Assembly (NCBI RefSeq): GCF_030013205.1
Contig: NZ_CP122648.1
DNA length: 64,000 nucleotides
Reading direction: 5' to 3' (one strand)
From: Escherichia coli
GTDB taxonomy: Bacteria; Pseudomonadota; Gammaproteobacteria; Enterobacterales; Enterobacteriaceae
Part shown: positions 1 to 64,000 of the stretch, piece after piece
Layout: every line of letters begins with the position of its first letter
How positions within the stretch are numbered: the stretch's first letter is position 1
Translations under genes and position numbers: made by a program
Notes under the pieces: generated by a model
What the model was told of the DNA's origin: nothing
The model's input: the letters and a program-made list of their open reading frames with translations, nothing else
Databases searched by the model: none

Positions 1-115
1 GCAAGACGTTTATTTGAAGATTATCGATATTGTACAGTCACACGGCGCGGACTTTGCCTTCCCCAGCCAGACGCTGTATATGGATAACATTACACCGCCG
101 GACCAGGGTCGCTAA
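1..115 (+). CDS. ynaI: C-terminal fragment of an MscS-family mechanosensitive channel; 5' end lies outside the window
   Basis: Open frame from the window edge to TAA at 113-115 (tail ...[14 protein letters not shown]). Name assigned from its position next to mppA in the recalled K-12 order. Confidence 0.5.
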
Positions 116-165
116 ATCAGACATCACTGGCGTTATCCACAAGGGTAACGCCAGTTCCCATCACA

Positions 166-1779
166 TCAATGCTTCACAATATACATAGTCCGACTGTACG
201 CCACATCTTCCGGGTTATTAATGGGATAACCTTTCAGCCACGGCTTGATTAATCGTCCATTGGTATATTGATAAATTGGTGCAATCGGTGCTTGCTCCAT
301 GAGGATTTTTTCTGCCGTATTGTAATCGGCATTACGCGCTTTAACGGTATTTTCCGTTGATGCCTGGGCCAGTACTTTGTCGTATGCCGGATTGTTAAAG
401 CGTGAAATATTCCCTGAATGCGTTGACGTTAACAACGTAAGGAAAGTGGAGGGTTCATTATAATCCCCTACCCATGAGGCGCGGATAACATCAAAATTGC
501 CGGTGTTACGGCTATCGATATAGGTTTTCCATTCCTGATTCTGCAATTTAACATCTACGCCAAGGTTCTTTTTCCACATCGATGCTACAGCAATCGCAAT
601 TTTTTGATGGTTTTCTGAAGTGTTATACAAAAGCGTCAGCTTCAGCGGTTTTTGCGGACCATAACCAGCTGCGCTCAACAAAGTTTTTGCCTGCGCATTC
701 AGTTCTTCCTGACTCATTTGTTCAAACGGCGAAGGCTCCGGCGTAAAACCGGCAGTAACATCTGGTGTAAAATGCCACGCTGGCTTTTCCCCCGTCCCCA
801 ACACTTTTTCGGTCATCAGGCGGCGATCTATCGTCATACTTAATGCCAGGCGAACACGCTGATCGGCCGTCGGCCCTTTTTGCGTGCTAAACGCATAATA
901 ATAGGTCCCGAGCTGCGGCGGCGTATAAACCTGCCCCGGAATATCCTTCAACAGCTTCTGATACATATTTTTCGGGAAGGATTCGGTGATATCAATATCC
1001 CCCGCGAGATAACGCTTAGTGGCTGCGGATTCCTGATTAATTGGCAGGAAGGTCACTTTTTGCAGTACCGTTTTGGCGTTATCCCAATAATGGGTATTCG
1101 GCACCACGACCAGTTTTTCATTGACTATGCGCTCTTTAAGAACATAAGCGCCATTGCCGATCAGATTTCCGGGTTTCGTCCACTCTTTACTGCTTTCTAC
1201 GTTGGCTTTTTGCACTGGGAAGAAGGCAAAGTTAGCGGTTAAATTCACAAACCACGGCAACGGTTTATCAAGCTGGATTTTCAAAGTATGGGCATCAACT
1301 GCGGTGACGCCAAGCTGGTCAGGCGTGGCTTTACCATCAATAATCGCCTGTGCGTTGTTAATTCCCGCCAGCGCGGCAAACCATGCAAATGGCGACAATG
1401 TTTTTGGGTCCACCAGACGTTGCCAGCTGTAGACAAAATCTTGCGCCGTTACCGGTGTGCCATCCGCCCATTTTGCGTTATCGCGCAGGGTAAAAGTCCA
1501 AATACGGTTGTCATTACTTTTCCACTGAGTCGCAACGCCGGGGACAATCTCCCCTTTCTCGTTCTGATTCACCAGTCCTTCAAACAGATCGCGAATGACC
1601 TGAATCTCCGGCAGGCCCACGGCTTTAGCGGGATCCAGAGACGCTGGCTCATCTTTAATGTGGCGCACCAGCTCCTGCTTCTCTGCCAGTACTGTGCCGC
1701 TCGGAACTTCAGCAGCATACGAAAGAGAAATGCTGCTGACCAACAGCGCACAACACGTGACTGAAACAGAGTGCTTCAT
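166..1779 (-). CDS. mppA: Periplasmic murein tripeptide-binding protein (OppA paralogue)
   Basis: 544-codon ORF in the track; N-terminus MKHSVSVTCCALLVSSISLSYA is a signal peptide. Start placed at the internal Met (MKHSV) to give the recalled 537 aa. Confidence 0.9.
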   Translation of the reverse strand: MKHSVSVTCCALLVSSISLSYAAEVPSGTVLAEKQELVRHIKDEPASLDPAKAVGLPEIQVIRDLFEGLVNQNEKGEIVPGVATQWKSNDNRIWTFTLRDNAKWADGTPVTAQDFVYSWQRLVDPKTLSPFAWFAALAGINNAQAIIDGKATPDQLGVTAVDAHTLKIQLDKPLPWFVNLTANFAFFPVQKANVESSKEWTKPGNLIGNGAYVLKERIVNEKLVVVPNTHYWDNAKTVLQKVTFLPINQESAATKRYLAGDIDITESFPKNMYQKLLKDIPGQVYTPPQLGTYYYAFSTQKGPTADQRVRLALSMTIDRRLMTEKVLGTGEKPAWHFTPDVTAGFTPEPSPFEQMSQEELNAQAKTLLSAAGYGPQKPLKLTLLYNTSENHQKIAIAVASMWKKNLGVDVKLQNQEWKTYIDSRNTGNFDVIRASWVGDYNEPSTFLTLLTSTHSGNISRFNNPAYDKVLAQASTENTVKARNADYNTAEKILMEQAPIAPIYQYTNGRLIKPWLKGYPINNPEDVAYSRTMYIVKH

Positions 1780-1836
1780 AAGTTTCCCTCTAACCGACAT
1801 TAAAATTGATGCGTAATTATTTGTTTCGCCTTAAAG

Positions 1837-1866
1837 AAATGCAAACAACTTCCATCAAAAAAGTGA
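1837..1866 (+). repeat. 30-bp exact direct repeat, copy A (AAATGCAAACAACTTCCATCAAAAAAGTGA), upstream of mppA
   Basis: Read directly from the sequence; identical 30-mer at 5725-5754. Confidence 0.85.
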
Positions 1867-2115
1867 CAAAGGAAGCATCAAATGTTTTAAGTATCAATAT
1901 ATCAAATCAGATTTAGTGTAAATAATAGTCTCCAAAATGCGGTAAAGCACATAGAACTCCGAACACTACGTTCGGGCTTCGCACGTTCAAACCCGTTTTC
2001 GGTATCATAATCAGCATCTGTCGCCATTGTACGAAGAATAAAAAATGACCAAAACGTTGAAAGGAACTGAGAATACGTTAAGAGAAGAATTAAATTAATG
2101 TATCAGCAAGTAGTG

Positions 2116-3015
2116 CTAAACAGCACCTTTATACTTCAGCCTATCTATAAATAATGAGAATGCCGAGCCAGCATGTCGACGGTGTGGATAGTACAGGTGA
2201 TAACCGGGTAAATCTGGTGTGAATTTATCCAAAACACGTATCAGTTTTTATTCTTTAATAGCCCGCTCAACTTGATCATAAGGTAGATACGCCAATCCAT
2301 GCCCATCAATTGCAGCATCAATGATCAGGTCTATCGTATTCAGTAAAAGCTGACCTTCCATGCGAACACGAACTTCACGTCCACCGCGTATTAATCTCCA
2401 GCGATTTGCTGTACCCGATGTGGGAAGATACAAATTAATTGCCTGATGATCTATTAATTGTGACACTGACGTTGGAGCACTTCGACGAGAAAAATAATCC
2501 GGTGAGCCAACAATAGCCATTGGTATATCTGGCCCGATTCGAATGGCGATCATATCTTTATCCATCTCCCCACCCAGACGGACGCCTGCATCAAAACGTT
2601 CAGAAACGACATCGGTCAAACCATAATCAATGGTAAGCTGGATATCAATTTCAGGATGCGATTTCAGGAATGTGCGCATAGCTGGTAACAATATCGTTTT
2701 TGCTGCATGTTCTACAGTAGTAATACGTATTGTCCCGGATGGGCGGTTCTGCAGATCGCTCAGGGATGTCAGGGCAGAATCTATGTCATGCAACATAGGG
2801 CCAAGAACAGACAAAAGATGCTCGCCCGCTTCAGTGGGTACAACGCTGCGCGTGGTTCGCGTCAGAAGCCGCAATCCCAATCGTTCTTCTATACGGCGCA
2901 CTATCTGGCTTAAAGCTGACTGCGCCATGCTCAGGCGGGCTGCTGCGCGAGTGAAGCTACGCTCCTCTGCAACGACGACAAACGCCATCAGATCAGCGAT
3001 TTCTTCACGCTTCAT
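2116..3015 (-). pseudogene. pgrR: LysR-family regulator PgrR interrupted by an in-frame TAA at 2248-2250; expressed ORF 2248-3015 is 255 codons
   Basis: N-terminal LysR HTH (MKREEIADLMAFVVVAEERSFTRAAARL...). Translating past the TAA in the same frame gives KLIRVLDKFTPDLPGYHLYYPHRRHAGSAFSLFIDRLKYKGAV then TAG at 2116-2118, a typical LysR C-terminus. 255 + 1 + 43 = 299 codons, the length I recall for PgrR. Confidence 0.75.
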
Positions 3016-3039
3016 TCAGTATCTCCATACAATCTATTA

Positions 3040-3053
3040 ATCATTTAAATGAT
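3040..3053. promoter_or_regulatory. 14-bp perfect palindrome ATCATTTAAATGAT in the divergent pgrR/ycjY promoter region; candidate LysR-type (PgrR) operator
   Basis: Palindrome read from sequence. Flanked by a direct repeat GGTCTAATCA (3055-3064 and 3073-3082) and a second palindrome GTGATATCAC (3104-3113). Operator assignment is inference. Confidence 0.35.
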
Positions 3054-3152
3054 AGGTCTAATCATAATTTAGGGTCTAATCAACTTAATGATCAATATCT
3101 ATAGTGATATCACCAACCGTCAAAACGAACCGACAACTCCATGAGGAACGGA

Positions 3153-4073
3153 ATGATGAATAATAAAGTCAGCTTCACTAACAGCAATAATCCAACCATC
3201 TCTTTGTCTGCAGTGATCTATTTCCCTCCAAAATTTGATGAAACCCGTCAGTATCCGGCAATTGTGGTATCTCACCCAGGTGGGGGCGTTAAAGAGCAAA
3301 CGGCTGGAACCTATGCCAAAAAACTGGCGGAAAAGGGATTTGTCACTATTGCTTATGACGCATCTTATCAAGGTGAAAGCGGCGGCGAGCCGCGTCAGTT
3401 AGAAAACCCATACATTCGTACTGAAGACGTCAGTGCCGTGATTGATTACCTGACAACGCTTTCTTATGTCGACAATACCCGAATTGGTGCGATGGGAATT
3501 TGTGCCGGTGCAGGATATACAGCCAATGCTGCAATTCAGGATCGCCGCATCAAGGCCATCGGTACTGTTAGTGCGGTCAATATTGGTTCGATGTTCCGTA
3601 ATGGTTGGGAAAACAATGTGAAATCTATTGATGCCCTACCATACGTTGACGCGGGTTCAAACGCCCGAACCAGCGATATTAGTAGCGGAGAATACGCCAC
3701 TATGCCACTGGCACCAATGAAGGAGTCCGATGCGCCGAACGAAGAACTGCGTCAGGCCTGGGAGTATTACCACACCCCTCGCGCGCAGTATCCAACAGCA
3801 CCGGGTTACGCTACTTTGCGCAGCCTTAACCAGATTATTACCTATGATGCTTACCATATGGCGGAAGTGTACCTGACTCAGCCGATACAGATTGTGGCGG
3901 GCAGCCAGGCAGGGAGCAAATGGATGAGTGACGACCTGTACGATCGAGCATCAAGCCAGGATAAACGCTATCACATTGTTGAAGGCGCAAACCATATGGA
4001 TCTTTATGACGGCAAAGTCTATGTGGCTGAAGCAATTTCAGTATTAGCGCCGTTCTTTGAGGAAACTCTGTAA
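3153..4073 (+). CDS. ycjY: Alpha/beta-hydrolase fold protein (dienelactone-hydrolase-like)
   Basis: ORF 3141-4073; start placed at MMNNKV. Recognised as YcjY by sequence recall. Confidence 0.85.
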   Translation: MMNNKVSFTNSNNPTISLSAVIYFPPKFDETRQYPAIVVSHPGGGVKEQTAGTYAKKLAEKGFVTIAYDASYQGESGGEPRQLENPYIRTEDVSAVIDYLTTLSYVDNTRIGAMGICAGAGYTANAAIQDRRIKAIGTVSAVNIGSMFRNGWENNVKSIDALPYVDAGSNARTSDISSGEYATMPLAPMKESDAPNEELRQAWEYYHTPRAQYPTAPGYATLRSLNQIITYDAYHMAEVYLTQPIQIVAGSQAGSKWMSDDLYDRASSQDKRYHIVEGANHMDLYDGKVYVAEAISVLAPFFEETL

Positions 4074-4147
4074 TGAAACATATTCAAATCCGCAATAGTG
4101 ATATGGCCTGGCATATTACTGCCAATAATCTGGGAAAAGTTTCATGA
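4073..4147 (+). CDS. ymjD: 24-codon small ORF (MKHIQIRNSDMAWHITANNLGKVS) bridging ycjY and ymjC
   Basis: ATG overlaps the ycjY stop (TAATG) and its TGA overlaps the ymjC ATG (ATGA); GAGGAA 12 nt upstream. Below the ORF-track length cut-off. Gene name is tentative. Confidence 0.3.
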   Translation: MKHIQIRNSDMAWHITANNLGKVS

Positions 4148-4770
4148 AAAATGTACTGATTCTTGGTGCTGGCGGTCAGATAGCCCGCCATGTGATTAAT
4201 CAACTGGCAGATAAACAAACCATTAAACAAACTTTATTTGCCCGTCAGCCAGCAAAAATCCACAAACCCTATCCCACTAATAGCAAGATTATTATGGGGG
4301 ATGTACTGAATCATGCAGCACTGAAGCAGGCCATGCAGGGACAGGATGTTGTGTATGCCAACCTTACGGGGGAAGATTTAGATATTCAGGCAAATTCAGT
4401 GATCGCTGCGATGAAAGCCGGTGATGTTAAACGTCTGATCTTTGTTCTTTCCCTCGGTATTTATGATGAAGTTCCAGGAAAATTTGGCGAATGGAATAAT
4501 GCAGTTATTGGTGAGCCCCTAAAACCATTCCGCAGGGCTGCGGATGCAATTGAGGCTTCTGGACTGGAATATACAATTCTTCGCCCTGCCTGGCTGACTG
4601 ATGAAGATATTATTGATTATGAGCTTACCTCACGCAATGAACCATTCAAAGGTACGATCGTATCACGTAAGAGTGTCGCTGCATTAATTACAGATATCAT
4701 CGATAAACCTGAGAAACACATTGGTGAGAATATAGGCATCAATCAACCGGTGATGCTGCCAACTTACTGA
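4144..4770 (+). CDS. ymjC: NAD(P)-binding Rossmann-fold oxidoreductase; 3' end altered by IS1 insertion
   Basis: N-terminal MKNVLILGAGGQIARH is a GxGxxG dinucleotide-binding motif. The last 7 codons (PVMLPTY) and the stop are encoded by the IS1 left end; the original 3' end continues at 5526-5559. Confidence 0.6.
   Translation: MKNVLILGAGGQIARHVINQLADKQTIKQTLFARQPAKIHKPYPTNSKIIMGDVLNHAALKQAMQGQDVVYANLTGEDLDIQANSVIAAMKAGDVKRLIFVLSLGIYDEVPGKFGEWNNAVIGEPLKPFRRAADAIEASGLEYTILRPAWLTDEDIIDYELTSRNEPFKGTIVSRKSVAALITDIIDKPEKHIGENIGINQPVMLPTY
4740..4748. repeat. IS1 target-site duplication, left copy (CAATCAACC)
   Basis: Identical 9-mer immediately flanks both IS1 ends. Confidence 0.85.
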
Positions 4771-4803
4771 TTTAGTGTATGATGGTGTTTTTGAGGTGCT
4801 CCA

Positions 4804-5079
4804 GTGGCTTCTGTTTCTATCAGCTGTCCCTCCTGTTCAGCTACTGACGGGGTGGTGCGTAACGGCAAAAGCACCGCCGGACATCAGCGCTATCTCTGCT
4901 CTCACTGCCGTAAAACATGGCAACTACAGTTCACTTACGCCGCCTCTCAGCCCGGTACGCACCAGAAAATCATTGATATGGCCATGAATGGCGTCGGATG
5001 TCGCGCCAGTGCACGCATTATTGGCGTTGGCCTCAACACGATTTTCCGCCACTTAAAAAACTCAGGCCGCAGTCGGTAA
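4804..5079 (+). CDS. insA: IS1 InsA
   Basis: 91-aa ORF with zinc-finger-like CPSCS...CSHC N-terminus; matches recalled InsA. Confidence 0.9.
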
Positions 5080-5501
5080 CCTCGCGCATACAACCGGGCA
5101 GTGATGTGATTGTCTGCGCTGAAATGGACGAACAGTGGGGCTACGTCGGTGCTAAATCACGTCAGCGCTGGCTGTTTTACGCGTATGACAGGATGCGGAG
5201 GACGGTTGTGGCGCACGTCTTCGGTGAACGCACTCTGGCCACACTGGAGCGTCTTCTGAGCCTGCTGTCGGCCTTTGAGGTCGTGGTATGGATGACGGAT
5301 GGCTGGCCGCTGTATGAATCACGCCTGAAGGGAAAGCTGCACGTTATCAGCAAGCGTTATACTCAGCGCATTGAGCGGCATAACCTGAATCTGAGACAAC
5401 ATCTGGCAAGGCTGGGACGGAAGTCACTGTCGTTCTCAAAATCGGTGGAGCTGCATGACAAGGTCATCGGGCATTATCTGAACATAAAACACTATCAGTA
5501 A
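4998..5501 (+). CDS. insB: IS1 InsB (transposase catalytic part, made as an InsAB' fusion by -1 frameshift)
   Basis: 167-aa ORF overlapping insA in the -1 frame; matches recalled InsB. Confidence 0.85.
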
Positions 5502-5516
5502 GTTGGAGTCATTACC

Positions 5517-5525
5517 CAATCAACC
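5517..5525. repeat. IS1 target-site duplication, right copy (CAATCAACC)
   Basis: Identical to 4740-4748. Confidence 0.85.
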
Positions 5526-5577
5526 CGGGACTGATGGTGATAAGACATTCTTCATGTAAATCAATTATATAGCTACC

Positions 5578-5612
5578 ATCGTACTGTACTATGTGCAGTA
5601 CGATTTATTAAA
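5578..5612 (+). terminator. Hairpin (ATCGTACTG / CAGTACGAT, 9-bp stem) followed by a T-rich stretch, downstream of the original ymjC stop
   Basis: Inverted repeat read from sequence; lies about 20 nt past the displaced ymjC stop at 5557-5559. Confidence 0.4.
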
Positions 5613-5724
5613 CTTATTAAGGTGAACTGATCAATCAGATGCGATTAACATGTGTAGAACCAGTAAGAATAAAATACGCCATGTATATAACATTACGACA
5701 ATTCTAATATCTGCACATCAATGA

Positions 5725-5754
5725 AAATGCAAACAACTTCCATCAAAAAAGTGA
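5725..5754 (+). repeat. 30-bp exact direct repeat, copy B, upstream of mpaA
   Basis: Identical to 1837-1866. Confidence 0.85.
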
Positions 5755-5849
5755 TACAAGATCGATAACATAGCGTTGAAGAAAAGGATTTGATAATCCG
5801 CAAAATTTGCACAACACTGCCTGTAATACTTCCTGAACCAGAGACGATC

Positions 5850-6552
5850 ATGACCGTAACTCGCCCACGCGCCGAACGCGGCGCATTTCCGCCCGGAACA
5901 GAACATTACGGACGTTCATTATTGGGCGCGCCGTTAATCTGGTTTCCGGCCCCTGCAGCCAGTCACGAAAGTGGTTTGATTCTGGCTGGCACTCACGGTG
6001 ATGAAAACTCTTCGGTCGTCACGCTCTCCTGTGCTCTGCGGACGTTGACACCGTCTTTGCGCCGCCATCATGTGGTGCTGTGTGTGAATCCTGACGGCTG
6101 CCAGTTGGGGTTACGGGCCAATGCTAATGGTGTGGATTTAAACAGAAACTTTCCGGCGGCGAACTGGAAGGAAGGTGAAACCGTTTATCGCTGGAACAGC
6201 GCCGCTGAAGAACGTGATGTCGTATTGCTGACAGGTGACAAACCTGGCTCCGAACCTGAAACCCAGGCGCTGTGCCAGCTTATACACCGCATTCAACCCG
6301 CCTGGGTGGTCTCATTCCACGATCCGCTGGCCTGTATTGAAGATCCCAGACACAGCGAATTAGGCGAATGGCTGGCCCAGGCGTTTGAATTGCCTCTGGT
6401 AACCAGCGTCGGTTATGAAACGCCTGGCTCTTTCGGCAGTTGGTGTGCAGATCTCAACTTGCATTGCATCACCGCAGAGTTTCCGCCCATCTCCTCCGAC
6501 GAAGCCAGCGAAAAATATCTCTTTGCGATGGCAAACTTGCTGCGCTGGCATC

Positions 6553-6578
<26 letters not shown>
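5850..6578 (+). CDS. mpaA: Murein peptide amidase A (gamma-D-Glu-meso-Dap amidase)
   Basis: ORF 5790-6578; start placed at MTVTRPRAER to give 242 aa. Recognised by sequence recall. Confidence 0.85.
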
Positions 6579-7559
<981 letters not shown>

Positions 7560-7635
7560 ATAGCGTTTGCTGTGTTATTGACAGTTAGCATAAACTAGGT
7601 GTGACGTTAACTATATGTAAACAGGAAAGATAATC

Positions 7636-8142
7636 ATGTCACAAACCGTTCATTTCCAGGGCAACCCGGTTACAGTCGCCAATTCCATCCCGCAGGCGGG
7701 TAGCAAAGCGCAGACTTTTACTCTCGTGGCAAAAGATCTGTCTGACGTCACCCTCGGTCAGTTTGCGGGTAAACGCAAAGTGCTGAACATTTTCCCGAGT
7801 ATTGATACCGGTGTTTGCGCCGCATCAGTACGTAAGTTTAATCAACTGGCAACCGAGATCGACAACACCGTTGTGCTGTGTATCTCTGCCGATCTGCCGT
7901 TCGCCCAGTCTCGTTTCTGCGGCGCAGAAGGTCTGAACAACGTTATCACCCTCTCCACTTTCCGTAATGCTGAATTCCTGCAAGCCTACGGTGTGGCAAT
8001 TGCTGATGGCCCACTGAAAGGTCTGGCAGCGCGTGCCGTTGTGGTTATTGATGAAAATGACAATGTGATTTTCAGCCAGCTGGTGGATGAAATCACCACC
8101 GAGCCGGATTACGAAGCAGCTCTGGCTGTACTGAAAGCATAA
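7636..8142 (+). CDS. tpx: Thiol peroxidase
   Basis: 168-aa ORF; recognised by sequence recall. Confidence 0.95.
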
Positions 8143-8145
8143 GTT

Positions 8146-8180
8146 AATATGCCTGATGGTGTTGCACCATCAGGCATATT
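8146..8180. terminator. Bidirectional intrinsic terminator between convergent tpx and tyrR (16-bp perfect stem, 3-nt loop)
   Basis: AATATGCCTGATGGTG-TTG-CACCATCAGGCATATT sits between the tpx stop (8140-8142) and the tyrR stop (8186-8188). Confidence 0.7.
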
Positions 8181-8185
8181 CGCGC

Positions 8186-9727
8186 TTACTCTTCGTTCTT
8201 CTTCTGACTCAGACCGTATTCCCGCAACTTATTGGCAATCGCGGTATGCGAAACGCCCAGGCGTTTTGCCAGTTTGCGCGTGCTGGGATAATTGCGATAA
8301 AGCTGGGTTAATACCGAGCGTTCAAAACGGCTGGTGATTTCGTCCAGCGAACCTTCCATCGCATCTTCGCCCACGGCTACCGTTGCGGCGTCATAATCCG
8401 GTAACAAAATATCCTGTGGACGCAGCTCATAACCGTCCAGTTGTGTCAGTGCGCGATAAATAGCGTTCTTTAACTGCCGCACATTTCCCGGCCACGCATA
8501 ACGCGTAAGTACAGTATTCAGGTCAGCGGCCAGTTTCGGACGCGGCACGCCCTGCTCGTCGGCAAAGCGGGCGACGAACAGCTCGGTTAACGGCATGATG
8601 TCCTGCGGACAGTCACGTAGCGGCGGCAGATTAAGCGTCAACACGTTCAGACGATAATAAAGATCTTCACGGAACACGCCTTTTTGCACCAGTTCGACAA
8701 GATTCTTCTGCGTCGCGCAAATCACCCGCACATCGACATGCACCTCATGGTCTTCGCCAACCCGACGGAAAGTGCCATCATTAAGGAAACGCAGTAATTT
8801 CGCCTGCATCCGTGGTGACATCTCACCTATTTCATCCAACAGCACCGAACCACCGTTCGCCTGCTCAAAGAACCCTTTCTTCCCTTCCGGAGCATGACCA
8901 AACAGTTCACTCTCGACCGCATCTTCCGGTATAGACGCACAGTTCAGCGCCAGATAGGGTTTGCCCGCGCGTGGGCTTGCCTGATGACAGGCATATGCAA
9001 AGAGATCTTTTCCGGTGCCGGTATCACCGGTTATCAGCAATGGCGCGCTTAGCATCGCCAGTTTCTGCGCCTGTTCGACAACATGCTTCATTTTCGGGCT
9101 GACGGCGACAATTTGACTGAAGGCGCTGACGTCCTGGGCGGCGACATTTTGCAACTGACGACCCATACGAATCGTTGATCGCAACATCACCACCGCACCG
9201 GTCAGGACGTGTTGATCATTTTCATCCTGAAGATAAACAGGCGTAATCTCCATCAGGAAATTCTGTCCATTAATAACGACATGCTCGTTATGGGAATCCT
9301 GCGGTTCGCTTTCCAGCCAGCGTAAAAAATTAAAGCCGTTAATCAATTGCGCGGCGGTATGGTTGCGCAGGCGATCCAATTTTTGCCCAAAAAGCTGACA
9401 GCTCGCCGGGTTCGCCATATCCACTTTGCTTTTCATATCGACAGAGAGCACAGGTTCAGGCAACGCTTCCAGTAACGCGCTCAACGCCAGATGCTCACGT
9501 TCAGAAGGCATCCACGGGACAGTACGGACATCGGTAACACCTGCAATACGGCGTATTTCGGCCATCAGACTGCTGAAACTCTCAAACTCCAGTTCAGCAA
9601 AATTGAGGTAGATTCGCCCAATGGGATCAATCTCAATACCGCGTAAATCAATGCCTCTTAGCACGAGTAGATCGAGTAATTCGCGGGTCAGACCGAGTCG
9701 GTCTTCACAAAAGACTTCCAGACGCAT
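8186..9727 (-). CDS. tyrR: Sigma54-type enhancer-binding-protein-family regulator TyrR
   Basis: ORF 8186-9754; start placed at MRLEVFCEDR to give 513 aa. Recognised by sequence recall. Confidence 0.9.
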   Translation of the reverse strand: MRLEVFCEDRLGLTRELLDLLVLRGIDLRGIEIDPIGRIYLNFAELEFESFSSLMAEIRRIAGVTDVRTVPWMPSEREHLALSALLEALPEPVLSVDMKSKVDMANPASCQLFGQKLDRLRNHTAAQLINGFNFLRWLESEPQDSHNEHVVINGQNFLMEITPVYLQDENDQHVLTGAVVMLRSTIRMGRQLQNVAAQDVSAFSQIVAVSPKMKHVVEQAQKLAMLSAPLLITGDTGTGKDLFAYACHQASPRAGKPYLALNCASIPEDAVESELFGHAPEGKKGFFEQANGGSVLLDEIGEMSPRMQAKLLRFLNDGTFRRVGEDHEVHVDVRVICATQKNLVELVQKGVFREDLYYRLNVLTLNLPPLRDCPQDIMPLTELFVARFADEQGVPRPKLAADLNTVLTRYAWPGNVRQLKNAIYRALTQLDGYELRPQDILLPDYDAATVAVGEDAMEGSLDEITSRFERSVLTQLYRNYPSTRKLAKRLGVSHTAIANKLREYGLSQKKNEE

Positions 9728-9797
9728 GGGAACCTTCACCTGAAAAAAGAACAATTAATATGATGATATGACACTATTTGGATAGCAGGAAGGTTTC

Positions 9798-9815
9798 TGT
9801 CAACAATCATTGACA
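9798..9815. promoter_or_regulatory. Candidate TyrR box (TGTCAA-N6-TTGACA) in the tyrR upstream region
   Basis: Palindrome fits the TGTAAA-N6-TTTACA pattern; tyrR is known to be autoregulated. Assignment of this particular site is inference. Confidence 0.4.
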
Positions 9816-9874
9816 CAAAGACGGAAAAACGGGCACTTCGGCGTAAAGATATCCGGTCAGCACCCGATATTGCA

Positions 9875-10936
9875 TTATTTTTCGCTGGGCGTTTTGCCTT
9901 TTTGCAGAGTTTCTTTCACCTGACCGATAAGCTGACGACGGAAATCCCCGAGGCGTGGCTTGTCATCGTCAATCCACGGCAGCGGGCGGCAAAGCTCCAT
10001 AGCTTTAATCCCCAGTCGTGCCGTCAGAAGTCCTGCACCAATCCCCTGAGCTGCGCGGGTAGACAAACGCGCAGCGAGATCTTGCGACATCCAGTCCATC
10101 CCCACTTCGCGAACCAGTTCGCTGGCTCCGGCGAAAGCGATATTCAGCAATACCAGCTTGAACAGGCGCAAACGGCTGTAATACCCCAGTTCAATGCCAT
10201 ACAGCGTGGCGATGCGATTAATCAAACGCAGATTGCGCCAGGCGATAAATGCCATATCCACCAGCGCCAGCGGGCTAACGGCGATCATTAACGTTGATTC
10301 CGCTGCCGAACGGCTGATTTCGCGCCGTGCCTGGGCATCTAAAACCGGCTGGACCAGATGAGCATACAGGCTGACCACTTCACGATCGTTCTGCGTTTCA
10401 TGGATTGAGGCATACCAGCGTTGCAGCGCCGGATGCGACTGATCAATACCCGCCTGCTGCGCCAGTTTTTCGCAGAATGCACGGCCTTTACCCGTGCCGT
10501 GACTGTGCAACAAATCGCGCGCTTCGTCGCGTTCATGGGCGCGCTGTCGCAAGCGCCATAAGCGCCGCCACTCTGTTACCACAGAACCTACGCCAGCGCC
10601 GATAATCAATGCCCCAGCGGCACATCCACCCAGCGCCACCCAGTCCTGGGTTTGCCAGGCGTTCATTGTCCACTGTACACCCTGCCCGACAACGCTTGCG
10701 CCAAACAGAGCCAACCCGCCCATCACCATTTTGCGCCACAGGCTGCGTTTCGGACGTAACGCTGCATCCATTACCGCTTCAACTTGCCCCTCTTCTTCCT
10801 GCGCTTCATCGAGCGTGGCCGGGGCAAAATTTTGCGCCTGATTTTCGTCAAAGGTCTGCTGCACCCTGAATTTTGGATTCTGATCGACCTCCAGTGGACC
10901 GTCGAAATCAATACGTGGTTTTAACGGTTCGGTCAT
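9875..10936 (-). CDS. ycjF: Inner-membrane protein of unknown function (UPF0283 family)
   Basis: 353-aa ORF with central hydrophobic segments; overlaps the ycjX stop by 4 bp. Confidence 0.85.
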
Positions 10937-12330
10937 CGCAATTTATCTCCTATTAAAAATTCCAGCGCAGCATCAAGGCGAATATGCGGCAGCGGTTTGT
11001 CGACATCCATCACCTGCGGACGAAACGCCTCAAACTGGAAGCCTTGCTTATCCCAGAACGCCTGACCAGGCAAACGTGCGGGAACTTCGCCAGGATAAAC
11101 AGTGAGCGGTGCGCCATCACTGAGTCGATTACCGCGCAGCGCCGGGATTTTCTCACCGTTAACATCAATAATGCCGCTGGTGGTCGCCTGAACTGACGCC
11201 AGCCCCAGGCAGTCCATGCTGATCCCTTCGAACGCCGCATTTTGCCAGGCATCCTGAATTAGTTGTTGCAGTAATGAAACCATATTGGCGTGCTGATCGA
11301 TGGTCACATGGTCTGCTTTAGTCGCAGCAAACAATAGCTTATCGATAACCGGCGAAAACAAACGCCGGAACAGGGTTCGCTGCCCGTAGTGGAAACTTTG
11401 CATCAGCTGCGTCAGCGCCAGACGCATATCATTAAATGCCTGTGGCCCACTGTTGAGAGGCTGCAGGCAATCCACCAGCACAATCTGGCGGTCAAAGCGC
11501 AGAAAATGATTCTTATAGAACCCCTTCACCACCTTCTCGCAATAATAATTAAAGCGCTCGCGCAGCATTCCGGCATTGGTATGCTTATCGGCCTGCGCCA
11601 GTTTGGACTCGCCCCAGGCATCGACATCCGGCCACGGGAAGAATTGCAGCGCGGGTGCTCCTGCCATATCTCCCGGCAAGACAAAGCGCCCAGGCTGAAT
11701 AAAGTGCAACCCCTGCTGTTTGCAGTGGTGGAGATACTCGGTCCAGGCGGCGGCAATGTCTGCCAGCCGGTTTTCGTCGGCAGGCGCTAGCGGGTCCAGC
11801 CCTTCGCACATCATTCGCCATTTCGCCGACCATTCGCCGCGCTGACCATTGAGTAAGCCCGTCATCTGGCGCGACCAGCTTAAATAGTCCTGCGCCAGCA
11901 TCGGCAGGTCGAGCAACCATTCGCCGGGGTAATCCACAATTTCCAGATACAGCGTGGAGGTGTCCTTAAAGTGGCGTAGCAGCGAATCGTTCGATTTAAA
12001 ACGTAACGCCAGGCGAATTTCACTGACGCCGCGCGTAGGCGTCGGCCAGGCGGGAGGATCGCCATATAACTGCGCCAACCCTTCATCATAGGTGAAGCGC
12101 GGAATGCCAAAGTCACGCTGGGGAATGCGTTTTACGCCCAGCAGGCGCTCTTCACGCACCGCACTTAAAAGCGGCAAACGTGCTCCGGCATGAATATTAA
12201 GCAACTGATTAACCATCGCGGTGATAAACGCTGTTTTGCCGCTGCGGCTAAGTCCGGTTACAGCGAGGCGCAGATGTCTGTCGACACCCCGATTCACCAG
12301 CGCATTAAGTTCATTTTTAAGTCGCTTCAT
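10933..12330 (-). CDS. ycjX: P-loop NTPase of unknown function
   Basis: 465-aa ORF; Walker A motif GLSRSGKT near the N-terminus. Confidence 0.85.
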
Positions 12331-12372
12331 TGCTGTCCTGTGGACCAGAAAAAACCATCAGTAATGATATGA

Positions 12373-12400
12373 ATGTGGGGGCCAGGCCATTGATTATCAA
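12373..12400 (-). promoter_or_regulatory. Candidate sigma32 promoter for ycjX-ycjF (-35 TTGATAA, 12-13 nt spacer, -10 CCCCCACAT)
   Basis: Read on the minus strand about 35-70 nt upstream of the ycjX start; fits CTTGAAA-N13-15-CCCCATNT. ycjXF are heat-shock regulon members as I recall. Confidence 0.45.
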
Positions 12401-12473
12401 CTGCCCGTGTTGTCATCGACGGACGAACTCCATAAGATGTGCAACATTCACGTTCGGACGGAGTTCCTGACCT

Positions 12474-13472
12474 ATGCCCCCTACTATTTATGATATTGCC
12501 AGGGTTGCAGGCGTATCAAAATCCACCGTATCACGCGTGCTGAATAAGCAAACCAATATCTCCCCGGAAGCGCGCGAAAAAGTGTTACGGGCCATTGAAG
12601 AATTACAGTATCAACCAAACAAGCTGGCACGCGCGCTGACCTCTTCGGGTTTTGATGCCATTATGGTGATTTCTACCCGTTCGACCAAAACTACGGCGGG
12701 TAATCCGTTTTTCTCGGAAGTTTTACATGCCATCACCGCCAAAGCTGAAGAAGAAGGTTTCGACGTGATATTGCAGACGTCGCACAACCTGGCAGAAGAC
12801 TTACAAAAATGCGAAAGCAAAATTAAGCAGAAAATGATTAAAGGCATTATTATGCTAAGTTCGCCAGCGGATGAGTCATTTTTTGCCCAACTCGATAAAT
12901 ATGATATTCCGGTGGTGGTAATTGGCAAAGTTGAAGGTCAATATGCCCATGTTTATTCTGTCGATACCGATAATTTTGGCGACAGCATTGCGTTGACCGA
13001 TGCGTTAATTGAAAGTGGGCATCAAAATATTGCCTGCCTGCATGCACCGCTTGATGTCCATGTTTCGGTTGACCGCGTTAATGGTTATAAGCAGAGTCTG
13101 GAAGATCATAATATTGCAGTGCGCAATGAGTGGATTGTTGACGGCGGTTATACCCATGAAACAGCCTTGCAAGCCGCACGGCAATTATTAAGCCAGTCGC
13201 CGTTGCCAGAAGCCGTATTTGCCACTGACAGCCTGAAATTAATGAGCATTTATCGTGCGGCAGCAGAGAAAAATATTGCTATTCCGCAGCAGTTAGTGGT
13301 GGTGGGTTATAGCAATGAAACGCTGTCATTTATTTTAACGCCTGCACCGGGCGGCATCGATGTTCCGACGCAGGAGTTAGGGCAACAAAGCTGCGAGTTA
13401 TTATTCCGCTTAATTGCCGGAAAACCGTCACCACAAAATATTACCGTTGCCACGCATATGTCGTTGAAATAA
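12474..13472 (+). CDS. ycjW: LacI-family transcriptional repressor
   Basis: 332-aa ORF with N-terminal LacI-type HTH ([20 protein letters not shown]). Confidence 0.85.
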
Positions 13473-13477
13473 ATGTA

Positions 13478-13509
13478 TGCCGGATTTGGCGCTCGCGCCG
13501 CATCCGGCA
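13478..13509. repeat. REP-like palindromic element between convergent ycjW and ompG
   Basis: Contains CGCCGCATCCGGCA, the reverse complement of the REP core GCCGGATGCGGCG. Confidence 0.45.
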
Positions 13510-13522
13510 ATTTAACCCATTA

Positions 13523-14428
13523 TCAGAACGAGTAATTTACGCCGACACCTGCATAATGGAATTTATCGCTGTCGCCTTCGTCGTGATCCTGCCACTCAAA
13601 CGCGTATTCCAGCGAAACGGAAAGACCATTCTGGAAATCATAACCGTAAAATAACCCCACACGGTTAAAATCATGGCCTTCACGTTCAATATCATCCTGC
13701 CAGTCCCAGTTACTCCAGCGATCCAGCCCAATGCGCGTATACGGCGTCACCGAGTGGTTGCCGAGCGTCAGCGGCAAATAGGCATGAATTTCTTGCGTGG
13801 AAAACTCACCGTTATTGCGACTGTCGTCCATATTGAAGCCGCGCTCGAGATAATAGTTCACTCGCAAAGCAACCGTTTCGTTGAAGGTATATTGCAGACC
13901 TGTTTCCGTTTCGACTCGGGTATCAGCGTAACCGGTCGTGTTCAGATCGTTGGCAAATTTATACATCGATAACCAACCGTTGAAACGTAAATCGTCAGTC
14001 AGTTTCACATCCCAGTCTGGCGCGATTTTCCAGCGCTGCATATTCGCCGTGTCTTTACCCGGTTCATCAACGTAGTGATAACCATAATTACGGAAACCGC
14101 CGGTCAGCCCGAAACTGAAATCATCGCTTTCGAGGAACTGATAATGCACCTCCAGCTCCGGGCGATCAAACCACGTTCCACGTTTACCCGCGCTATAATC
14201 TACCGGCCCTTCCTGATAATAGGCCAGAGAAATTCTCCACGGCCCGTTGGCGGCATTAAAATAGACAGAAGGCTCCGCGAGCCCATCCATATCTTCGCCA
14301 TAACCCTCGACGTTTTCTATTTCGTACATCGCGCCGATATTAAAGTGCCAGTCGTTCTTTTCCTCGGCCTGTGCGCAAGCCATTCCCGCACACATCACCA
14401 GTGCGGTACAAGGTAATAATTTTTTCAT
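13523..14428 (-). CDS. ompG: Outer-membrane porin OmpG
   Basis: 301-aa ORF with signal peptide and C-terminal aromatic residue (...GVNYSF). Confidence 0.9.
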   Translation of the reverse strand: MKKLLPCTALVMCAGMACAQAEEKNDWHFNIGAMYEIENVEGYGEDMDGLAEPSVYFNAANGPWRISLAYYQEGPVDYSAGKRGTWFDRPELEVHYQFLESDDFSFGLTGGFRNYGYHYVDEPGKDTANMQRWKIAPDWDVKLTDDLRFNGWLSMYKFANDLNTTGYADTRVETETGLQYTFNETVALRVNYYLERGFNMDDSRNNGEFSTQEIHAYLPLTLGNHSVTPYTRIGLDRWSNWDWQDDIEREGHDFNRVGLFYGYDFQNGLSVSLEYAFEWQDHDEGDSDKFHYAGVGVNYSF

Positions 14429-14472
14429 TATTGTTCCTTGTATTATCCTGGGGGAATGCCTTCCCCCTGTAT

Positions 14473-15555
14473 TTAGCGAATTGCTATTTCCATTTCTGCA
14501 TCAAAGAAATGACATTTAGTCATATCAAAATGAATAGTGATATTTTCTCCTGCATGATAATCATTTAACGCACCAGCACGGACCACCAGTTCGTGCCCCC
14601 CAACCGTGGTGTAGAGCATAAATTCAGCACCGGTTAATTCTGCCACGCTAATTTTGGCGGAAATGTTATTTTCCTCTTGCGCGTCCGGATGAATATCTTC
14701 CGGGCGTATTCCCATCACGATGGGCTTATGCAAACTTTCCTGTGTTTTCAGAACCGCTAATTTCTCTTCGGGAATGGTTAATTTAAGCGTTTCAGTAACG
14801 AATTTATCGCCATCGATCGTGCCGCGAATAAAATTCATCGCCGGTGATCCAATAAATCCGGCAACAAACATATTCGCGGGTTGGTTATAAACCGTTTTCG
14901 GCGCACCTACTTGCTGAACAATCCCATCCTTCATAATCACAATCCGCGTCGCCATGGTCATCGCTTCGGTCTGATCGTGGGTCACGTAGATCATGGTGGT
15001 GTTCAGTTTCTGATGCAGCTTGCTGATCTCTGCGCGCATTTGTACGCGCAGCTTGGCATCAAGGTTAGAGAGCGGTTCATCCATTAAAAACACGCCCGCT
15101 TCGCGCACAATCGCCCGCCCGAGCGCCACACGCTGGCGTTGCCCGCCGGAAAGCGCCCCCGGCTTGCGTTTCAGGTACTCTCGCAGACCGAGAATTTGCG
15201 CCGCCCAGTTCACCCGCTCATCAATCACCTCTTTGGCGATTTTTTGCATCTTCAGGCCAAACGCCATGTTGTCGTAAACCGTCATATGCGGATACAACGC
15301 GTAGTTCTGGAACACCATCGCGATATTGCGTGCTTTGGCTGGAACGTCGTTCATTCGTTTGCCGTCGATCAACAGATCGCCGCCGCTGATCTCCTCAAGC
15401 CCGGCAATCATGCGCAGGGTGGTCGATTTACCGCAGCCCGACGGGCCGACAAATACGATGAACTCTTTATCGGCAATTTCCAGGTTGAAGTCCTTCACCA
15501 CATGCACCTGGTTATCGTAGATTTTTTGAATATGTTGTAACGAAAGCTGAGCCAT
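14473..15555 (-). CDS. ycjV: ABC transporter ATP-binding protein (MalK-like), intact here
   Basis: 360-aa ORF with Walker A GPSGCGKST and signature LSGGQRQR. Confidence 0.85.
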   Translation of the reverse strand: MAQLSLQHIQKIYDNQVHVVKDFNLEIADKEFIVFVGPSGCGKSTTLRMIAGLEEISGGDLLIDGKRMNDVPAKARNIAMVFQNYALYPHMTVYDNMAFGLKMQKIAKEVIDERVNWAAQILGLREYLKRKPGALSGGQRQRVALGRAIVREAGVFLMDEPLSNLDAKLRVQMRAEISKLHQKLNTTMIYVTHDQTEAMTMATRIVIMKDGIVQQVGAPKTVYNQPANMFVAGFIGSPAMNFIRGTIDGDKFVTETLKLTIPEEKLAVLKTQESLHKPIVMGIRPEDIHPDAQEENNISAKISVAELTGAEFMLYTTVGGHELVVRAGALNDYHAGENITIHFDMTKCHFFDAEMEIAIR

Positions 15556-15568
15556 GTTGATTCCTTTG

Positions 15569-16228
15569 CTATACGTTTTGCCAGAAGGCCGATAACCGCG
15601 GCCAGGTGAGTGATTCCGTTGAGGGCAACAATAATTGCGCCCCGGTTAAGCCTGCGCCGATCCCCACCGAGCGCATACCGCTGGCGTTAATGGCGTCAAT
15701 GCCCGCCTGCGCATCTTCAATGCCGATACATGCCTGCGGCGGCACGCCCAGTCCGGCACAGGCGGCGAGAAAGATTTCCGGGTCCGGTTTCGAGTTTTTA
15801 AGTTGGGAAGCGTCCGCGCAGAAGGTGAAAAACTCACGCAGCTCCAGTGCATCTAAAATCGTCGGCGCATTGAGGGAGACAGAAGCCAGCCCTACCGGGA
15901 TCTGTTGTGCACGGAGATCTGTCAGCAAAGAGCGAATGCCGGGCAGCACAGCATTAACCGTCAGTTCGCGCAATGAATGGACGTAGAGCAGATTTTTGCG
16001 ATACGCCAGTTGCGCCCGTTCCTGTGGGTTAAAATCGCCCTCTTTACCCCCGTGTTGCAGAATGCGGCGCAGAGACTCATCGCGGCTGATCCCTTTTAGA
16101 GTTTCGTTAAACTGCGCATCAATGCTGATGCCAATTTCAGCGGCAATCTGCTGCCACGCCTGGAAATGCAGATGCGCGGTATCGGTGATTACTCCATCCA
16201 GATCGAAAATTACCCCTTGCAGTTTCAT
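15569..16228 (-). CDS. ycjU: Beta-phosphoglucomutase (HAD superfamily)
   Basis: 219-aa ORF with HAD motif I ([10 protein letters not shown]). Confidence 0.85.
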
Positions 16229-18492
16229 TCATTCTCCTGATGCGTGGTAGCGGTCCCATTGAAGGGCAAAATAAAATCACCCAAACAGAAAACAGATTCT
16301 TCAGCCACAGATATAAGCTGCCCGTTCAAACGCAGTGAAACGGGCGCAGAAGTTCGAATCGCAATACGCTGCGCGTCGAGAGTGACCTGTAATTCGCAGC
16401 CCTGCCAGAACAGAGGGAAAGACAACTGTTGCCACTGCACAGGTAACGCCGGATTCAAATTTAATTCACCGTCACGCACGCTCACCCCGGCAAAACCCTG
16501 AATCGCCCCCAGCCAGATAGCGCCAGTTGCGGCAGCATGGATACCGTCGTCGCAGCTATGCGGGTCAGCACCGAGATCGATTTCAGTCCCCTCCCGCCAG
16601 AACTGATAACTTTGCGCCAACAGGCCACAGCGTGCGGCAACAATGCCGTGGATCGCTTTACTCAGTGAAGAGTCGTGAATGGTGCGCGGTTCATAAAATT
16701 GCAGATTGGCAAGACACGATGCCGCTGAGTACTGCTCCGGCAGCATGTAATTGAGCATCACCACATCAGCTTGTTTGAGGATCTGCATCTCGTTCACTTC
16801 TGCGCGTGAATAATCCAGCAGAATGGTTTGCTTCCCCGCCGCCGCTTTGTATTTCGCCAGATTAATCGCTGGTTTCGCCATAAACGAATCATCCTGCGGC
16901 AAAACGCCGTCGGGCTGAATTTCTGGCAGCCGCAGTTCTTTAAGGAACATTTCGGCGCGATGGATAAATGCATCGTCGCTACAGCCAAACTGGCGGGCAA
17001 TACTCAGCGCCTGCTGGACGTTGTAATACGCCATATAGCTGGTGAAGGCGTTATTATTGACATGTTCGGTATATTCGTCAGGCCCAATAACATCATGAAT
17101 TTCCAGACGGTCGTTAACCCTCACCGCGCGGCTAATCCAGAACTTTGCAGTTTCCAGAAGTAGCGCCATGCCTTCATGCGCAATGAAACTTTCATCCCCC
17201 GTGGTCTGCCAGTATTGAATAACCGCCCAGGCGATATCGGCCACCAGATGATGTTCCGCCTGCGCCGAGGCCACTTTTTGCCGCAGCCCGGTGCGAATGT
17301 TAATGGCGGCAAATTCCGGCGTCTCTTCTTCGCCGCTGCGCGCGCTTTCCCACGGAAATAGCGCGCCCTGCCAGCCGTTGCGTCGCGCTTTCTCCTGCGC
17401 GCCTGGCAAGTTGTGCCAGCGATAACGCAGTAAACTTCTGGCAATCGTCGGTTCGCTAAACAGATGGAACGGCAGTAAAAATACTTCCGTATCCCAGAAA
17501 ACGTGGCCTTTGTAGCCTTCCCCGGTCAAACCTTTTGCCGCAATACTGCTGCGCTCGTCGTGAGCAGGCGTCATGATGCGTAGGTGATAAAGCGCATAAT
17601 CTAACGCTTGCTGATCGTGCGCATCGCCACCGTTTACCGTGATACGACGTTTCTGCCACCATTGACGCCAGTTTTCTGTGGATGCTGCAAGAAGTTGGTC
17701 GTAACTCTGCTGTACACACATTTCAAGCTGACGAAGCGACGCACTGCCCCACTCGTCTAAAGCGACGTGCCTGTCATCCCGCCAGTCGATCCACACCAGT
17801 TTTTGCAGCGTCAGCGTTTCGCCTGCGTGAAGTTGCGCACTGGTATGTTGCAGCAAGCGGCGCTCTTTGGCGGTATAGCATTGCTGCACATCACCGCTCA
17901 CCTTACAGCAACAGCTGATGGCCACATCACTGCGCCCATCCTGGGTGGTGTAGATCCCCTGCATCAGATGCTGACCAAATACCCGCACCTGGGTTTCGTC
18001 GAGATGTTGGCGACCGTGGTTGGTTTGCGTGGCGTCAATGCCTGTTGAAATCAGCACTGACGCGTCGGCGTCCAGCGCAGTAATAGTGATTTCCAGTGCA
18101 ATCAGCGGCAGGTGGTCTGCCGAAACAAAGCGACGGCTGGCGATGGTGTAACGCGCGCCGTTGCTGGTACACCAGACAACGTTGCGGCGTAATTCGCCAC
18201 TGGCAAAGTCAAGCTCACGCTGCCATGTTTCGCGGGATAACGAGAAAACCTCACCATTTATGGCAATCTCCATCCCCACGACATCAGGCAGGTTCACCAG
18301 TTCGTTGATTTCACCCTTACCCGCTCGATGATACAGCCCCGCCAGATACATGCCGCGCGTCTGGCGCGTGTAATCTTCTTCATGGCTGGCGCGAAGCCCA
18401 AGATAGCCGTTCCCCTGCGCCATCAGTGAAGCATATTTGTTCAGGGTATGCTGGCTGAAATGGGGTTCTGATAACGTTACTGGCCTGGTCAT
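16225..18492 (-). CDS. ycjT: Glycoside hydrolase family 65 phosphorylase (kojibiose phosphorylase)
   Basis: 755-aa ORF; 4-bp overlap with ycjU and ycjS. Confidence 0.85.
16243..16259. promoter_or_regulatory. 17-bp exact repeat (minus strand ATGGGACCGCTACCACG) 15-31 nt upstream of the ycjU start; candidate YcjW operator
   Basis: Identical 17-mer at 26172-26188 upstream of ycjM. Operator assignment is inference. Confidence 0.35.
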
Positions 18493-19544
18493 AATTCCAC
18501 ACGCGTCCCTGTTTCTGCGGATTGATACAACGCCGCCACCAGTTGCTGGATGATGTATCCCTGCTCGGCGTCGGCTATCATCACGGGCTTGCCCTGTACG
18601 TGATTGATAAAGGATTCCATACTGCGCAGATGACGGTTGTCGTCTGCCATTTCCCGTTGCATCAGCGTCATTAACTCACCGTTGTTATCGGTATAGATAT
18701 GTGCTGGAAACAGCGTTGCACCAGCTTTATCACCACAAAAGCTGACGTTCATAATCGACTGTTCGCGGATGTTGAGTGCAAATGACGTTTCCAGCCACAG
18801 AATGCCGCCGTTATGAAATTCAATGGTGCCAAATAACGAATCTTCGACGCTGTAAGTTGCCGGATCCCACTCGCCAAATTGACCACAGCTCTTTTGTGTG
18901 CCGATCTTTTGAAAGCTATGCGCGGTCACGCTTTTCACCGCCGGAAAGCCCAGTACATACATCGCCGCATCCAGCATATGAATGCCGATGTCGATCAGCG
19001 GCCCGCCGCCCTGCAATTCTTTATTGGTAAAAACGCCCCAGCCGGGAACGCCGCAGCGACGCAGGGCGCGGGCGGTGGTAACGTAAATCTCTCCCAAAAC
19101 GCCGTTGGTCACCTGTTCACGCAGCTGTTGCGTATCGAGTGCAAAACGATGGTGAAAGTCGTAGGCCAGCACCTTGCCCTGTTTGCGCGCGGTATCGCAC
19201 ATTTCCCGCGCCTGTTCTGGCGTCATGGCGGGCGGTTTTTCGCACATCACATGGCAGCCCGCTTCCAGCGCCATCAGGGTATGTTCGTAATGAAAACGGT
19301 TAGGTGAGCAGACGCTAACCACATCAGGTTTCACCGCCAGCAGCATGGCCTGCGGATCGTCCCACACGGATGCATTCCCGTATTTTTCTGCCAGCGCCTG
19401 CGCCTGGGAAAGGCGGCTGTCACAGACAGCCACCAGTTCCAGATCGTTGCGGGTGCAGTAGTACGAAGCATGAACCTTATCCGCCACCTGGCCTGCGCCG
19501 ATTATCGCGACCCGCAGTGGAGAGCTTGTCATTGCACTTTTCAC
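18489..19544 (-). CDS. ycjS: Gfo/Idh/MocA-family NAD-dependent oxidoreductase
   Basis: 351-aa ORF with N-terminal Rossmann motif (VAIIGAGQVA). Confidence 0.85.
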   Translation of the reverse strand: MKSAMTSSPLRVAIIGAGQVADKVHASYYCTRNDLELVAVCDSRLSQAQALAEKYGNASVWDDPQAMLLAVKPDVVSVCSPNRFHYEHTLMALEAGCHVMCEKPPAMTPEQAREMCDTARKQGKVLAYDFHHRFALDTQQLREQVTNGVLGEIYVTTARALRRCGVPGWGVFTNKELQGGGPLIDIGIHMLDAAMYVLGFPAVKSVTAHSFQKIGTQKSCGQFGEWDPATYSVEDSLFGTIEFHNGGILWLETSFALNIREQSIMNVSFCGDKAGATLFPAHIYTDNNGELMTLMQREMADDNRHLRSMESFINHVQGKPVMIADAEQGYIIQQLVAALYQSAETGTRVEL

Positions 19545-19553
19545 AAAGACCTC

Positions 19554-20342
19554 TTAGCAGGTACGCAACCAGGCCAAAGAATCACGGTACGCCTGGGCAG
19601 GATTTTCTGCCCGGATACGCCCTTCATACACCACATAACCCTGATAGTTATCGGCGCGCAGCTGTTCAAACAGCGCGTGGAAATCGAGGGTGCCGCTGCC
19701 CGGCTGGTAACGATGGTTATCGGCAATATGCACATGACCGAGCAGGTCGCGGTTGTCGTGCAGCGCCTGCGCCAGGTTATCTTCTTCGATATTCATGTGA
19801 TAGAAATCGCCGATAATCTGCACATGTTTAAGATCGTTTTCGACGATGTAACGACGAGCATCGGCGAGGGTGTTGATCATGTGATCCTGATAGCGGTTTA
19901 ACGGTTCGAGGTACACCACGGTTCCGGTACGCGCGGCTACCTGTTCCAGCACGCGCAGGGAATCACTCACCATTTTGCGGTCGCCATCCAGGCTGCGCGG
20001 CGAGGTCATCGGCGGTAAACGGAAGGTAAACATGCCCCATGCAGCAGGAACGACGATACCTTTACCGCCCACTTCGGCCAGCGCTTCAAGAATGCGTTCG
20101 ATCTGCTTTAAGCCATTAAGACGACGCTCTTCGATAAAGTCGCCAATCCAACCGTCATAGCCACCGCAGGCGGTGGTCACCGGTAAGCCGGTTTCTTTGA
20201 TTGCCGCTTTGACTTCTTCGATATTGTTGACCAGCAGTTTGCCGTCAATCTCAAAAATATCGAAGCCCATCTCTTTGATATAACGAAATTTCTCCAGAAT
20301 GTTTTCTGGAAAGAACGCCTGATTCTGTGTGCCGATTTTCAT
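19554..20342 (-). CDS. ycjR: Sugar-phosphate isomerase/epimerase (TIM-barrel)
   Basis: ORF 19554-20351; start tentatively placed at MKIGTQ to give 262 aa. Confidence 0.8.
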   Translation of the reverse strand: MKIGTQNQAFFPENILEKFRYIKEMGFDIFEIDGKLLVNNIEEVKAAIKETGLPVTTACGGYDGWIGDFIEERRLNGLKQIERILEALAEVGGKGIVVPAAWGMFTFRLPPMTSPRSLDGDRKMVSDSLRVLEQVAARTGTVVYLEPLNRYQDHMINTLADARRYIVENDLKHVQIIGDFYHMNIEEDNLAQALHDNRDLLGHVHIADNHRYQPGSGTLDFHALFEQLRADNYQGYVVYEGRIRAENPAQAYRDSLAWLRTC

Positions 20343-20360
20343 TTTTATCATTCCTTTGAA

Positions 20361-21413
20361 TTAAAACGTGACGCCCATTTTGATGCTCTGTTCCGGATGC
20401 TGGTCGACATACTGCATGTAACTTTCCGGGCTATTGGCAAAGGTCACCACCGGGTCGATTAAATCTTCACAATTGAGATAACCGTTCATCAGCAGTTCCC
20501 AACAGGTTTCTTCGATACGTTTGCGGCTCCAGCGCGGATAATCCGGGTTCGGCTCGCTGCACGCACGGGAGAAAACAATTTTGGCGTTATTGAAATGGGC
20601 TTCGCGTCCGAGGTTAAAACCTTCGGCAAACGGTTTGGCAAACGCGACATACGAGATGGTGCCGCCATATGCCAGGCCGCGAAGCGCCGATTGCAGCGCG
20701 TCGGCGTAACCGCTGGTTTCGATAATCACATCGGCACCCTGCTTGCCGGTCAGCGTTTTGATCTCTTTGCCTACGTCAGTGCCAATAGGGTTAAGGCAGA
20801 AATCCGCACCGTGTCGACGAGCAATATCACAACGATGGGCAATAGGATCGACGCCAATTACCACCGATGCGCCAGCGCGTTTCGCCAGTTGGATGGCAAT
20901 TTGACCGATCGCGCCAAGCCCTACCACCACGACAAAATCCCCTACGCGCACGTTGGCATCGCGCACGCCGCTCATGGCAAACTGCGCCGGGTCGTAGCAG
21001 ACGGCGTTTTTCCACGAACTGCCTTGCGGCATTTTGCGCAGCTTGTAGTTATTCACCGCGTTAATGATGACCGTTTCGGAAAGCGGGCCGTAGCCGCATA
21101 CGCTGTCGCCCACCGCGTAGTCGGTAACGTCGCTGCCGCACTCGATAATGTCGCCAACCACCATGTTGCCAAGCTGGAATTTGCCAAACTCAATGCCGCG
21201 CGGCGCATCTGCCGGACGCGGGGTAAACATCTGCCATTCGCCGTTAAAGTCTTCATCGATAAACGGGCTGGCGGCGCGGAAATCGACCACTTCCGTTCCA
21301 TGTTTCGGCGCGCCGAAACGCACGCGGATCTTCACTTCATTGGCTAAAATCGCCCGATCTTCATACTCAACCAGCGCAGCTACGCGCGGTGCTGTGGCTA
21401 CTAACTTTTTCAT
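20361..21413 (-). CDS. ycjQ: Zinc-dependent medium-chain dehydrogenase
   Basis: 350-aa ORF with GxGxxG NAD-binding motif (VVGLGAIGQ). Confidence 0.85.
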   Translation of the reverse strand: MKKLVATAPRVAALVEYEDRAILANEVKIRVRFGAPKHGTEVVDFRAASPFIDEDFNGEWQMFTPRPADAPRGIEFGKFQLGNMVVGDIIECGSDVTDYAVGDSVCGYGPLSETVIINAVNNYKLRKMPQGSSWKNAVCYDPAQFAMSGVRDANVRVGDFVVVVGLGAIGQIAIQLAKRAGASVVIGVDPIAHRCDIARRHGADFCLNPIGTDVGKEIKTLTGKQGADVIIETSGYADALQSALRGLAYGGTISYVAFAKPFAEGFNLGREAHFNNAKIVFSRACSEPNPDYPRWSRKRIEETCWELLMNGYLNCEDLIDPVVTFANSPESYMQYVDQHPEQSIKMGVTF

Positions 21414-21443
21414 GTAAAACTCCTTGTAAAGAAACTGGCCGCT

Positions 21444-22286
21444 TTAGCCCTTCACGCCACCGGCGGTCAAACCACTCTTAATAAAACGCTCCGAAAGCGC
21501 ATACATAATCACCACCGGCAATGCGGTCACCAGTGAGGCCGCCATCATCCGTCCCCAGATGTAATCAGGCGTACTGAACAGCGCGTTCAGGCCCACCGGT
21601 AAGGTGAAATTGCTGGCGCTGGAGAGGAAAATCGACGCAAACAGATAGTCGTTCCATGCCACCATAAAGCAGTAGACGAACACGGATATCAGCCCCGACA
21701 TCGCCAGGGGCACGGTGATACGGAAGATGATTTGCAGACGGTTGAGGCCATCCATCATCGCCGCTTCTTCGATCTCATCAGGGATGGTGTCGAAGTAGCT
21801 TTTCAGCATAAACACGGCGGTGGGCAGGGTTTGCGTCACCATGGTAATGATCAGCGCCATCTCGGTGTCGTAAATGCCCAGCGCGGTGATGATTTTGAAC
21901 AGCGGCACCACCAGCAAAATGCCAGAGAACATATACACCGTGTAAAAGCTGGCATTGATGGTCATCCGACCTTTAAAGCGCAGGCGGGAAAGCGCGTAAG
22001 CCCCAAGAATGCCGAGGAATACCGCCACCACGGATGAAACCACCGACACCACCAGACTGTTACGGAAGTAGTCGACAAACGGGAAAATCATCGGGTTAAA
22101 AATGTCGACGTAATGCTCCAGCGTCCACTGCTGCGGCAGCAGCGTAGGATGCAGTGAGATCGCCTCTTTCGCGCCCTTGAACGAGGTCATCAGCATCACA
22201 AAAAATGGAAACAGCGTGATGATGAGAAACAGCGCCAGCCCGCAGTAAAAACCGATGCGACTGAGTGTGCGTTTATTTGTTGCCAT
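21444..22286 (-). CDS. ycjP: ABC sugar transporter permease
   Basis: 280-aa multi-pass membrane ORF. Confidence 0.85.
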   Translation of the reverse strand: MATNKRTLSRIGFYCGLALFLIITLFPFFVMLMTSFKGAKEAISLHPTLLPQQWTLEHYVDIFNPMIFPFVDYFRNSLVVSVVSSVVAVFLGILGAYALSRLRFKGRMTINASFYTVYMFSGILLVVPLFKIITALGIYDTEMALIITMVTQTLPTAVFMLKSYFDTIPDEIEEAAMMDGLNRLQIIFRITVPLAMSGLISVFVYCFMVAWNDYLFASIFLSSASNFTLPVGLNALFSTPDYIWGRMMAASLVTALPVVIMYALSERFIKSGLTAGGVKG

Positions 22287-23154
22287 TGAGGTTCACCCGT
22301 TTCCTGGTCAGCAGAATGACAGCGAAAATAATGATGAAGAGCACCACCGAGATCGCCGCCGCTTTTCCTAAATCATTAAAGGCAAAGGCGGTTTTGTAGA
22401 GATATACACCGAGAATATCGACCTTGGTCGTCAGCAAATAAACATCCGCGAACATGTAGAACATCCAGATGGTGCGCAGGGTCACCACCGTCGCCAGGAC
22501 CGGCATAATCGCGGGCAGCGTGACGATGCGAAACCGTTGCCAGGCATTAGCGCCATCCATCTCTGCCGCTTCGTACAGCGATTTGTCGATGGTCTGCAAA
22601 ATCGCCAGAAACGAGATGAAGGCATACGGGAAGTAGCGCCAGATGGCGAACAGCACCACCAGCACAAAGCTACTGCCCGGATTATCGAACCACAGCGGCG
22701 CCTGCTCGTAGAGATGCAGAAGATCGACGCCGAGGTAGTTCACAATGCCGTAGCCGTTGTTGAACATGTATTTCCAGGCGAACACCAGCGAAATGGACGG
22801 CGTTACGTAGGAGAGGATCACCAGCGAACGCGCGGTTTTGCGCAGGCGGAACTCGCGGTTGAAAAACATCGCCACGGCCAGCCCGAGTACGGTGCTGCCC
22901 GCCACCACCAGCGCCGTATACCAGACCGTCATCCACAGCGAGTGCCAGAAGCCGGGATCGGAGAGAATGCGCACATAGTTACTCACCCCAACAAACGTTG
23001 ACTCGATGTTGGGATTGAGCGGCAGACGTAAAAAACTGATTTCGATATTCGACACCATCGGCCACGCCACCAGACCGCCCAGCAGTAATAAGCTGGGCGC
23101 GAGAAGCAACAGCGCAAAGGGCATATCGGAACGACCTGAAAAAAGCCTGTTCAT
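22273..23154 (-). CDS. ycjO: ABC sugar transporter permease
   Basis: 293-aa multi-pass membrane ORF; overlaps ycjP. Confidence 0.85.
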   Translation of the reverse strand: MNRLFSGRSDMPFALLLLAPSLLLLGGLVAWPMVSNIEISFLRLPLNPNIESTFVGVSNYVRILSDPGFWHSLWMTVWYTALVVAGSTVLGLAVAMFFNREFRLRKTARSLVILSYVTPSISLVFAWKYMFNNGYGIVNYLGVDLLHLYEQAPLWFDNPGSSFVLVVLFAIWRYFPYAFISFLAILQTIDKSLYEAAEMDGANAWQRFRIVTLPAIMPVLATVVTLRTIWMFYMFADVYLLTTKVDILGVYLYKTAFAFNDLGKAAAISVVLFIIIFAVILLTRKRVNLNGNK

Positions 23155-23174
23155 TGCGGATTCCTGTCCTGGGT

Positions 23175-24467
23175 TTAGTGCTGTTCAACCAACTCATCCA
23201 GCTTTTTCTGGCTCGTTTGCAGCGTGGTAGAGAGGTCGGCTTTACCCACGGTGACGTTATGCACCATGGAGCTCACCACGCCAGAACCCGTCACATCGCC
23301 CATGCGGGTAAAATTTTTATCCCCTACTGCGCCAAAGACCTGAATATTTGGCAGTTCGCTGATTAACTGATTTGGCAGCTCACCCAGCGCCTTAATAACG
23401 TCGTTGTCTTTCCAGGTGGCGGTAGTGACAACCGCTTTGTTCACCGGCAGCGCCGCGCCTGGCGACATCATCACCCAGTCGGCAATGTTGTCTGCCTGCT
23501 CCATAAAGGTGACAAATTTTTCAGCCGCTTCGGTCTCTTCAGTCTTTTGCCCGGCGGTAATGGTCAGCGAGGTCAACATGCCGTAGACCGCAGAGTTTTT
23601 CTCCGTTGGCACCACGAAACCGACGTTTTTCGGATCGCCTTCTTTAATCACAGCCGGAAGGATATAGGTGGAGTAAATCGCCATCGGCGCGGTGCCGTTC
23701 ATAAAGGCATCTTTCACTTCCATGATGTCGTTAGAACCCGGCATGGTGTTGGCGGCAAGGTCGCGGTAATAGGTCAGCGCCTGCATCATCTCTGGTGTAT
23801 CAAGGGTGATTTTGCCTTCGGCGTTAAAGACGTTGGCCTGGTTGGATAACGCAAACTGGGAGAAGGATTGTTCCGTCAGCACGCTTTCTGCCGTAGGCAG
23901 CGCAATACCGTATTTTTTATTCGCCGGGTCATTCAGTTTCTGTGCAACGTCCAGCAGCTGTTGCCAGTTTTTCGGCTCCTCCAGCCCCGCTTTTGCCAGC
24001 ACATCTTTGCGATACCAGATGCCGCCAATCCAGGCGCTGACCGGAACACCGGTCCAGGCGCTGCCATCTTCGGTGCGCACAATACGCAGTACGCCATCGT
24101 AGAACGCGCCTTCACCAACGTTGCTGATGACCGTGGCAACCGCTTTACGATCGATAAGCTGCTCTTTGTCCATAACTTTGGCGTAGTCATGGCTGGTTTC
24201 GATCACTTCCGGCAGCGAGCCGCTACGTGACAGGGTTATGACTTTGGTGTTATAGGCATCTTCTTCCACTGGCACTTGTTTAACGGTGATGCCCGGGTTT
24301 TCTTTTTCAAAACGGGCAATCAATTTACTGATAACGGCCTGACGCTCCTGCTCCACCGAAGAATGCATAAATTCGATGGATACATGGGTTTTATTTTCTT
24401 CTTTACAGCCTGAAATCAGGGCGCAGGAAACCAGTGCTGATAACAGCACGATTTTTGATTTAATCAT
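23175..24467 (-). CDS. ycjN: ABC transporter periplasmic sugar-binding lipoprotein
   Basis: 430-aa ORF with signal peptide and lipobox (LISGC). Confidence 0.85.
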   Translation of the reverse strand: MIKSKIVLLSALVSCALISGCKEENKTHVSIEFMHSSVEQERQAVISKLIARFEKENPGITVKQVPVEEDAYNTKVITLSRSGSLPEVIETSHDYAKVMDKEQLIDRKAVATVISNVGEGAFYDGVLRIVRTEDGSAWTGVPVSAWIGGIWYRKDVLAKAGLEEPKNWQQLLDVAQKLNDPANKKYGIALPTAESVLTEQSFSQFALSNQANVFNAEGKITLDTPEMMQALTYYRDLAANTMPGSNDIMEVKDAFMNGTAPMAIYSTYILPAVIKEGDPKNVGFVVPTEKNSAVYGMLTSLTITAGQKTEETEAAEKFVTFMEQADNIADWVMMSPGAALPVNKAVVTTATWKDNDVIKALGELPNQLISELPNIQVFGAVGDKNFTRMGDVTGSGVVSSMVHNVTVGKADLSTTLQTSQKKLDELVEQH

Positions 24468-24481
24468 GAGATGTTCCTTTT

Positions 24482-26161
24482 TTATTTAATCCACATAACC
24501 TGCCAGGGGCGCAGCGTTATTTCATTACCCAATATATCAACTTCACTAATCAGATCCCGACCGTGCAGATCAGTAATATTTATATGCTGAATATTTTCAC
24601 TGACATTAAACAATCCTGTCAGACAATTACCATCCGCGTTGTTTCTTTGAATACGCATTACGGATGAATTAACCGTATCGATGGTAAAATCATTATCCGG
24701 ATGAAACTCGTTATGACTGCAACGAAGTGTAATTAAACGCGACAACTGATGATATACCGCATGCCTTAATGTATCTTCATCGTTCAGTTCTCGGGTTATC
24801 TCTTCATTGTGATATTTTTTACGGTTAATCGCACGGTTATATCCCAGTTTTTCGACACCTGCGTAATCATTACGCGAGCCAAGAATACTTTGAATATATA
24901 TCGCTGGCACACCGGGGAAACTTAACAAAATCGCATGGGCAAGGATAAACCTGGCGCAACGTTCTACATCGCTACTCTCGCGGCGGCTTAACGCATCCAT
25001 ATAGGTGACATTTATTTCATAGGGACTGCGCGTACCGTCGGGATTATTTTTCCAGTTTACTAATGCACCTTCCTGCTGTAATGCCTCGACCAGCGCTAAT
25101 ATTTCGCTTTCGGGTAACAAGCCACGCAGTGGGTTCGGCCCGATGCCATCGTGAGAGGCGAGGAAGTTAAACCAGGTGGTGTTGCTGGAAGGTAGTGTCA
25201 GGTTTTGCGCCCACGCACAAAGCGCCTCAACGTTCTGTTTTTGCACCGCATGCAGCACCAGCGGCGGCAGCGAGAACTGGTACACCATATGTGCTTCGTC
25301 ATCGCCTTCGCCAAAGTAAGCAATGTTGTCTTTATGCGGAACATTGGTCTCGGTAATGATCACTGTGCCTGGCGCGACGTTATCAATAATCGACCGTAAC
25401 AGTTTGATAATCAGATGTGTTTTTTCCAGATGGATGCAGCTTGTTCCCGGCTCTTTCCATATAAAGCCAACGGCATCCAGACGGACGTATTCCGCGCCCT
25501 TTTCCAGATAACACAGCAATACATCCACCATCGCCAGCAACACTTCAGGGCTACGGTAATTGAGGTCAATTTGATCGTCGCTAAAGGTGGTCCATAAATG
25601 GCGCGTGGAATTATCATCCATTTGAAACGGTGTTAATAGCGGTAACGCACGCGGACGGGTGACGGCGCTGAGATCGGTTTGCGGATCAACCGCAATAAAA
25701 AAATCTTCAAAACCTGGATGCTGTTGTAAATAGTTTTTAAACCATTCACTTTTTGCCGACATATGGTTGCAGACAAAATCAAACATTAAATGACTGCATT
25801 CACCGAGTTGCTGAATATCCTGCCACTCCCCCGCTTCACTGGCGACCTGATGATAATCAATTACCGAAAACCCATCATCAGATGACCATGGATAAAAAGG
25901 TAATAAATGAACATGTGAAAAAATGCTTTGCAGCCATTGATGGTAAAACTGATTAAATGTGGGTAGTGGTTTTAAATCATTACTGTGAAATTGATCAGCA
26001 TAGGTAATTAACACGACATCACTTTCATCCCAGTGTTTTTTACGTCGCTGTGTAATTAATCGTTTCGCACTCTCAAGACGCGTTACAAGTTTCTGTAAAT
26101 GAGTTGCGGTAAATGTTCCACCGTAGATTTCGTCCAGGTAATCCGTAATTTTCTGTTTCAT
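24482..26161 (-). CDS. ycjM: GH13 sucrose-phosphorylase-family enzyme (glucosylglycerate phosphorylase)
   Basis: ORF 24482-26188; start placed at MKQKITDY (GGAAAGG 6 nt upstream) to give 559 aa. Confidence 0.85.
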   Translation of the reverse strand: MKQKITDYLDEIYGGTFTATHLQKLVTRLESAKRLITQRRKKHWDESDVVLITYADQFHSNDLKPLPTFNQFYHQWLQSIFSHVHLLPFYPWSSDDGFSVIDYHQVASEAGEWQDIQQLGECSHLMFDFVCNHMSAKSEWFKNYLQQHPGFEDFFIAVDPQTDLSAVTRPRALPLLTPFQMDDNSTRHLWTTFSDDQIDLNYRSPEVLLAMVDVLLCYLEKGAEYVRLDAVGFIWKEPGTSCIHLEKTHLIIKLLRSIIDNVAPGTVIITETNVPHKDNIAYFGEGDDEAHMVYQFSLPPLVLHAVQKQNVEALCAWAQNLTLPSSNTTWFNFLASHDGIGPNPLRGLLPESEILALVEALQQEGALVNWKNNPDGTRSPYEINVTYMDALSRRESSDVERCARFILAHAILLSFPGVPAIYIQSILGSRNDYAGVEKLGYNRAINRKKYHNEEITRELNDEDTLRHAVYHQLSRLITLRCSHNEFHPDNDFTIDTVNSSVMRIQRNNADGNCLTGLFNVSENIQHINITDLHGRDLISEVDILGNEITLRPWQVMWIK

Positions 26162-26171
26162 GTTGCCTTTC

Positions 26172-26188
26172 CGTGGTAGCGGTCCCAT
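26172..26188. promoter_or_regulatory. 17-bp exact repeat (minus strand ATGGGACCGCTACCACG) 11-27 nt upstream of the ycjM start; candidate YcjW operator
   Basis: Identical to 16243-16259. Sits at the head of the ycjM operon, overlapping the ribosome-binding region. Confidence 0.35.
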
Positions 26189-26329
26189 GAAACGAGAGAC
26201 TACTCCGCAGAAAATAAACTGTCAATTGAGCACAAGGGTTTTAGTCACGCAGGAAATCATTTTTTACCAGGGAAAAAGCGTATTTGTGAGCTGACGCAAA
26301 TAATCTATGGGGATGTAAATAAGGTGTGA

Positions 26330-26362
26330 CAGAAAAAGTAAACGGCGCATAAGCGCCGCTTA
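26330..26362 (-). terminator. Intrinsic terminator downstream of pspE (GC stem CGGCGC/GCGCCG then U-tract)
   Basis: On the minus strand the hairpin is followed by TTTACTTTTT, 13 nt after the pspE stop. Confidence 0.6.
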
Positions 26363-26374
26363 GGGTGGATTCTT

Positions 26375-26689
26375 TTAACCTTTGACCTTCGGCATTGCGA
26401 TGTCTTTCAGGCCACCGGCGTTCTCAACGTGGGTATATCCCATCTCGCTAAGGATCTCTTTTGCCTGCCCTGACTGGCGTCCGGCATTGCAATACACTTT
26501 CACGGTGTCGTTTTTATCCGGAACGGCGGTGGCAATGCGCTCTTTTACTTCCTTCAGGGGAATATTGATGGCCCCCTGAACGTGCTCTTGCTGATACTGC
26601 TCTGGAACACGAACATCGATCCAGTGTTCAGCGGCGAAAACGGGCAGTGAAAACACCAGTGTCAGAGCAAGTAAGCCTTTTTTAAACAT
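26375..26689 (-). CDS. pspE: Periplasmic rhodanese (thiosulfate sulfurtransferase)
   Basis: 104-aa ORF with signal peptide and rhodanese active-site Cys. Confidence 0.9.
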   Translation of the reverse strand: MFKKGLLALTLVFSLPVFAAEHWIDVRVPEQYQQEHVQGAINIPLKEVKERIATAVPDKNDTVKVYCNAGRQSGQAKEILSEMGYTHVENAGGLKDIAMPKVKG

Positions 26690-26763
26690 GTAAGCGTCCT
26701 TCTATGGATGAAAATTGCCATCCATAATATGCCTTAGCTTTAACAATTTTTGCGAAACTCCCC

Positions 26764-26985
26764 TCACCTTTTATAACGCTGCGCCAGTTTATTGGCAGCC
26801 CGACTTAACAGCGGTTCCAGCGCCACGGCCAGCAACATTTTCAGTGGTCGGCGAGCAACTGATTTTATCGCCCAGCCAGCTACACCCGCCGGGCCATAGC
26901 GCAGTGCGGTAAGAAGTACCAGCTTGCCTGCTAATTTGAAACCAGGCTTCACCTTTTGCCCGGCCTGTTGCCAGCGAGTATTCAT
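26764..26985 (-). CDS. pspD: Phage shock protein D
   Basis: ORF 26764-26997; start placed at MNTRWQQ to give 73 aa. Confidence 0.8.
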
Positions 26986-26993
26986 AACTTTCC

Positions 26994-27353
26994 TCACAGT
27001 TGACGGAAACGGCTACGTAACGTGAAAGTATCGGAAGTGACATAACGTTCCATCTCGCGTAAACGCGTTTCACTTGCCGCCAGTTCACGGTCGACTTCAT
27101 CCAGCAATTCACTGCTGGAAGGTAGCTGCTCACCAAAGGCCATGTTGTCCGGCATTGGATCAAGCGCAAATGACAAAATGATGTAAGCAACCAGGGTAAA
27201 CAGCGCCAGACCGAAGAAAATCGACAGCACCACCAGGATACGCACCAGTTTTACCGGTACATCAAAATAGTTGGCAATCCCGGCGCAAACGCCGCGTACC
27301 ATGCCCTGCTGCGGAATACGCCATAATTTTTTATTGAGATTAATGCCCGCCAT
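26994..27353 (-). CDS. pspC: Phage shock protein C
   Basis: 119-aa ORF; recognised by sequence recall. Confidence 0.9.
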
Positions 27354-27577
27354 TAGCGATCCCTCCAGTTCGGATGTTCTGCATCAAGAATAGATTCCAG
27401 CGCCTGAATACGTTCGCGCATCCGTTTTGCTTCATCAGCCAGTTGCGCTAATCGCTGCTGCTCACTTTGCGACAATTCACTGCGACCAGAACGATTGCTG
27501 TAATGCAGCCATAACCAGATCGGTAAAACAAACAGCACAAAAATGGTTAACGGAATAGCCAGAAATAGCGCGCTCAT
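27353..27577 (-). CDS. pspB: Phage shock protein B
   Basis: 74-aa ORF; recognised by sequence recall. Confidence 0.9.
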   Translation of the reverse strand: MSALFLAIPLTIFVLFVLPIWLWLHYSNRSGRSELSQSEQQRLAQLADEAKRMRERIQALESILDAEHPNWRDR

Positions 27578-27630
27578 AAGGACTCCTTAGACGATGAGCG
27601 GCGGCGCGTTCGGACGCCGCCTGGATGTTA

Positions 27631-28371
<741 letters not shown>

Positions 28372-28465
28372 TTATCTTTTTGATTTATAAAGATCTGATT
28401 GAAGAATCAACAGCAACATGCCAGGATGAGTTAGCGAATTACACTAACAAGTGGCGAATTTCATC

Positions 28466-29443
28466 ATGGCAGAATACAAAGATAATTTACTCGGTGAGGC
28501 GAACAGCTTTCTCGAAGTGCTGGAACAGGTTTCGCATCTCGCACCGCTGGACAAACCGGTGCTCATCATCGGCGAGCGCGGCACAGGTAAAGAGCTGATT
28601 GCCAGCCGTCTGCATTATCTCTCCTCCCGTTGGCAAGGGCCGTTTATTTCCCTTAACTGTGCGGCGTTAAATGAAAATCTGCTGGATTCCGAACTGTTTG
28701 GTCACGAAGCGGGCGCGTTTACCGGTGCGCAAAAACGTCATCCAGGGAGATTTGAACGTGCCGACGGCGGTACGCTATTTCTTGATGAACTCGCTACGGC
28801 ACCGATGATGGTGCAGGAGAAATTATTGCGCGTGATTGAGTACGGTGAACTGGAGCGCGTTGGCGGCAGCCAGCCATTGCAGGTGAATGTGCGGTTGGTA
28901 TGCGCGACGAATGCCGATCTCCCGGCGATGGTCAATGAAGGTACTTTTCGCGCTGACCTGCTCGACCGGCTGGCTTTCGATGTAGTGCAACTGCCGCCCC
29001 TGCGCGAGCGCGAAAGCGACATTATGCTGATGGCAGAACACTTTGCCATTCAGATGTGTCGGGAAATCAAGCTGCCTCTGTTCCCGGGTTTTACGGAGCG
29101 CGCCAGAGAAACATTGCTGAATTATCGCTGGCCGGGAAATATTCGTGAATTGAAAAACGTGGTGGAACGTTCGGTGTATCGCCACGGCACCAGCGATTAT
29201 CCGCTTGATGACATTATTATTGATCCCTTTAAACGGCGTCCGCCTGAAGACGCTATCGCCGTTTCAGAAACCACCTCGCTTCCAACACTGCCGCTGGATT
29301 TACGTGAGTTTCAGATGCAGCAGGAAAAAGAGTTGCTGCAACTCAGTTTGCAACAAGGGAAATATAACCAGAAGCGCGCAGCTGAATTGCTGGGGTTAAC
29401 CTATCATCAGTTCCGCGCGTTGTTGAAAAAGCACCAGATTTAG
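28466..29443 (+). CDS. pspF: Sigma54-dependent activator PspF (AAA+ enhancer-binding protein lacking a regulatory domain)
   Basis: ORF 28451-29443; start placed at MAEYKDNLL to give 325 aa; contains the GAFTGA motif. Confidence 0.9.
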   Translation: MAEYKDNLLGEANSFLEVLEQVSHLAPLDKPVLIIGERGTGKELIASRLHYLSSRWQGPFISLNCAALNENLLDSELFGHEAGAFTGAQKRHPGRFERADGGTLFLDELATAPMMVQEKLLRVIEYGELERVGGSQPLQVNVRLVCATNADLPAMVNEGTFRADLLDRLAFDVVQLPPLRERESDIMLMAEHFAIQMCREIKLPLFPGFTERARETLLNYRWPGNIRELKNVVERSVYRHGTSDYPLDDIIIDPFKRRPPEDAIAVSETTSLPTLPLDLREFQMQQEKELLQLSLQQGKYNQKRAAELLGLTYHQFRALLKKHQI

Positions 29444-29464
29444 CGAAGTTGGGCAATACAACTT

Positions 29465-29545
29465 GCCGGATGCGGCGTGAATGCTTTATCCGGCATACAT
29501 AATCAATACGTCGTTTGCAGGCCTGATAAGCGCAGCGCATCAGAC
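29465..29545. repeat. Two adjacent REP elements (BIME-like) between convergent pspF and puuE
   Basis: GCCGGATGCGGCGTGAATGCTTTATCCGGC followed by GCCTGATAAGCGCAGCGCATCAGAC. Confidence 0.6.
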
Positions 29546-29562
29546 ATTATTGCGTTGGGCTA

Positions 29563-30828
29563 TTAATCGTTCAGCGCATCCTGCAATATTTTCATTGCCG
29601 CATCGAATTGCGCATCCGGGATGGTCAGCGGATACAGGAAACGAATCACGTTGCCGTATGCGCCACAGGTCAGCAGAAGCAGCCCCTGCGCCAGCGCGCG
29701 TTGCTGGATTTTCTGTGCAATCGCCGCTGACGGCTCGCCCGTTTGCGGATCGTTAAACTCTGCCGCAATCATAGACCCCAGACCGCGTACCGCCGCGATG
29801 GCCGGAACGCTTTCTTTGGCATCAATCAACGTGTTTGTCAGGCGCTGGCCCAGTTGATTCGCGCGTTCACAGAGTGATTCTTTGTCGATAATGTTGAGCA
29901 CAGCGTGCGCGGCAGCCACCGCCAGCGGGTTCCCGGCGTAAGTACCACCCAACCCGCCCGGCGCGGGCGCGTCCATAATATTCGCGTTACCGACCACGCC
30001 CGAAAGCGGCATGCCGCCTGCGAGGCTTTTCGCCATCGTCATTAAGTCCGGCTTATCGGCGTAGTGATCCATGGCAAACAGTTTACCGGTACGCGCAAAG
30101 CCGCTTTGCACTTCATCGGCAATCATCACAATGCCGTGCTCGTCGCACAGGCGGCGAATGGCGGCAACCAGCTCTTTTGGTGCAACGTTGAAACCGCCTT
30201 CGCCCTGCACCGGTTCGAAAATAATCGCCGCCACCTGCTTCGCTTCAATGTCCGATTTAAACAAGCGTTCGATGGCGTCGAGAGAGTCCTGCGTTGAAAC
30301 GCCATGTAAATCTGACGGATAAGGTACGTGATATACCGAACCGGGGAACGGGCCGAAGCCGATTTTGTACGGCGCGACCTTTCCGGTCAGCGCCATGGTC
30401 ATATATGTACGACCGTGGAAGCCGCCGCTAAACGCAATCACGCCAGGGCGTCCGGTATGGGCGCGGGCGATTTTCACCGCGTTCTCCACCGCTTCCGCAC
30501 CGGTGGTGAAGAACGCAGTTTTAGCCTGCCCGCTCACCGGGGCAAGGGCGTTGATTTTCTCCGCCAGGGTGACGTAGCTTTCGTACGGCACAATCTGATA
30601 CGCCGTGTGGGTAAACTGTTGCAATTGCTGCTCCACCGCCGCGACCAGATCAGGGTGGCGATGCCCGGTATTCAGCACCGCAATGCCTGCGGCGAAATCG
30701 ATGTATTCGTTGCCCTCTACGTCCTTCAGCGTAGCGTTTTCTGCCGACTGGGCGAAGAAGTTACACATCACGCCAACCCCGCGTGGGGTAGCAGAAAGAC
30801 GACGCTGATGGAATTCATTGTTGCTCAT
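29563..30828 (-). CDS. puuE: 4-aminobutyrate aminotransferase (PLP-dependent)
   Basis: 421-aa ORF; recognised by sequence recall. Confidence 0.9.
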   Translation of the reverse strand: MSNNEFHQRRLSATPRGVGVMCNFFAQSAENATLKDVEGNEYIDFAAGIAVLNTGHRHPDLVAAVEQQLQQFTHTAYQIVPYESYVTLAEKINALAPVSGQAKTAFFTTGAEAVENAVKIARAHTGRPGVIAFSGGFHGRTYMTMALTGKVAPYKIGFGPFPGSVYHVPYPSDLHGVSTQDSLDAIERLFKSDIEAKQVAAIIFEPVQGEGGFNVAPKELVAAIRRLCDEHGIVMIADEVQSGFARTGKLFAMDHYADKPDLMTMAKSLAGGMPLSGVVGNANIMDAPAPGGLGGTYAGNPLAVAAAHAVLNIIDKESLCERANQLGQRLTNTLIDAKESVPAIAAVRGLGSMIAAEFNDPQTGEPSAAIAQKIQQRALAQGLLLLTCGAYGNVIRFLYPLTIPDAQFDAAMKILQDALND

Positions 30829-30865
30829 GTTTCACACCTTTTGACTCTTCACTGTTAATCGGAAA

Positions 30866-32146
30866 TTAAACGCCCAGACGATCGCGCAGGCTGTAATAAG
30901 CCGCGCCCATCGCGGTAAACGGAACGCGCAGCGTGCGCCCGCCGGGGAACGGGTAATGCGGCAGATTGGCGAAGGCGTCGAAACGCTCGGCGTCACCGCG
31001 CAGCAGTTCAGCAATCAAACGCCCGGCGAGGTGGGTACAGGTGACGCCGTGGCCGCTGTAGCCCTGCATGTAATAGATGTTGGTATCGAGGCGACCGAAC
31101 TGCGGCATCCGTGAAAGGGTCAGCAGGAAGTTGCCCGTCCAGCGATAGTCGATTTTGACGCCCTTCAGCTGCGGGAAGGTTTTCAGCAGTTTCGGCACCA
31201 CAAGACGCTCAACGTCATCCGGGTCTCGCGCGCCGTAGACCACGCCGCCGCCGTACAACAGGCGGTTATCGGCGGTAAGACGGTAGTAATCAAGCAGATA
31301 GTTACAGTCTTCCACGCAGTAGTTTTTCGGGATCAGCGAACGGGCTAAATCTTCCGACAGCCGCTCGGTGGTGATCACCTGCGTGCCGCACGGCATGCTG
31401 CGTTTCGCTAGTTCCGGCTCTACTTTATCGCCCAGATACGCATTCCCGGCGACAATCACATACTTCGCCGTCACCTGACCATTGGCAGTCCGCACCACGG
31501 CTGGCGTGGTGTGCTGGATCTGCGTCACGGCGGAAAGCTCATACACGCGCCCTCCGTTCAGGCGGATGGCATCGGCTTCACCAATGGCGAGGTTTAGCGG
31601 GTGAATATGCCCACCGCTGTGATCCAGAAGCGCACCAGTGTAGCGATCGCTGGCGACCTCGCGGCGAATAGCGTTGGCGTCCAGCAGCTCCAGCTGTTTA
31701 TTGCCGTAGCGTTCCCAGTTCTCTTTCTGCTCTTCGAGTGTGGCGAGCTGTTTATCATTCATCGCCACAAACAGGCCGCCGGGGCGGTAGTCGCAGTCAA
31801 TCTGATAACGTTTGATACGTTCGCGGATGATCTCTCCGCCTTCAAACATCATGCTGCCGAGCATACGGGCGGTGTCCATGCCGTAGCTTTTTTCGATCAC
31901 GTCGATGTCGCGGCTGTAGGAGTTCACAAGCTGCCCGCCATTGCGTCCGCTTGCGCCGAAGCCGATGCGTGAGGCTTCGAGAACCACTACATCAAAGCCC
32001 GCTTCCGCCAGATGCAGCGCGGAGGAAAGTCCGGTATAGCCGCCACCGACCACGCAAACGTCGCAGGAAATCGACTCATTCAGCGTGTCGAATGGCGCGT
32101 ATTTATTCGCACTGGCGGCGTAGTAACTGCTGGTATGTTCGGTCAT
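30866..32146 (-). CDS. puuB: Gamma-glutamylputrescine oxidase (FAD-dependent)
   Basis: 426-aa ORF with FAD-binding motif (VVGGGYTG). Confidence 0.9.
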   Translation of the reverse strand: MTEHTSSYYAASANKYAPFDTLNESISCDVCVVGGGYTGLSSALHLAEAGFDVVVLEASRIGFGASGRNGGQLVNSYSRDIDVIEKSYGMDTARMLGSMMFEGGEIIRERIKRYQIDCDYRPGGLFVAMNDKQLATLEEQKENWERYGNKQLELLDANAIRREVASDRYTGALLDHSGGHIHPLNLAIGEADAIRLNGGRVYELSAVTQIQHTTPAVVRTANGQVTAKYVIVAGNAYLGDKVEPELAKRSMPCGTQVITTERLSEDLARSLIPKNYCVEDCNYLLDYYRLTADNRLLYGGGVVYGARDPDDVERLVVPKLLKTFPQLKGVKIDYRWTGNFLLTLSRMPQFGRLDTNIYYMQGYSGHGVTCTHLAGRLIAELLRGDAERFDAFANLPHYPFPGGRTLRVPFTAMGAAYYSLRDRLGV

Positions 32147-32147
32147 T

Positions 32148-33635
32148 TCAGGCCTCCAGGCTTATCCAGATGGTTTTCAGTTCGGTGAATTTTTCAAGGG
32201 CATGCAGGGATTTGTCGCGCCCGTTGCCGCTCTGCTTATAGCCGCCAAACGGCACGGTCATATCGCCGTCGTTGTAGTTATTGACGAAGACGGAGCCGGC
32301 TTTCAGGCGACGGCTCATGCGGTGCGCGCGGGAGAGGTCGCGCGTCCATACTGCCGCGCCGAGGCCGTACTGGCTGTCGTTAGCAAGCTGTAGCGCCTGT
32401 TCTTCTGATGTGAAACGCGTGACCACCAGCACTGGACCGAAAATCTCTTCGCGGCTTAAGGACGCATTCGGGTCTACATCCACAAAGATGGTCGGGCCGA
32501 TGGCGGCAGCCAGCTCGGCGTTACGGCCATCCAGCAGCAGTTGCCCTTTGCTTTCGCCTTCACGAATAAAGCTATGGACCGAGTCGGCGTGGGCGCAGTC
32601 GATTAAGGTGCCCATGGTGGTTGCGGGATCAAGTGGATGACCCGGCTGCCAGTTTTGCGCCTGCTGTTTTAACAGGGCTAAGAATTCATCGGCGATGCTC
32701 TCTTCCAGCAACAAACGCGTTCCGGCGATGCACACCTGGCCCTGGTTGTAGAAAATGCCTGCGGCGGTGGCGCTTGCCGCCTGTTGCAAATTCGGGCAGT
32801 CGGCGAAAACGATGTTGGCGCTTTTGCCGCCCGCCTCCAGCCAGACGCGTTTCATGTTGCTGTCGCCCGCGTCCTTCAGCAGCTGTTTCCCGGTGCGGGT
32901 TGAGCCAGTAAAGGCAATGGCATCGATATCGTTATGGCGCGAAAGCGCCTGCCCGGCTTCATGACCAAAACCCGTCACCACGTTCAACACACCATCCGGC
33001 AGCCCCGCTTCTTTCGCCAGCCCCGCGAGACGAATCGCACTGAGCGGTGATTTTTCAGACGGTTTTAGAATCACGCTGTTTCCCGCCGCCAGCGCCGGGC
33101 CGAGTTTCCAGCAAGTCAGCAGCAGCGGGAAGTTCCACGGCACGATGGCGGCAATCACGCCGACCGGTTCACGCACGATCATCGCCAGCTCATGGCTACT
33201 GGTGGTCGCCACTTCGCCATACACTTTGTCGATCGCTTCGGCGTACCAGCGAATGGCGCGCGCCGCGCCGGGAATATCATCACGCAGACTGTGACGAATC
33301 GGTTTGCCGGTGTCGAGCGTTTCCAGCAGCGCCAGTTCTTCAGCGTTAGCTTCCATTAAATCGGCGAGTTTATTCAACACCGCTTTACGCTTAGCCGGAG
33401 AAGAGAGTGACCAGTCGCCACGTTCAAACACGCCGCGTGCTGCGCTCACCGCACGGTCGATATCGACGCTCTTGCCGCGGGCAATTTTCGCCAGCGGTGC
33501 CTGGGTGACCGGATCAACGGTTTCAAAAGTTTCATTTTCCGCCGCAGCAGTATATTCACCGTTAATAAATAAGCGGGTTTCAATGGCGAGACTTAACGCT
33601 TTATCCTGCCAGTAAGCCAGATGATGAAAATTCAT
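32148..33635 (-). CDS. puuC: NAD-dependent aldehyde dehydrogenase
   Basis: ORF 32148-33731; start placed at the internal Met (MNFHHLAYWQ) to give 495 aa. Confidence 0.85.
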   Translation of the reverse strand: MNFHHLAYWQDKALSLAIETRLFINGEYTAAAENETFETVDPVTQAPLAKIARGKSVDIDRAVSAARGVFERGDWSLSSPAKRKAVLNKLADLMEANAEELALLETLDTGKPIRHSLRDDIPGAARAIRWYAEAIDKVYGEVATTSSHELAMIVREPVGVIAAIVPWNFPLLLTCWKLGPALAAGNSVILKPSEKSPLSAIRLAGLAKEAGLPDGVLNVVTGFGHEAGQALSRHNDIDAIAFTGSTRTGKQLLKDAGDSNMKRVWLEAGGKSANIVFADCPNLQQAASATAAGIFYNQGQVCIAGTRLLLEESIADEFLALLKQQAQNWQPGHPLDPATTMGTLIDCAHADSVHSFIREGESKGQLLLDGRNAELAAAIGPTIFVDVDPNASLSREEIFGPVLVVTRFTSEEQALQLANDSQYGLGAAVWTRDLSRAHRMSRRLKAGSVFVNNYNDGDMTVPFGGYKQSGNGRDKSLHALEKFTELKTIWISLEA

Positions 33636-33784
33636 TATGACTCCTGTTTCACGTCTATCAGATATATGCAGTTTGTGAACGTCAGGGCGCAGAGATCCCC
33701 GGGCCGTATGCCCGTTTATTTCTGGCGACATTCTTTATAGATTGCCGGGCGCATTGCACTTACCCGGCTTACAGAACAAAAAGA

Positions 33785-34342
33785 TTAAAACGTGGTGGGC
33801 GTATGGGCGCTGATAATTCGGCAAATACCTGCCGACGTATTACTGAAACTGTGCGGGATGCCGGTATTAATGGCATAACTTTGCCCCGCGACGAGGTGGT
33901 AATCCTGACCATTAATCGTCAGAACAATTTCACCTTCCAGTACAGTGCCTATTTCCTCACCCTGATGCTTAATTCTTTCCCCAGTGGTTGTGCCCGGCTG
34001 GTAAGTTTCAAAGATCATCGCCAGCGTGCGATTCGGGTTACCGTTATGAACCAGCTTCATTGACACACCCTGACTGCCCATCTCAATTAAGTCGTCCTGA
34101 TTAATGACGACCTGCGGCTCATCAGGTTTTTCCGGCTCGGAAAAGAATTCCGAGAGTGACAGACCATACACCTTCAGCAGCTTTTGCAGCGTACTGATGG
34201 CAGGGCTGACTTTATCTTGTTCTATCGTACTGATAGCACTGTGAGTCAGCCCGGAGAGTTCGGCGGCACGACGTTGTGAAAGCCCCTGCTGCTGGCGGAT
34301 TTCCGACAAGCGTTTTCCTGGCGCCAGTCCCTCATCACTCAT
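33785..34342 (-). CDS. puuR: HTH (XRE) plus cupin repressor of the puu genes
   Basis: 185-aa ORF; recognised by sequence recall. Confidence 0.9.
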   Translation of the reverse strand: MSDEGLAPGKRLSEIRQQQGLSQRRAAELSGLTHSAISTIEQDKVSPAISTLQKLLKVYGLSLSEFFSEPEKPDEPQVVINQDDLIEMGSQGVSMKLVHNGNPNRTLAMIFETYQPGTTTGERIKHQGEEIGTVLEGEIVLTINGQDYHLVAGQSYAINTGIPHSFSNTSAGICRIISAHTPTTF

Positions 34343-34368
34343 ATTTGCATTTCCTTAAACTGTAGTGG

Positions 34369-35133
34369 TCAGAGTCGCTGTTTTTCAGCGATATGGTGCT
34401 GACAAGCGGTGATAAAGCCCTCGAACAATATACGCGAAAGCGCGTACTCGCTACTGTTCCATTCCGGGTGCCACTGTACGCCCAGCGCAAAAGGATGATT
34501 GATGACGCTAACCGCCTCAACTAAGCCATCCGGCGAGCGAGCTTCAACACGCAACCGTGGGCTAACGACCTTCGCCCCTTGTCCATGCAGAGAGTTTACC
34601 CAAAAGTTGCTACATTCAGGTAACAACGCAGACAGTAATCCCCCCTCTTCAACCTGAACTTCATGCGACGGCGCATATTGCTGCTCCACCGGCAGTTCGG
34701 GATCTTCCCGATGTTCCAGCAATTCAGGCTGTTCGCACAGCTTGCGATGCAACGAACCACCGGTTGCCACCACCAGTTCCTGTAAACCCCGGCAGATGGC
34801 GAAAATGGGGATGCGCCTTTCGAGTGCGGCATTAATTAACGCCATGCTCAGAAGATCACGCCCGGGATCGGCGTCAGGCTCATCGCCGTTTTCACCATAT
34901 AGGTGCGGCTGCACATTGCTGGGACTACCAGGAAGATAAATACCATCGAGTTTCGGCAAAAGTTGTTCAAGTAACGACGGTTCCGCCAGCGCATGTGGTA
35001 GCGCAATTGGCAAGCCGCCTGTGTGGATGATGGCATTCAGGTACTTTTCTTGCAGAGTCTGGGTCGCATGACCCTTAAGCCGGTTCCTGCACATTACGAC
35101 ACCGATAACCGGATTGTTCATTATATTTTCCAT
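34369..35133 (-). CDS. puuD: Gamma-glutamyl-GABA hydrolase (class I glutamine amidotransferase-like)
   Basis: ORF 34369-35145; start placed at MENIMNNPV to give 254 aa. Confidence 0.85.
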   Translation of the reverse strand: MENIMNNPVIGVVMCRNRLKGHATQTLQEKYLNAIIHTGGLPIALPHALAEPSLLEQLLPKLDGIYLPGSPSNVQPHLYGENGDEPDADPGRDLLSMALINAALERRIPIFAICRGLQELVVATGGSLHRKLCEQPELLEHREDPELPVEQQYAPSHEVQVEEGGLLSALLPECSNFWVNSLHGQGAKVVSPRLRVEARSPDGLVEAVSVINHPFALGVQWHPEWNSSEYALSRILFEGFITACQHHIAEKQRL

Positions 35134-35191
35134 GCTCAATCTCACAAAGTGGACTAAATTATCGCCATTACTGCGCTTTAAATGACCTTTA

Positions 35192-35205
35192 TGTTCAATA
35201 TTTTT
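35192..35205. promoter_or_regulatory. Candidate PuuR box in the puuA/puuD divergent region
   Basis: Minus-strand AAAATATTGAACA resembles the recalled PuuR consensus AAAATATAATGAACA. Recall is uncertain. Confidence 0.25.
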
Positions 35206-35286
35206 TCAATCTAGCAGTGGGTTTTCATTTTTGCAAACTCAATTTAACATTTGACAAACATTTAGTTTGCATACAGATTCGAATGG

Positions 35287-35301
35287 TGGTCATTATATTT
35301 T
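35287..35301. promoter_or_regulatory. Candidate PuuR box just upstream of puuA
   Basis: Minus-strand AAAATATAATGACCA, one mismatch to the recalled consensus. Confidence 0.3.
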
Positions 35302-35344
35302 ACGCTTTGATAACGAGCGGAAAACAAACCAAAGGCGAAGAATC

Positions 35345-36763
35345 ATGGAAACCAATATCGTTGAAGTAGAGAACTTTGTTCAGCAGTCAGAAGAGAGGCG
35401 GGGTAGCGCCTTTACGCAGGAAGTGAAACGCTACCTGGAGCGCTACCCGAATACGCAATATGTTGATGTTTTACTTACCGATTTGAATGGTTGCTTCCGT
35501 GGAAAACGTATTCCTGTTTCAAGCCTGAAGAAGCTCGAGAAAGGGTGTTATTTCCCGGCCTCGGTGTTTGCAATGGATATTCTGGGCAACGTAGTAGAAG
35601 AAGCGGGCCTGGGTCAGGAAATGGGCGAGCCGGATCGTACCTGTGTTCCTGTTCTCGGTTCCTTAACCCCTTCTGCCGCCGATCCAGAGTTTATCGGTCA
35701 GATGCTCCTGACCATGGTCGATGAAGATGGCGCTCCCTTTGACGTTGAGCCGCGGAACGTTCTTAACCGCCTGTGGCAGCAGCTGCGCCAGCGCGGATTG
35801 TTCCCGGTCGTAGCGGTAGAGCTGGAGTTCTATTTACTGGATCGCCAGCGCGACGCTGAAGGATATCTGCAACCGCCCTGCGCGCCCGGCACCGATGACC
35901 GCAATACACAAAGCCAGGTTTACTCCGTTGATAACCTCAACCACTTCGCCGACGTGCTCAATGATATTGATGAGCTGGCGCAGTTACAGCTGATTCCGGC
36001 AGATGGCGCGGTCGCTGAGGCCTCGCCAGGTCAGTTTGAAATCAATCTTTACCATACCGATAACGTGCTGGAAGCTTGCGATGATGCGCTGGCACTAAAA
36101 CGCCTGGTGCGTCTGATGGCAGAAAAGCATAAGATGCACGCCACTTTTATGGCGAAGCCGTATGAAGAGCACGCGGGCAGCGGGATGCATATCCATATCA
36201 GTATGCAAAATAACCGTGGCGAGAACGTGCTTTCTGACGCGGAAGGCGAAGATTCGCCGCTGCTGAAAAAGATGCTTGCCGGGATGATTGACCTGATGCC
36301 GTCATCAATGGCGTTGCTGGCACCAAACGTGAACTCGTATCGCCGCTTCCAGCCAGGTATGTATGTACCGACGCAGGCGTCGTGGGGCCATAACAACCGC
36401 ACCGTCGCCCTGCGTATTCCGTGCGGCGATCGCCATAATCACCGCGTGGAATATCGCGTGGCGGGTGCCGATGCCAACCCGTATCTGGTGATGGCGGCGA
36501 TTTTTGCCGGTATTTTGCATGGCCTTGATAACGAACTGCCATTACAGGAAGAAGTCGAAGGTAACGGGCTGGAACAGGAAGGCTTACCCTTCCCGATTCG
36601 TCAGAGCGATGCCCTGGGTGAGTTTATCGAGAATGATCACCTGCGCCGCTATTTAGGCGAACGGTTTTGCCATGTCTATCACGCCTGTAAAAATGATGAG
36701 CTGTTGCAGTTTGAGCGCCTCATCACAGAAACAGAAATTGAGTGGATGTTGAAAAACGCGTAA
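35345..36763 (+). CDS. puuA: Gamma-glutamylputrescine synthetase (glutamine synthetase family)
   Basis: ORF 35267-36763; start placed at METNIVEV to give 472 aa. Confidence 0.9.
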   Translation: METNIVEVENFVQQSEERRGSAFTQEVKRYLERYPNTQYVDVLLTDLNGCFRGKRIPVSSLKKLEKGCYFPASVFAMDILGNVVEEAGLGQEMGEPDRTCVPVLGSLTPSAADPEFIGQMLLTMVDEDGAPFDVEPRNVLNRLWQQLRQRGLFPVVAVELEFYLLDRQRDAEGYLQPPCAPGTDDRNTQSQVYSVDNLNHFADVLNDIDELAQLQLIPADGAVAEASPGQFEINLYHTDNVLEACDDALALKRLVRLMAEKHKMHATFMAKPYEEHAGSGMHIHISMQNNRGENVLSDAEGEDSPLLKKMLAGMIDLMPSSMALLAPNVNSYRRFQPGMYVPTQASWGHNNRTVALRIPCGDRHNHRVEYRVAGADANPYLVMAAIFAGILHGLDNELPLQEEVEGNGLEQEGLPFPIRQSDALGEFIENDHLRRYLGERFCHVYHACKNDELLQFERLITETEIEWMLKNA

Positions 36764-36764
36764 T

Positions 36765-36786
36765 ACCCCTTGCGGGGTTGTTTCAT
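36765..36786 (+). terminator. Short hairpin (ACCCC-TTGC-GGGGT) and T-rich tail after puuA
   Basis: Begins 2 nt after the puuA stop; weak stem. Confidence 0.3.
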
Positions 36787-37065
36787 CGGCCTGAGCGGAG
36801 CCAGGCCTGACATTTGCTGGTAATCCAGACATTTTCCGGATGTCGCGTTATGGAGCGCAGGCGGCAACGGGCTTCCGTTAACGATTAAGACTGTGACGAG
36901 GAAATGAGATGATGCCGATGATTAAATCCCCGCATGGCGAGGGAGGCTGCGTATGCGCCCCTCCTGCTACTGACTGGACTCCGCCCCCTTTGCTTCCCTT
37001 GCTAAACAGGTTTGATTTCAGGTCGACACGACCGCAAACCTTATTACGCAGGGGAGGCAGCAACT

Positions 37066-38451
37066 ATGGCTATTAATTCACCACTAACTATTGCTGCGCA
37101 ATCTGGCAAAACCCGTCTGCGAAAATCACTGAAATTGTGGCAGGTGGTGATGATGGGTCTGGCCTATCTCACGCCGATGACCGTATTTGATACTTTTGGT
37201 ATTGTCTCCGGCATTAGCGACGGTCACGTTCCGGCGTCCTATTTGCTGGCGCTGGCGGGCGTGCTGTTTACCGCTATCAGCTACGGCAAACTGGTTCGCC
37301 AGTTTCCGGAAGCCGGTTCGGCCTATACCTACGCGCAAAAGTCGATTAACCCGCACGTCGGATTTATGGTCGGCTGGTCATCGCTGCTGGATTATCTCTT
37401 TTTGCCAATGATCAACGTTTTATTGGCGAAAATCTATCTCTCCGCCCTCTTCCCGGAAGTGCCGCCGTGGGTGTGGGTGGTAACCTTCGTCGCCATTTTA
37501 ACCGCCGCGAATCTGAAGAGCGTCAACCTGGTTGCTAACTTCAATACCCTGTTTGTACTGGTGCAAATCTCCATCATGGTGGTGTTTATCTTCCTTGTGG
37601 TTCAGGGACTGCATAAAGGAGAAGGCGTTGGCACCGTCTGGTCACTTCAGCCGTTTATCAGCGAGAACGCGCACCTGATCCCGATTATTACCGGGGCGAC
37701 GATTGTCTGTTTCTCCTTCCTCGGTTTCGATGCGGTGACCACGCTTTCGGAAGAGACACCGGACGCCGCACGCGTGATCCCGAAAGCCATCTTCCTGACG
37801 GCGGTATACGGCGGCGTTATCTTTATCGCTGCGTCGTTCTTTATGCAGCTGTTCTTTCCCGATATCAGCCGCTTTAAAGACCCGGACGCCGCACTGCCTG
37901 AAATTGCGCTGTACGTCGGCGGCAAGCTCTTCCAGTCGATTTTCCTCTGCACCACGTTTGTGAACACGTTAGCGTCTGGCCTGGCTTCACATGCCAGCGT
38001 GTCGCGTCTGCTGTATGTGATGGGGCGTGACAATGTGTTTCCGGAGCGCGTGTTTGGCTATGTGCACCCGAAATGGCGGACTCCGGCACTGAACGTCATT
38101 ATGGTCGGGATTGTTGCGCTGTCGGCGCTGTTCTTTGATTTAGTCACCGCGACAGCATTGATTAACTTCGGTGCTCTGGTGGCATTTACCTTCGTAAATC
38201 TGTCGGTGTTTAATCATTTCTGGCGGCGTAAAGGAATGAATAAAAGCTGGAAGGATCACTTCCACTATTTGCTGATGCCGCTGGTTGGCGCGTTGACGGT
38301 GGGTGTGCTGTGGGTTAACCTCGAGTCAACGTCACTGACACTCGGTCTGGTATGGGCTTCGTTAGGCGGCGCATATTTGTGGTATCTGATCCGCCGCTAT
38401 CGCAAAGTGCCGTTGTATGATGGTGACAGAACGCCGGTGAGCGAAACGTAA
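37066..38451 (+). CDS. puuP: Putrescine importer (APC-family permease)
   Basis: ORF 37012-38451; start placed at MAINSPL to give 461 aa. Confidence 0.9.
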
Positions 38452-38584
38452 TAGTCGGATGCGCGGCGCATTATCCTGCCTGAGGGTAATGCACCGCGCC
38501 ATTAACTATAAAAAGATGTATGACCCGGATCACGAGTGCTATCATCCGCCCTTATGCTTAGCGCATTAACCCCAGGGGCAAATA

Positions 38585-38830
38585 ATGAACCACGATATCC
38601 CGCTAAAATATTTTGATATTGCCGATGAGTACGCGACCGAATGCGCAGAGCCTGTCGCAGACGCTGAACGCACACCGCTGGCCCACTACTTCCAGTTACT
38701 GCTCACCCGTTTGATGAACAATGAAGAGATCAGCGAAGAAGCCCAACATGAAATGGCTGCTGAAGCGGGGATTAATCCCGTACGCATTGATGAGATCGCA
38801 GAGTTTTTGAATCAATGGGGTAATGAGTAA
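38585..38830 (+). CDS. ymjA: Small acidic protein of unknown function
   Basis: 81-aa ORF; recognised by sequence recall. Confidence 0.8.
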
Positions 38831-38863
38831 TTATTTCATTGCAGACGCTCGGTCAGTATCGTT

Positions 38864-38894
38864 GCCCGGATAAAGCGTTCACGCCGCATCCGGC
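38864..38894. repeat. REP element downstream of ymjA
   Basis: GCCCGGATAAAGCGTTCACGCCGCATCCGGC. Confidence 0.55.
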
Positions 38895-39142
38895 TAAAAA
38901 TGACACGCACTGCAGCGTGCTTTAATGGGTTTCTCACGATCGTACCGCTCTGCTCCTCGCTAAGTTGTTCTGTGAGTTATAGTTATAGAGAAATCACGGG
39001 TACGAATGTTGAACAGATGGCGACGTCACCTGTTCAACGACCAACCACACGGCCCTCATTACGACCCCTGAACACAAACGGTAATGGCAAATGTCATTAA
39101 ATATTAGTAAGATAGCCTCTTTACATAAAATCCATTAATATT

Positions 39143-40786
39143 ATGCGCCAGGTATTATCGTCTCTTTTGGTGATTGCTGGACTTGTGAGTGGTCAGGCAA
39201 TCGCCGCGCCTGAATCCCCCCCGCATGCTGATATCCGCGATAGCGGTTTTGTCTATTGCGTCAGCGGGCAAGTCAACACCTTTAACCCATCCAAAGCGAG
39301 CAGTGGGTTAATTGTCGATACCCTTGCCGCCCAGTTTTATGATCGACTGCTGGATGTCGATCCCTATACCTATCGCCTGATGCCGGAACTTGCCGAAAGC
39401 TGGGAAGTACTCGACAACGGCGCGACCTATCGCTTCCACCTGCGTCGCGATGTTCCGTTTCAAAAAACCGACTGGTTTACTCCCACTCGTAAAATGAATG
39501 CCGACGATGTGGTGTTTACCTTCCAGCGAATTTTTGACCGCAACAACCCGTGGCATAACGTCAACGGCAGCAACTTCCCCTACTTCGACAGCCTGCAATT
39601 TGCCGATAACGTGAAAAGCGTCCGCAAACTGGATAATCATACGGTTGAGTTCCGACTCGCCCAGCCGGATGCTTCTTTTTTGTGGCACCTGGCGACCCAT
39701 TATGCATCGGTCATGTCGGCAGAATATGCCGGGAAGTTAGAGAAAGAAGATCGTCAGGAACAACTCGACCGTCAGCCGGTCGGCACTGGACCGTATCAGT
39801 TGTCGGAATACCGCGCCGGGCAATTTATTCGCCTACAACGTCATGATGACTTCTGGCGCGGCAAACCGTTAATGCCGCAGGTGGTGGTGGATTTAGGCTC
39901 CGGCGGTACCGGACGTCTGTCGAAACTCCTGACCGGAGAGTGCGACGTTCTGGCCTGGCCTGCTGCCAGTCAGCTATCCATTTTGCGTGACGACCCACGC
40001 TTGCGTTTAACGCTGCGTCCTGGGATGAACGTCGCCTATCTGGCATTCAACACCGCCAAACCGCCGCTAAATAATCCCGCTGTCCGCCATGCGCTGGCAC
40101 TGGCGATTAATAACCAGCGTCTGATGCAATCCATCTATTATGGTACGGCTGAAACGGCAGCCTCTATTTTACCGCGCGCCTCGTGGGCCTATGACAACGA
40201 GGCTAAAATTACTGAATACAATCCGGCGAAATCGCGCGAACAGTTGAAGGCGTTGGGGCTGGAAAACTTAACGCTGAAACTGTGGGTGCCAACACGTTCG
40301 CAGGCGTGGAACCCCAGTCCACTGAAAACCGCCGAACTGATTCAGGCGGATATGGCGCAGGTTGGCGTAAAAGTGGTGATTGTGCCGGTAGAAGGTCGTT
40401 TTCAGGAGGCGCGGTTGATGGATATGAGCCATGATCTGACGTTATCCGGTTGGGCGACGGACAGTAACGACCCGGACAGTTTCTTCCGTCCGTTACTGAG
40501 CTGCGCAGCAATTCATTCGCAGACCAACCTCGCCCACTGGTGCGATCCGAAATTCGACAGCGTGTTGCGTAAGGCGCTCTCCTCGCAGCAGCTGGCGGCG
40601 CGTATTGAAGCCTATGACGAAGCGCAAAGTATTCTGGCGCAGGAATTACCAATATTGCCGCTGGCCTCGTCATTGCGCTTGCAGGCCTATCGGTACGATA
40701 TCAAAGGTCTGGTACTTAGTCCGTTTGGTAACGCCTCCTTTGCTGGGGTGTATCGCGAGAAACAGGATGAGGTGAAAAAACCATGA
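39143..40786 (+). CDS. sapA: Periplasmic substrate-binding protein of the Sap ABC transporter
   Basis: 547-aa ORF with signal peptide; recognised by sequence recall. Confidence 0.9.
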
Positions 40787-41748
40787 TTATCTTCACCTTA
40801 CGCCGCATTTTGTTATTGATTGTCACCTTGTTCCTGCTGACCTTCGTTGGCTTCAGCTTGAGCTATTTCACCCCACATGCGCCGTTACAAGGCGCGTCAC
40901 TGTGGAATGCCTGGGTGTTCTGGTTTAATGGCCTGATCCACTGGGATTTTGGTGTTTCCAGCATTAACGGTCAACCGATTGCCGAACAGTTAAAAGAGGT
41001 CTTCCCGGCGACGATGGAACTGTGCATCCTCGCCTTCGGTTTTGCGCTGATTGTTGGCATCCCCGTGGGGATGATTGCCGGGATTACGCGCCATAAGTGG
41101 CAGGATAACTTGATCAACGCCATCGCCTTACTGGGCTTTTCAATCCCGGTGTTCTGGCTGGCGCTTCTGTTGACGCTGTTTTGTTCACTCACGCTAGGTT
41201 GGTTGCCCGTTTCAGGGCGTTTCGATCTGCTCTACGAAGTGAAACCGATTACCGGTTTTGCGTTGATTGATGCCTGGCTTTCGGACTCACCATGGCGGGA
41301 TGAAATGGTCATGAGCGCAATCCGCCATATGATATTGCCCGTGATCACCCTGTCGGTTGCGCCAACAACTGAAGTGATCCGACTGATGCGTATCAGCACT
41401 ATCGAAGTGTATGACCAGAACTATGTTAAAGCAGCGGCGACCCGCGGTTTGTCGCGCTTTACTATCTTGCGTCGCCACGTTCTGCATAACGCGTTACCTC
41501 CGGTTATTCCTCGCCTGGGCTTACAGTTTTCTACCATGCTGACGCTGGCGATGATCACCGAAATGGTTTTTAGCTGGCCGGGTTTAGGGCGCTGGTTAAT
41601 TAACGCCATCCGCCAGCAGGATTACGCAGCCATTTCCGCCGGAGTGATGGTGTGTGGCTCACTGGTCATTATTGTTAACGTGATTTCTGATATTTTGGGT
41701 GCCATGGCTAACCCTCTGAAACATAAGGAATGGTATGCCTTACGATAG
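40783..41748 (+). CDS. sapB: Sap ABC transporter permease
   Basis: 321-aa membrane ORF; 4-bp overlap with sapA. Confidence 0.9.
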
Positions 41749-42625
41749 CGTATACAGCGAAAAGCGCCCGCCGGGCACGCTGCGTACCGCCTGGCGCAAA
41801 TTTTATAGTGACGCCTCTGCGATGGTCGGCCTGTACGGCTGCGCGGGGCTGGCTGTACTGTGTATTTTTGGCGGCTGGTTTGCGCCTTACGGCATCGATC
41901 AGCAATTTCTCGGTTATCAATTATTGCCGCCGTCATGGTCGCGCTATGGCGAAGTTTCTTTCTTCCTTGGGACTGACGACCTGGGACGCGATGTTTTAAG
42001 CCGTTTACTGAGCGGAGCTGCGCCAACCGTAGGCGGCGCATTTGTGGTGACGCTTGCCGCGACGATCTGCGGCCTGATACTGGGCACCTTCGCCGGCGCG
42101 ACGCACGGCCTACGCTCAGCGGTGCTTAACCATATTCTGGATACCTTACTGGCGATCCCTTCCCTACTGCTGGCAATTATCGTTGTAGCGTTTGCCGGAC
42201 CGAGTTTGTCTCACGCCATGTTTGCCGTCTGGCTGGCGCTGCTGCCTCGTATGGTACGTTCGATTTACAGCATGGTGCATGACGAACTGGAAAAAGAGTA
42301 CGTTATCGCCGCCCGTCTGGATGGCGCATCAACGCTGAATATTCTCTGGTTTGCTGTGATGCCAAACATCACCGCCGGGCTGGTCACCGAGATCACCCGC
42401 GCACTGTCGATGGCAATTCTCGATATCGCCGCGCTGGGCTTTCTCGATCTCGGCGCACAACTCCCCTCGCCTGAATGGGGAGCGATGCTCGGTGATGCGC
42501 TGGAACTGATTTATGTCGCCCCGTGGACTGTCATGCTGCCAGGTGCGGCAATTATGATTAGCGTGCTGTTGGTTAACCTCCTTGGCGACGGTGTCCGTCG
42601 TGCAATTATTGCGGGGGTGGAATAA
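41735..42625 (+). CDS. sapC: Sap ABC transporter permease
   Basis: 296-aa membrane ORF; overlaps sapB. Confidence 0.9.
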
Positions 42626-43617
42626 TGCCATTACTCGATATTCGTAACCTGACCATTGAATTTAAAACCGGTGATGAGTGGGTTAAAGCCGTCGACCGCG
42701 TAAGTATGACCTTAACCGAAGGTGAAATCCGCGGTCTTGTTGGCGAATCCGGTTCCGGCAAGAGTCTGATTGCGAAAGCGATTTGTGGGGTGAATAAAGA
42801 TAACTGGCGTGTTACTGCTGACCGTATGCGTTTTGATGATATCGATTTGCTGCGTCTCTCCGCACGCGAACGGCGCAAGCTAGTTGGTCACAACGTGTCG
42901 ATGATTTTCCAGGAACCGCAGTCGTGTCTTGACCCTTCAGAACGTGTGGGTCGCCAGTTGATGCAAAACATCCCAGCCTGGACCTATAAAGGCCGTTGGT
43001 GGCAGCGTTTTGGCTGGCGCAAACGCCGTGCCATTGAACTGCTGCACCGTGTGGGGATTAAAGATCACAAAGATGCGATGCGCAGTTTTCCCTATGAGTT
43101 GACCGAAGGCGAATGTCAGAAAGTGATGATAGCCATTGCACTGGCGAATCAACCGCGTCTGCTGATTGCTGACGAACCGACAAACTCAATGGAGCCAACA
43201 ACCCAGGCGCAAATCTTTCGCCTCCTGACGCGTCTCAACCAAAACAGCAATACCACTATTTTGCTTATCAGCCATGACTTACAAATGCTTAGCCAATGGG
43301 CGGATAAAATTAACGTGCTTTACTGCGGTCAAACGGTGGAAACCGCGCCAAGTAAGGAATTGGTGACAATGCCACATCATCCTTATACCCAGGCGCTGAT
43401 CCGCGCGATACCAGACTTCGGCAGCGCGATGCCGCATAAAAATCGCCTCAATACGCTGCCCGGCGCTATCCCACTGCTGGAACAGTTACCGATTGGGTGT
43501 CGTCTGGGGCCGCGTTGCCCGTATGCACAACGAGAATGCATTGTGACGCCACGTTTGACGGGGGCGAAAAATCATCTCTATGCCTGTCATTTCCCGCTGA
43601 ACATGGAGAAAGAGTGA
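42625..43617 (+). CDS. sapD: Sap ABC transporter ATP-binding protein
   Basis: 330-aa ORF with Walker A GESGSGKS. Confidence 0.9.
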
Positions 43618-43618
43618 G

Positions 43619-44425
43619 ATGATCGAAACGCTGCTTGAAGTGCGTAATTTAAGTAAAACGTTCCGCTACCGGACCGGCTGGTTTCGTCGTCAGACCGTAG
43701 AAGCGGTAAAACCCTTGAGCTTTACGCTACGTGAAGGCCAGACACTGGCGATCATTGGTGAGAATGGTTCTGGTAAATCCACGCTGGCAAAAATGCTGGC
43801 GGGAATGATAGAACCTACCAGCGGCGAGTTATTGATTGACGATCATCCGCTGCATTTTGGCGATTATTCCTTCCGCAGTCAGCGTATTCGCATGATTTTT
43901 CAGGATCCTTCGACCTCGTTGAATCCCCGTCAACGTATCTCGCAAATTCTGGATTTTCCACTGCGTCTGAACACCGATCTGGAACCTGAACAGCGTCGCA
44001 AACAGATTATTGAAACGATGCGTATGGTTGGGCTGCTACCGGATCACGTCAGTTACTATCCGCATATGTTGGCACCCGGGCAAAAACAGCGTCTGGGGCT
44101 GGCGCGCGCGCTGATATTGCGCCCAAAAGTCATTATTGCCGATGAAGCCCTCGCCTCACTGGATATGTCGATGCGTTCGCAGTTGATTAATCTGATGCTT
44201 GAGTTACAGGAAAAACAGGGCATTTCGTATATTTATGTTACCCAGCATATCGGAATGATGAAGCACATTAGCGACCAGGTGCTGGTGATGCATCAGGGCG
44301 AGGTTGTCGAGCGAGGCAGCACCGCAGATGTGCTGGCATCGCCGCTGCATGAACTCACCAAACGGCTGATTGCCGGTCATTTTGGCGAGGCATTGACGGC
44401 GGATGCGTGGCGTAAGGACCGTTAG
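43619..44425 (+). CDS. sapF: Sap ABC transporter ATP-binding protein
   Basis: 268-aa ORF with Walker A GENGSGKST. Confidence 0.9.
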   Translation: MIETLLEVRNLSKTFRYRTGWFRRQTVEAVKPLSFTLREGQTLAIIGENGSGKSTLAKMLAGMIEPTSGELLIDDHPLHFGDYSFRSQRIRMIFQDPSTSLNPRQRISQILDFPLRLNTDLEPEQRRKQIIETMRMVGLLPDHVSYYPHMLAPGQKQRLGLARALILRPKVIIADEALASLDMSMRSQLINLMLELQEKQGISYIYVTQHIGMMKHISDQVLVMHQGEVVERGSTADVLASPLHELTKRLIAGHFGEALTADAWRKDR

Positions 44426-44432
44426 TGTTTTG

Positions 44433-44469
44433 CACCTCATCCTGACAGGGCCCCCCTCAGGATGAGGTG
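44433..44469. terminator. 13-bp perfect-stem hairpin between convergent sapF and the MFS gene; T-rich on the sapF side
   Basis: CACCTCATCCTGA ... TCAGGATGAGGTG with an 11-nt loop; abuts the MFS stop (44474-44476). Confidence 0.6.
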
Positions 44470-44473
44470 TTCA

Positions 44474-45637
44474 TTACTTTTGATTGTCGATTCTGGTGAG
44501 AGCAACCAGCAATGCCAGCGTATAACACACCGTAATTGCCAGACTCATTTTTAACAGTGTTTCTCCGCCAATTCCCGACAATGGCGCGGCTATACCGCCG
44601 AAGACAAACATGCTCATCCCCATCAACGCAGACGCCGTTCCAGATTCCTGCGTCCCTACTGCACTCATAGCCTCTGCCCCGCCAACAGTGCCGATGCCGC
44701 TACAAAATGCGATGGTGAAAAATAATGCCACCAGTGCCGGAATGGGCAATTGTATCCATGCGCATAAGACCGTGAGCATTGCACACAAAATTGCCGCTAT
44801 CAGGCCACCTCGCAACAATGTCATCGCGTTAATCCGTCGCGCCAGGCGCGAGAAGATCCATGAAGCAATGATAAGTCCGATGCCGTTAAGGCCAAACACC
44901 AGGCTAAATTGCATTGGACTAAAGCCAAATTCCTTCTGCAACACGAACGACGAAGAGCCGATATATGCAAACAAACCGGCCAGCATAAAACTTTGAATCA
45001 GGCAAAAGCGCATAAAACGGCGGTTCTGCACCACGCTTCGTCCGGTTAATAGCAATGATGAGCCCCTTTTATTTTCTGGCAAGGTCTCATTAATAAATAA
45101 CAGGCAGCCCAGCAACAGTACGGTGCTAATTTCAGCCATTACCCAGAATAAAGTGCGCCAGTCAAAAGTGCTGACAATGTACCCGCCCAGCACTGGCGAC
45201 AACACCGGTGCCAGGCCATTCACCGTCATTAACAGCGCAAAAAACTGGGTCAACGTTACTCCCTGATATTTGTCACGAGCAATAGAACGAGAGAGCACCG
45301 AACCACCCGCCCCCGCGATCCCTTGAATAAAACGCCAGACCACCAGCCAGTAAATATTGTTCGTTGTCGCGCACAAAATGGAAGAAACAATAAACAATAG
45401 CAACGACAAGATTAACGGACGTTTACGCCCTATTTTGTCGCTCAGAGGGCCAAATAACAGTTGTCCGACGCCAAGACCGATCAGTGATGCAGTCAGCGTT
45501 AATTGCGTTATGGTCGTGGTTGCCGCCAGTTGCTCAGACATCTCCGGCAAAGCCGGCAAATAAAGATCGGTACACATCGGGCCGATACCGGCTAAAAGAC
45601 CAAGAATCAATGCCCATGAAAGAGAGACTCTAGCCAT
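44474..45637 (-). CDS. MFS (DHA1, Bcr/CflA-like) efflux transporter; last gene of the efflux cluster
   Basis: 387-aa polytopic membrane ORF with MFS signature GPLSDKIGRKRP after the first helices; starts 8 nt after the OMF stop. Confidence 0.8.
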   Translation of the reverse strand: MARVSLSWALILGLLAGIGPMCTDLYLPALPEMSEQLAATTTITQLTLTASLIGLGVGQLLFGPLSDKIGRKRPLILSLLLFIVSSILCATTNNIYWLVVWRFIQGIAGAGGSVLSRSIARDKYQGVTLTQFFALLMTVNGLAPVLSPVLGGYIVSTFDWRTLFWVMAEISTVLLLGCLLFINETLPENKRGSSLLLTGRSVVQNRRFMRFCLIQSFMLAGLFAYIGSSSFVLQKEFGFSPMQFSLVFGLNGIGLIIASWIFSRLARRINAMTLLRGGLIAAILCAMLTVLCAWIQLPIPALVALFFTIAFCSGIGTVGGAEAMSAVGTQESGTASALMGMSMFVFGGIAAPLSGIGGETLLKMSLAITVCYTLALLVALTRIDNQK

Positions 45638-45645
45638 ATTATTCC

Positions 45646-47019
45646 TTACTTGAGTGATGACATGCCGCCGTCCAGCGACTGCCAGAGCGTGATTCGGTTT
45701 GTAAAATCAGTCAGTTGTAGTGCCAGCAGCGCCTGCTGTGCGCTCCACAAGCTGCGCTGCGCCGTCAACACGGTCAGGTAATCACCAACACCCGCCTGAT
45801 AGCGACGCAAGCCAACATCGACCGTTTGTTGCTCAGCTTTAACATACTGGCGCTGTGCATCCAGTTGCTCTTCAAGCGTGGTCCGCCGCGCCAGTGCGTT
45901 AGCGACATCTTTAAATGCGCTCTGAACGGTTTTTTCATAGGTGGCAATGAGTCCACGCTTTTGTGCTTCTGCGTAACGAAGCTGCGCCAGATTACTTCCG
46001 CCAGTGAACAGCGGTAATGTGACCGATGGCGTAAATGACCAGATCTGCATTCCGTGGCTGAACAACGACGACAATGCGTCACTGCCAACACCAGCGCTGG
46101 CAGTCAGCGAAATCGTCGGAAAAAAGTTAGCCCGCGCCGCGCCAATATCGGCATTGGCGCTCTTCAAATTATGTTCCGCTTCCTGGATATCCGGGCGACG
46201 CAGCAGAACGTCAGATGACACTCCCGCAGGAACCAGACTTATCATTTGTTCCGGCAGGCTTTCCAGTGTTCCCGGTAGCAGATTTTCCGCAAGCGTTGTA
46301 CCTGCCAGTAAGTTCAGCGCATTTTTATCCTGCATCACTTGTGTCTGATAGCTGGCAACGCTGGCGCGCGCTTGCTGATAAACACTCATCGCCTCACTGA
46401 CATCTGTCGCTGCCGCCGTGCCAACCTGTTGCTGGCGCTGGATAATTTTCAATGAGTTTTCTGCACTGGCCATCGTTTCTTTTGCCAGGGCCAGGTTGCT
46501 GTTATCAGCCGCCAGTGTCAGCCAGGCGGTGCTGATTTCAGCAATCAGCGTTAAACGAGTGTTCTGGGCTGTAAATTCACTGGCAAGCCAGGTTTCCCGC
46601 GCCGCCCGAGATAAACTCTGATTACGACCAAACAGATCTAACGTAAAACTGGACACCGTGCCGTCAGCCTCGGCAGTGGTTTCCGTACCATTCGCCAGCG
46701 AACGACTGCGGGTTGAACTTAAGGCCGCATTCACCGTCGGGAATAACGACGCATTAGTTTGCCCATAGAGCGCCCGTGCTGAGTCAATATCAGCAATCGC
46801 TTTTTGCACATCGCGGTTACTGTTCAGTGCAATAGTCACCACCTGCTGCAATCGGGGATCGTGGATCACCTGCTGCCAGTCATGGCTGATTGCCTTTCCC
46901 TGGCCCTGTGCTCCCGGCAAGGTCGCCGGGATTGGGGATTCAGGCGTGCTGTAGTGGGGCTCGAGCGAGACACATCCCGCACTCAACAGCACCAGAAAAA
47001 TAAGAGAACGACGCAACAT
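45646..47019 (-). CDS. Outer-membrane efflux lipoprotein (OMF, NodT/OprM family)
   Basis: 457-aa ORF with lipoprotein signal peptide (LLSAGC) and the long coiled-coil-rich body typical of OMFs. Confidence 0.8.
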   Translation of the reverse strand: MLRRSLIFLVLLSAGCVSLEPHYSTPESPIPATLPGAQGQGKAISHDWQQVIHDPRLQQVVTIALNSNRDVQKAIADIDSARALYGQTNASLFPTVNAALSSTRSRSLANGTETTAEADGTVSSFTLDLFGRNQSLSRAARETWLASEFTAQNTRLTLIAEISTAWLTLAADNSNLALAKETMASAENSLKIIQRQQQVGTAAATDVSEAMSVYQQARASVASYQTQVMQDKNALNLLAGTTLAENLLPGTLESLPEQMISLVPAGVSSDVLLRRPDIQEAEHNLKSANADIGAARANFFPTISLTASAGVGSDALSSLFSHGMQIWSFTPSVTLPLFTGGSNLAQLRYAEAQKRGLIATYEKTVQSAFKDVANALARRTTLEEQLDAQRQYVKAEQQTVDVGLRRYQAGVGDYLTVLTAQRSLWSAQQALLALQLTDFTNRITLWQSLDGGMSSLK

Positions 47020-47022
47020 AAC

Positions 47023-50000
47023 TTACTCCTGACGGCGCGGTTTACCGGCAAACAAACGTTTCACCAGTACAAAAAACAGAGGAACAAAGAAAATAGCCAG
47101 CAACGTAGCGGTCAGCGTACCGCCAATAATGCCCGTACTAATGGCGATGCGGCTGTTCGCCCCTGCGCCGGTTGCTATCGCCAGCGGCATTACCCCCGCA
47201 ATAAACGCCAGCGAGGTCATGATGATTGGGCGTAAACGAGTCTGCGCCGCGCGTAATGCCGCACGACTCAAGGAATAGCCCTCTGCAACCGCCGCTTCAG
47301 CAAATTCCACAATCAGAATGGCGTTTTTCGACGACAAGCCGATAGTGGTTAATAGCGCCACCTGGAAGTAAACATCGTTGTTTAAATCACGCATCCAGGC
47401 CGCCAGCGCCGCGCCAAGAAGCCCCAGAGGGATCACCAGAATGACCGAGAACGGGACTGACCAGCTTTCGTACAGTGCTGCAAGGCAGAGGAAAACCACC
47501 AGAATAGAAACTGCATACAGACTCAATGCCTGACCGCTGGCCAGTTTCTCCTGCAATGACAAACCACTCCAGGCCCAGGTTGTTCCCGCAGGAAGACTGT
47601 TTGCCAGTTCCTCCATTTTTGTCATTGCATCGCCGGAACTAAAGCCAGTCGCATTTTCCCCCTGAATTTCATAGGCTGCCGAGCCGTTGTAGCGCACCAG
47701 TCTTTCCGGTCCATACAGCCAGCGGGTGGTCGCAAAAGCAGAGAATGGTGTCATGGCGTTATCGCTGCCGCGCACAAACCATTTACCTAAGTCTGACGGC
47801 GCGGAACGAAATTCGCTGTCGCCCTGAATGTAGACTTTTTTCACACGACCACGGTCAATAAAGTCATTCACATAAGTACCGCCCCACGCACTGGACAGGG
47901 TGTCGGTGACATCATTCAAACTCAACCCTAATGACACCACTTTATTGCTATCAATATCTACCTGCAATTGCGGCATTTGTGGCAAATCATTGGCGCGTAC
48001 AGAATGTAACTCCGGACTTTGATTCGCTTTTTCTATCAACTGATTACGCATTTGCAGCAGTGTTTCACGATCGGTTCCACCGTTAGCTAACAATTCAAAC
48101 GTAAAACCATTGCTTTGCCCCAGCCCATCAACGGCTGGCGGCGTCATCGCAAATACCGTGGCATCACGAATTGTGCCCAGCTCTTTGGTTGCCCGTAGGG
48201 CGATAGCCTGGGCGGTGTTTTCTGCCCCTTTACGTTGAGACCAGTTTTTCAACGAAACAAACGCCATCCCGGTGTTCTGTCCGCTGCCGCTAAAACTGAA
48301 ACCATCAACGGTAAAGATGACATCGGTATTTGCTTTCTCGTTAATCAGGAACCAGTCAACAATCTGGCGATTCACTTCTGCTGTACGGGCAGCGGTCGCC
48401 CCGGCCGGCAGCGTGTACTGCACCATGATTTCGCCCTGGTCTTCAGTGGGTAAGAAACTGCCCGGCAGTTTCCACATCATCAGGGCCATTCCACCACCCA
48501 GTACGACATAAAGCCCCATCGTTCGAGCAGCACGGCGCAGGACATAAATTACGCCTCGCTGATATTTATCTTCAGTACGGCGGTAAAAGCGGTTAAATGC
48601 GCCAAAAAAGCCTTTTTTATGTGGCGGAACATGCTGGAGGACGGAACCGCACAGGGCGGGAGTCAAGGTCAATGCCACTACCACGGAAAGCAGCATTGCG
48701 GAGATAATGGTTATCGAAAACTGACGATAAATTACCCCCGTAGATCCCCCAAAGAAGGCCATAGGCAGGAATACGGCTGACAACACCAGCGCAATGGCAA
48801 CCAGTGCGCCAGAAATCTCGCCCATTGATTTTTCCGTGGCTTCACGCGCGGGCAACCCTTCGTCACGCATAATGCGTTCGACGTTCTCCACCACCACAAT
48901 GGCATCGTCCACCAGCAAGCCGATCGCCAGCACCATTGCAAACAACGTCAGGGTATTAATCGAATAGCCAAACAACGCAAGAACGCCGAATGTGCCCAGC
49001 AAAACGACGGGGACAGCTAACGCCGGAATCAGTGTGGCACGCAGGTTTTGCAGGAATAAATACATCACGCAAACCACCAATACGATGGCTTCAAACAGCG
49101 TCTGAATTACGTCCTCTACAGAGATTTTAATAAATTCAGTGCTGTCTTTCGGGTATGCGATGTCGTATCCCTGCGGCATGTTCCGCTGGAATTCGGCAAT
49201 CTTATCCTTGACCAGCGTCGCCGTATTCAGCGCATTCGCACCGGGCGAAAGCATTACAGCAACCCCGGCAGACGGGTGACCGTTAAGTTTGCCGATAGCG
49301 GTATAATCTTCACTGCCCATCTCAACGCGAGCCACATCTTTTATACGAACAACTGCGCCGTCTGACTGGCTTTTCACGATAATATTTTTGAACTGATCCA
49401 CCGTCTGCAAGCGAGACTGCGCACGTACCGTTGCGGTCAGTTGCTGAGTATTCGGTGAAGGCAATGCCCCTATTTTCCCGGCAGTAACCTGCACGTTTTG
49501 CGCTTCAATAGCACTTTGCACGTCTGAAGGCATTAGCGAGTAAGACGCCAGTTTGGCCGGGTCAAGCCAGATGCGCATAGCGTATTCCGCGCCAAAGACT
49601 TGCAGACTCCCCACACCTTCAACACGCGCCAGCGGGTCCTGAACGTTACTAACCAACCAGTCGGCGATATCCGAACTGGAGGCTTTGTCAGTGGTGTCAT
49701 ACACGGCAGCAATCAGCAAAAAGTTGCTTTGTGATTTCTCCACCGTAACACCCGTTTGCTGCACTTCGCTGGGTAGGCGCGACTCCGCCTGCTGAATTTT
49801 ATTCTGCACCTGAACCTGTGCAGTATCTGGATCGGTACCTTGTTCAAAGGTCACATTAATACTGACCGAACCATCAGAGCTGCTGGTTGAGCTGAAATAG
49901 AGTAAATTATCAAGCCCAGTGAGTTGTTGCTCGATAACCTGAGTCACGCTGTTCTCCAGCGTTTCGGCAGAAGCACCAGTATAAGTGGCTGAAATTTTAA

Positions 50001-50130
50001 TGGTCGGTGGCGCAACGTCAGGATATTGTGCGACGGGCAATGTGCGAATAGCCAGAATCCCCGCCAACATAATCAAAATGGCGATAACCCAGGCAAAGAC
50101 CGGGCGGCGAACAAAAAAGCGCGAAAACAT
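47023..50130 (-). CDS. RND (HAE1, AcrB/MexB-like) inner-membrane efflux pump
   Basis: 1035-aa ORF with strong recalled similarity to AcrB blocks (MFSRFF..RPVFAWVIAI..., VQVQNK..., GLLVDDAIVVVENVER, NDVYFQVALLTTIGLS). Start overlaps the MFP stop (TGATG). Confidence 0.85.
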   Translation of the reverse strand: MFSRFFVRRPVFAWVIAILIMLAGILAIRTLPVAQYPDVAPPTIKISATYTGASAETLENSVTQVIEQQLTGLDNLLYFSSTSSSDGSVSINVTFEQGTDPDTAQVQVQNKIQQAESRLPSEVQQTGVTVEKSQSNFLLIAAVYDTTDKASSSDIADWLVSNVQDPLARVEGVGSLQVFGAEYAMRIWLDPAKLASYSLMPSDVQSAIEAQNVQVTAGKIGALPSPNTQQLTATVRAQSRLQTVDQFKNIIVKSQSDGAVVRIKDVARVEMGSEDYTAIGKLNGHPSAGVAVMLSPGANALNTATLVKDKIAEFQRNMPQGYDIAYPKDSTEFIKISVEDVIQTLFEAIVLVVCVMYLFLQNLRATLIPALAVPVVLLGTFGVLALFGYSINTLTLFAMVLAIGLLVDDAIVVVENVERIMRDEGLPAREATEKSMGEISGALVAIALVLSAVFLPMAFFGGSTGVIYRQFSITIISAMLLSVVVALTLTPALCGSVLQHVPPHKKGFFGAFNRFYRRTEDKYQRGVIYVLRRAARTMGLYVVLGGGMALMMWKLPGSFLPTEDQGEIMVQYTLPAGATAARTAEVNRQIVDWFLINEKANTDVIFTVDGFSFSGSGQNTGMAFVSLKNWSQRKGAENTAQAIALRATKELGTIRDATVFAMTPPAVDGLGQSNGFTFELLANGGTDRETLLQMRNQLIEKANQSPELHSVRANDLPQMPQLQVDIDSNKVVSLGLSLNDVTDTLSSAWGGTYVNDFIDRGRVKKVYIQGDSEFRSAPSDLGKWFVRGSDNAMTPFSAFATTRWLYGPERLVRYNGSAAYEIQGENATGFSSGDAMTKMEELANSLPAGTTWAWSGLSLQEKLASGQALSLYAVSILVVFLCLAALYESWSVPFSVILVIPLGLLGAALAAWMRDLNNDVYFQVALLTTIGLSSKNAILIVEFAEAAVAEGYSLSRAALRAAQTRLRPIIMTSLAFIAGVMPLAIATGAGANSRIAISTGIIGGTLTATLLAIFFVPLFFVLVKRLFAGKPRRQE

Positions 50131-51251
50131 CAGGCGTTGCCTCCATTAGCCTGAACTTCAACAGCCTTGACGGTCTGCCCTGAAGTGACTTTGGCAGAAC
50201 CTTCAACAATCAGTCGGTCGCCGTTGTGCAGGCCGTTCAGCACCAGCCATTTATCACCATACGTTTCTCCCGTTTCGAGCGTTCGCTGCTCTACTTTATT
50301 GTCTTTATTCACCACCAGCGCAGTTGCATTGCCTTTAGCATCGCGCGTGACGCCCTGTTGCGGCGCGAGAATAGCGTCTTCCATCACGCCTTCATCGACA
50401 CGAGCGCGAACAAACATTCCCGGTAATAACTGCTGTTGTGGATTGGGGAAAATCGCCCGTAATGTCACCGAACCGGTAGACTCATCTACAGCGACTTCGG
50501 TGAGTTCCAGACGCCCTTTTTCGCTGTAGGTTGTGCCATCTTCCAGAATAAGTGAGACGCTCATGGTGTCACTGTTGGTCGCCAGTGACTGTTTACGCAG
50601 ACGTAATAAATCGACACTGGAGCGAGTGAGGTCGACATACATTGTCTCCAGACCACGAATAGTCGTTAACGCTGTATCTTGCGACGCGGTCACCAGTGCG
50701 CCAGGGGTTACCGACGAAATGCCAATTCGCCCTGAAATCGGTGCGGTTACCGTGGTCCAGTCAAGATTAATGCGCGCAGTTTCCAGCGCGGCTTTTTTCG
50801 CCTCTACACTGGCTTTATCTTGTGCACAGGTAGACTGAGCATCATCAGCATCCTGTTGTGAAACACCGTTCTCTTTCACCAGTCGGGCATAACGCTGCGC
50901 TTTCTGGCAATCGGCTTTTACCAGTGCCTGTGCTTGTTGTAATGCTGCCCGAGCTTCATTCCATGCAGCCTGATAACTGGCCGCATCAATCTGGTAGAGA
51001 GGCTGTCCAGCCTTGACCAGATCCCCTTCCTTAAATAAGCGTTTCTGGATAATTCCCCCAACCTGCGGACGTACTTCAGCACTGAGCGCAGCACTGGTGC
51101 GTCCGGTTAATTCACTGACTACCGAGACCGGTTGAGATTTGACTGTAACAACGCCGACTTCTGTTTCTGACGGGGATGAATTGTTACTTTGCGTATTATC
51201 ACAACCAGATAAGAGCAGCATTGCCACTACAGATGTTGCTATATACTTCAT
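50130..51251 (-). CDS. Periplasmic membrane-fusion lipoprotein (AcrA/MexA family)
   Basis: ORF 50130-51284; start placed at MKYIATSVVAMLLLSGC (lipobox, GGAG 8 nt upstream). Confidence 0.8.
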   Translation of the reverse strand: MKYIATSVVAMLLLSGCDNTQSNNSSPSETEVGVVTVKSQPVSVVSELTGRTSAALSAEVRPQVGGIIQKRLFKEGDLVKAGQPLYQIDAASYQAAWNEARAALQQAQALVKADCQKAQRYARLVKENGVSQQDADDAQSTCAQDKASVEAKKAALETARINLDWTTVTAPISGRIGISSVTPGALVTASQDTALTTIRGLETMYVDLTRSSVDLLRLRKQSLATNSDTMSVSLILEDGTTYSEKGRLELTEVAVDESTGSVTLRAIFPNPQQQLLPGMFVRARVDEGVMEDAILAPQQGVTRDAKGNATALVVNKDNKVEQRTLETGETYGDKWLVLNGLHNGDRLIVEGSAKVTSGQTVKAVEVQANGGNA

Positions 51252-51278
51252 TATTTTCTCCAGGGTGAGAAATACCCT

Positions 51279-51298
51279 CCTCATTAAAATTAATGAGG
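51279..51298. promoter_or_regulatory. Perfect inverted repeat CCTCATTAA-aa-TTAATGAGG 28-47 nt upstream of the MFP start; candidate operator
   Basis: Read from sequence; 9-bp arms, 2-bp spacer. Confidence 0.35.
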
Positions 51299-51335
51299 AT
51301 ATGTCAGGGATATTCAGTTATAACGAACCCGCATC

Positions 51336-51351
51336 GCGAAATGAATTTCGC
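51336..51351. promoter_or_regulatory. Perfect inverted repeat GCGAAAT-ga-ATTTCGC between tetR and the MFP gene; candidate operator
   Basis: Read from sequence; 7-bp arms, 2-bp spacer. Confidence 0.35.
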
Positions 51352-51361
51352 AATGAAATAA

Positions 51362-51379
51362 GGGGGATTAATATCCCCC
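51362..51379 (-). terminator. GC hairpin (GGGGGA-TATTAA-TCCCCC) followed by a U-rich tract on the minus strand, 20 nt after the tetR stop
   Basis: Minus strand reads hairpin then TTATTTCATT; candidate terminator or attenuator between regulator and pump genes. Confidence 0.4.
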
Positions 51380-51399
51380 GCTATTGGTTAATTCTGTTC

Positions 51400-51966
51400 T
51401 TATTTATTTATCAACATACTAACAATATCCTGATATATTTCCTGCAGATGTTGTGGATCGCTTTTTTGCGGTGTTAAACGACGATAAACCGTACCTTCCA
51501 TCATGGTAGCAAACACTTCAACGCAGCAACGAATGTGCTCGTCGCTAAGATGGGGATGCATTCTTTTCATATGTGCACAACCGTTAGCGAACATTCTGGC
51601 GTCAGCTTCTTCAAGCATTGCCATAACCCGCGGGTTGCGTGTGGCTTCTGCAGCCACTTCCAGCATCAGCGCGTCGTCGTCCTCATTTAAGGATTTACGC
51701 AAGGCAAGGACTTCCGGGAAGTGATCGGTACGCGCGTCAATGTCCATTTGGGCAATACGAAAGTCGATGATACGGCGAACCATCTCTTCAATAATGGCGT
51801 CTTTGTTGGCGAAGTAACGATATATCTGACCCACGCTAAGCTGAGCTTCGCTGGCAATTTGCGACATACTGGCGGCATGAAACCCGCAGCGACGAAAACA
51901 CCGACGGGCGGCGTTAATGATTTCATCCTGACGCTGTTTGTGGCGTATCTCCAGCTTGCTGGTCAT
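51400..51966 (-). CDS. TetR/AcrR-family transcriptional regulator, co-oriented with and upstream of the pump genes
   Basis: ORF 51400-52065; start placed at MTSKLEIRHK (AGGAGA 5 nt upstream) so the HTH (AARRCFRRCGFHAASMSQIASEAQLSVGQIYRYF) sits at the usual N-terminal position. The longer 221-codon version would read through the palindrome at 51992-52009. Confidence 0.75.
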   Translation of the reverse strand: MTSKLEIRHKQRQDEIINAARRCFRRCGFHAASMSQIASEAQLSVGQIYRYFANKDAIIEEMVRRIIDFRIAQMDIDARTDHFPEVLALRKSLNEDDDALMLEVAAEATRNPRVMAMLEEADARMFANGCAHMKRMHPHLSDEHIRCCVEVFATMMEGTVYRRLTPQKSDPQHLQEIYQDIVSMLINK

Positions 51967-51991
51967 TTCTGTCTCCTGGCCTATCACTTGG

Positions 51992-52009
51992 TGAGAATGA
52001 TCGTTCTCA
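51992..52009. promoter_or_regulatory. 18-bp imperfect palindrome TGAGAATGATCGTTCTCA 26 nt upstream of the proposed tetR start; candidate autoregulatory operator
   Basis: Two mismatches from perfect dyad symmetry. Confidence 0.35.
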
Positions 52010-52443
52010 TTTTTGCTGATTATACGTTTCTCCAAAGTAATGGAAAGTATTTTTATCTTATTCATGGTGCATATTCTGATAATGAAGAGATTGTGGAGAT
52101 TATGTGAAGATAGTTGACAATATTAAGTTGGGGTCAATTCATCAGAAAGGCTGCTACTTGTTGTCGCCAGTTCTGTTTTCATCATCAAACTTATCGGAGC
52201 TAATACGAATAGTTTCAGAGTCAGATTCTATAAGATATTCCCCCAACCTACCCCTTGCAGGCGTCAAGAGTAGATAACGCAAAATGCTCTGTACCGCAGC
52301 TTCTCTCCGGTACAGAAAGCGCAACTATAGCCACCCACAGCCAGGTTGATTATAATAACCGTTTATCTGTTCGTACTGTTTACTAAAACGACGAATCGCC
52401 TGATTTTCAGGCACAACAAGCATCAACAATAAGGATTAAAGCT

Positions 52444-53232
52444 ATGGGTTTTCTTTCCGGTAAGCGCATTCTGGTAACCGGTGTTGCCAGCAAACTGTCC
52501 ATCGCCTACGGTATCGCTCAGGCGATGCACCGCGAAGGAGCTGAACTGGCATTCACCTACCAGAACGACAAACTGAAAGGCCGCGTAGAAGAATTTGCAG
52601 CTCAATTGGGTTCTGACATCGTTCTGCAGTGCGATGTTGCCGAAGATGCCAGCATCGACACCATGTTCGCTGAACTGGCGAAAGTTTGGCCGAAATTTGA
52701 CGGTTTCGTACACTCTATTGGTTTTGCACCTGGCGATCAGCTGGATGGTGACTATGTTAACGCCGTTACCCGTGAAGGCTTCAAAATTGCTCACGACATC
52801 AGCTCCTACAGCTTCGTTGCAATGGCAAAAGCTTGCCGCTCCATGCTGAATCCGGGTTCTGCCCTGCTGACCCTTTCCTACCTTGGCGCTGAGCGCGCTA
52901 TCCCGAACTACAACGTTATGGGTCTGGCAAAAGCGTCTCTGGAAGCAAACGTGCGCTATATGGCGAACGCGATGGGTCCGGAAGGTGTGCGTGTTAACGC
53001 CATCTCTGCGGGTCCGATCCGTACTCTGGCGGCTTCCGGTATCAAAGACTTCCGCAAAATGCTGGCTCATTGCGAAGCCGTTACCCCGATTCGCCGTACC
53101 GTTACCATTGAAGATGTGGGTAACTCTGCGGCATTCCTGTGCTCCGATCTCTCTGCCGGTATCTCCGGTGAAGTGGTCCACGTTGACGGCGGTTTCAGTA
53201 TCGCTGCAATGAACGAACTCGAACTGAAATAA
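52444..53232 (+). CDS. fabI: Enoyl-ACP reductase (NADH)
   Basis: 262-aa ORF; recognised by sequence recall. Confidence 0.95.
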
Positions 53233-53375
53233 TCGTTCTGTTGGTCAAGACGGGCGGCGTTCTGCCGCCCGTTATCTCTGTTATACCTTTCTGATATTTG
53301 TTATCGCCGATCCGTCTTTCTCCCCTTTCCGCCTTGCGTCAGGATAACGATTTCCTTTACGACCAAGGAGCGCCC

Positions 53376-54503
53376 ATGGAACAACGCCACATCACCGGCA
53401 AAAGCCACTGGTATCATGAAACGCAATCCAGTACTGCGGAGAATGACGTTCTGCCTCTGGTCCCGGAAGCCGCAAAGGTTAGCGATCCCTTTCTGCTCGA
53501 CGTGATCCTTGATGAAAAAACGCTGGCCCCCTTCCTTTCATGGCTGGACCCTGCGCGCGTTCTTGCAGCGGAGTTATTCCCTGACCAGCTTACCGTGACC
53601 CGTTCACAGACCTTCACCGCTTATGAACGCTTGTCGACGGCCCTGACGGTTGCTCAGGTTTGCGGCGTCCAACGGTTATGTAACTACTATTCGGCGCGAC
53701 TTACGCCGCTCCCCGGGCCTGATTCCTCCAGGGAAAGTAATCATCGGTTGGCACAAATCACGCAATATGCCCGCCAACTGGCTAGCTCGCCTTCTATTAT
53801 CGACAACCGATCGCGCCAGCATCTGAATGACGTCGGTCTTACTGTCTGGGACTGTGTGATCATTAATCAAATCATTGGTTTTATTGGCTTTCAGGCGCGG
53901 ACCATTGCGACATTTCAGGCTTATCTCGGGCATCCGGTACGCTGGTTACCCGGTCTGGAGATACAAAACTATGCCGACGCGTCACTGTTTGCTGATGAAT
54001 CAATACGCTGGCGAAGCAGCTATGATGTGGAAAAACTACCTGAAGAGTACACAAAAAGTTCAACTACAGAACTTTGCCAACTGGCCGAAACACTCTCTCT
54101 CCACCCTATTTCACTTTCCCTTCTCGAAAAGTTGTTAAACAGCACACGGGTTAATACACAGCCGGATAATCAGCTTGCGGCGTTGATATGCGCGCGGATA
54201 AATGGCAGTCCTGCTTGTTTTGCCGCCTGTATGGATTCATCAAATGAATATAAAAAAATCAGCCCCCTTCTGCGCAAGGGCGAAAATGAAATTAACCAAT
54301 GGGCTGACCGTCATTCTGTTGAGCGCGCTACCGTTCAGGCGATACAATGGCTGACCCGAGCACCCGATCGCTTTAGCGCCGCCCAGTTCAGCCCTTTACT
54401 CGAACACGAAAAATCATCAACGCAGATTATTAATCTGCTGGTATGGAGCGGGCTGTGTGGCTGGATAAATCGCTTAAAAATCGCGTTGGGTGAGACATAT
54501 TAA
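53376..54503 (+). CDS. yciW: CMD-domain protein of unknown function
   Basis: ORF 53298-54503; start placed at MEQRHITG to give 375 aa. Confidence 0.75.
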
Positions 54504-54570
54504 CCTTGCCGCGTCAGACAGATTCGCGTAAAACTGTCAGCCGCTCTAATGGCCACCAAAATAGACAATT

Positions 54571-56505
54571 ATGTTTCAGGACAACCCGCTGCTAGCGCAG
54601 CTTAAACAGCAACTGCATTCCCAGACGCCACGCGCTGAAGGGGTGGTAAAAGCCACAGAAAAAGGCTTTGGCTTCCTGGAAGTCGACGCGCAAAAAAGTT
54701 ATTTCATTCCGCCGCCGCAGATGAAAAAAGTCATGCATGGCGACCGAATTATCGCGGTTATCCACAGTGAAAAAGAACGTGAATCCGCAGAGCCAGAAGA
54801 ACTGGTTGAACCGTTTCTGACTCGTTTCGTGGGTAAAGTTCAGGGCAAAAATGACCGTCTGGCCATCGTTCCTGATCATCCACTCTTAAAAGACGCCATT
54901 CCTTGCCGCGCAGCCCGTGGCCTGAACCACGAGTTTAAAGAAGGCGACTGGGCGGTTGCCGAAATGCGCCGTCATCCGCTGAAAGGCGATCGTTCTTTCT
55001 ATGCTGAACTAACACAATACATCACTTTTGGTGACGACCACTTTGTACCGTGGTGGGTTACCCTTGCGCGCCATAATCTGGAAAAAGAAGCACCAGACGG
55101 CGTCGCTACCAAAATGCTCGATGAAGGTCTGGTTCGTGAAGATCTGACCGCGCTGGATTTTGTCACCATCGACAGTGCCAGCACAGAAGATATGGATGAC
55201 GCCCTTTTCGCTAAGGCGTTGCCGGATGACAAACTTCAGCTGATTGTGGCGATTGCCGATCCAACCGCGTGGATTGCTGAAGGCAGCAAGCTGGACAAAG
55301 CCGCGAAAATTCGCGCATTCACCAACTATCTGCCTGGCTTCAACATCCCTATGCTGCCTCGCGAGCTTTCTGACGATCTCTGCTCACTGCGCGCCAATGA
55401 AGTCCGCCCGGTACTGGCATGCCGCATGACGCTCTCCGCTGATGGCACCATTGAAGATAATATCGAATTCTTTGCTGCCACCATCGAATCCAAAGCGAAG
55501 CTGGTGTATGACCTGGTTTCTGACTGGCTGGAAAATACCGGTGACTGGAAGCCTGAAAGTGAAGCAATTGCCGAACAAGTCCGTTTGTTAGCGCAAATTT
55601 GCCAACGCCGCGGCGAGTGGCGTCATAACCACGCACTGGTATTTAAAGATCGCCCGGATTACCGCTTTATTCTCGGTGAAAAAGGTGAAGTGCTGGATAT
55701 CGTCGCCGAGCCTCGTCGCATTGCCAACCGTATCGTCGAAGAAGCGATGATTGCCGCTAACATTTGTGCGGCCCGCGTACTGCGCGATAAGCTCGGTTTT
55801 GGTATCTATAACGTGCATATGGGCTTTGATCCGGCAAATGCCGACGCGCTGGCAGCGTTGCTGAAAACGCACGGTCTGCATGTCGATGCCGAAGAAGTGC
55901 TCACGCTGGACGGTTTCTGCAAACTGCGTCGTGAACTGGATGCGCAACCAACTGGTTTCCTCGACAGCCGCATTCGTCGCTTCCAGTCATTTGCTGAAAT
56001 TAGCACTGAACCCGGTCCTCACTTTGGCCTCGGTCTGGAGGCATACGCCACCTGGACTTCGCCGATCCGTAAATATGGCGACATGATCAACCACCGTCTG
56101 CTGAAAGCGGTTATCAAAGGCGAAACTGCGACGCGTCCGCAGGATGAAATCACTGTCCAAATGGCCGAGCGTCGCCGTCTCAACCGAATGGCAGAACGTG
56201 ATGTTGGCGACTGGTTATACGCACGCTTCCTGAAAGACAAAGCCGGGACCGACACCCGTTTCGCGGCGGAAATTGTCGATATCAGCCGTGGTGGCATGCG
56301 TGTGCGTTTGGTTGATAACGGCGCTATCGCCTTTATTCCGGCACCTTTCTTACACGCTGTGCGCGATGAACTGGTTTGCAGCCAGGAAAACGGCACTGTA
56401 CAAATTAAAGGTGAAACGGCTTACAAAGTGACTGACGTTATTGACGTCACCATTGCCGAAGTCCGCATGGAAACCCGCAGCATTATTGCGCGCCCGGTCG
56501 CGTAA
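54571..56505 (+). CDS. rnb: Exoribonuclease II
   Basis: 644-aa ORF; recognised by sequence recall. Confidence 0.95.
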
Positions 56506-56738
56506 TCTCCTTTCACGGCCCATTCCTCATGAATGGGCCGTTTATTTCCCCGCTCCACCTTCGTCATATCCCGGCAGATTTTTAACTGACTTTCGTTTGA
56601 AAACTGGCGTTTTTCCAAAACTGGATTACAAATAAATATATAAAAAAACAATGCGTTTAGCCGCCGTTAATTTCATGTAAGTCATGTTGTTCCTTTTATT
56701 TAACCGCGGACTCCGCTGTTAACCGGAGGATATGCATC

Positions 56739-58724
56739 ATGAAAACCGTTAGGGAGTCCACAACGTTGTACAACTTTCTCGGATCGCACAATCCATACTG
56801 GCGGTTAACGGAAAGCAGCGATGTTTTGCGCTTTTCTACCACCGAAACCACAGAACCTGAACGTACGTTGCAGTTATCTGCCGAACAGGCTGCTCGCATC
56901 AGGGAAATGACGGTCATCACCTCCAGCCTGATGATGAGTCTGACCGTCGATGAAAGTGATCTTTCTGTACATCTGGTAGGACGAAAAATCAATAAACGGG
57001 AATGGGCTGGCAACGCGTCTGCATGGCATGACACACCAGCAGTTGCTCGTGATTTATCACACGGGCTTTCCTTTGCTGAGCAGGTAGTTTCTGAAGCACA
57101 TTCCGCAATAGTGATTCTCGACAGCCGGGGGAATATCCAACGCTTCAATCGGTTATGTGAAGATTACACAGGGTTGAAAGAACATGACGTCATTGGGCAA
57201 AGCGTGTTTAAACTGTTTATGAGCCGTCGTGAAGCTGCGGCATCCAGGCGCAATAACCGTGTATTTTTTCGAAGCGGCAATGCATATGAAGTCGAACTGT
57301 GGATACCAACACGTAAAGGCCAGCGGCTGTTTCTGTTTCGCAATAAATTTGTCCACAGCGGCAGTGGCAAGAACGAGATTTTTTTAATCTGTTCCGGCAC
57401 CGACATTACCGAAGAGCGCCGCGCTCAGGAGCGACTGCGTATTCTGGCAAATACCGACAGTATCACCGGACTGCCGAATCGTAACGCAATGCAGGAGTTA
57501 ATCGATCACGCCATTAATCAGGCAGATAACAATAAAGTTGGGGTTGTGTATCTTGATTTGGATAATTTTAAAAAGGTCAACGACGCTTATGGGCATTTGT
57601 TTGGTGACCAGCTATTACGCGACGTGTCATTGGCCATTTTAAGCTGTCTCGAACATGATCAGGTGTTGGCGCGTCCAGGTGGCGATGAGTTTCTGGTACT
57701 GGCATCCAATACCTCACAAAGCGCGCTGGAAGCAATGGCATCACGAATTTTGACTCGCTTACGACTCCCCTTCCGCATTGGTTTAATTGAAGTTTATACC
57801 AGCTGTTCAGTGGGTATTTCACTCTCTCCCGAACATGGTTCGGACAGCGCGGCTATTATTCGTCACGCCGACACAGCAATGTACACAGCGAAGGAAGGCG
57901 GACGAGGACAATTTTGCGTTTTTACTCCAGAAATGAATCAGCGGGTATTTGAATATCTCTGGCTGGATACCAACTTGCGTAAAGCACTGGAAAACGATCA
58001 GTTGGTTATTCACTATCAACCGAAAATCACCTGGCGTGGCGAAGTGCGCAGTCTGGAAGCACTAGTACGTTGGCAGTCACCTGAACGTGGGTTGATTCCA
58101 CCGTTGGACTTCATTTCCTACGCCGAAGAGTCAGGGCTAATTGTGCCTTTAGGCCGTTGGGTGATTCTCGATGTCGTACGCCAGGTGGCAAAGTGGCGGG
58201 ATAAAGGTATTAACCTGCGAGTGGCGGTAAACATTTCTGCACGTCAGCTCGCCGATCAAACCATTTTCACCGCCCTGAAACAGGTTCTCCAGGAACTCAA
58301 TTTTGAATACTGCCCTATTGATGTTGAACTGACGGAGAGCTGCCTGATTGAGAATGATGAACTGGCACTTTCTGTTATTCAACAATTTAGCCAACTAGGT
58401 GCGCAAGTGCATCTGGACGATTTTGGTACCGGCTACTCTTCACTTTCGCAACTGGCGCGCTTTCCGATCGATGCCATCAAACTTGACCAGGTTTTTGTTC
58501 GAGATATTCACAAACAACCTGTCTCGCAGTCACTGGTCCGGGCGATCGTCGCTGTGGCCCAGGCATTGAATCTTCAGGTGATCGCTGAAGGAGTGGAGAG
58601 TAAAAAGGAAGATGCTTTTTTAACCAAGAACGGGATCAATGAGCGGCAAGGATTTTTGTTTGCCAAACCGATGCCCGCCGTCGCCTTCGAACGTTGGTAT
58701 AAACGCTATCTGAAGCGCGCATAA
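56739..58724 (+). CDS. pdeR: Cyclic-di-GMP phosphodiesterase with PAS, GGDEF and EAL domains
   Basis: 661-aa ORF; EAL motif (EALVRWQ) present. Confidence 0.9.
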   Translation: MKTVRESTTLYNFLGSHNPYWRLTESSDVLRFSTTETTEPERTLQLSAEQAARIREMTVITSSLMMSLTVDESDLSVHLVGRKINKREWAGNASAWHDTPAVARDLSHGLSFAEQVVSEAHSAIVILDSRGNIQRFNRLCEDYTGLKEHDVIGQSVFKLFMSRREAAASRRNNRVFFRSGNAYEVELWIPTRKGQRLFLFRNKFVHSGSGKNEIFLICSGTDITEERRAQERLRILANTDSITGLPNRNAMQELIDHAINQADNNKVGVVYLDLDNFKKVNDAYGHLFGDQLLRDVSLAILSCLEHDQVLARPGGDEFLVLASNTSQSALEAMASRILTRLRLPFRIGLIEVYTSCSVGISLSPEHGSDSAAIIRHADTAMYTAKEGGRGQFCVFTPEMNQRVFEYLWLDTNLRKALENDQLVIHYQPKITWRGEVRSLEALVRWQSPERGLIPPLDFISYAEESGLIVPLGRWVILDVVRQVAKWRDKGINLRVAVNISARQLADQTIFTALKQVLQELNFEYCPIDVELTESCLIENDELALSVIQQFSQLGAQVHLDDFGTGYSSLSQLARFPIDAIKLDQVFVRDIHKQPVSQSLVRAIVAVAQALNLQVIAEGVESKKEDAFLTKNGINERQGFLFAKPMPAVAFERWYKRYLKRA

Positions 58725-58871
58725 GTAGATGAATATATATACTTAGCGATATATTCCGTAATTATATATCGTATTCCCGGATGATAATTAGCCGTTGCTG
58801 TTAAACACTTCTCTTTTAGCGGCAATTTTTGCATTATTCATTTTCCCACTTTTGCTATAAGGATGTCCTTG

Positions 58872-59045
58872 ATGTCTGAATTTGATGCCCAGCGCGTTGC
58901 CGAACGTATTGATATTGTGTTAGATATCCTTGTGGCAGGCGATTACCACTCTGCGATCCATAATCTCGAGATACTTAAAGCAGAACTCTTGCGCCAGGTT
59001 GCTGAATCTACGCCAGACATCCCGAAGGCACCGTGGGAGATTTAA
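58872..59045 (+). CDS. yciZ: Small protein of unknown function (UPF0509)
   Basis: ORF 58863-59045; start tentatively placed at MSEFDAQ. Confidence 0.6.
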
Positions 59046-59134
59046 CAATCGTGCCTTCAGGTTTTCCTATTTGAGGATGCCCGGCGCGTCAGTATTTTTT
59101 TATTTAGTATTATAACGTTATAAGAATTACAGCG

Positions 59135-59884
59135 ATGAATTCCCGACAACAAACTATTCTACAGATGGTCATTGACCAGGGTCAGGTTAGCGTAACCGAT
59201 CTGGCAAAAGCCACTGGAGTTTCTGAAGTTACCATTCGCCAGGATCTCAACACCCTCGAAAAACTGAGTTACCTCCGCCGTGCACATGGTTTTGCAGTTT
59301 CGCTTGATAGTGATGACGTCGAAACCCGTATGATGAGCAACTATACGCTGAAGCGTGAACTCGCCGAGTTTGCCGCGTCACTGGTTCAACCGGGCGAAAC
59401 CATCTTTATCGAAAATGGCAGCAGCAATGCCCTGCTCGCCCGGACTCTGGGCGAGCAGAAGAAAAATGTCACGATCATCACGGTCAGCAGCTACATCGCG
59501 CATTTGCTGAAAGACGCGCCTTGTGAAGTCATTTTGCTCGGTGGCGTGTACCAGAAAAAAAGCGAAAGTATGGTTGGTCCTTTGACACGCCAGTGCATCC
59601 AACAGGTGCATTTCAGCAAAGCATTTATTGGTATTGATGGCTGGCAACCTGAAACTGGGTTTACCGGTCGCGATATGATGCGTACCGATGTGGTCAATGC
59701 CGTGCTGGAAAAAGAGTGCGAAGCGATAGTCCTGACTGACAGCTCGAAATTTGGTGCTGTACATTCATACTCCATCGGCCCCGTTGAGCGATTCAATCGC
59801 GTGATTACCGATTCGAAAATACGCGCCAGCGATCTGATGCATCTTGAGCACAGTAAACTCACCGTTCACGTCGTTGACATTTAA
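59135..59884 (+). CDS. yciT: DeoR-family transcriptional regulator
   Basis: 249-aa ORF with N-terminal DeoR HTH. Confidence 0.85.
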
Positions 59885-59901
59885 CCATTTCCCTTCTCTA
59901 C

Positions 59902-59929
59902 GGATGATTTGCTGTTTTGCAAATCATCC
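59902..59929 (+). terminator. 11-bp perfect-stem hairpin (GGATGATTTGC / GCAAATCATCC) after yciT; weak U-tract
   Basis: Starts 18 nt after the yciT stop. Confidence 0.4.
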
Positions 59930-60152
59930 GCTCTAAGATGATTCCTGGTTGATAATTAAGACTATTTACCTGTTATTAACACTCTCAAGATATAAAATTA
60001 TTATCAGCGATATAACAGGAAGTCATTATCACCTGCGTGATATAACCCTGCGCGCGAGCGGATTTCACGGAATAATTTCACCTGGCTTATTCTTAGCTAT
60101 TATAGTTATAGAGAGCTTACTTCCGTGAATCATAAATTCAGGAGAGAGTATT

Positions 60153-60371
60153 ATGTTTGTAACGAGCAAAAAAATGACCGCGGCTGTTCTGGCAATTACC
60201 CTGGCAATGTCTCTGAGTGCCTGTTCTAACTGGTCTAAACGGGACCGCAACACCGCAATCGGTGCAGGTGCAGGGGCATTAGGCGGTGCAGTACTGACCG
60301 ATGGCAGTACGTTGGGTACATTAGGTGGTGCAGCCGTCGGTGGTGTTATTGGTCACCAGGTCGGTAAATAA
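60153..60371 (+). CDS. osmB: Osmotically inducible lipoprotein B
   Basis: 72-aa ORF with lipobox (LSAC) and glycine-zipper repeats. Confidence 0.95.
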   Translation: MFVTSKKMTAAVLAITLAMSLSACSNWSKRDRNTAIGAGAGALGGAVLTDGSTLGTLGGAAVGGVIGHQVGK

Positions 60372-60467
60372 TCGTAAATAAATGTCGATTATCGACTCGC
60401 AATTATAATACGCTTGATTCTGTTCAGTACGAAATAACTGAATAATACACACAGTAAAATATTCGAA

Positions 60468-60495
60468 AGCCACGGATATATCCGTGGCTTTTTAT
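60468..60495 (+). terminator. Intrinsic terminator after osmB (AGCCACGGA-TATA-TCCGTGGCT then TTTTAT)
   Basis: Perfect 9-bp stem followed by a T-tract; ends 2 nt before the yciH stop. Confidence 0.75.
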
Positions 60496-60496
60496 G

Positions 60497-60823
60497 TTAG
60501 CCGCCTGCGAGTTTTACCTTCATCCCTTTCGCTTCAAGCAGTGATTTTAATAAATCACGCTTATCGCCCTGGATTTCAATAATTCCATCTTTAACTGCTC
60601 CGCCGCAGCCGCATTTTTTCTTCAGTTCCGCTGCCAGTTTCGTCAGTTCGGCATCATCGAGATCGACACCGGTAATCAGGCAAACGCCCTTACCTTTACG
60701 TCCACTGGTCTGACGCTGAATACGCACCACACCGTCGCCTTTAGGGCGTACAGGGGCCGCTTTTGGCTCATCAATACGTCCGGTTTCCGTTGAGTAGACC
60801 AGACGGCTGTTGGAATCACTCAT
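60497..60823 (-). CDS. yciH: SUI1/eIF1-family translation factor homologue
   Basis: ORF 60497-60826; start placed at the second Met, overlapping the pyrF stop. Confidence 0.85.
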   Translation of the reverse strand: MSDSNSRLVYSTETGRIDEPKAAPVRPKGDGVVRIQRQTSGRKGKGVCLITGVDLDDAELTKLAAELKKKCGCGGAVKDGIIEIQGDKRDLLKSLLEAKGMKVKLAGG

Positions 60824-61560
60824 CATGCACTCCGCTGTAAAGAGGCGTTGATCGCTTTCAGCGTCTGCGCTGGATCTACCGATTGCGTTACCGGGCGACC
60901 AATCACCATATAATCAACACCAGCCGCCAACGCCTGTTCTGGCGTCATAATGCGGCGCTGGTCACCTGCTTCACTCCCCTGCGGACGAATGCCCGGTGTA
61001 ACCAGTTTGAACTCCTGACCGAATACCTGTTTAAAGCGCACAGCTTCCTGAGCAGAACACACCACACCATCAAGGCCACATTTTTGCGTCAGTGCCGCCA
61101 GACGTTCTGCATAATCTGCAGGTGACAGTGTCACGCCAAGATCGGCCAGGTCGCTGGCTTCCATGCTGGTCAATACTGTCACCGCAATCAAAAGCGGTGC
61201 ATCTTTGCCAAACGGAACCAGTGCCTCACGCGCTGCGGTCATCATACGCGCCCCACCGGAGGCGTGAACATTCACCATCCACACGCCTAAGTCAGCTGCA
61301 GCAGCGACAGCGTGCGCTGCAGTGTTGGGAATATCGTGAAATTTCAGGTCGAGGAAGATATCAAAACCACGCTGTTGAAGTTCGCGTACAAATTGAGGTC
61401 CAAACAGCGTAAACATCTCTTTGCCGACTTTCAGACGACAATCGCGTGGGTCGATCTTGTCGACAAAGGCCAGCGCGGCATCACGATTATGATAATCAAG
61501 GGCAACAACCACAGGAGAATTCGTAACAGCGCGGGAAGAAGATGAAGCAGTTAACGTCAT
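60823..61560 (-). CDS. pyrF: Orotidine-5'-phosphate decarboxylase
   Basis: ORF 60823-61620; start placed at [11 protein letters not shown] to give 245 aa. Confidence 0.9.
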
Positions 61561-61750
61561 GACCAGACCTTCTTGATGATGGGCACCGGAAGTGGCGCGA
61601 AACAGGTAAACGGCGAGCATTCTACCCGTGGAAATAAAAAATTAACAGTTGCGATTTCTCCCCTGGCAGGCTTTTCTGCGCCCGAGTTACCGGAGCACAA
61701 TGAACATTAATTATTAGTATGTTGTAACTAAAGTCGGATTTTTTTAAAAA

Positions 61751-62920
61751 TTACAGGCCGTCAAGACCGCGAATCGGTTTAATGGTTGACCAGGCCCGAC
61801 AAGACGGACAATGCCAGTAGAGGGTGTATGCGGTAAAACCACATTTCTGGCAGCGATAACGAGGCTTACTACGCACCTTCTCGCCAACCATGTCACGCAG
61901 CACCATCAGACTCTCTTTGGCACGCCCTTCTTCCGCTTCATTTAAGTGGTAATCCATAAGCTTATGGAACACACGCATGGTCGGATGACGCTGAAGCTGA
62001 CGCGTAATATAGACCTGTGCGGCCTCACTACCGTCGCGCGCTTCGATGATGTCCGCAAGCATCAGTTCAGCATCGGCACCGGTGTTCTCTTCCACCGCGC
62101 GCTGCAGGAACTCTGCCCATTCGGCAGTTTTACCCAACTGCTGGTAGCAGGTTTGCAGCATTTCCAGCGTTTCGCTGACCAGTTCTCTGTCCTGGGATAT
62201 CACGCGTTGCAGACTTTCGACGGCTTTGGCGTATTCTCCTTTCGCCATAAATACGCGTCCCATCATGATGGATACGCGGGCGCTGTTTTTATCTGCCGCC
62301 GCACCTTTTTTTAACAAGGCCATGGCACGATCGAGATCGTCGCTGGCCATATGCTGCAGGGCTAACTCACAGTAGAAATGGGCAATTTCGACGCGCTGTT
62401 TATCTTTACCCAGCTTCACCAGGCGTTCGGCAACATCAATTGCTTTCTGCCACTCGCTGGTAGCCTGGTAGATTTGTAGCAACTGTTGCAGCGCGCCAAT
62501 GCGGAAGTCAGTTTCATCGGTCAGCTGATTGAACATGTCTTCCGCGCGGTCGTATAACCCGGCGGCCATGTAATCACGCCCCAGTTGTTGAATCGCCAAC
62601 AGACGCTGTTCATAGGTCAGCGAGGCGCTTTCCATTAGGGTCTGATGGATGCGAATAGCGCGATCAACTTCGCCACGCGAACGGAACAGGTTTCCGAGCG
62701 TAAGGTGGGCTTCAACGGTACCCGTATCCTCTTTAAGCATATCGAGAAACAGGTCTACCGCTTTATCCTGTTGATTACTAAGCAGGAAGTTAACCCCCGC
62801 TACGTAATCACGCGACAAGCGGTTGGCTTCATCTTGCTTGTTTTGTTGCGCACTTCTGCGGCCCATATACCAGCCATAGGCAGCGGCTACAGGCAAAAGC
62901 AGAAACAACAACTCCAGCAT
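61751..62920 (-). CDS. lapB: LPS assembly regulator LapB (TPR repeats plus C-terminal rubredoxin-like CxxC pairs)
   Basis: 389-aa ORF; C-terminus has CQKCG...CPSC. Confidence 0.9.
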   Translation of the reverse strand: MLELLFLLLPVAAAYGWYMGRRSAQQNKQDEANRLSRDYVAGVNFLLSNQQDKAVDLFLDMLKEDTGTVEAHLTLGNLFRSRGEVDRAIRIHQTLMESASLTYEQRLLAIQQLGRDYMAAGLYDRAEDMFNQLTDETDFRIGALQQLLQIYQATSEWQKAIDVAERLVKLGKDKQRVEIAHFYCELALQHMASDDLDRAMALLKKGAAADKNSARVSIMMGRVFMAKGEYAKAVESLQRVISQDRELVSETLEMLQTCYQQLGKTAEWAEFLQRAVEENTGADAELMLADIIEARDGSEAAQVYITRQLQRHPTMRVFHKLMDYHLNEAEEGRAKESLMVLRDMVGEKVRSKPRYRCQKCGFTAYTLYWHCPSCRAWSTIKPIRGLDGL

Positions 62921-62926
62921 AGAAAG

Positions 62927-63235
62927 TTATTCCTTCGCCGCTGACGAATGCGGCGCTACAGCCACGTCAGTCGCGGGTGAAAGCTGGTTTTCCAGTCGCT
63001 TTATTTTACGTTCAGCGCGCGCCAGGGAAACACGAACTCGCAGCCAGAACAGACCGCAAATCAGCCAACCGATAGCAAACCCCGCAGCAAACAATACCGC
63101 CAGCAATGTGGAAATACGGTACTCCCCTTGCGCTAACAGATAATTAAACGTCACCTGTTGATCGTTCTGCGCACCTAACGTGACCGAAATCACGAAGATC
63201 GCTAACACCAGTAAGAAAATGAGTAAATATTTCAC
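62927..63235 (-). CDS. lapA: LPS assembly protein LapA (small inner-membrane protein)
   Basis: 102-aa ORF with two hydrophobic helices. Confidence 0.85.
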   Translation of the reverse strand: MKYLLIFLLVLAIFVISVTLGAQNDQQVTFNYLLAQGEYRISTLLAVLFAAGFAIGWLICGLFWLRVRVSLARAERKIKRLENQLSPATDVAVAPHSSAAKE

Positions 63236-63383
63236 ATTACTTCCCGTTATGTGGTTAGAGCGAATAAATTATGGTCAACTTACCGCAATAGCCCTTTAAA
63301 GTACCATTTTCGCGCCGTCTGCGAAATGGCATCCACGCGCATTGTTGATGATTTAAGGGCTAAATTCGGAAAATCAACCAGCG

Positions 63384-64000
63384 TTAACTTTCTTGTTCTC
63401 GTTGTGCAATTTCGCGATTTTCTTCCGCAGGTGGTGTTAATGGCCCACAAATTCGTTGCGCAAGCCACGTTGCCACCGCCACCAGCGCCCACGAAATCAA
63501 CGTAGCTACCACCAGATCGCGTGGCCAATGCATCCCGAGCAGCAGGCGGCTTCCCATGACTCCCGTTGCCCAGACCAACAAGATAGCAATGGTTAATGTT
63601 CGCCGACGCGGCCACAGCAAACCAACGGCCAGCAGCGCCCAACTGGCAGCAAACATCGTGTGACCGGAAGGAAAGGCAAACCCAGTCTCTTTCTGCCAGT
63701 GTGAACGCAAATATTGTGGGATGTTTTTCTCTTCAGCCAACTGTTCTTTCACTAGATTTCCGCGTTCTGCTCGCTTTAAAGTGTAGAACTCATCAACCGG
63801 AATATGATGTGTTTTTTCCAGCCAGATAACAAAAGGTCGTGGTTCCTGGACTTTGTCTTTGATCCAGGATTTAACGCCTTGTCCCACAAGAATTGCCGCC
63901 GCCAGAATGGCAAATAACATAATGGCAGCCTTAATGCGAAAACGCAGACACCAGAGAAACCAACCGAATAAAATCAAATGTGTAATGACGCCCCAGGGCT
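63384..64000 (-). CDS. pgpB: Phosphatidylglycerophosphatase B (PAP2 family), 5' end beyond the window
   Basis: ORF runs off the window edge; C-terminal 197 aa match recalled PgpB. Confidence 0.85.
   Translation of the reverse strand, partial: PWGVITHLILFGWFLWCLRFRIKAAIMLFAILAAAILVGQGVKSWIKDKVQEPRPFVIWLEKTHHIPVDEFYTLKRAERGNLVKEQLAEEKNIPQYLRSHWQKETGFAFPSGHTMFAASWALLAVGLLWPRRRTLTIAILLVWATGVMGSRLLLGMHWPRDLVVATLISWALVAVATWLAQRICGPLTPPAEENREIAQREQES

Follow-up and report, generated by a model that had tools for sequence, protein, structure and literature searches.

The chromosomal eefRABCD efflux operon of Escherichia coli and its terminal MFS gene, eefD

Described efflux operons and identity of the locus

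The chromosomal eefRABCD operon has been described in E. coli SMS-3-5, ATCC 25922 and ATCC 35218 (PMC12817139, PMC12482432). As a seventh RND system, it occurs in E. coli phylogroups linked to infection; eefR mutations can derepress it, and its clinical relevance is already in the literature. In Klebsiella aerogenes, the operon was described as the three genes eefABC, silenced by H-NS (PMC12817139). The mdtABCD-baeSR locus of E. coli K-12 provides another case of an RND operon with an MFS gene downstream of the RND genes. There, MdtD (IceT) is not required for the drug phenotype of the RND pump, MdtBC forms a heteromultimeric pump that borrows TolC in the absence of an OMF gene in the operon, whereas eef carries its own OMF gene, eefC, and control is exerted by a two-component system instead of a TetR repressor (PMC4462101). 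The likeness between mdtABCD and eef is one of operon layout. The original prediction, that classical RND operons carry no MFS partner, was nevertheless overstated because mdtD is such a partner (PMC4462101).

The window analysed here is a stretch of 64,000 nucleotides from E. coli (contig NZ_CP122648.1). It contains, between sapF (end 44425) and fabI (start 52444), five co-oriented genes on the minus strand that were assigned from their open reading frames and protein families to a TetR regulator, an RND adaptor, an RND permease, an OMF and an MFS transporter, in that order, in agreement with the RefSeq annotation of an identical locus. Over 7.9 kb, the region matches several E. coli chromosomes at 100% identity; in these, the same five genes are annotated with the same sapF and fabI flanks, the position also reported for eefRABCD (PMC12817139), and the copy in the window is identical to that of swine ETEC/O139:H1 isolates. 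An exact copy of the EefR palindrome validated by EMSA is present at 51992-52009. The identity to these chromosomes, the shared gene set with its sapF and fabI flanks and this palindrome identify the locus as the eefRABCD operon already published for E. coli, and the MFS gene as eefD, its last gene. Gene content and order, chromosomal position, operator and near-identical DNA are all shared with the three described strains; there is no difference of substance, and the window holds another strain's copy. When presence was scored as at least 80% of the length at 90% identity or more, 2037 of 5426 complete E. coli genomes (about 38%) carried the region. K-12 does not carry the operon: its homology to the window ends at 44432 and restarts at 52294.

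The gene eefD (44474-45637, minus strand) encodes a 387-aa Bcr/CflA (DHA1, 12-helix) protein, a predicted drug/H+ antiporter, that matches the NCBIfam model TIGR00710 over residues 7-378 (283.2 bits, cut-off 200.9) as well as EmrD and MdfA; RefSeq names it a multidrug efflux MFS transporter. Upstream of it, eefC (45646-47019, minus strand) encodes a 457-aa NodT-type outer-membrane factor lipoprotein, as annotated and by TIGR01845 (366 bits, cut-off 210). The 1035-aa product of eefB (47023-50130, minus strand) is an HAE1 RND permease (TIGR00915, 1548 bits, cut-off 940; NF000282, 1496 bits, also above cut-off), and the 373-aa product of eefA (50130-51251, minus strand) is an RND periplasmic adaptor lipoprotein (TIGR01730, 274 bits, cut-off 95) whose best specific models are MexA and AcrA. 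For eefA the RefSeq start (MKYIATS...) was used, the mechanical open reading frame extending beyond it to 51284; likewise, the mechanical frame of 221 aa for eefR overshoots the real start of a 188-aa TetR-family protein (51400-51966, minus strand; TetR-family matches and RefSeq coordinates), the repressor function of which comes from PMC12482432. With permease, membrane-fusion adaptor and NodT-type OMF contiguous and each above its family cut-off, EefABC is an HAE1 RND tripartite pump.

Read directly on the minus strand, the eefC/eefD junction is ...AAG TAA GGAATAAT ATG..., with a spacer of 8 nt (45638-45645); a Shine-Dalgarno-like motif, AAGGA, overlaps the stop codon of eefC. This bears out the claim that the MFS gene begins 8 nt past the OMF stop. 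The other junctions of the pump genes are equally short: the eefA stop and the eefB start share 1 nt (TGATG), and 3 nt lie between eefB and eefC. The packing of an MFS gene behind RND genes was thus correctly observed, yet it is already described and tested in the literature, including the experiments that had been proposed: RT-PCR at the junctions, co-derepression in a delta-eefR strain, separate knockouts and clones of eefD and eefABC, and distribution surveys (PMC12482432, PMC12817139). What is added here is modest comparative detail that leaves the published picture unchanged, namely that eefD is ancestral but dispensable, that packing at 8 nt is confined to Escherichia, that sapF shares the hairpin located after eefD and that the structured eefA leader is conserved between genera.

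Transcription of the operon and its proposed EefR-repressed promoter

The expectation that one transcript spans the RND genes as well as the MFS gene is supported by published work in strain ATCC 35218, in which RT-PCR, qRT-PCR and RNA-seq were carried out (PMC12482432). cDNA was amplified across all intergenic junctions of eefRABCD, and deletion of eefR raised eefA, eefB, eefC and eefD 83-, 28-, 43- and 27-fold, respectively. The sequence of the window is compatible with the five genes lying on one EefR-repressed transcript. The operator (51992-52009) is the palindrome TGAGAA-N6-TTCTCA, of minus-strand sequence TGAGAACGATCATTCTCA, identical to the site validated by EMSA in PMC12482432. It is kept in 20 of 21 eefR-bearing loci from about nine genera, 38-47 nt upstream of eefR. 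The spacer is 6 nt long both in the window and in the Results of PMC12482432; the pattern with a 5-nt spacer given in the Discussion of that paper had no match. Directly upstream of the operator, a sigma-70 promoter-like site (52019-52046, minus strand; TTTCCA, 16-nt spacer, TATAAT) agrees with the consensus at 10 of 12 positions and is proposed on this consensus match only.

A near-copy of the operator with one mismatch, located at 51266-51283 immediately before eefA, was rejected as a chance match: TTCTCA is replaced by TGTTCA in other Escherichia, and the DNA downstream of eefR served as the non-binding control in the published EMSA (PMC12482432), which counts against it.

Tight packing does not make co-expression obligatory, and eefD might also, or mainly, be driven by a promoter of its own in the 3' end of eefC. 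Amplification across a junction proves read-through and does not exclude additional start sites; moreover, in other genera the eefC-eefD spacer of 43-152 nt with its GC-rich hairpin leaves room for independent signals. In the window, however, the promoter scan found no minus-strand promoter-like site inside eefC, and the 8-nt spacer has no room for a terminator. The sole EefR operator is located upstream of eefR, and the 27-fold derepression of eefD in the delta-eefR strain resembles that of eefB (28-fold) and eefC (43-fold) (PMC12482432). Separate control of eefD is therefore quite unlikely.

EefD as a probable single-component antiporter and its relation to EefABC

The original prediction also held that two classes of pump share one outer-membrane channel. 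MFS engines that truly use an outer-membrane channel shared with RND pumps are known in EmrAB-TolC, EmrKY-TolC and FarAB-MtrE; they are 14-helix DHA2 proteins that work with an EmrA-type adaptor, and EefD has neither property. The alignment of EefD with the 12-helix antiporters EmrD (2gfp, residues 10-361, E 3e-26) and MdfA (E 2e-17) runs from end to end, whereas the EmrB and DHA2 models match only its N-terminal half (residues 29-191) and its 387 aa compare with about 500 aa for EmrB. Motif A reads GPLSDKIGRK at residue 63. A crude hydropathy scan gave 10 distinct peaks, so that the count of 12 helices is taken from homology and the published model. The only adaptor of the locus, EefA, is of the MexA/AcrA type, with 400 bits for the MexA model (E 1e-119), 388 bits for AcrA (E 6e-116) and merely 30 bits for EmrA (E 2e-7); the locus encodes no adaptor of the EmrA type. 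EefD consequently differs from the tripartite MFS pumps of the EmrAB-TolC type on both counts, being no 14-helix DHA2 permease and having no dedicated EmrA-type adaptor.

Because it belongs to the Bcr/CflA family, aligns over its full length with EmrD and MdfA and is active when cloned without eefABC, EefD is a 12-helix Bcr/CflA protein and very probably a single-component antiporter. The last point comes from a K-12 delta-acrB host without eefA or eefC, in which pBReefD alone conferred 4-fold resistance (PMC12482432). A second study reported no effect of eefD on MICs, and a slower ethidium efflux upon eefD deletion even with AcrB present (PMC12817139); the two papers disagree on whether EefABC or EefD alters antibiotic MICs at all. 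EefD shares family and architecture with EmrD, MdfA and Bcr of E. coli, all inner-membrane drug/H+ antiporters that deliver to the periplasm (PMC8277102), although its identity to Bcr is only about 30% (PMC12482432) and the substrate cavity modelled for it by Pugh et al. would differ from theirs (PMC12817139). The alternative, in which EefD would enter a second tripartite assembly through EefC and perhaps EefA, giving two inner-membrane engines for one exit duct, draws on the position of eefD immediately after the OMF gene on the same transcript and on the existence of MFS pumps that do form tripartite systems, such as EmrAB-TolC and FarAB-MtrE (PMC8277102). The known examples are nonetheless DHA2 proteins of 14 helices, each with an EmrA-type adaptor of its own (PMC8277102), a description that fits neither the 12-helix DHA1 protein EefD nor a locus devoid of such an adaptor, and EefD confers resistance in a host that lacks eefA and eefC (PMC12482432). 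We consider a shared channel highly improbable, and the claim is unsupported.

The distribution of eefD was surveyed in 38 loci. The gene directly follows eefC in Escherichia, in Klebsiella/Raoultella, in some Kluyvera and in Enterobacter soli. The E. cloacae complex and Lelliottia cleanly lack it while keeping the same flanking genes, and clusters without the MFS gene also occur in Leclercia and others. Within E. coli, eefD and eefB are each present in exactly 2043 of 5426 genomes. The pairwise identities of EefD follow those of EefA, EefB and EefC (Pearson 0.89-0.92). Whether the MFS gene always accompanies the RND genes, a question raised at the outset, thus receives a positive answer within E. 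coli and a negative one in the E. cloacae complex, Lelliottia, Leclercia and others. Homologous clusters without the MFS gene had been named beforehand as a finding that would tell against the proposal; they do exist, and they are no argument against co-transcription in E. coli. Since eefD is absent from many orthologous clusters, it is an optional partner, and the RND pump does not need it.

The closest relatives outside Escherichia illustrate these variations. The eefABC genes of K. aerogenes and K. pneumoniae encode an orthologous RND pump (EefA 77-79%, EefB 87% and EefC 74% identical), and in K. pneumoniae and the K. oxytoca group eefD lies right after eefC as in E. coli. The Klebsiella loci differ in having no eefR upstream, no sapF or fabI flanks and another genomic location, and in an eefC-eefD spacer of 45-50 nt with a GC-rich hairpin compared to 8 nt in E. 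coli. The 8-nt length is kept in four other Escherichia species or strains and elsewhere is replaced by 43-152 nt with a GC-rich hairpin; this packing is specific to Escherichia.

The best explanation of the locus, and one that we hold with considerable confidence, is a single EefR-repressed transcript that encodes the EefABC pump together with an independent, single-component EefD, the two acting as a two-step relay. One EefR-repressed promoter upstream of eefR would drive a five-gene transcript for the repressor, the EefA adaptor, the EefB permease, the EefC channel and the EefD antiporter, and the close junctions read from the DNA (an overlap of 1 nt and spacers of 3 and 8 nt) would permit translational coupling along the operon. 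EefD would act alone in the inner membrane, without docking onto EefC, and would move substrates from the cytoplasm or inner leaflet to the periplasm, from which EefABC or AcrAB-TolC would then pick them up for expulsion through the outer membrane. Such a relay, instead of a shared channel, is suggested by the way single-component and RND pumps behave in general; single-component antiporters release their substrates into the periplasm and show synergy with tripartite RND pumps (PMC8277102). In evolutionary terms, eefD would belong to the ancestral cluster yet be dispensable, some genera having inherited it along with eefABC and others having deleted it.

Published support for synergy between EefD and EefABC at the eef locus itself is weak. 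MICs with pBReefABCD equal those with pBReefABC, with little or no measurable synergy (PMC12482432), and co-expression of eefD with eefABC lowers ethidium accumulation only marginally and non-significantly (PMC12817139). Both observations favour the view that eefD is co-transcribed for regulatory convenience only and exports a different physiological substrate unrelated to EefABC, as proposed for mdtD/iceT. So do the orthologous clusters in which an intact eefRABC cleanly lacks eefD, and the precedent of MdtD, which is unneeded for MdtABC-mediated resistance and has been linked to iron-citrate export (PMC4462101). Against it, cloned EefD and EefABC overlap in the drugs they affect (sanguinarine, chloramphenicol, tetracycline, erythromycin and clindamycin; PMC12482432), eefD directly follows eefC in at least four genera and has co-diverged with the pump genes, and within E. 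coli eefD and eefABC are never found apart. Functional independence of this kind is possible, and we regard it as doubtful. A more speculative proposal, to which we give a rather low probability, is that EefD and EefABC would together export a native substrate other than an antibiotic in two dedicated stages, EefD feeding the periplasm and EefABC clearing it; under this proposal, selection for co-production fixed by translational coupling would have driven the collapse of the spacer in Escherichia from 43-152 nt with a hairpin to 8 nt.

Hairpins at the end of the operon and in the eefA leader

A hairpin with a perfect 13-bp stem (44433-44469; dG -30.6 kcal/mol, z = -4.1 relative to shuffled sequences) lies between the convergent genes sapF and eefD, 7 nt past the sapF stop and 4 nt past the eefD stop. 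In the sense of eefD (minus strand), it is followed by CAAAACAC and thus by no U-tract; a U-rich tail is present on the sapF side only, and the terminator scan scored only that side (plus strand). In K-12, which has no operon, a homologous hairpin still follows sapF and carries a compensatory change in the stem. From the missing U-tract on the eefD side and this retention in K-12, the hairpin belongs to sapF at least as much as to eefD, and it is probably a shared or bidirectional terminator of both genes. It had been taken for the sole terminator-like hairpin, located after the MFS gene; the hairpin is real, but another is found within the five-gene unit, at 51362-51379 (minus strand).

The latter is the first of three hairpins in the eefR-eefA intergenic leader (51252-51399, minus strand), which was analysed with the terminator scan and an alignment of 25 loci. 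It is terminator-like, with GGGGGATATTAATCCCCC followed by TTATTTCATT. Because this terminator-like hairpin between eefR and eefA is conserved, the five eef genes may be unequally expressed, and a second promoter before eefA is possible, which counts against the model of a single transcript from one promoter. In the alignment, the middle helix is paired at 95%, and 7 of its 9 pairs have changes on both sides; it alone was recovered by RNAalifold. Helices 1 and 3 were seen sequence by sequence; their pair counts of 72% and 58% are underestimates, the alignment being out of register.

Between 44300 and 52500, the sole Rfam match was Bcj14 inside eefA, below threshold (32 bits, gathering score 59), and it was dismissed as a chance match. 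Conservation of the structured leader before eefA extends across genera, and the Klebsiella clusters without eefR retain the same leader.

The eefRABCD operon and its transcript

Five co-oriented ORFs were called on the minus strand of the window between sapF (+), which ends at 44425 on the left flank, and fabI (+), which starts at 52444 on the right. They encode a TetR-family regulator (eefR, 51400-51966), an RND adaptor lipoprotein (eefA, 50130-51251; TIGR01730, 274 against a cut-off of 95), an RND permease of 1035 aa (eefB, 47023-50130; TIGR00915, 1548 against 940), an outer-membrane factor of 457 aa (eefC, 45646-47019; TIGR01845, 366 against 210) and an MFS transporter of 387 aa (eefD, 44474-45637; TIGR00710, Bcr/CflA, 283 against 201); the last four of these five products thus exceed the curated family cut-offs of NCBIfam. 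Two mechanical ORF calls were misleading: the 221-aa eefR ORF overshoots the annotated start at 51966 and runs to 52065, over its own operator and promoter (51967-52065), and a 252-aa ORF antisense to fabI and inside it (52423-53181, -) is almost certainly not a gene.

The RefSeq annotation places the same five genes in the sapF-fabI interval. Several E. coli chromosomes match the 7.9-kb region at 100% identity, and 2037 of 5426 complete genomes of the species contain at least 80% of it. Pugh et al. (PMC12817139) described eefRABCD as five genes for a TetR regulator, an adaptor, EefB (the seventh E. coli RND transporter), an outer-membrane factor and the MFS pump EefD. In their survey the operon always occupied the fabI-sapF interval; phylogroups B2, D, E, F and G carry it, A, B1 and C do not, and all five genes occur in any E. 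coli assembly that has one of them. The locus of the window agrees with this description in every testable feature and is the published eefRABCD operon. Our own counts, 2043 of the 5426 complete genomes for eefD and exactly the same number for eefB, independently confirm the published linkage within E. coli. Two eefD and eefB matches in these genomes lie on plasmids and not on chromosomes, consistent with the plasmid-borne copies noted previously (PMC12482432).

Direct reading of the sequence bore out the 8-nt packing of the MFS gene behind the outer-membrane factor gene that had been described: the eefC/eefD junction reads TAA GGAATAAT ATG, and the AAGGA ribosome-binding motif upstream of eefD overlaps the eefC stop codon. 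A 1-nt overlap (TGATG) joins eefA and eefB, and a 3-nt spacer separates eefB from eefC; genes down the operon are probably translationally coupled. The single transcript that had been proposed is supported by published RT-PCR, in which cDNA gave all intergenic amplicons (PMC12482432). Upon deletion of eefR, expression rose 83-fold for eefA, 28-fold for eefB, 43-fold for eefC and 27-fold for eefD, in agreement with RNA-seq (PMC12482432). Combined, our results and the published ones show one EefR-controlled transcript, a functional tripartite EefABC pump and an EefD that is functional alone. The original prediction was thus correct as an observation, partly correct as an interpretation, and already known.

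Distribution of eefD across genera

A scan for EefC with one genome per species gave 38 loci, which were analyzed by tblastn with all five proteins and by inspection of the junctions. In four groups eefD comes directly behind eefC. The spacer between them measures exactly 8 nt in four Escherichia lineages, 45-50 nt in K. pneumoniae, the K. oxytoca group and Raoultella, 43-46 nt in Enterobacter soli and a related MAG, and 91 and 152 nt in two Kluyvera species. These non-Escherichia spacers (loci L010-L016, L025, L026, L033 and L039; at about 9365-9460 in most loci) always contain a GC-rich hairpin, e.g. GCCGGGCGGCAACGCCCGG, that lacks a full U-tract; those of Kluyvera hold long REP-like palindromes with dG down to -76 kcal/mol. 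They could cause partial termination or differential mRNA stability. Since spacers elsewhere are longer and bear hairpins, the very tight eefC-eefD packing is a feature of Escherichia.

The original prediction had raised the question of whether the MFS gene always accompanies the RND genes; it is missing from many orthologous clusters outside E. coli. No eefD was detected within 5-8 kb downstream in E. hormaechei, E. asburiae, E. mori, Enterobacter genomosp. O, two Lelliottia, Leclercia, Dryocola, a Citrobacter sp., an Erwinia sp. and Pantoea coffeiphila. In most species of the Enterobacter/Lelliottia group (L014, L017-L021, L023), the gene families directly after eefC are those found after eefD in E. 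soli and the related MAG (L026, L033): a 98-aa ORF comes first, followed by an oppositely oriented gene of 316 aa. The loci of this group thus differ cleanly in the presence or absence of eefD alone. Pairwise identities of EefD parallel the EefA, EefB and EefC values (Pearson 0.89-0.92), and the three clades are the same. The simplest reading of these comparisons is that eefD would have belonged to the ancestral cluster and been lost several times. The MFS pump is an optional partner of the eef cluster. In Shimwellia pseudoproteus (L031), an EefC homologue with 69% identity (8001-9365) had no eefA, eefB or eefD match by tblastn within 8 kb on either side, and may be an orphan outer-membrane factor gene.

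Relationship between EefD and EefABC

The proposal that two pump classes share one outer-membrane channel is unsupported, because EefD has 12-helix homology, the sole adaptor of the locus is MexA/AcrA-like, and EefD is active in a K-12 host lacking eefA and eefC (PMC12482432). EefD can be aligned over its full length with EmrD (E 3e-26) and MdfA, whereas the match to the 14-helix EmrB is limited to its N-terminal half, and from family knowledge EefD is probably a 12-helix single-component antiporter. In contrast, MFS pumps that work in tripartite systems have 14 helices and a dedicated EmrA-type adaptor (PMC8277102).

The best mechanistic model is a two-step relay, in which EefD would export the substrate into the periplasm and either EefABC or AcrAB-TolC would carry it from there to the outside, a general behaviour described for single-component and RND pumps (PMC8277102). 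A serious rival is that eefD may be a passenger serving a substrate unrelated to EefABC: evidence for synergy between eefD and eefABC is weak (PMC12817139, PMC12482432), and a similar suggestion exists for mdtD. The latter is the MFS gene of the E. coli RND operon mdtABCD (PMC4462101), which resembles eefRABCD in this respect and was overlooked in the statement that no MFS partner occurs in classical RND operons. The comparison of MFS and RND knockouts or clones that had been called for was made in both papers, with partly conflicting results. In one, eefD alone shifted MICs 4-fold and eefABC 8- to 32-fold, with nothing added by eefABCD (PMC12482432); in the other, there were no MIC effects, EefABC exported ethidium and ethidium efflux was slower in a delta-eefD strain (PMC12817139). 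The conflict concerns whether EefABC or EefD alters antibiotic MICs.

Hairpins, leader and EefR operator

The hairpin at 44433-44469 (13-bp stem, dG -30.6 kcal/mol, z = -4.1), taken as the terminator after the MFS gene, is real but not eefD-specific. It is followed by a T-rich tail on the sapF strand, the sole side scored by the terminator scan, and the eefD strand shows no U-tract. K-12 lacks the operon, and its homology to the window ends exactly at 44432 and resumes at 52294. It nevertheless keeps a homologous hairpin after sapF (L040), which lies about 23 nt more distant from the stop codon of sapF and has a different loop and a compensatory change in the stem (window, CATCCTGA/TCAGGATG; K-12, CATTCTGA/TCAGAATG). 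The tail on the sapF side and the retention in K-12 indicate that the hairpin is common to the convergent sapF and eefD. Nor is it the only terminator-like hairpin, as had been stated: a second, GGGGGATATTAATCCCCC followed by TTATTTCATT, lies at 51362-51379 between eefR and eefA.

This second hairpin is the first of three successive ones in the eefR-eefA intergenic region (51252-51399, -); they are followed, ahead of the start of eefA, by a conserved GTTCACCCTGGA motif. In an alignment of this region from 25 loci, the three-hairpin leader is kept in Escherichia, Kluyvera, Enterobacter, Lelliottia, Leclercia and Cedecea; Klebsiella and Raoultella loci without eefR still carry it. The middle helix is 95% paired, and 7 of its 9 pairs show compensatory changes altering both sides. 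The leader could act on eefA as an attenuator or in some other regulatory role and may deserve study; according to published work, phenotypes from multi-gene eef constructs need sequences upstream of eefA (PMC12482432).

The palindrome to which EefR binds, upstream of its own gene, is TGAGAACGATCATTCTCA (PMC12482432), and an exact copy is present at 51992-52009, just downstream of a promoter-like site (TTTCCA-16-TATAAT, 52019-52046, -). In 20 of the 21 eefR-bearing loci from about nine genera (loci L002-L035), the operator TGAGAA-N6-TTCTCA is kept 38-47 nt before eefR and differs at no more than 1-2 positions; the exception, L024, has only 88 nt upstream of eefR, and the region fell outside the scan. 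This conservation suggests that EefR autoregulation is ancestral to the cluster. A second operator-like site (TGAGGAGGGTATTTCTCA, one mismatch; 51266-51283, -) lies 15 nt ahead of the start of eefA. Neither other Escherichia nor other genera conserve it, and it is therefore probably a chance match specific to the strain of the window. The operator spacer is given as N5 in the Discussion of PMC12482432 and as N6 in its Results; in the window it is also N6.

Follow-up and report, generated by a model that had tools for sequence, protein, structure and literature searches.

A conserved, apparently structured spacer between regulator and pump genes in the Escherichia coli eefRABCD operon

Introduction

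In several efflux operons, namely marRAB and emrRAB of Escherichia coli and lmrAB of Bacillus subtilis, the repressor gene is promoter-proximal, a single operator overlaps the promoter, and regulator and effector are de-repressed together. The regulators of marRAB and emrRAB belong to the MarR family, while lmrAB combines a TetR-family regulator with an MFS pump. To our knowledge, a long structured intercistronic spacer is no described feature of any of these three operons. In cmeR-cmeABC of Campylobacter jejuni, a TetR-family gene lies directly upstream of an MFP-RND-OMF operon and is co-oriented with it, and CmeR acts at the pump promoter, on an inverted repeat lying between cmeR and cmeA. 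Outside efflux, the rplL-rpoB intercistronic attenuator of E. coli is a long spacer with a leaky Rho-independent terminator and further stem-loops, giving unequal expression from one promoter.

Among TetR-family genes, 67–77% are divergent from a neighbour (PMC3511530). In the Vibrio cholerae vexRAB operon, a TetR-family gene comes first in an RND operon and the regulator binds its own upstream promoter, as is the case for eefR; the authors called this layout unusual for its co-orientation of regulator and pump (PMC4335029). On the other hand, VexR is an activator whereas EefR is a repressor, and vexRAB has neither an OMF nor an MFS gene and no reported structured spacer.

The eef operon of E. 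coli has been described in two papers (Shen et al., Virulence 2025, PMC12482432; Microb Genom 2026, PMC12817139). EefR binding and in vivo repression of eefR-D were demonstrated in strain ATCC 35218 (PMC12482432). The hairpin and repeats of the eefR-eefA spacer are not described in these papers, where the spacer served only as a nonspecific probe, and the papers contain no mapped transcript ends and no gene-order comparison outside E. coli.

Here the eef locus is analyzed in a window of 64,000 nucleotides, the whole stretch of E. coli DNA under study (contig NZ_CP122648.1), with emphasis on the spacer. The repressor-first design of marRAB, emrRAB and lmrAB is common to the eef operon, but the eef regulator controls both RND and MFS pumps, unlike those of the three operons.

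Results

Identity of the locus

The locus in the window is the E. coli eefR-eefABC-eefD (eefRABCD) accessory operon published in 2025–2026. Five co-oriented genes (TetR, MFP, RND, OMF, MFS) lie between fabI and sapF (Table 1), and the gene order fabI / eefR-A-B-C-D / sapF in the RefSeq annotation of an identical locus is the published location (PMC12817139). Location, gene order, the 188-aa EefR and the operator are identical to those published, leaving no difference in system. The published primers and sgRNA of Shen et al. match the window exactly, with the eefR sgRNA mapping to 51850-51869. Because the sequences are identical to those of ATCC 35218, we assume that EefR action is valid for the window strain. 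Of 5426 complete E. coli genomes, 2043 carry the eef locus, and the window EefR falls within a 99%-identity cluster of 1296 sequences.

Table 1 Features of the eef locus in the window
Feature	Coordinates	Strand	Description
PeefR	52019..52046	(-)	Predicted sigma-70 promoter; -35 TTTCCA 52046-52041, 16-bp spacer, -10 TATAAT 52024-52019
EefR operator	51992..52009	(-)	TGAGAACGATCATTCTCA; 9 bp downstream of -10, 25 bp upstream of eefR ATG
eefR	51400..51966	(-)	TetR-family repressor, 188 aa; start ATG 51966, Shine-Dalgarno AGGAGA 51977-51972
H1	51352..51379	(-)	Stem-loop GGGGGAU-AUUA-AUCCCCC 51379-51362 and U-rich tail UUAUUUCAUU 51361-51352; terminator-like in scan
H2	51332..51355	(-)	RNA stem-loop CAUUGCGAAAU-UC-AUUUCGCGAUG; RNAalifold consensus; includes repeat 51336-51351
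H3	51278..51299	(-)	RNA stem-loop UCCUCAUUAA-UU-UUAAUGAGGA; 27 nt before eefA start
Pseudo-operator	51266..51283	(-)	TGAGGAGGGTATTTCTCA; 1 mismatch to TGAGAA-N6-TTCTCA; overlaps H3 3' arm; probably non-functional
eefA	50130..51251	(-)	Periplasmic adaptor lipoprotein; Pfam HlyD_D23; NCBIfam RND_mfp; PGAP start
eefB	47023..50130	(-)	RND permease; PF00873 ACR_tran, 1238 bits; 1-nt overlap with eefA stop
eefC	45646..47019	(-)	Outer-membrane factor; PF02321 OEP; TIGR01845; 3 nt after eefB
eefD	44474..45637	(-)	MFS (Bcr/CflA-type) exporter; PF07690 MFS_1; TIGR00710; 8 nt after eefC

EefR carries an N-terminal TetR_N helix-turn-helix (PF00440, E = 1.1e-15), as a TetR-family member does, with weak Pfam matches to TetR_C_31 and TetR_C_6 below the gathering threshold. 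A preliminary description of the window had pointed to a TetR-type regulator on the same strand as its MFP-RND-OMF pump as an unusual layout, and both points hold, the family by Pfam and the rarity by the divergence survey (PMC3511530). It had also noted that the longest reading frame, which does extend to ATG 52065 through the upstream palindrome, made the choice of start codon matter. This choice is now settled, as functional EefR has 188 aa from ATG 51966, which is the PGAP start and the length in Shen et al. (PMC12482432), and ends with TAA at 51402-51400. The 33-codon N-terminal extension from ATG 52065 is not conserved; in 13 of 14 orthologous loci a stop occurs 2–21 codons upstream, and in the remaining one (L002) the distance is 30 codons. 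ATG 52065 is also upstream of the predicted -35.

For eefA, the start at ATG 51251, with a Shine-Dalgarno sequence GGAG at 51261-51258, yields the lipoprotein signal MKYIATSVVAMLLLSGC. The longest-frame start, ATG 51284, is inside the third spacer repeat, and the extension is not conserved, being interrupted by stops in L003 and L002. All operon junctions other than eefR-eefA measure at most 8 nt.

One promoter and one operator upstream of eefR

PeefR was predicted by a consensus scan with 10 of 12 matches, and the start of transcription is a prediction, likewise in Shen et al. The TTTCCA/TTTTCA hexamer and a ACGTATAAT block are shared by the eefR upstream regions of Escherichia, Kluyvera, Enterobacter, Cronobacter, Klebsiella, Raoultella and Pluralibacter. 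A 316-bp fragment upstream of eefR drives gfp and is repressed by EefR (PeefR-gfp reporter, PMC12482432).

The operator is symmetric at 16 of its 18 positions and occurs once in the 64-kb window. It is near-invariant in 14 co-oriented loci from at least 10 genera, where it stands 19–25 bp before the eefR start and abuts or overlaps TATAAT. Purified EefR binds it in EMSA, and deletion or single-base changes abolish binding (PMC12482432); the published probe P1 maps to 51967-52095. The imperfect 18-bp palindrome reported upstream of tetR was correctly placed, and the autoregulation proposed from it is borne out by EMSA with the deletion and point mutants and by the reporter.

All five eef genes are co-transcribed according to RT-PCR across every junction, including eefR-eefA, and eefR knock-out by inserted stop codons raises eefA-D 27- to 83-fold, eefA by 83-fold (PMC12482432). 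As others have shown, the single predicted sigma-70 promoter upstream of eefR is blocked by an EefR dimer, which occupies the 18-bp palindrome immediately 3' of the -10. When EefR is inactivated, presumably also by ligand binding, one transcript runs through eefR into eefA, eefB, eefC and eefD.

Three inverted repeats in the spacer

The eefR-eefA spacer is 148 bp long and AT-rich (38.5% GC). The sequence features of the preliminary description, including the hairpin after the tetR stop and two perfect inverted repeats before the MFP start, are all present on the minus strand at the coordinates given there, and they are far from chance. In DNA, H1 reads GGGGGAT-ATTA-ATCCCCC, then TTATTTCATT. 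The second repeat, GCGAAAT-TC-ATTTCGC at 51351-51336, has perfect 7-bp arms; as RNA (H2) it lengthens to an 11-bp stem at 51355-51332 via a U.G pair, and its 5' arm shares 4 nt with the end of the H1 U-tract. The third repeat, CCTCATTAA-TT-TTAATGAGG at 51298-51279, has perfect 9-bp arms, or 10 bp when extended to 51299-51278 (H3).

In a census of perfect inverted repeats whose arms measure 7 bp or more and are separated by no more than 6 bp, the window-wide density is 0.12 per 148 bp, versus three in the 148-bp spacer. Dinucleotide shuffling of the spacer gave three such repeats in 0 of 5000 sequences and two in 17 of 5000.

The spacer as a conserved, probably structured RNA

As RNA, the spacer folds with z = -4.2 relative to shuffles. 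RNAalifold recovers H1–H3 on a plain MAFFT alignment, independent folds give the three hairpins in nearly every genus, and in six genera all three retain their stem-loop form through compensatory and wobble changes. Pair statistics were run on the unfitted MAFFT alignment (A1), because three spurious antisense rows had entered a covariance-model alignment (A2). Paired cells amount to 94.1%, compared with 83.1% in shuffles (0 of 500 as high) and 45–68% when the partners are slid. Double changes occur in 10 of 19 consensus pairs (H1, 2 of 5; H2, 5 of 9, compensatory; H3, 3 of 5), where the covariation comes from about five independent lineages and the shuffle control ignores phylogeny.

The paired strand appears to be the sense RNA. 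G.U cells number 23 against 7 A.C cells in the alignment pairs, and pairing on the sense versus antisense strand is 98.9% versus 86.2% for H2 and 90% versus 76% for H3; H1 has no sense-strand bias. A hairpin at the H3 position is found in every co-oriented locus with different arms, for example CCCUGUUAA-GCAA-UUAACAGGG in Enterobacter and CCUCGC...GCGAGG in Kluyvera. The structured leader occurs only in the co-oriented, nested layout described below.

A Shine-Dalgarno-sequestering hairpin (UUUCUC/GAGAAA) in the minimum-free-energy fold of the window sequence depends on a lineage-specific variant and has no counterpart in L003, L004 or the other genera.

From these sequence comparisons we infer that the 148-nt spacer is a structured part of the mRNA and no second operator region. 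H2 and H3 would be stem-loops of the eefA leader, most likely acting on how the pump message is processed, how stable it is or how its translation starts, although these roles are guesses. Their stems (10–11 bp) are short for classical RNase III substrates.

H1 as a candidate leaky terminator

H1 has the stem of an intrinsic terminator, with 7 bp including five G-C pairs, a 4-nt loop and -11.6 kcal/mol. Its tail has U at 7 of 10 positions and is interrupted in E. coli. Stem and U-tract are retained, although the stem sequence differs, in Kluyvera, Enterobacter, Cronobacter, Klebsiella and Raoultella, and the U-tract is stronger than that of E. coli in the last four. K. aerogenes and Salmonella have no U-tract, and that of Phytobacter and Kosakonia is weak or displaced. 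Published RT-PCR indicates at least some read-through past H1 (PMC12482432), and a search of the literature, both eef papers included, turned up no mapped transcript ends in the spacer and no Northern or Term-seq data.

H1 looks like a partial, leaky intrinsic terminator after eefR. Attenuation here, raised in the preliminary description, is plausible because stem and U-tract are conserved in six genera. A leaky H1 would keep repressor transcripts above pump transcripts and damp basal pump expression. The eef spacer would thereby resemble the rplL-rpoB attenuator, its own function being deduced from covariation and sequence only.

A stronger version would make the three hairpins a dedicated conditional cis-regulatory RNA, in which a ligand-, protein-, sRNA- or translation-responsive attenuator switches H1 termination, so that once EefR has been released the pump would face a second gate that depends on a signal. 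Conservation of three structures with covariation, restriction of the leader to the nested layout, and the 4-nt overlap of the H1 U-tract with the H2 5' arm, which could couple their folding, are in keeping with it. However, no Rfam 15 family matches at E <= 1 in 51150-52450 on either strand, a conserved alternative (antiterminator) pairing is not evident in the independent folds, and no unpaired blocks are conserved like ligand pockets except GAUGCGG. H1 is also without a proper U-tract in the four genera with absent, weak or displaced tracts, and there is no conserved leader peptide. We therefore regard a dedicated conditional RNA as unlikely.

A 6-codon frame, MRVRYN, starting in the H2 3' arm was considered for leader-peptide attenuation and rejected; it has no Shine-Dalgarno sequence, shrinks to ATG-TAG in E. 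albertii, and is missing from Kluyvera and K. aerogenes.

No support for a separate pump promoter

The preliminary description had proposed that the pump has a promoter of its own, gated separately, near the downstream repeats. Such a model places a second eefABCD promoter in the spacer, gated by EefR or another dimeric protein, with separate control of pump and regulator. The co-oriented cmeR-cmeABC system operates so and fits this model; the eef operator is instead upstream of the regulator, and the intergenic fragment is not EefR-bound. Other points in its favor are the length of the spacer in an otherwise tightly packed operon, its AT-richness, its two perfect palindromes, and the one-mismatch pseudo-operator. 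In addition, K. aerogenes eefABC is reported, in work cited in PMC12817139, to be a separate unit with its own H-NS-silenced promoter.

Published EMSA bears directly on this proposal. The cold competitor used there as nonspecific DNA corresponds to 51252-51397, the entire spacer including the hairpin and both repeats. It failed to compete for EefR (PMC12482432), a result that excludes binding of comparable affinity, not weak binding. Thus an EefR-gated separate pump promoter is not supported. Apart from the pseudo-operator, no pump-proximal TetR operator of the AcrR/CmeR type was found between regulator and pump genes. The downstream repeats do not resemble the EefR operator, and their arms co-vary between genera while operator and EefR are constant, with G.U wobbles favoring sense RNA. 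H3 as a decayed ancestral pump-proximal operator has no convincing sequence similarity.

The pseudo-operator is probably non-functional. It lies inside the non-competing fragment, it is not conserved in L003, L004 and L013, and its TGAGGA half-site carries the same change as the single-base mutant M1 (primer MT-1-R), which abolished binding (PMC12482432).

A sigma-70 promoter scan of the spacer gave none in the window at >=9/12 or >=8/12 and none in 11 of 14 orthologous loci; three isolated matches in other species are not positionally conserved and do not make a conserved internal promoter. The 83-fold rise of eefA upon eefR inactivation, together with co-transcription across the eefR-eefA junction, also points away from a second promoter. 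With competition EMSA, motif, promoter scan and RT-PCR all against it, we judge this alternative highly unlikely.

That the downstream repeats are functionless, having arisen by chance or been left behind when a rearrangement brought eefABC next to eefR, is barely credible. Palindromes do arise easily in AT-rich intergenic DNA, and the L002 spacer tolerated a 124-bp repeat-element insertion. However, that insertion lies upstream of H1 and spares all three hairpins, shuffles never yielded three repeats, 1905 of 2040 E. coli genomes have a spacer with at least 99% identity, and the structure is kept with compensatory changes across genera at about 65–70% EefR identity.

Proposed nesting of eefABC between eefR and eefD

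Across Enterobacterales, the constant neighbor of the regulator is the MFS gene eefD, and eefABC is in between only in Enterobacteriaceae. An eefD orthologue comes immediately after the eefR homologue in Erwinia, Pantoea, Pluralibacter, Serratia, Dickeya, Brenneria and Pectobacterium, an EefD-like MFS gene being directly 3' of the homologue in the Erwinia and Pantoea pairs, a Pluralibacter remnant and five divergent loci.

These divergent eefR-eefD / eefABC loci (L011, L012 and L015-L017, from Serratia, Dickeya, Brenneria and Pectobacterium) were found in this analysis. Their regulator-MFS pair is divergent from the pump, with identities of 45–50% for the regulator, 59–63% for the adaptor and 47–49% for the MFS protein. 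They share the 9-bp operator half-site TGAGAATGA, with the palindrome about 20 bp before the pump gene and containing 4 extra central bp, and they have no structured leader.

The gene orders suggest that eefR-eefD would be an old repressor-first two-gene unit, inside which eefABC became nested in Enterobacteriaceae. The regulator would then be co-oriented with the pump because eefABC is nested between eefR and eefD.

Discussion

We consider it likely that the whole account holds, with a single EefR-blocked promoter, one transcript, a structured spacer and a nested eefABC. As regulator, operator and operon structure were already published, the preliminary finding as stated adds little. Beyond the published work, the conserved leader, if structured as predicted, would be a modest addition. 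Gene-order comparison offers a simple evolutionary reason for the co-orientation, that is, an RND module nested in an older TetR-MFS pair.

EefABC is a seventh RND system, cryptic and accompanied by the MFS pump EefD. Within E. coli it is restricted to the phylogroups with the strongest link to infection, and in an acrB-null background one mutation in eefR is enough to turn on multidrug resistance. We give little credence to the three-hairpin leader being an independent, condition-responsive gate after initiation, either as a switchable terminator or as a target of an RNA-binding protein or sRNA. If it were true, the pump would need EefR release and a second signal, which would explain why EefABC is cryptic in the laboratory though the operon is conserved in pathogenic lineages. 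If H1 is leaky or the leader conditional, the spacer would set the amount of pump made per de-repression event, and it would be a second place for resistance-enhancing mutations.

Locus identity and layout

The five ORF products belong by domain to the TetR (PF00440), HlyD-type adaptor, AcrB-type RND permease, OEP outer-membrane factor and MFS exporter classes, and fabI and sapF flank all five genes, as in an identical RefSeq locus. The locus is the eefRABCD operon. The DNA is E. coli chromosome, and the 1.1-kb region was found in 2043 of 5426 complete E. coli genomes. The operon is carried by phylogroups B2, D, E, F and G, and is absent from A, B1 and C, which have ycjD at the site (PMC12817139). 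At 51.2%, the GC content of the operon equals the window value and gives no sign of a recent foreign island, although the eefR-eefA spacer has 38.5%.

This spacer is the sole sizeable intercistronic region. The junctions within 44474-51251 are tight, with a 1-nt overlap of eefA and eefB, a 3-nt gap between eefB and eefC, and an 8-nt gap between eefC and eefD. All repeats, the hairpin and the palindrome listed in the preliminary description are correctly placed, on the minus strand.

Features of the eefR-eefA region in window coordinates
Feature	Sequence or signal	Position	Strand	Remark
Upstream inverted repeat	CTGTACCG-N11-CGGTACAG, then AGCATTTTGCG	52289-52315	minus	fabI-eefR intergenic
PeefR, sigma-70-like	TTTCCA-16-TATAAT	52046-52019	minus	consensus scan
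Operator	TGAGAACGATCATTCTCA	52009-51992	minus	imperfect 18-bp palindrome
eefR, TetR-family ORF	Shine-Dalgarno and ATG; TAA stop	ATG 51966; stop 51402-51400	minus
eefR-eefA spacer			minus	148 bp
H1 element	GGGGGAT-ATTA-ATCCCCC, then TTATTTCATT	51379-51352	minus
Second repeat	GCGAAAT-TC-ATTTCGC	51351-51336	minus
Third repeat	CCTCATTAA-TT-TTAATGAGG	51298-51279	minus	arms extendable to 10 bp
Pseudo-operator	TGAGGAGGGTATTTCTCA	51283-51266	minus	one mismatch to EefR half-site pattern; overlaps 3′ arm of H3
eefA, lipoprotein adaptor gene	start ATG	51251	minus

Some 240 bp separate the upstream inverted repeat from PeefR, which lies downstream of it, and ~130 bp separate it from the fabI start. It may serve either as a fabI regulatory site or as a hairpin or terminator that shields eefR from transcription arriving from upstream.

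Autoregulation at the upstream operator

Autoregulation of the TetR-family gene, as proposed from the palindrome, is borne out by published experiments. Purified EefR shifts a 129-bp probe with the operator, and the shift is abolished by palindrome deletion or a single-base change; wild-type EefR represses gfp driven by a 316-bp upstream fragment, whereas the V45E and R50S mutants do not (PMC12482432). The published primers place this probe at 51967-52095. TGAGAA-N6-TTCTCA has no other copy upstream of genes in the genome of that study, and the eefR transcription start given there is a predicted position (PMC12482432).

Orthologous loci were gathered by a genome scan with EefA, a protein search with EefR and 11 gene-context look-ups. 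In Escherichia spp., Kluyvera, Phytobacter, Enterobacter, Cronobacter, Klebsiella, Kosakonia, K. aerogenes, Salmonella, Raoultella and Pluralibacter, the operator is near-invariant (TGAGAA-YGATCR-TTCTCA), with 19-25 bp between it and the eefR ATG and a TATAAT adjoining or overlapping it. A site placed between -10 and about +20 is consistent with simple steric repression.

The concern over start codon choice was justified, as the longest eefR ORF reaches ATG 52065 and crosses the palindrome. The published EefR length of 188 aa (PMC12482432) corresponds to ATG 51966. The 33-codon N-terminal extension is not conserved: in 13 of 14 orthologous loci the reading frame is stopped 2-21 codons before the shared ATG; in L002, from Escherichia sp. 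MOD1-EC7003, the upstream frame is open for 30 codons without an in-frame ATG. Because ATG 52065 is upstream of the -35 element, it would be off the PeefR transcript. An eefA extension to ATG 51284 was rejected, its frame being closed by stops in L002 and another related locus, L003; the EefA lipoprotein signal peptide starts at ATG 51251.

No support for a separately gated pump promoter in the spacer

The preliminary description also proposed a separately gated pump promoter at the downstream repeats. The layout of cmeR-cmeABC matches that proposal; the eef locus does not pass as a case of the cmeR-cmeABC type. RT-PCR gave a product across every intergenic junction (PMC12482432), showing that the five genes are co-transcribed. 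When eefR was inactivated by inserted stop codons, eefA, eefB, eefC and eefD rose 83-, 28-, 43- and 27-fold, respectively (PMC12482432). Scans gave no sigma-70-like promoter for the window spacer or for 11 of 14 other loci; the isolated hits in the remaining three are not conserved in position.

The cold nonspecific competitor of the published gel shifts (primers eefA-gel-F and eefA-gel-R) maps to 51252-51397 and so spans the whole spacer with its hairpin and the two downstream repeats. This fragment failed to compete for EefR (PMC12482432). Thus the gel-shift analysis that had been suggested for the downstream repeats has in effect been done, with a negative outcome as far as binding of comparable affinity is concerned. 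The sole operator-like sequence in the spacer, the pseudo-operator, carries the half-site change of the single-base mutant that abolished EefR binding. It is lineage-specific, present in the window lineage and ATCC 35218, where it lies partly inside a published primer, and absent from L003, another related locus (L004) and E. albertii. The earlier interpretation was partly right: autoregulation and the start-codon concern stand, the separately gated pump promoter does not, and attenuation at the hairpin is plausible.

A conserved three-hairpin leader

The inverted repeats of the spacer are beyond chance. A census of perfect inverted repeats (arms ≥7 bp, spacer ≤6 bp) over the whole window gave 0.12 per 148 bp, versus three in the 148-bp spacer, a number reached in 0 of 5000 dinucleotide shuffles. 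The folding z of the spacer RNA is -4.2.

Unlike the operator, the spacer diverges in sequence between genera, but three stem-loops keep the same positions; independent minimum-free-energy folds recover them in almost all genera. A plain MAFFT alignment of ten spacers, drawn from six genera, yields H1-H3 in RNAalifold, and 10 of 19 pairs show double (compensatory) changes. Paired cells amount to 94.1%, versus 83.1% in column shuffles (0 of 500), a control that ignores phylogeny, and 45-68% with partners slid by 1-3 columns; the sample represents only about five independent lineages. H2, an 11-bp RNA stem at 51355-51332 closed via a U.G pair, stands out as the strongest: 98.9% of its cells pair, and 5 of its 9 pairs carry compensatory changes. 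G.U cells outnumber A.C cells by 23 to 7. Pairing is higher in the sense than the antisense strand for H2 (98.9% versus 86.2%) and H3 (90% versus 76%), and H1 has no such bias. Arm swaps between genera, with the only nearby regulator and its real operator fixed, are unexpected for protein operators; the alignment thus points to selection on RNA structure within the eef transcript. No Rfam family matches the spacer, and a short spacer ORF was rejected as unconserved.

A short loop caps the GC-rich stem (6-8 bp) of H1, which the scan classes as terminator-like. A U run follows H1 in Escherichia, Kluyvera, Enterobacter, Cronobacter, Klebsiella and Raoultella (for example, CUUUUUUCAUU in E. hormaechei). 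Phytobacter, Kosakonia, Salmonella and K. aerogenes have a hairpin at or near this position without a clear U-tract. Since transcription demonstrably runs on into eefA, H1 is at most a leaky terminator. As such it would set the repressor transcript above the pump transcript and would lower basal pump expression. The likeness of the spacer to internal attenuators such as rplL-rpoB is one of logic only.

Incidentally, L002 has a 124-bp insertion (3241-3369) between the eefR stop and H1, making its spacer 272 bp with H1-H3 untouched. The insertion is 94.5% identical to a 127-bp element beside yafQ in >2700 E. coli genomes. It agrees with the ERIC1R and ERIC2 primers at 19 of 22 and 20 of 22 positions, respectively, which makes an ERIC/IRU repeat probable.

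Proposed origin of the co-orientation

In other families, efflux operons often begin with the repressor gene, for example marRAB and emrRAB. A known regulator-first RND operon is vexRAB, in which the regulator is an activator (PMC4335029). Divergent orientation is that of the majority of TetR-family genes, 67% in three streptomycetes and 77% in E. coli (PMC3511530).

In all arrangements found, an EefD-like MFS gene (47-68% identity) comes immediately after the EefR homologue, except that eefABC lies between eefR and eefD in Enterobacteriaceae. Erwinia and Pantoea (L076, L077; 2501-4272) have a stand-alone eefR-MFS pair with a 4-bp overlap. In S. marcescens, Dickeya, two Brenneria and Pectobacterium (L011, L012, L015, L016, L017; ~1580-3500), the pair is divergent from the MFP-RND genes. 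Pluralibacter (L075, 2501-4526) keeps eefR, a recognisable spacer remnant and eefD, and has lost eefABC. The structured leader is absent from the divergent loci and from loci without eefR.

The divergent loci carry, ~20 bp before the pump gene (~3455-3480), a perfect 26-bp palindrome, ATTGAGAATGAACGTTCATTCTCAAT, also present in L077 and in L010 (Serratia rubidaea). Its 9-bp half-site TGAGAATGA is that of the E. coli operator, with 4 extra central bp (N10 versus N6 between TGAGAA and TTCTCA). EefR homologues of 45-50% identity may, judging from these sites, use a common half-site at different spacing or bind as two dimers. L009 (Yersinia proxima, 2936-2953) and L010 (~3425-3450) have EefR-type palindromes, TGCGAATGATTATTCTCA and TGAGAATAAACGTTCATTCTTT, just before the MFP gene; both have an EefA homologue and no EefR homologue within 3.5 kb upstream, and the cognate regulator may be encoded elsewhere. 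In other genera the eefR-eefA cassettes (L070-L074, L078-L080) have diverse chromosomal surroundings, lying beside AraC/TonB-receptor genes, an acetyltransferase and another TetR gene, mnmE, or a ROK-family gene; the fabI/sapF position is restricted to Escherichia among the genera compared.

The eef system itself is already published; added here are the covarying, conserved three-hairpin leader, the placement of a published negative-control probe on the repeats, and an explanation of the co-orientation by gene order. The constant place of the MFS gene suggests an eefR-eefD operon that is older than the nesting of eefABC within it. The simplest reading, from gene order rather than a reconstructed phylogeny, is that eefR-eefD is an old repressor-first unit with the RND module later nested inside, the 148-nt leader being specific to the nested layout.

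Follow-up and report, generated by a model that had tools for sequence, protein, structure and literature searches.

A probably non-functional inverted repeat at the junction between the eefRABCD cluster and the fabI promoter in Escherichia coli

The window analysed here is a stretch of 64,000 nt of Escherichia coli DNA (contig NZ_CP122648.1). It contains an efflux cluster that is the published eefRABCD operon, inserted between sapF and fabI. The sapF gene, read from the + strand, has its stop at 44425. It is followed by five genes on the - strand: eefD, an MFS pump (44474-45637); eefC, an outer membrane factor (45646-47019); eefB, an RND pump (47023-50130); eefA, a periplasmic adaptor (50130-51251 in RefSeq, up to 51284 as the longest open reading frame); and eefR, a TetR-family regulator and the first gene of eefRABCD (51400-51966; PMC12817139). 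On the + strand, fabI encodes the enoyl-ACP reductase (52444-53232) and is followed by yciW and then rnb. The assignments come from open reading frames and RefSeq annotation, together with Pfam for fabI and all the eef genes. No other genes are annotated in the cassette.

The genes eefR and fabI diverge from a shared spacer of 477 nt, delimited by the eefR ATG at 51966 and the fabI ATG at 52444. The earlier note on this DNA gave the interval as 380 bp, a value that came from the longest eefR reading frame, starting at 52065. The RefSeq product has 188 amino acids; the longer frame would swallow a -10 element and an operator-like palindrome, both conserved across genera (51992-52024). The spacer is 100% identical to that of E. 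coli strain PCN033 and others. None of its small open reading frames is convincing, and the frame of one, of 57 amino acids, would be broken by a 13-nt deletion in E. whittamii.

A published study (Microb Genom 2026, PMC12817139) reports eefRABCD at the sapF-fabI locus of phylogroups B2, D, E, F and G, with ycjD in its place in A, B1, C, ST69 and ST182. The window has the same genes, in the same order and position, with the pump genes on the strand opposite to fabI. We find the eef-type spacer in 2034-2043 of 5426 complete E. coli genomes and ycjD (DUF559), on the fabI strand, in the remaining ~3,390, a split that agrees with the published dichotomy. The main text of PMC12817139 does not give the base-level junction, the repeat described below, the EefR operator or the promoter differences. 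In a scan of 48 EefR loci, one genome per species, the cluster adjoins fabI only in Escherichia (E. coli, E. whittamii, E. albertii and Escherichia sp.); in Enterobacter, Kluyvera, Lelliottia, Kosakonia, Leclercia and others it is sited elsewhere.

The probable eefR promoter has a conserved -10 element on the - strand, CGTATAAT, whose TATAAT hexamer spans 52024-52019. Immediately downstream of it lies a near-perfect 18-bp palindrome, TGAGAAYGATCRTTCTCA, at 51992-52009. In most eefR-like loci with a match from residue 1, both elements are found 37-44 nt upstream of the start codon, and the palindrome is conserved in Escherichia, Enterobacter, Kluyvera, Lelliottia, Kosakonia and other genera (loci L005-L049). 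A -10 element followed by a palindrome is the classic layout of a TetR autoregulatory operator, and the operators of AcrR and QacR are examples of such palindromes in this family. Judging from its conservation, the 51992-52009 palindrome is the probable EefR operator. Some E. coli haplotypes carry G52003A, which makes the palindrome perfect.

At the other end of the spacer, a sigma-70 promoter of fabI is predicted on the + strand at 52328-52356, with 10 of 12 consensus matches: a -35 element TAGCCA (52328-52333), a 17-nt spacer and a -10 element TATAAT (52351-52356). The inverted repeat that is our main subject lies 11 nt upstream of this -35 element, about -45 to -75 from the implied start site. 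Its left arm, TCTGTACCG (52288-52296), and its right arm, CGGTACAGA (52308-52316), enclose an 11-nt loop, CAGCTTCTCTC (52297-52307), and form a perfect 9-bp stem with five G-C pairs. Both the sequence and a pattern search bear out the stem and loop first described in the earlier note; a repeat search gives an alternative description of the same element, with 12-nt arms, one mismatch and a 5-nt loop. As a 45-nt RNA, the window allele folds with -15.4 kcal/mol (z = -3.4 against shuffled sequences). In a 66-nt context, z is -2.2 for the + strand; for the - strand, with a fold of -23.9 kcal/mol, it is -2.5.

Counting perfect inverted repeats whose stems have 9 bp or more and whose loops span 3-20 nt, we find 13 distinct ones in the window. 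By chance, ~5.4 register counts (sd 3, maximum 16) are obtained when the window is simulated with a first-order Markov model. Because several such repeats arise per window by chance, a single 9-bp inverted repeat is by itself statistically unremarkable in 64 kb. Other perfect inverted repeats lie at 8146-8180 (16-nt arms), at 51278-51299 between eefR and eefA, and at 53250-53272 and 56515-56541; these last two, after fabI and rnb respectively, look like ordinary terminators.

Each arm sequence occurs once in the window, and the whole repeat is found at one place per genome in the 2043 eef+ genomes among the 5426 of E. coli. The repeat resembles the REP/BIME, BoxC and ERIC elements in being a small palindromic intergenic sequence, but a dispersed-repeat identity is rejected on copy number. 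The BoxC-like element that does stand at the corresponding position in the ycjD type recurs at a median of 17 places in each genome. The LexA box (CTGT-N8-ACAG), the FabR box and integron attC-type cores, compared by eye, misfit in spacing or sequence. A search of Rfam with 51900-52500 (E <= 10) returned only a meaningless miRNA match.

An inverted repeat in a divergent spacer beside a TetR-family gene also recalls the operators of that family. However, the repeat lies ~280 nt further from eefR than the EefR palindrome, has an 11-nt spacer between its arms and shares no sequence similarity with that palindrome. It is also absent outside Escherichia: nothing like it is seen upstream of eefR in ~40 non-Escherichia loci, and the hairpin thus does not travel with the eef cluster. 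Since the palindrome conserved across genera lies elsewhere, at 51992-52009, we reject the repeat as the EefR operator; with an operator-like palindrome already at the eefR promoter, the distant repeat is not needed for eef regulation.

The likeness to intrinsic terminators is that of a short intergenic stem-loop with nine pairs, five of them G-C. Yet the tails that follow the stem, AAGCGCAAC on the + strand and AGCATTTTGCG on the - strand, lack a proper T/U tract; only a displaced run of four U occurs on the - strand. No gene reads into the repeat, as eefR and fabI diverge, and no promoter-like site is found on the - strand to its right, so that it does not mark the 3' end of a transcription unit. 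A terminator scan of 51900-52500 on both strands detects no terminator-like site.

The stem is poorly conserved. Of 2043 eef+ E. coli genomes, 566 (28%) have the exact 66-nt sequence with its perfect stem; O157:H7, O145 and porcine ETEC are among them. In 1242 of the 2043 (61%), among which CFT073 and ABU 83972, the substitution G52310C introduces a C·C mismatch; the fold of this majority allele drops to -8.7 kcal/mol (z -1.2). Further stem alleles are G52296T and A52293T in the left arm and T52311A in the right arm. Among 26 distinct E. coli spacer haplotypes, 4 of the 18 stem positions are variable, each change breaking a pair and none being compensated. By comparison, the loop has 0 variable positions out of 11, the core promoter with the 5' UTR has 4 of 123, and the remaining eef-linked spacer has 26 of 325.

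In the sister species, the stem is reduced to 7 bp in E. whittamii (-8.2 kcal/mol, z -2.8) and degraded in E. albertii (-7.1 kcal/mol, z -0.5). Neither these species nor the haplotypes show the kept pairs and compensatory changes of a conserved structured element. The repeat is identical in another Escherichia species, Escherichia sp. MOD1-EC7003 (L007), and the other lineages differ from it at different positions. This suggests that the Escherichia ancestor had a perfect or near-perfect repeat, which has since probably been eroded independently in several lineages.

The position of the repeat follows from alignment with ycjD-type genomes. By BLAST, their homology with the spacer begins at 52321 with 98-100% identity, and in the K-12/BL21 subtype already at 52294 with 92.7% identity. 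The clear start at 52321 comes 5 nt after the end of the right arm, and the predicted fabI -35 element follows 7 nt later; together with the alignments, it places the breakpoint at 52317-52321. The sequence from this point on, GCAACTATAGCC..., can be aligned in both eef types (A and B), the three ycjD subtypes, E. albertii and E. whittamii. A second eef-type spacer, found in the GTDB representative of E. coli (L005), rejoins the common sequence at about 52314. At least three unrelated or barely related sequences thus stand upstream of the shared point: that of the window, that of L005 and that of the ycjD type. In L005, the central and distal spacer (9640-9840) is different and the repeat is absent.

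With breakpoints at 52321, 52294 and ~52314, the repeat sits on the junction, on its variable, cluster-linked side. The check proposed in the earlier note, alignment with genomes lacking the cluster, therefore supports its placement of the hairpin at the boundary between core sequence and efflux cluster, as homology ends at the repeat, the way it does at the edge of a variable cassette. Conservation of the hairpin in cluster-less fabI promoters would have spoken against that view, and the hairpin is absent there. The note had left two options, a regulatory element of fabI or a junction remnant. The location at the junction holds; a regulatory hairpin is disfavoured by a stem that is perfect in only 28% of eef+ E. 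coli, carries uncompensated breaks and is degraded in sister species, by the absence of terminator features, and by an operator of the regulator that lies elsewhere.

A part of the repeat may nevertheless have a counterpart in the ycjD type. There, the BoxC-like repeat ends 28 nt before the shared core, and these 28 unique nt align weakly to the loop and inner stem (CCGCAGCyT-sCTCCGGT, 52294-52311). For the K-12-type sequence, CCGCAGCCTGCTCCGGT, the alignment score is within the top 0.4% of window positions; for the other two ycjD subtypes, it is within the top 2.5% and 7.5%. The inner part of the repeat (CCGCAGC..CTCCGGT) is probably homologous to the ycjD-type sequence, and the outer part of the left arm, TCTGTA, is specific to eef-type genomes. 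In the ycjD-fabI spacer of the K-12 type (L002), the BoxC-like element is a G+C-rich dispersed repeat at 3935-3997, and a diverged direct duplication of the ycjD 3' end (GAGACGGTGCTGGAGAATATTC...) occupies ~3729-3895.

The exception to the shared boundary is a rare third arrangement, in two E. coli-like contigs of human-gut metagenomes (L136 and L073), in which the match starts only ~27 nt ahead of the fabI ATG. Up to there, another segment takes the place of the entire fabI promoter; it has a TATAAT of its own and, in the opposite orientation, an SMI1/KNR4 (SUKH-1) gene (Pfam E = 1e-9). In L136, FabI is 99.6% identical and a partial SapF fragment 100% identical. Both contigs are of low coverage and have frameshifts.

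Further changes make the eefR-fabI spacer a small hot spot. In E. coli AVS0968 (L058 2248-2945), an IS1 has taken the place of eefR together with the larger part of the spacer. It ends at ~52280, which leaves the repeat and the fabI promoter intact, and borders directly on eefA. The 13-nt deletion of E. whittamii lies directly left of the repeat. In Escherichia sp. MOD1-EC7003, ~166 nt are inserted in the spacer (~9570-9700), which look ERIC/IRU-like.

The left edge of the cassette also carries an inverted repeat, with 18-nt arms, at 44433-44469, flanked by the converging stops of sapF (44425) and eefD (44474). This is probably a terminator hairpin, of sapF or bidirectional. The K-12-type version, CACCTCATTCTGACAA...TTGTCAGAATGAGGTG (L002 3389-3433), has the same arms, apart from a paired T/C and A/G change, and a different loop. 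As the arms are common to both types and the loop is not, the left breakpoint of the cassette lies just beyond the 44433-44469 repeat. No target duplication and no terminal repeats link the two ends of the cassette, as they would in a mobile element or island.

Altogether, we consider the 52288-52316 repeat to be a real but non-functional, decaying inverted repeat that evolves neutrally (probability about 0.6). It would be the last ~30 nt of an Escherichia-specific spacer that arrived with eefRABCD or evolved beside it. The boundary 7 nt before the predicted -35 element would be set by the essentiality of fabI: rearrangements in the sapF-fabI hot spot would survive only if they ended shortly before the core promoter. 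Examples would be the cassettes of eefRABCD and of ycjD (the latter with its BoxC-like repeat), the IS1 insertion and the ERIC-like insertion. The shared sequence would then begin where it does because fabI is essential, and the repeat would mark the edge of constraint, having no activity of its own. Action as an RNA or DNA hairpin, as a terminator or as the EefR operator is not supported, and the repeat most likely has no function. Its DNA is the upstream part (~-45 to -75) of the eef-type fabI promoter, and its right arm would take the place of the FadR-like box of ycjD-type strains described below.

Some observations sit less easily with neutrality. The window allele folds clearly better than its shuffled versions, with the z of -3.4 given above, and an ancestor with a perfect or near-perfect repeat implies that the repeat persisted for some time. 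An invariant loop and an IS1-mediated deletion that halts just short of the repeat would also fit a role of the sequence itself in fabI promoter activity. A lineage-specific function may exist in strains with the perfect allele, e.g. O157:H7.

The clustering of breakpoints could alternatively have a cause in the repeat. The palindrome would then be the very site of exchange between the eefRABCD and ycjD segments, e.g. through breakage at the hairpin or illegitimate recombination, and its position at the junction would be causal instead of a by-product of promoter constraint. Three independent sequence types diverging within 52294-52321, the end of the IS1-associated deletion at ~52280, the E. 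whittamii deletion just left of the repeat and an inverted repeat at the left edge of the cassette all agree with such a scar. But selection for the essential fabI promoter explains the clustering equally well, and the left-edge repeat is probably just the sapF terminator, common to both types. Moreover, the two ends of the cassette are not joined by a target duplication or terminal repeats, and neither arm has a second copy in the window. A 9-bp stem is also far below the length known to provoke palindrome-stimulated breakage. We regard a recombination origin of the junction as unlikely.

A different class of explanation involves FadR. In ycjD-type promoters (K-12/BL21), a FadR-like box, CTCCGGTCGGACCTGGC, lies at -138 to -122 from the fabI ATG (BL21, L002 4011-4027), a place equivalent to window 52305-52322, the position of the right arm. 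A FadR weight matrix that we derived from seven published probe sites (PMC4259882) gives the box 8.6 bits, which ranks it within the top 0.024% of the 17-mers of the window; matches this strong are expected ~0.14 times by chance in a search of 300 nt. The box is invariant in three ycjD subtypes with differing flanks. The eef type has there CTCCGGTACAGAAAGCG, i.e. the right arm and its flank, and no high-scoring 17-mer of the FadR matrix over 52288-52322; the repeat does not follow the 17-bp CTGGTCNGACCTG-type consensus of FadR operators. The right arm shares CTCCGGT with the box, whereas the right half of the box, GGACCTG, is missing from the eef type.

FadR activates fabI in K-12 (My et al. 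2015, as cited in PMC6339880 and PMC8115981), and the K-12 operator, taken from RegulonDB as cited in PMC8115981, holds the same place upstream of the promoter as the repeat does. The first base of this RegulonDB site, given as 1,345,411 in PMC8115981, maps to -115 from the ATG, or window 52329; a 17-bp site running upstream from -115 would overlap the FadR-like box. The base reported as mutated at that coordinate (G) differs from the reference base, so that the extent of the site as published there is uncertain and we infer its link to the box.

A related element occurs in a group of non-Escherichia Enterobacteriaceae, represented by metagenome contigs (L091, L096, L098, L100, L123, L142, L154 and others) in which fabI directly follows sapF. 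Identity is 93-94% for SapF and ~95% for FabI. The spacer of ~125 nt contains a palindromic AGTGGTCGGATTAACT at ~-111 from the fabI ATG, invariant between variable flanks. Direct adjacency of sapF and fabI is probably the ancestral state, with insertions in Escherichia. The distribution within Escherichia suggests that the eef type is the older one; the wider family suggests that the FadR box is ancestral.

Two other matches to the matrix fall in the spacer. The one at 52198-52214 (AGCTAATACGAATAGTT, 11.4 bits) is a probable false positive, as its CTGGT core is without the GG and the match loses strength in E. whittamii. The other, ATCTGTTCGTACTGTTT at 52365-52381, just downstream of the predicted fabI -10 element, is a weak match of 7.4 bits; it is present in the Escherichia promoter types examined, with one substitution in E. 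whittamii. It aligns where other Enterobacteriaceae have their -10 element, which suggests that the Escherichia fabI promoter has shifted upstream.

The repeat could accordingly be read as the vestige of a FadR operator, CTCCGGTACAGAAAGCG being a mutated homologue of CTCCGGTCGGACCTGGC and the left arm its complement by chance; what would matter then is that FadR activation of fabI was lost, or never acquired, in eef+ lineages. The shared CTCCGGT stands at the same distance from the core, within 1 nt, the box is both high-scoring and invariant in the ycjD subtypes, the palindromic AGTGGTCGGATTAACT recurs in other Enterobacteriaceae, and FadR regulation of K-12 fabI, as cited in the two papers above, is published. 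Against this, the matrix score is modest, given the ~0.14 chance matches expected in 300 nt, and the base reported as mutated disagrees with the reference. In addition, E. albertii, E. whittamii and a further Escherichia sp. also have the box-less eef type, so the box may be derived in the ycjD type. We find a vestige quite unlikely.

Equally improbable to us is that the arms are half-sites of a dimeric or tetrameric transcription factor that modulates fabI or couples it to eefR. A position just upstream of the predicted -35 element is typical of activator sites, the ycjD-type promoters have their FadR-like box at the same place, and the loop and flanks are invariant in E. coli. However, an arm substitution is found in 72% of eef+ genomes, with five different arm variants, and the repeat is not conserved in E. 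albertii. Half-sites 20 bp apart would be atypical, and the arms neither resemble the EefR operator nor match the FadR matrix.

Finally, a weak bidirectional terminator or insulator against antisense or divergent transcription between the two promoters is highly improbable: the stem is followed on the - strand by AGCAUUUUGCGUUAU, with a short U-run 3 nt after it, and folds well on that strand in the 66-nt context, but there is no T-run on the + strand, the scan is negative on both strands, nothing obvious would have to be terminated from a right-hand side that has no - strand promoter, and shuffling yields folds as stable as that of the majority allele.

Leaving the neutral reading of the repeat as the preferred one, the comparison of the two promoter types raises a point about fabI itself. 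The FadR-like box belongs to promoters of the K-12 type (A/B1/C), and another form of it to other Enterobacteriaceae; none is present in the eef+ lineages (B2, D, E, F and G), to which ExPEC and O157:H7 belong. It is conceivable, if doubtful, that the promoter was rewired in a lineage-specific manner, such that the FadR activation of fabI known from K-12 would fail in eef+ strains and the eef-type upstream sequence would supply a FadR-independent input. That upstream sequence includes the repeat and a conserved AGAAAG(C/A)GCAAC.

As a hairpin, the repeat matters little, and the gene cluster that it adjoins has already been described. The junction between the eefRABCD and ycjD types can now be placed to the base, 7 nt ahead of the predicted fabI -35 element, and a probable EefR promoter and operator are located. 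The two major groups of E. coli differ in the DNA that directly precedes the core promoter of fabI, an essential gene of fatty-acid synthesis. If this difference alters the control by FadR of fabI, the target of triclosan, regulatory results obtained in K-12 would not be transferable unchecked to pathogenic lineages.
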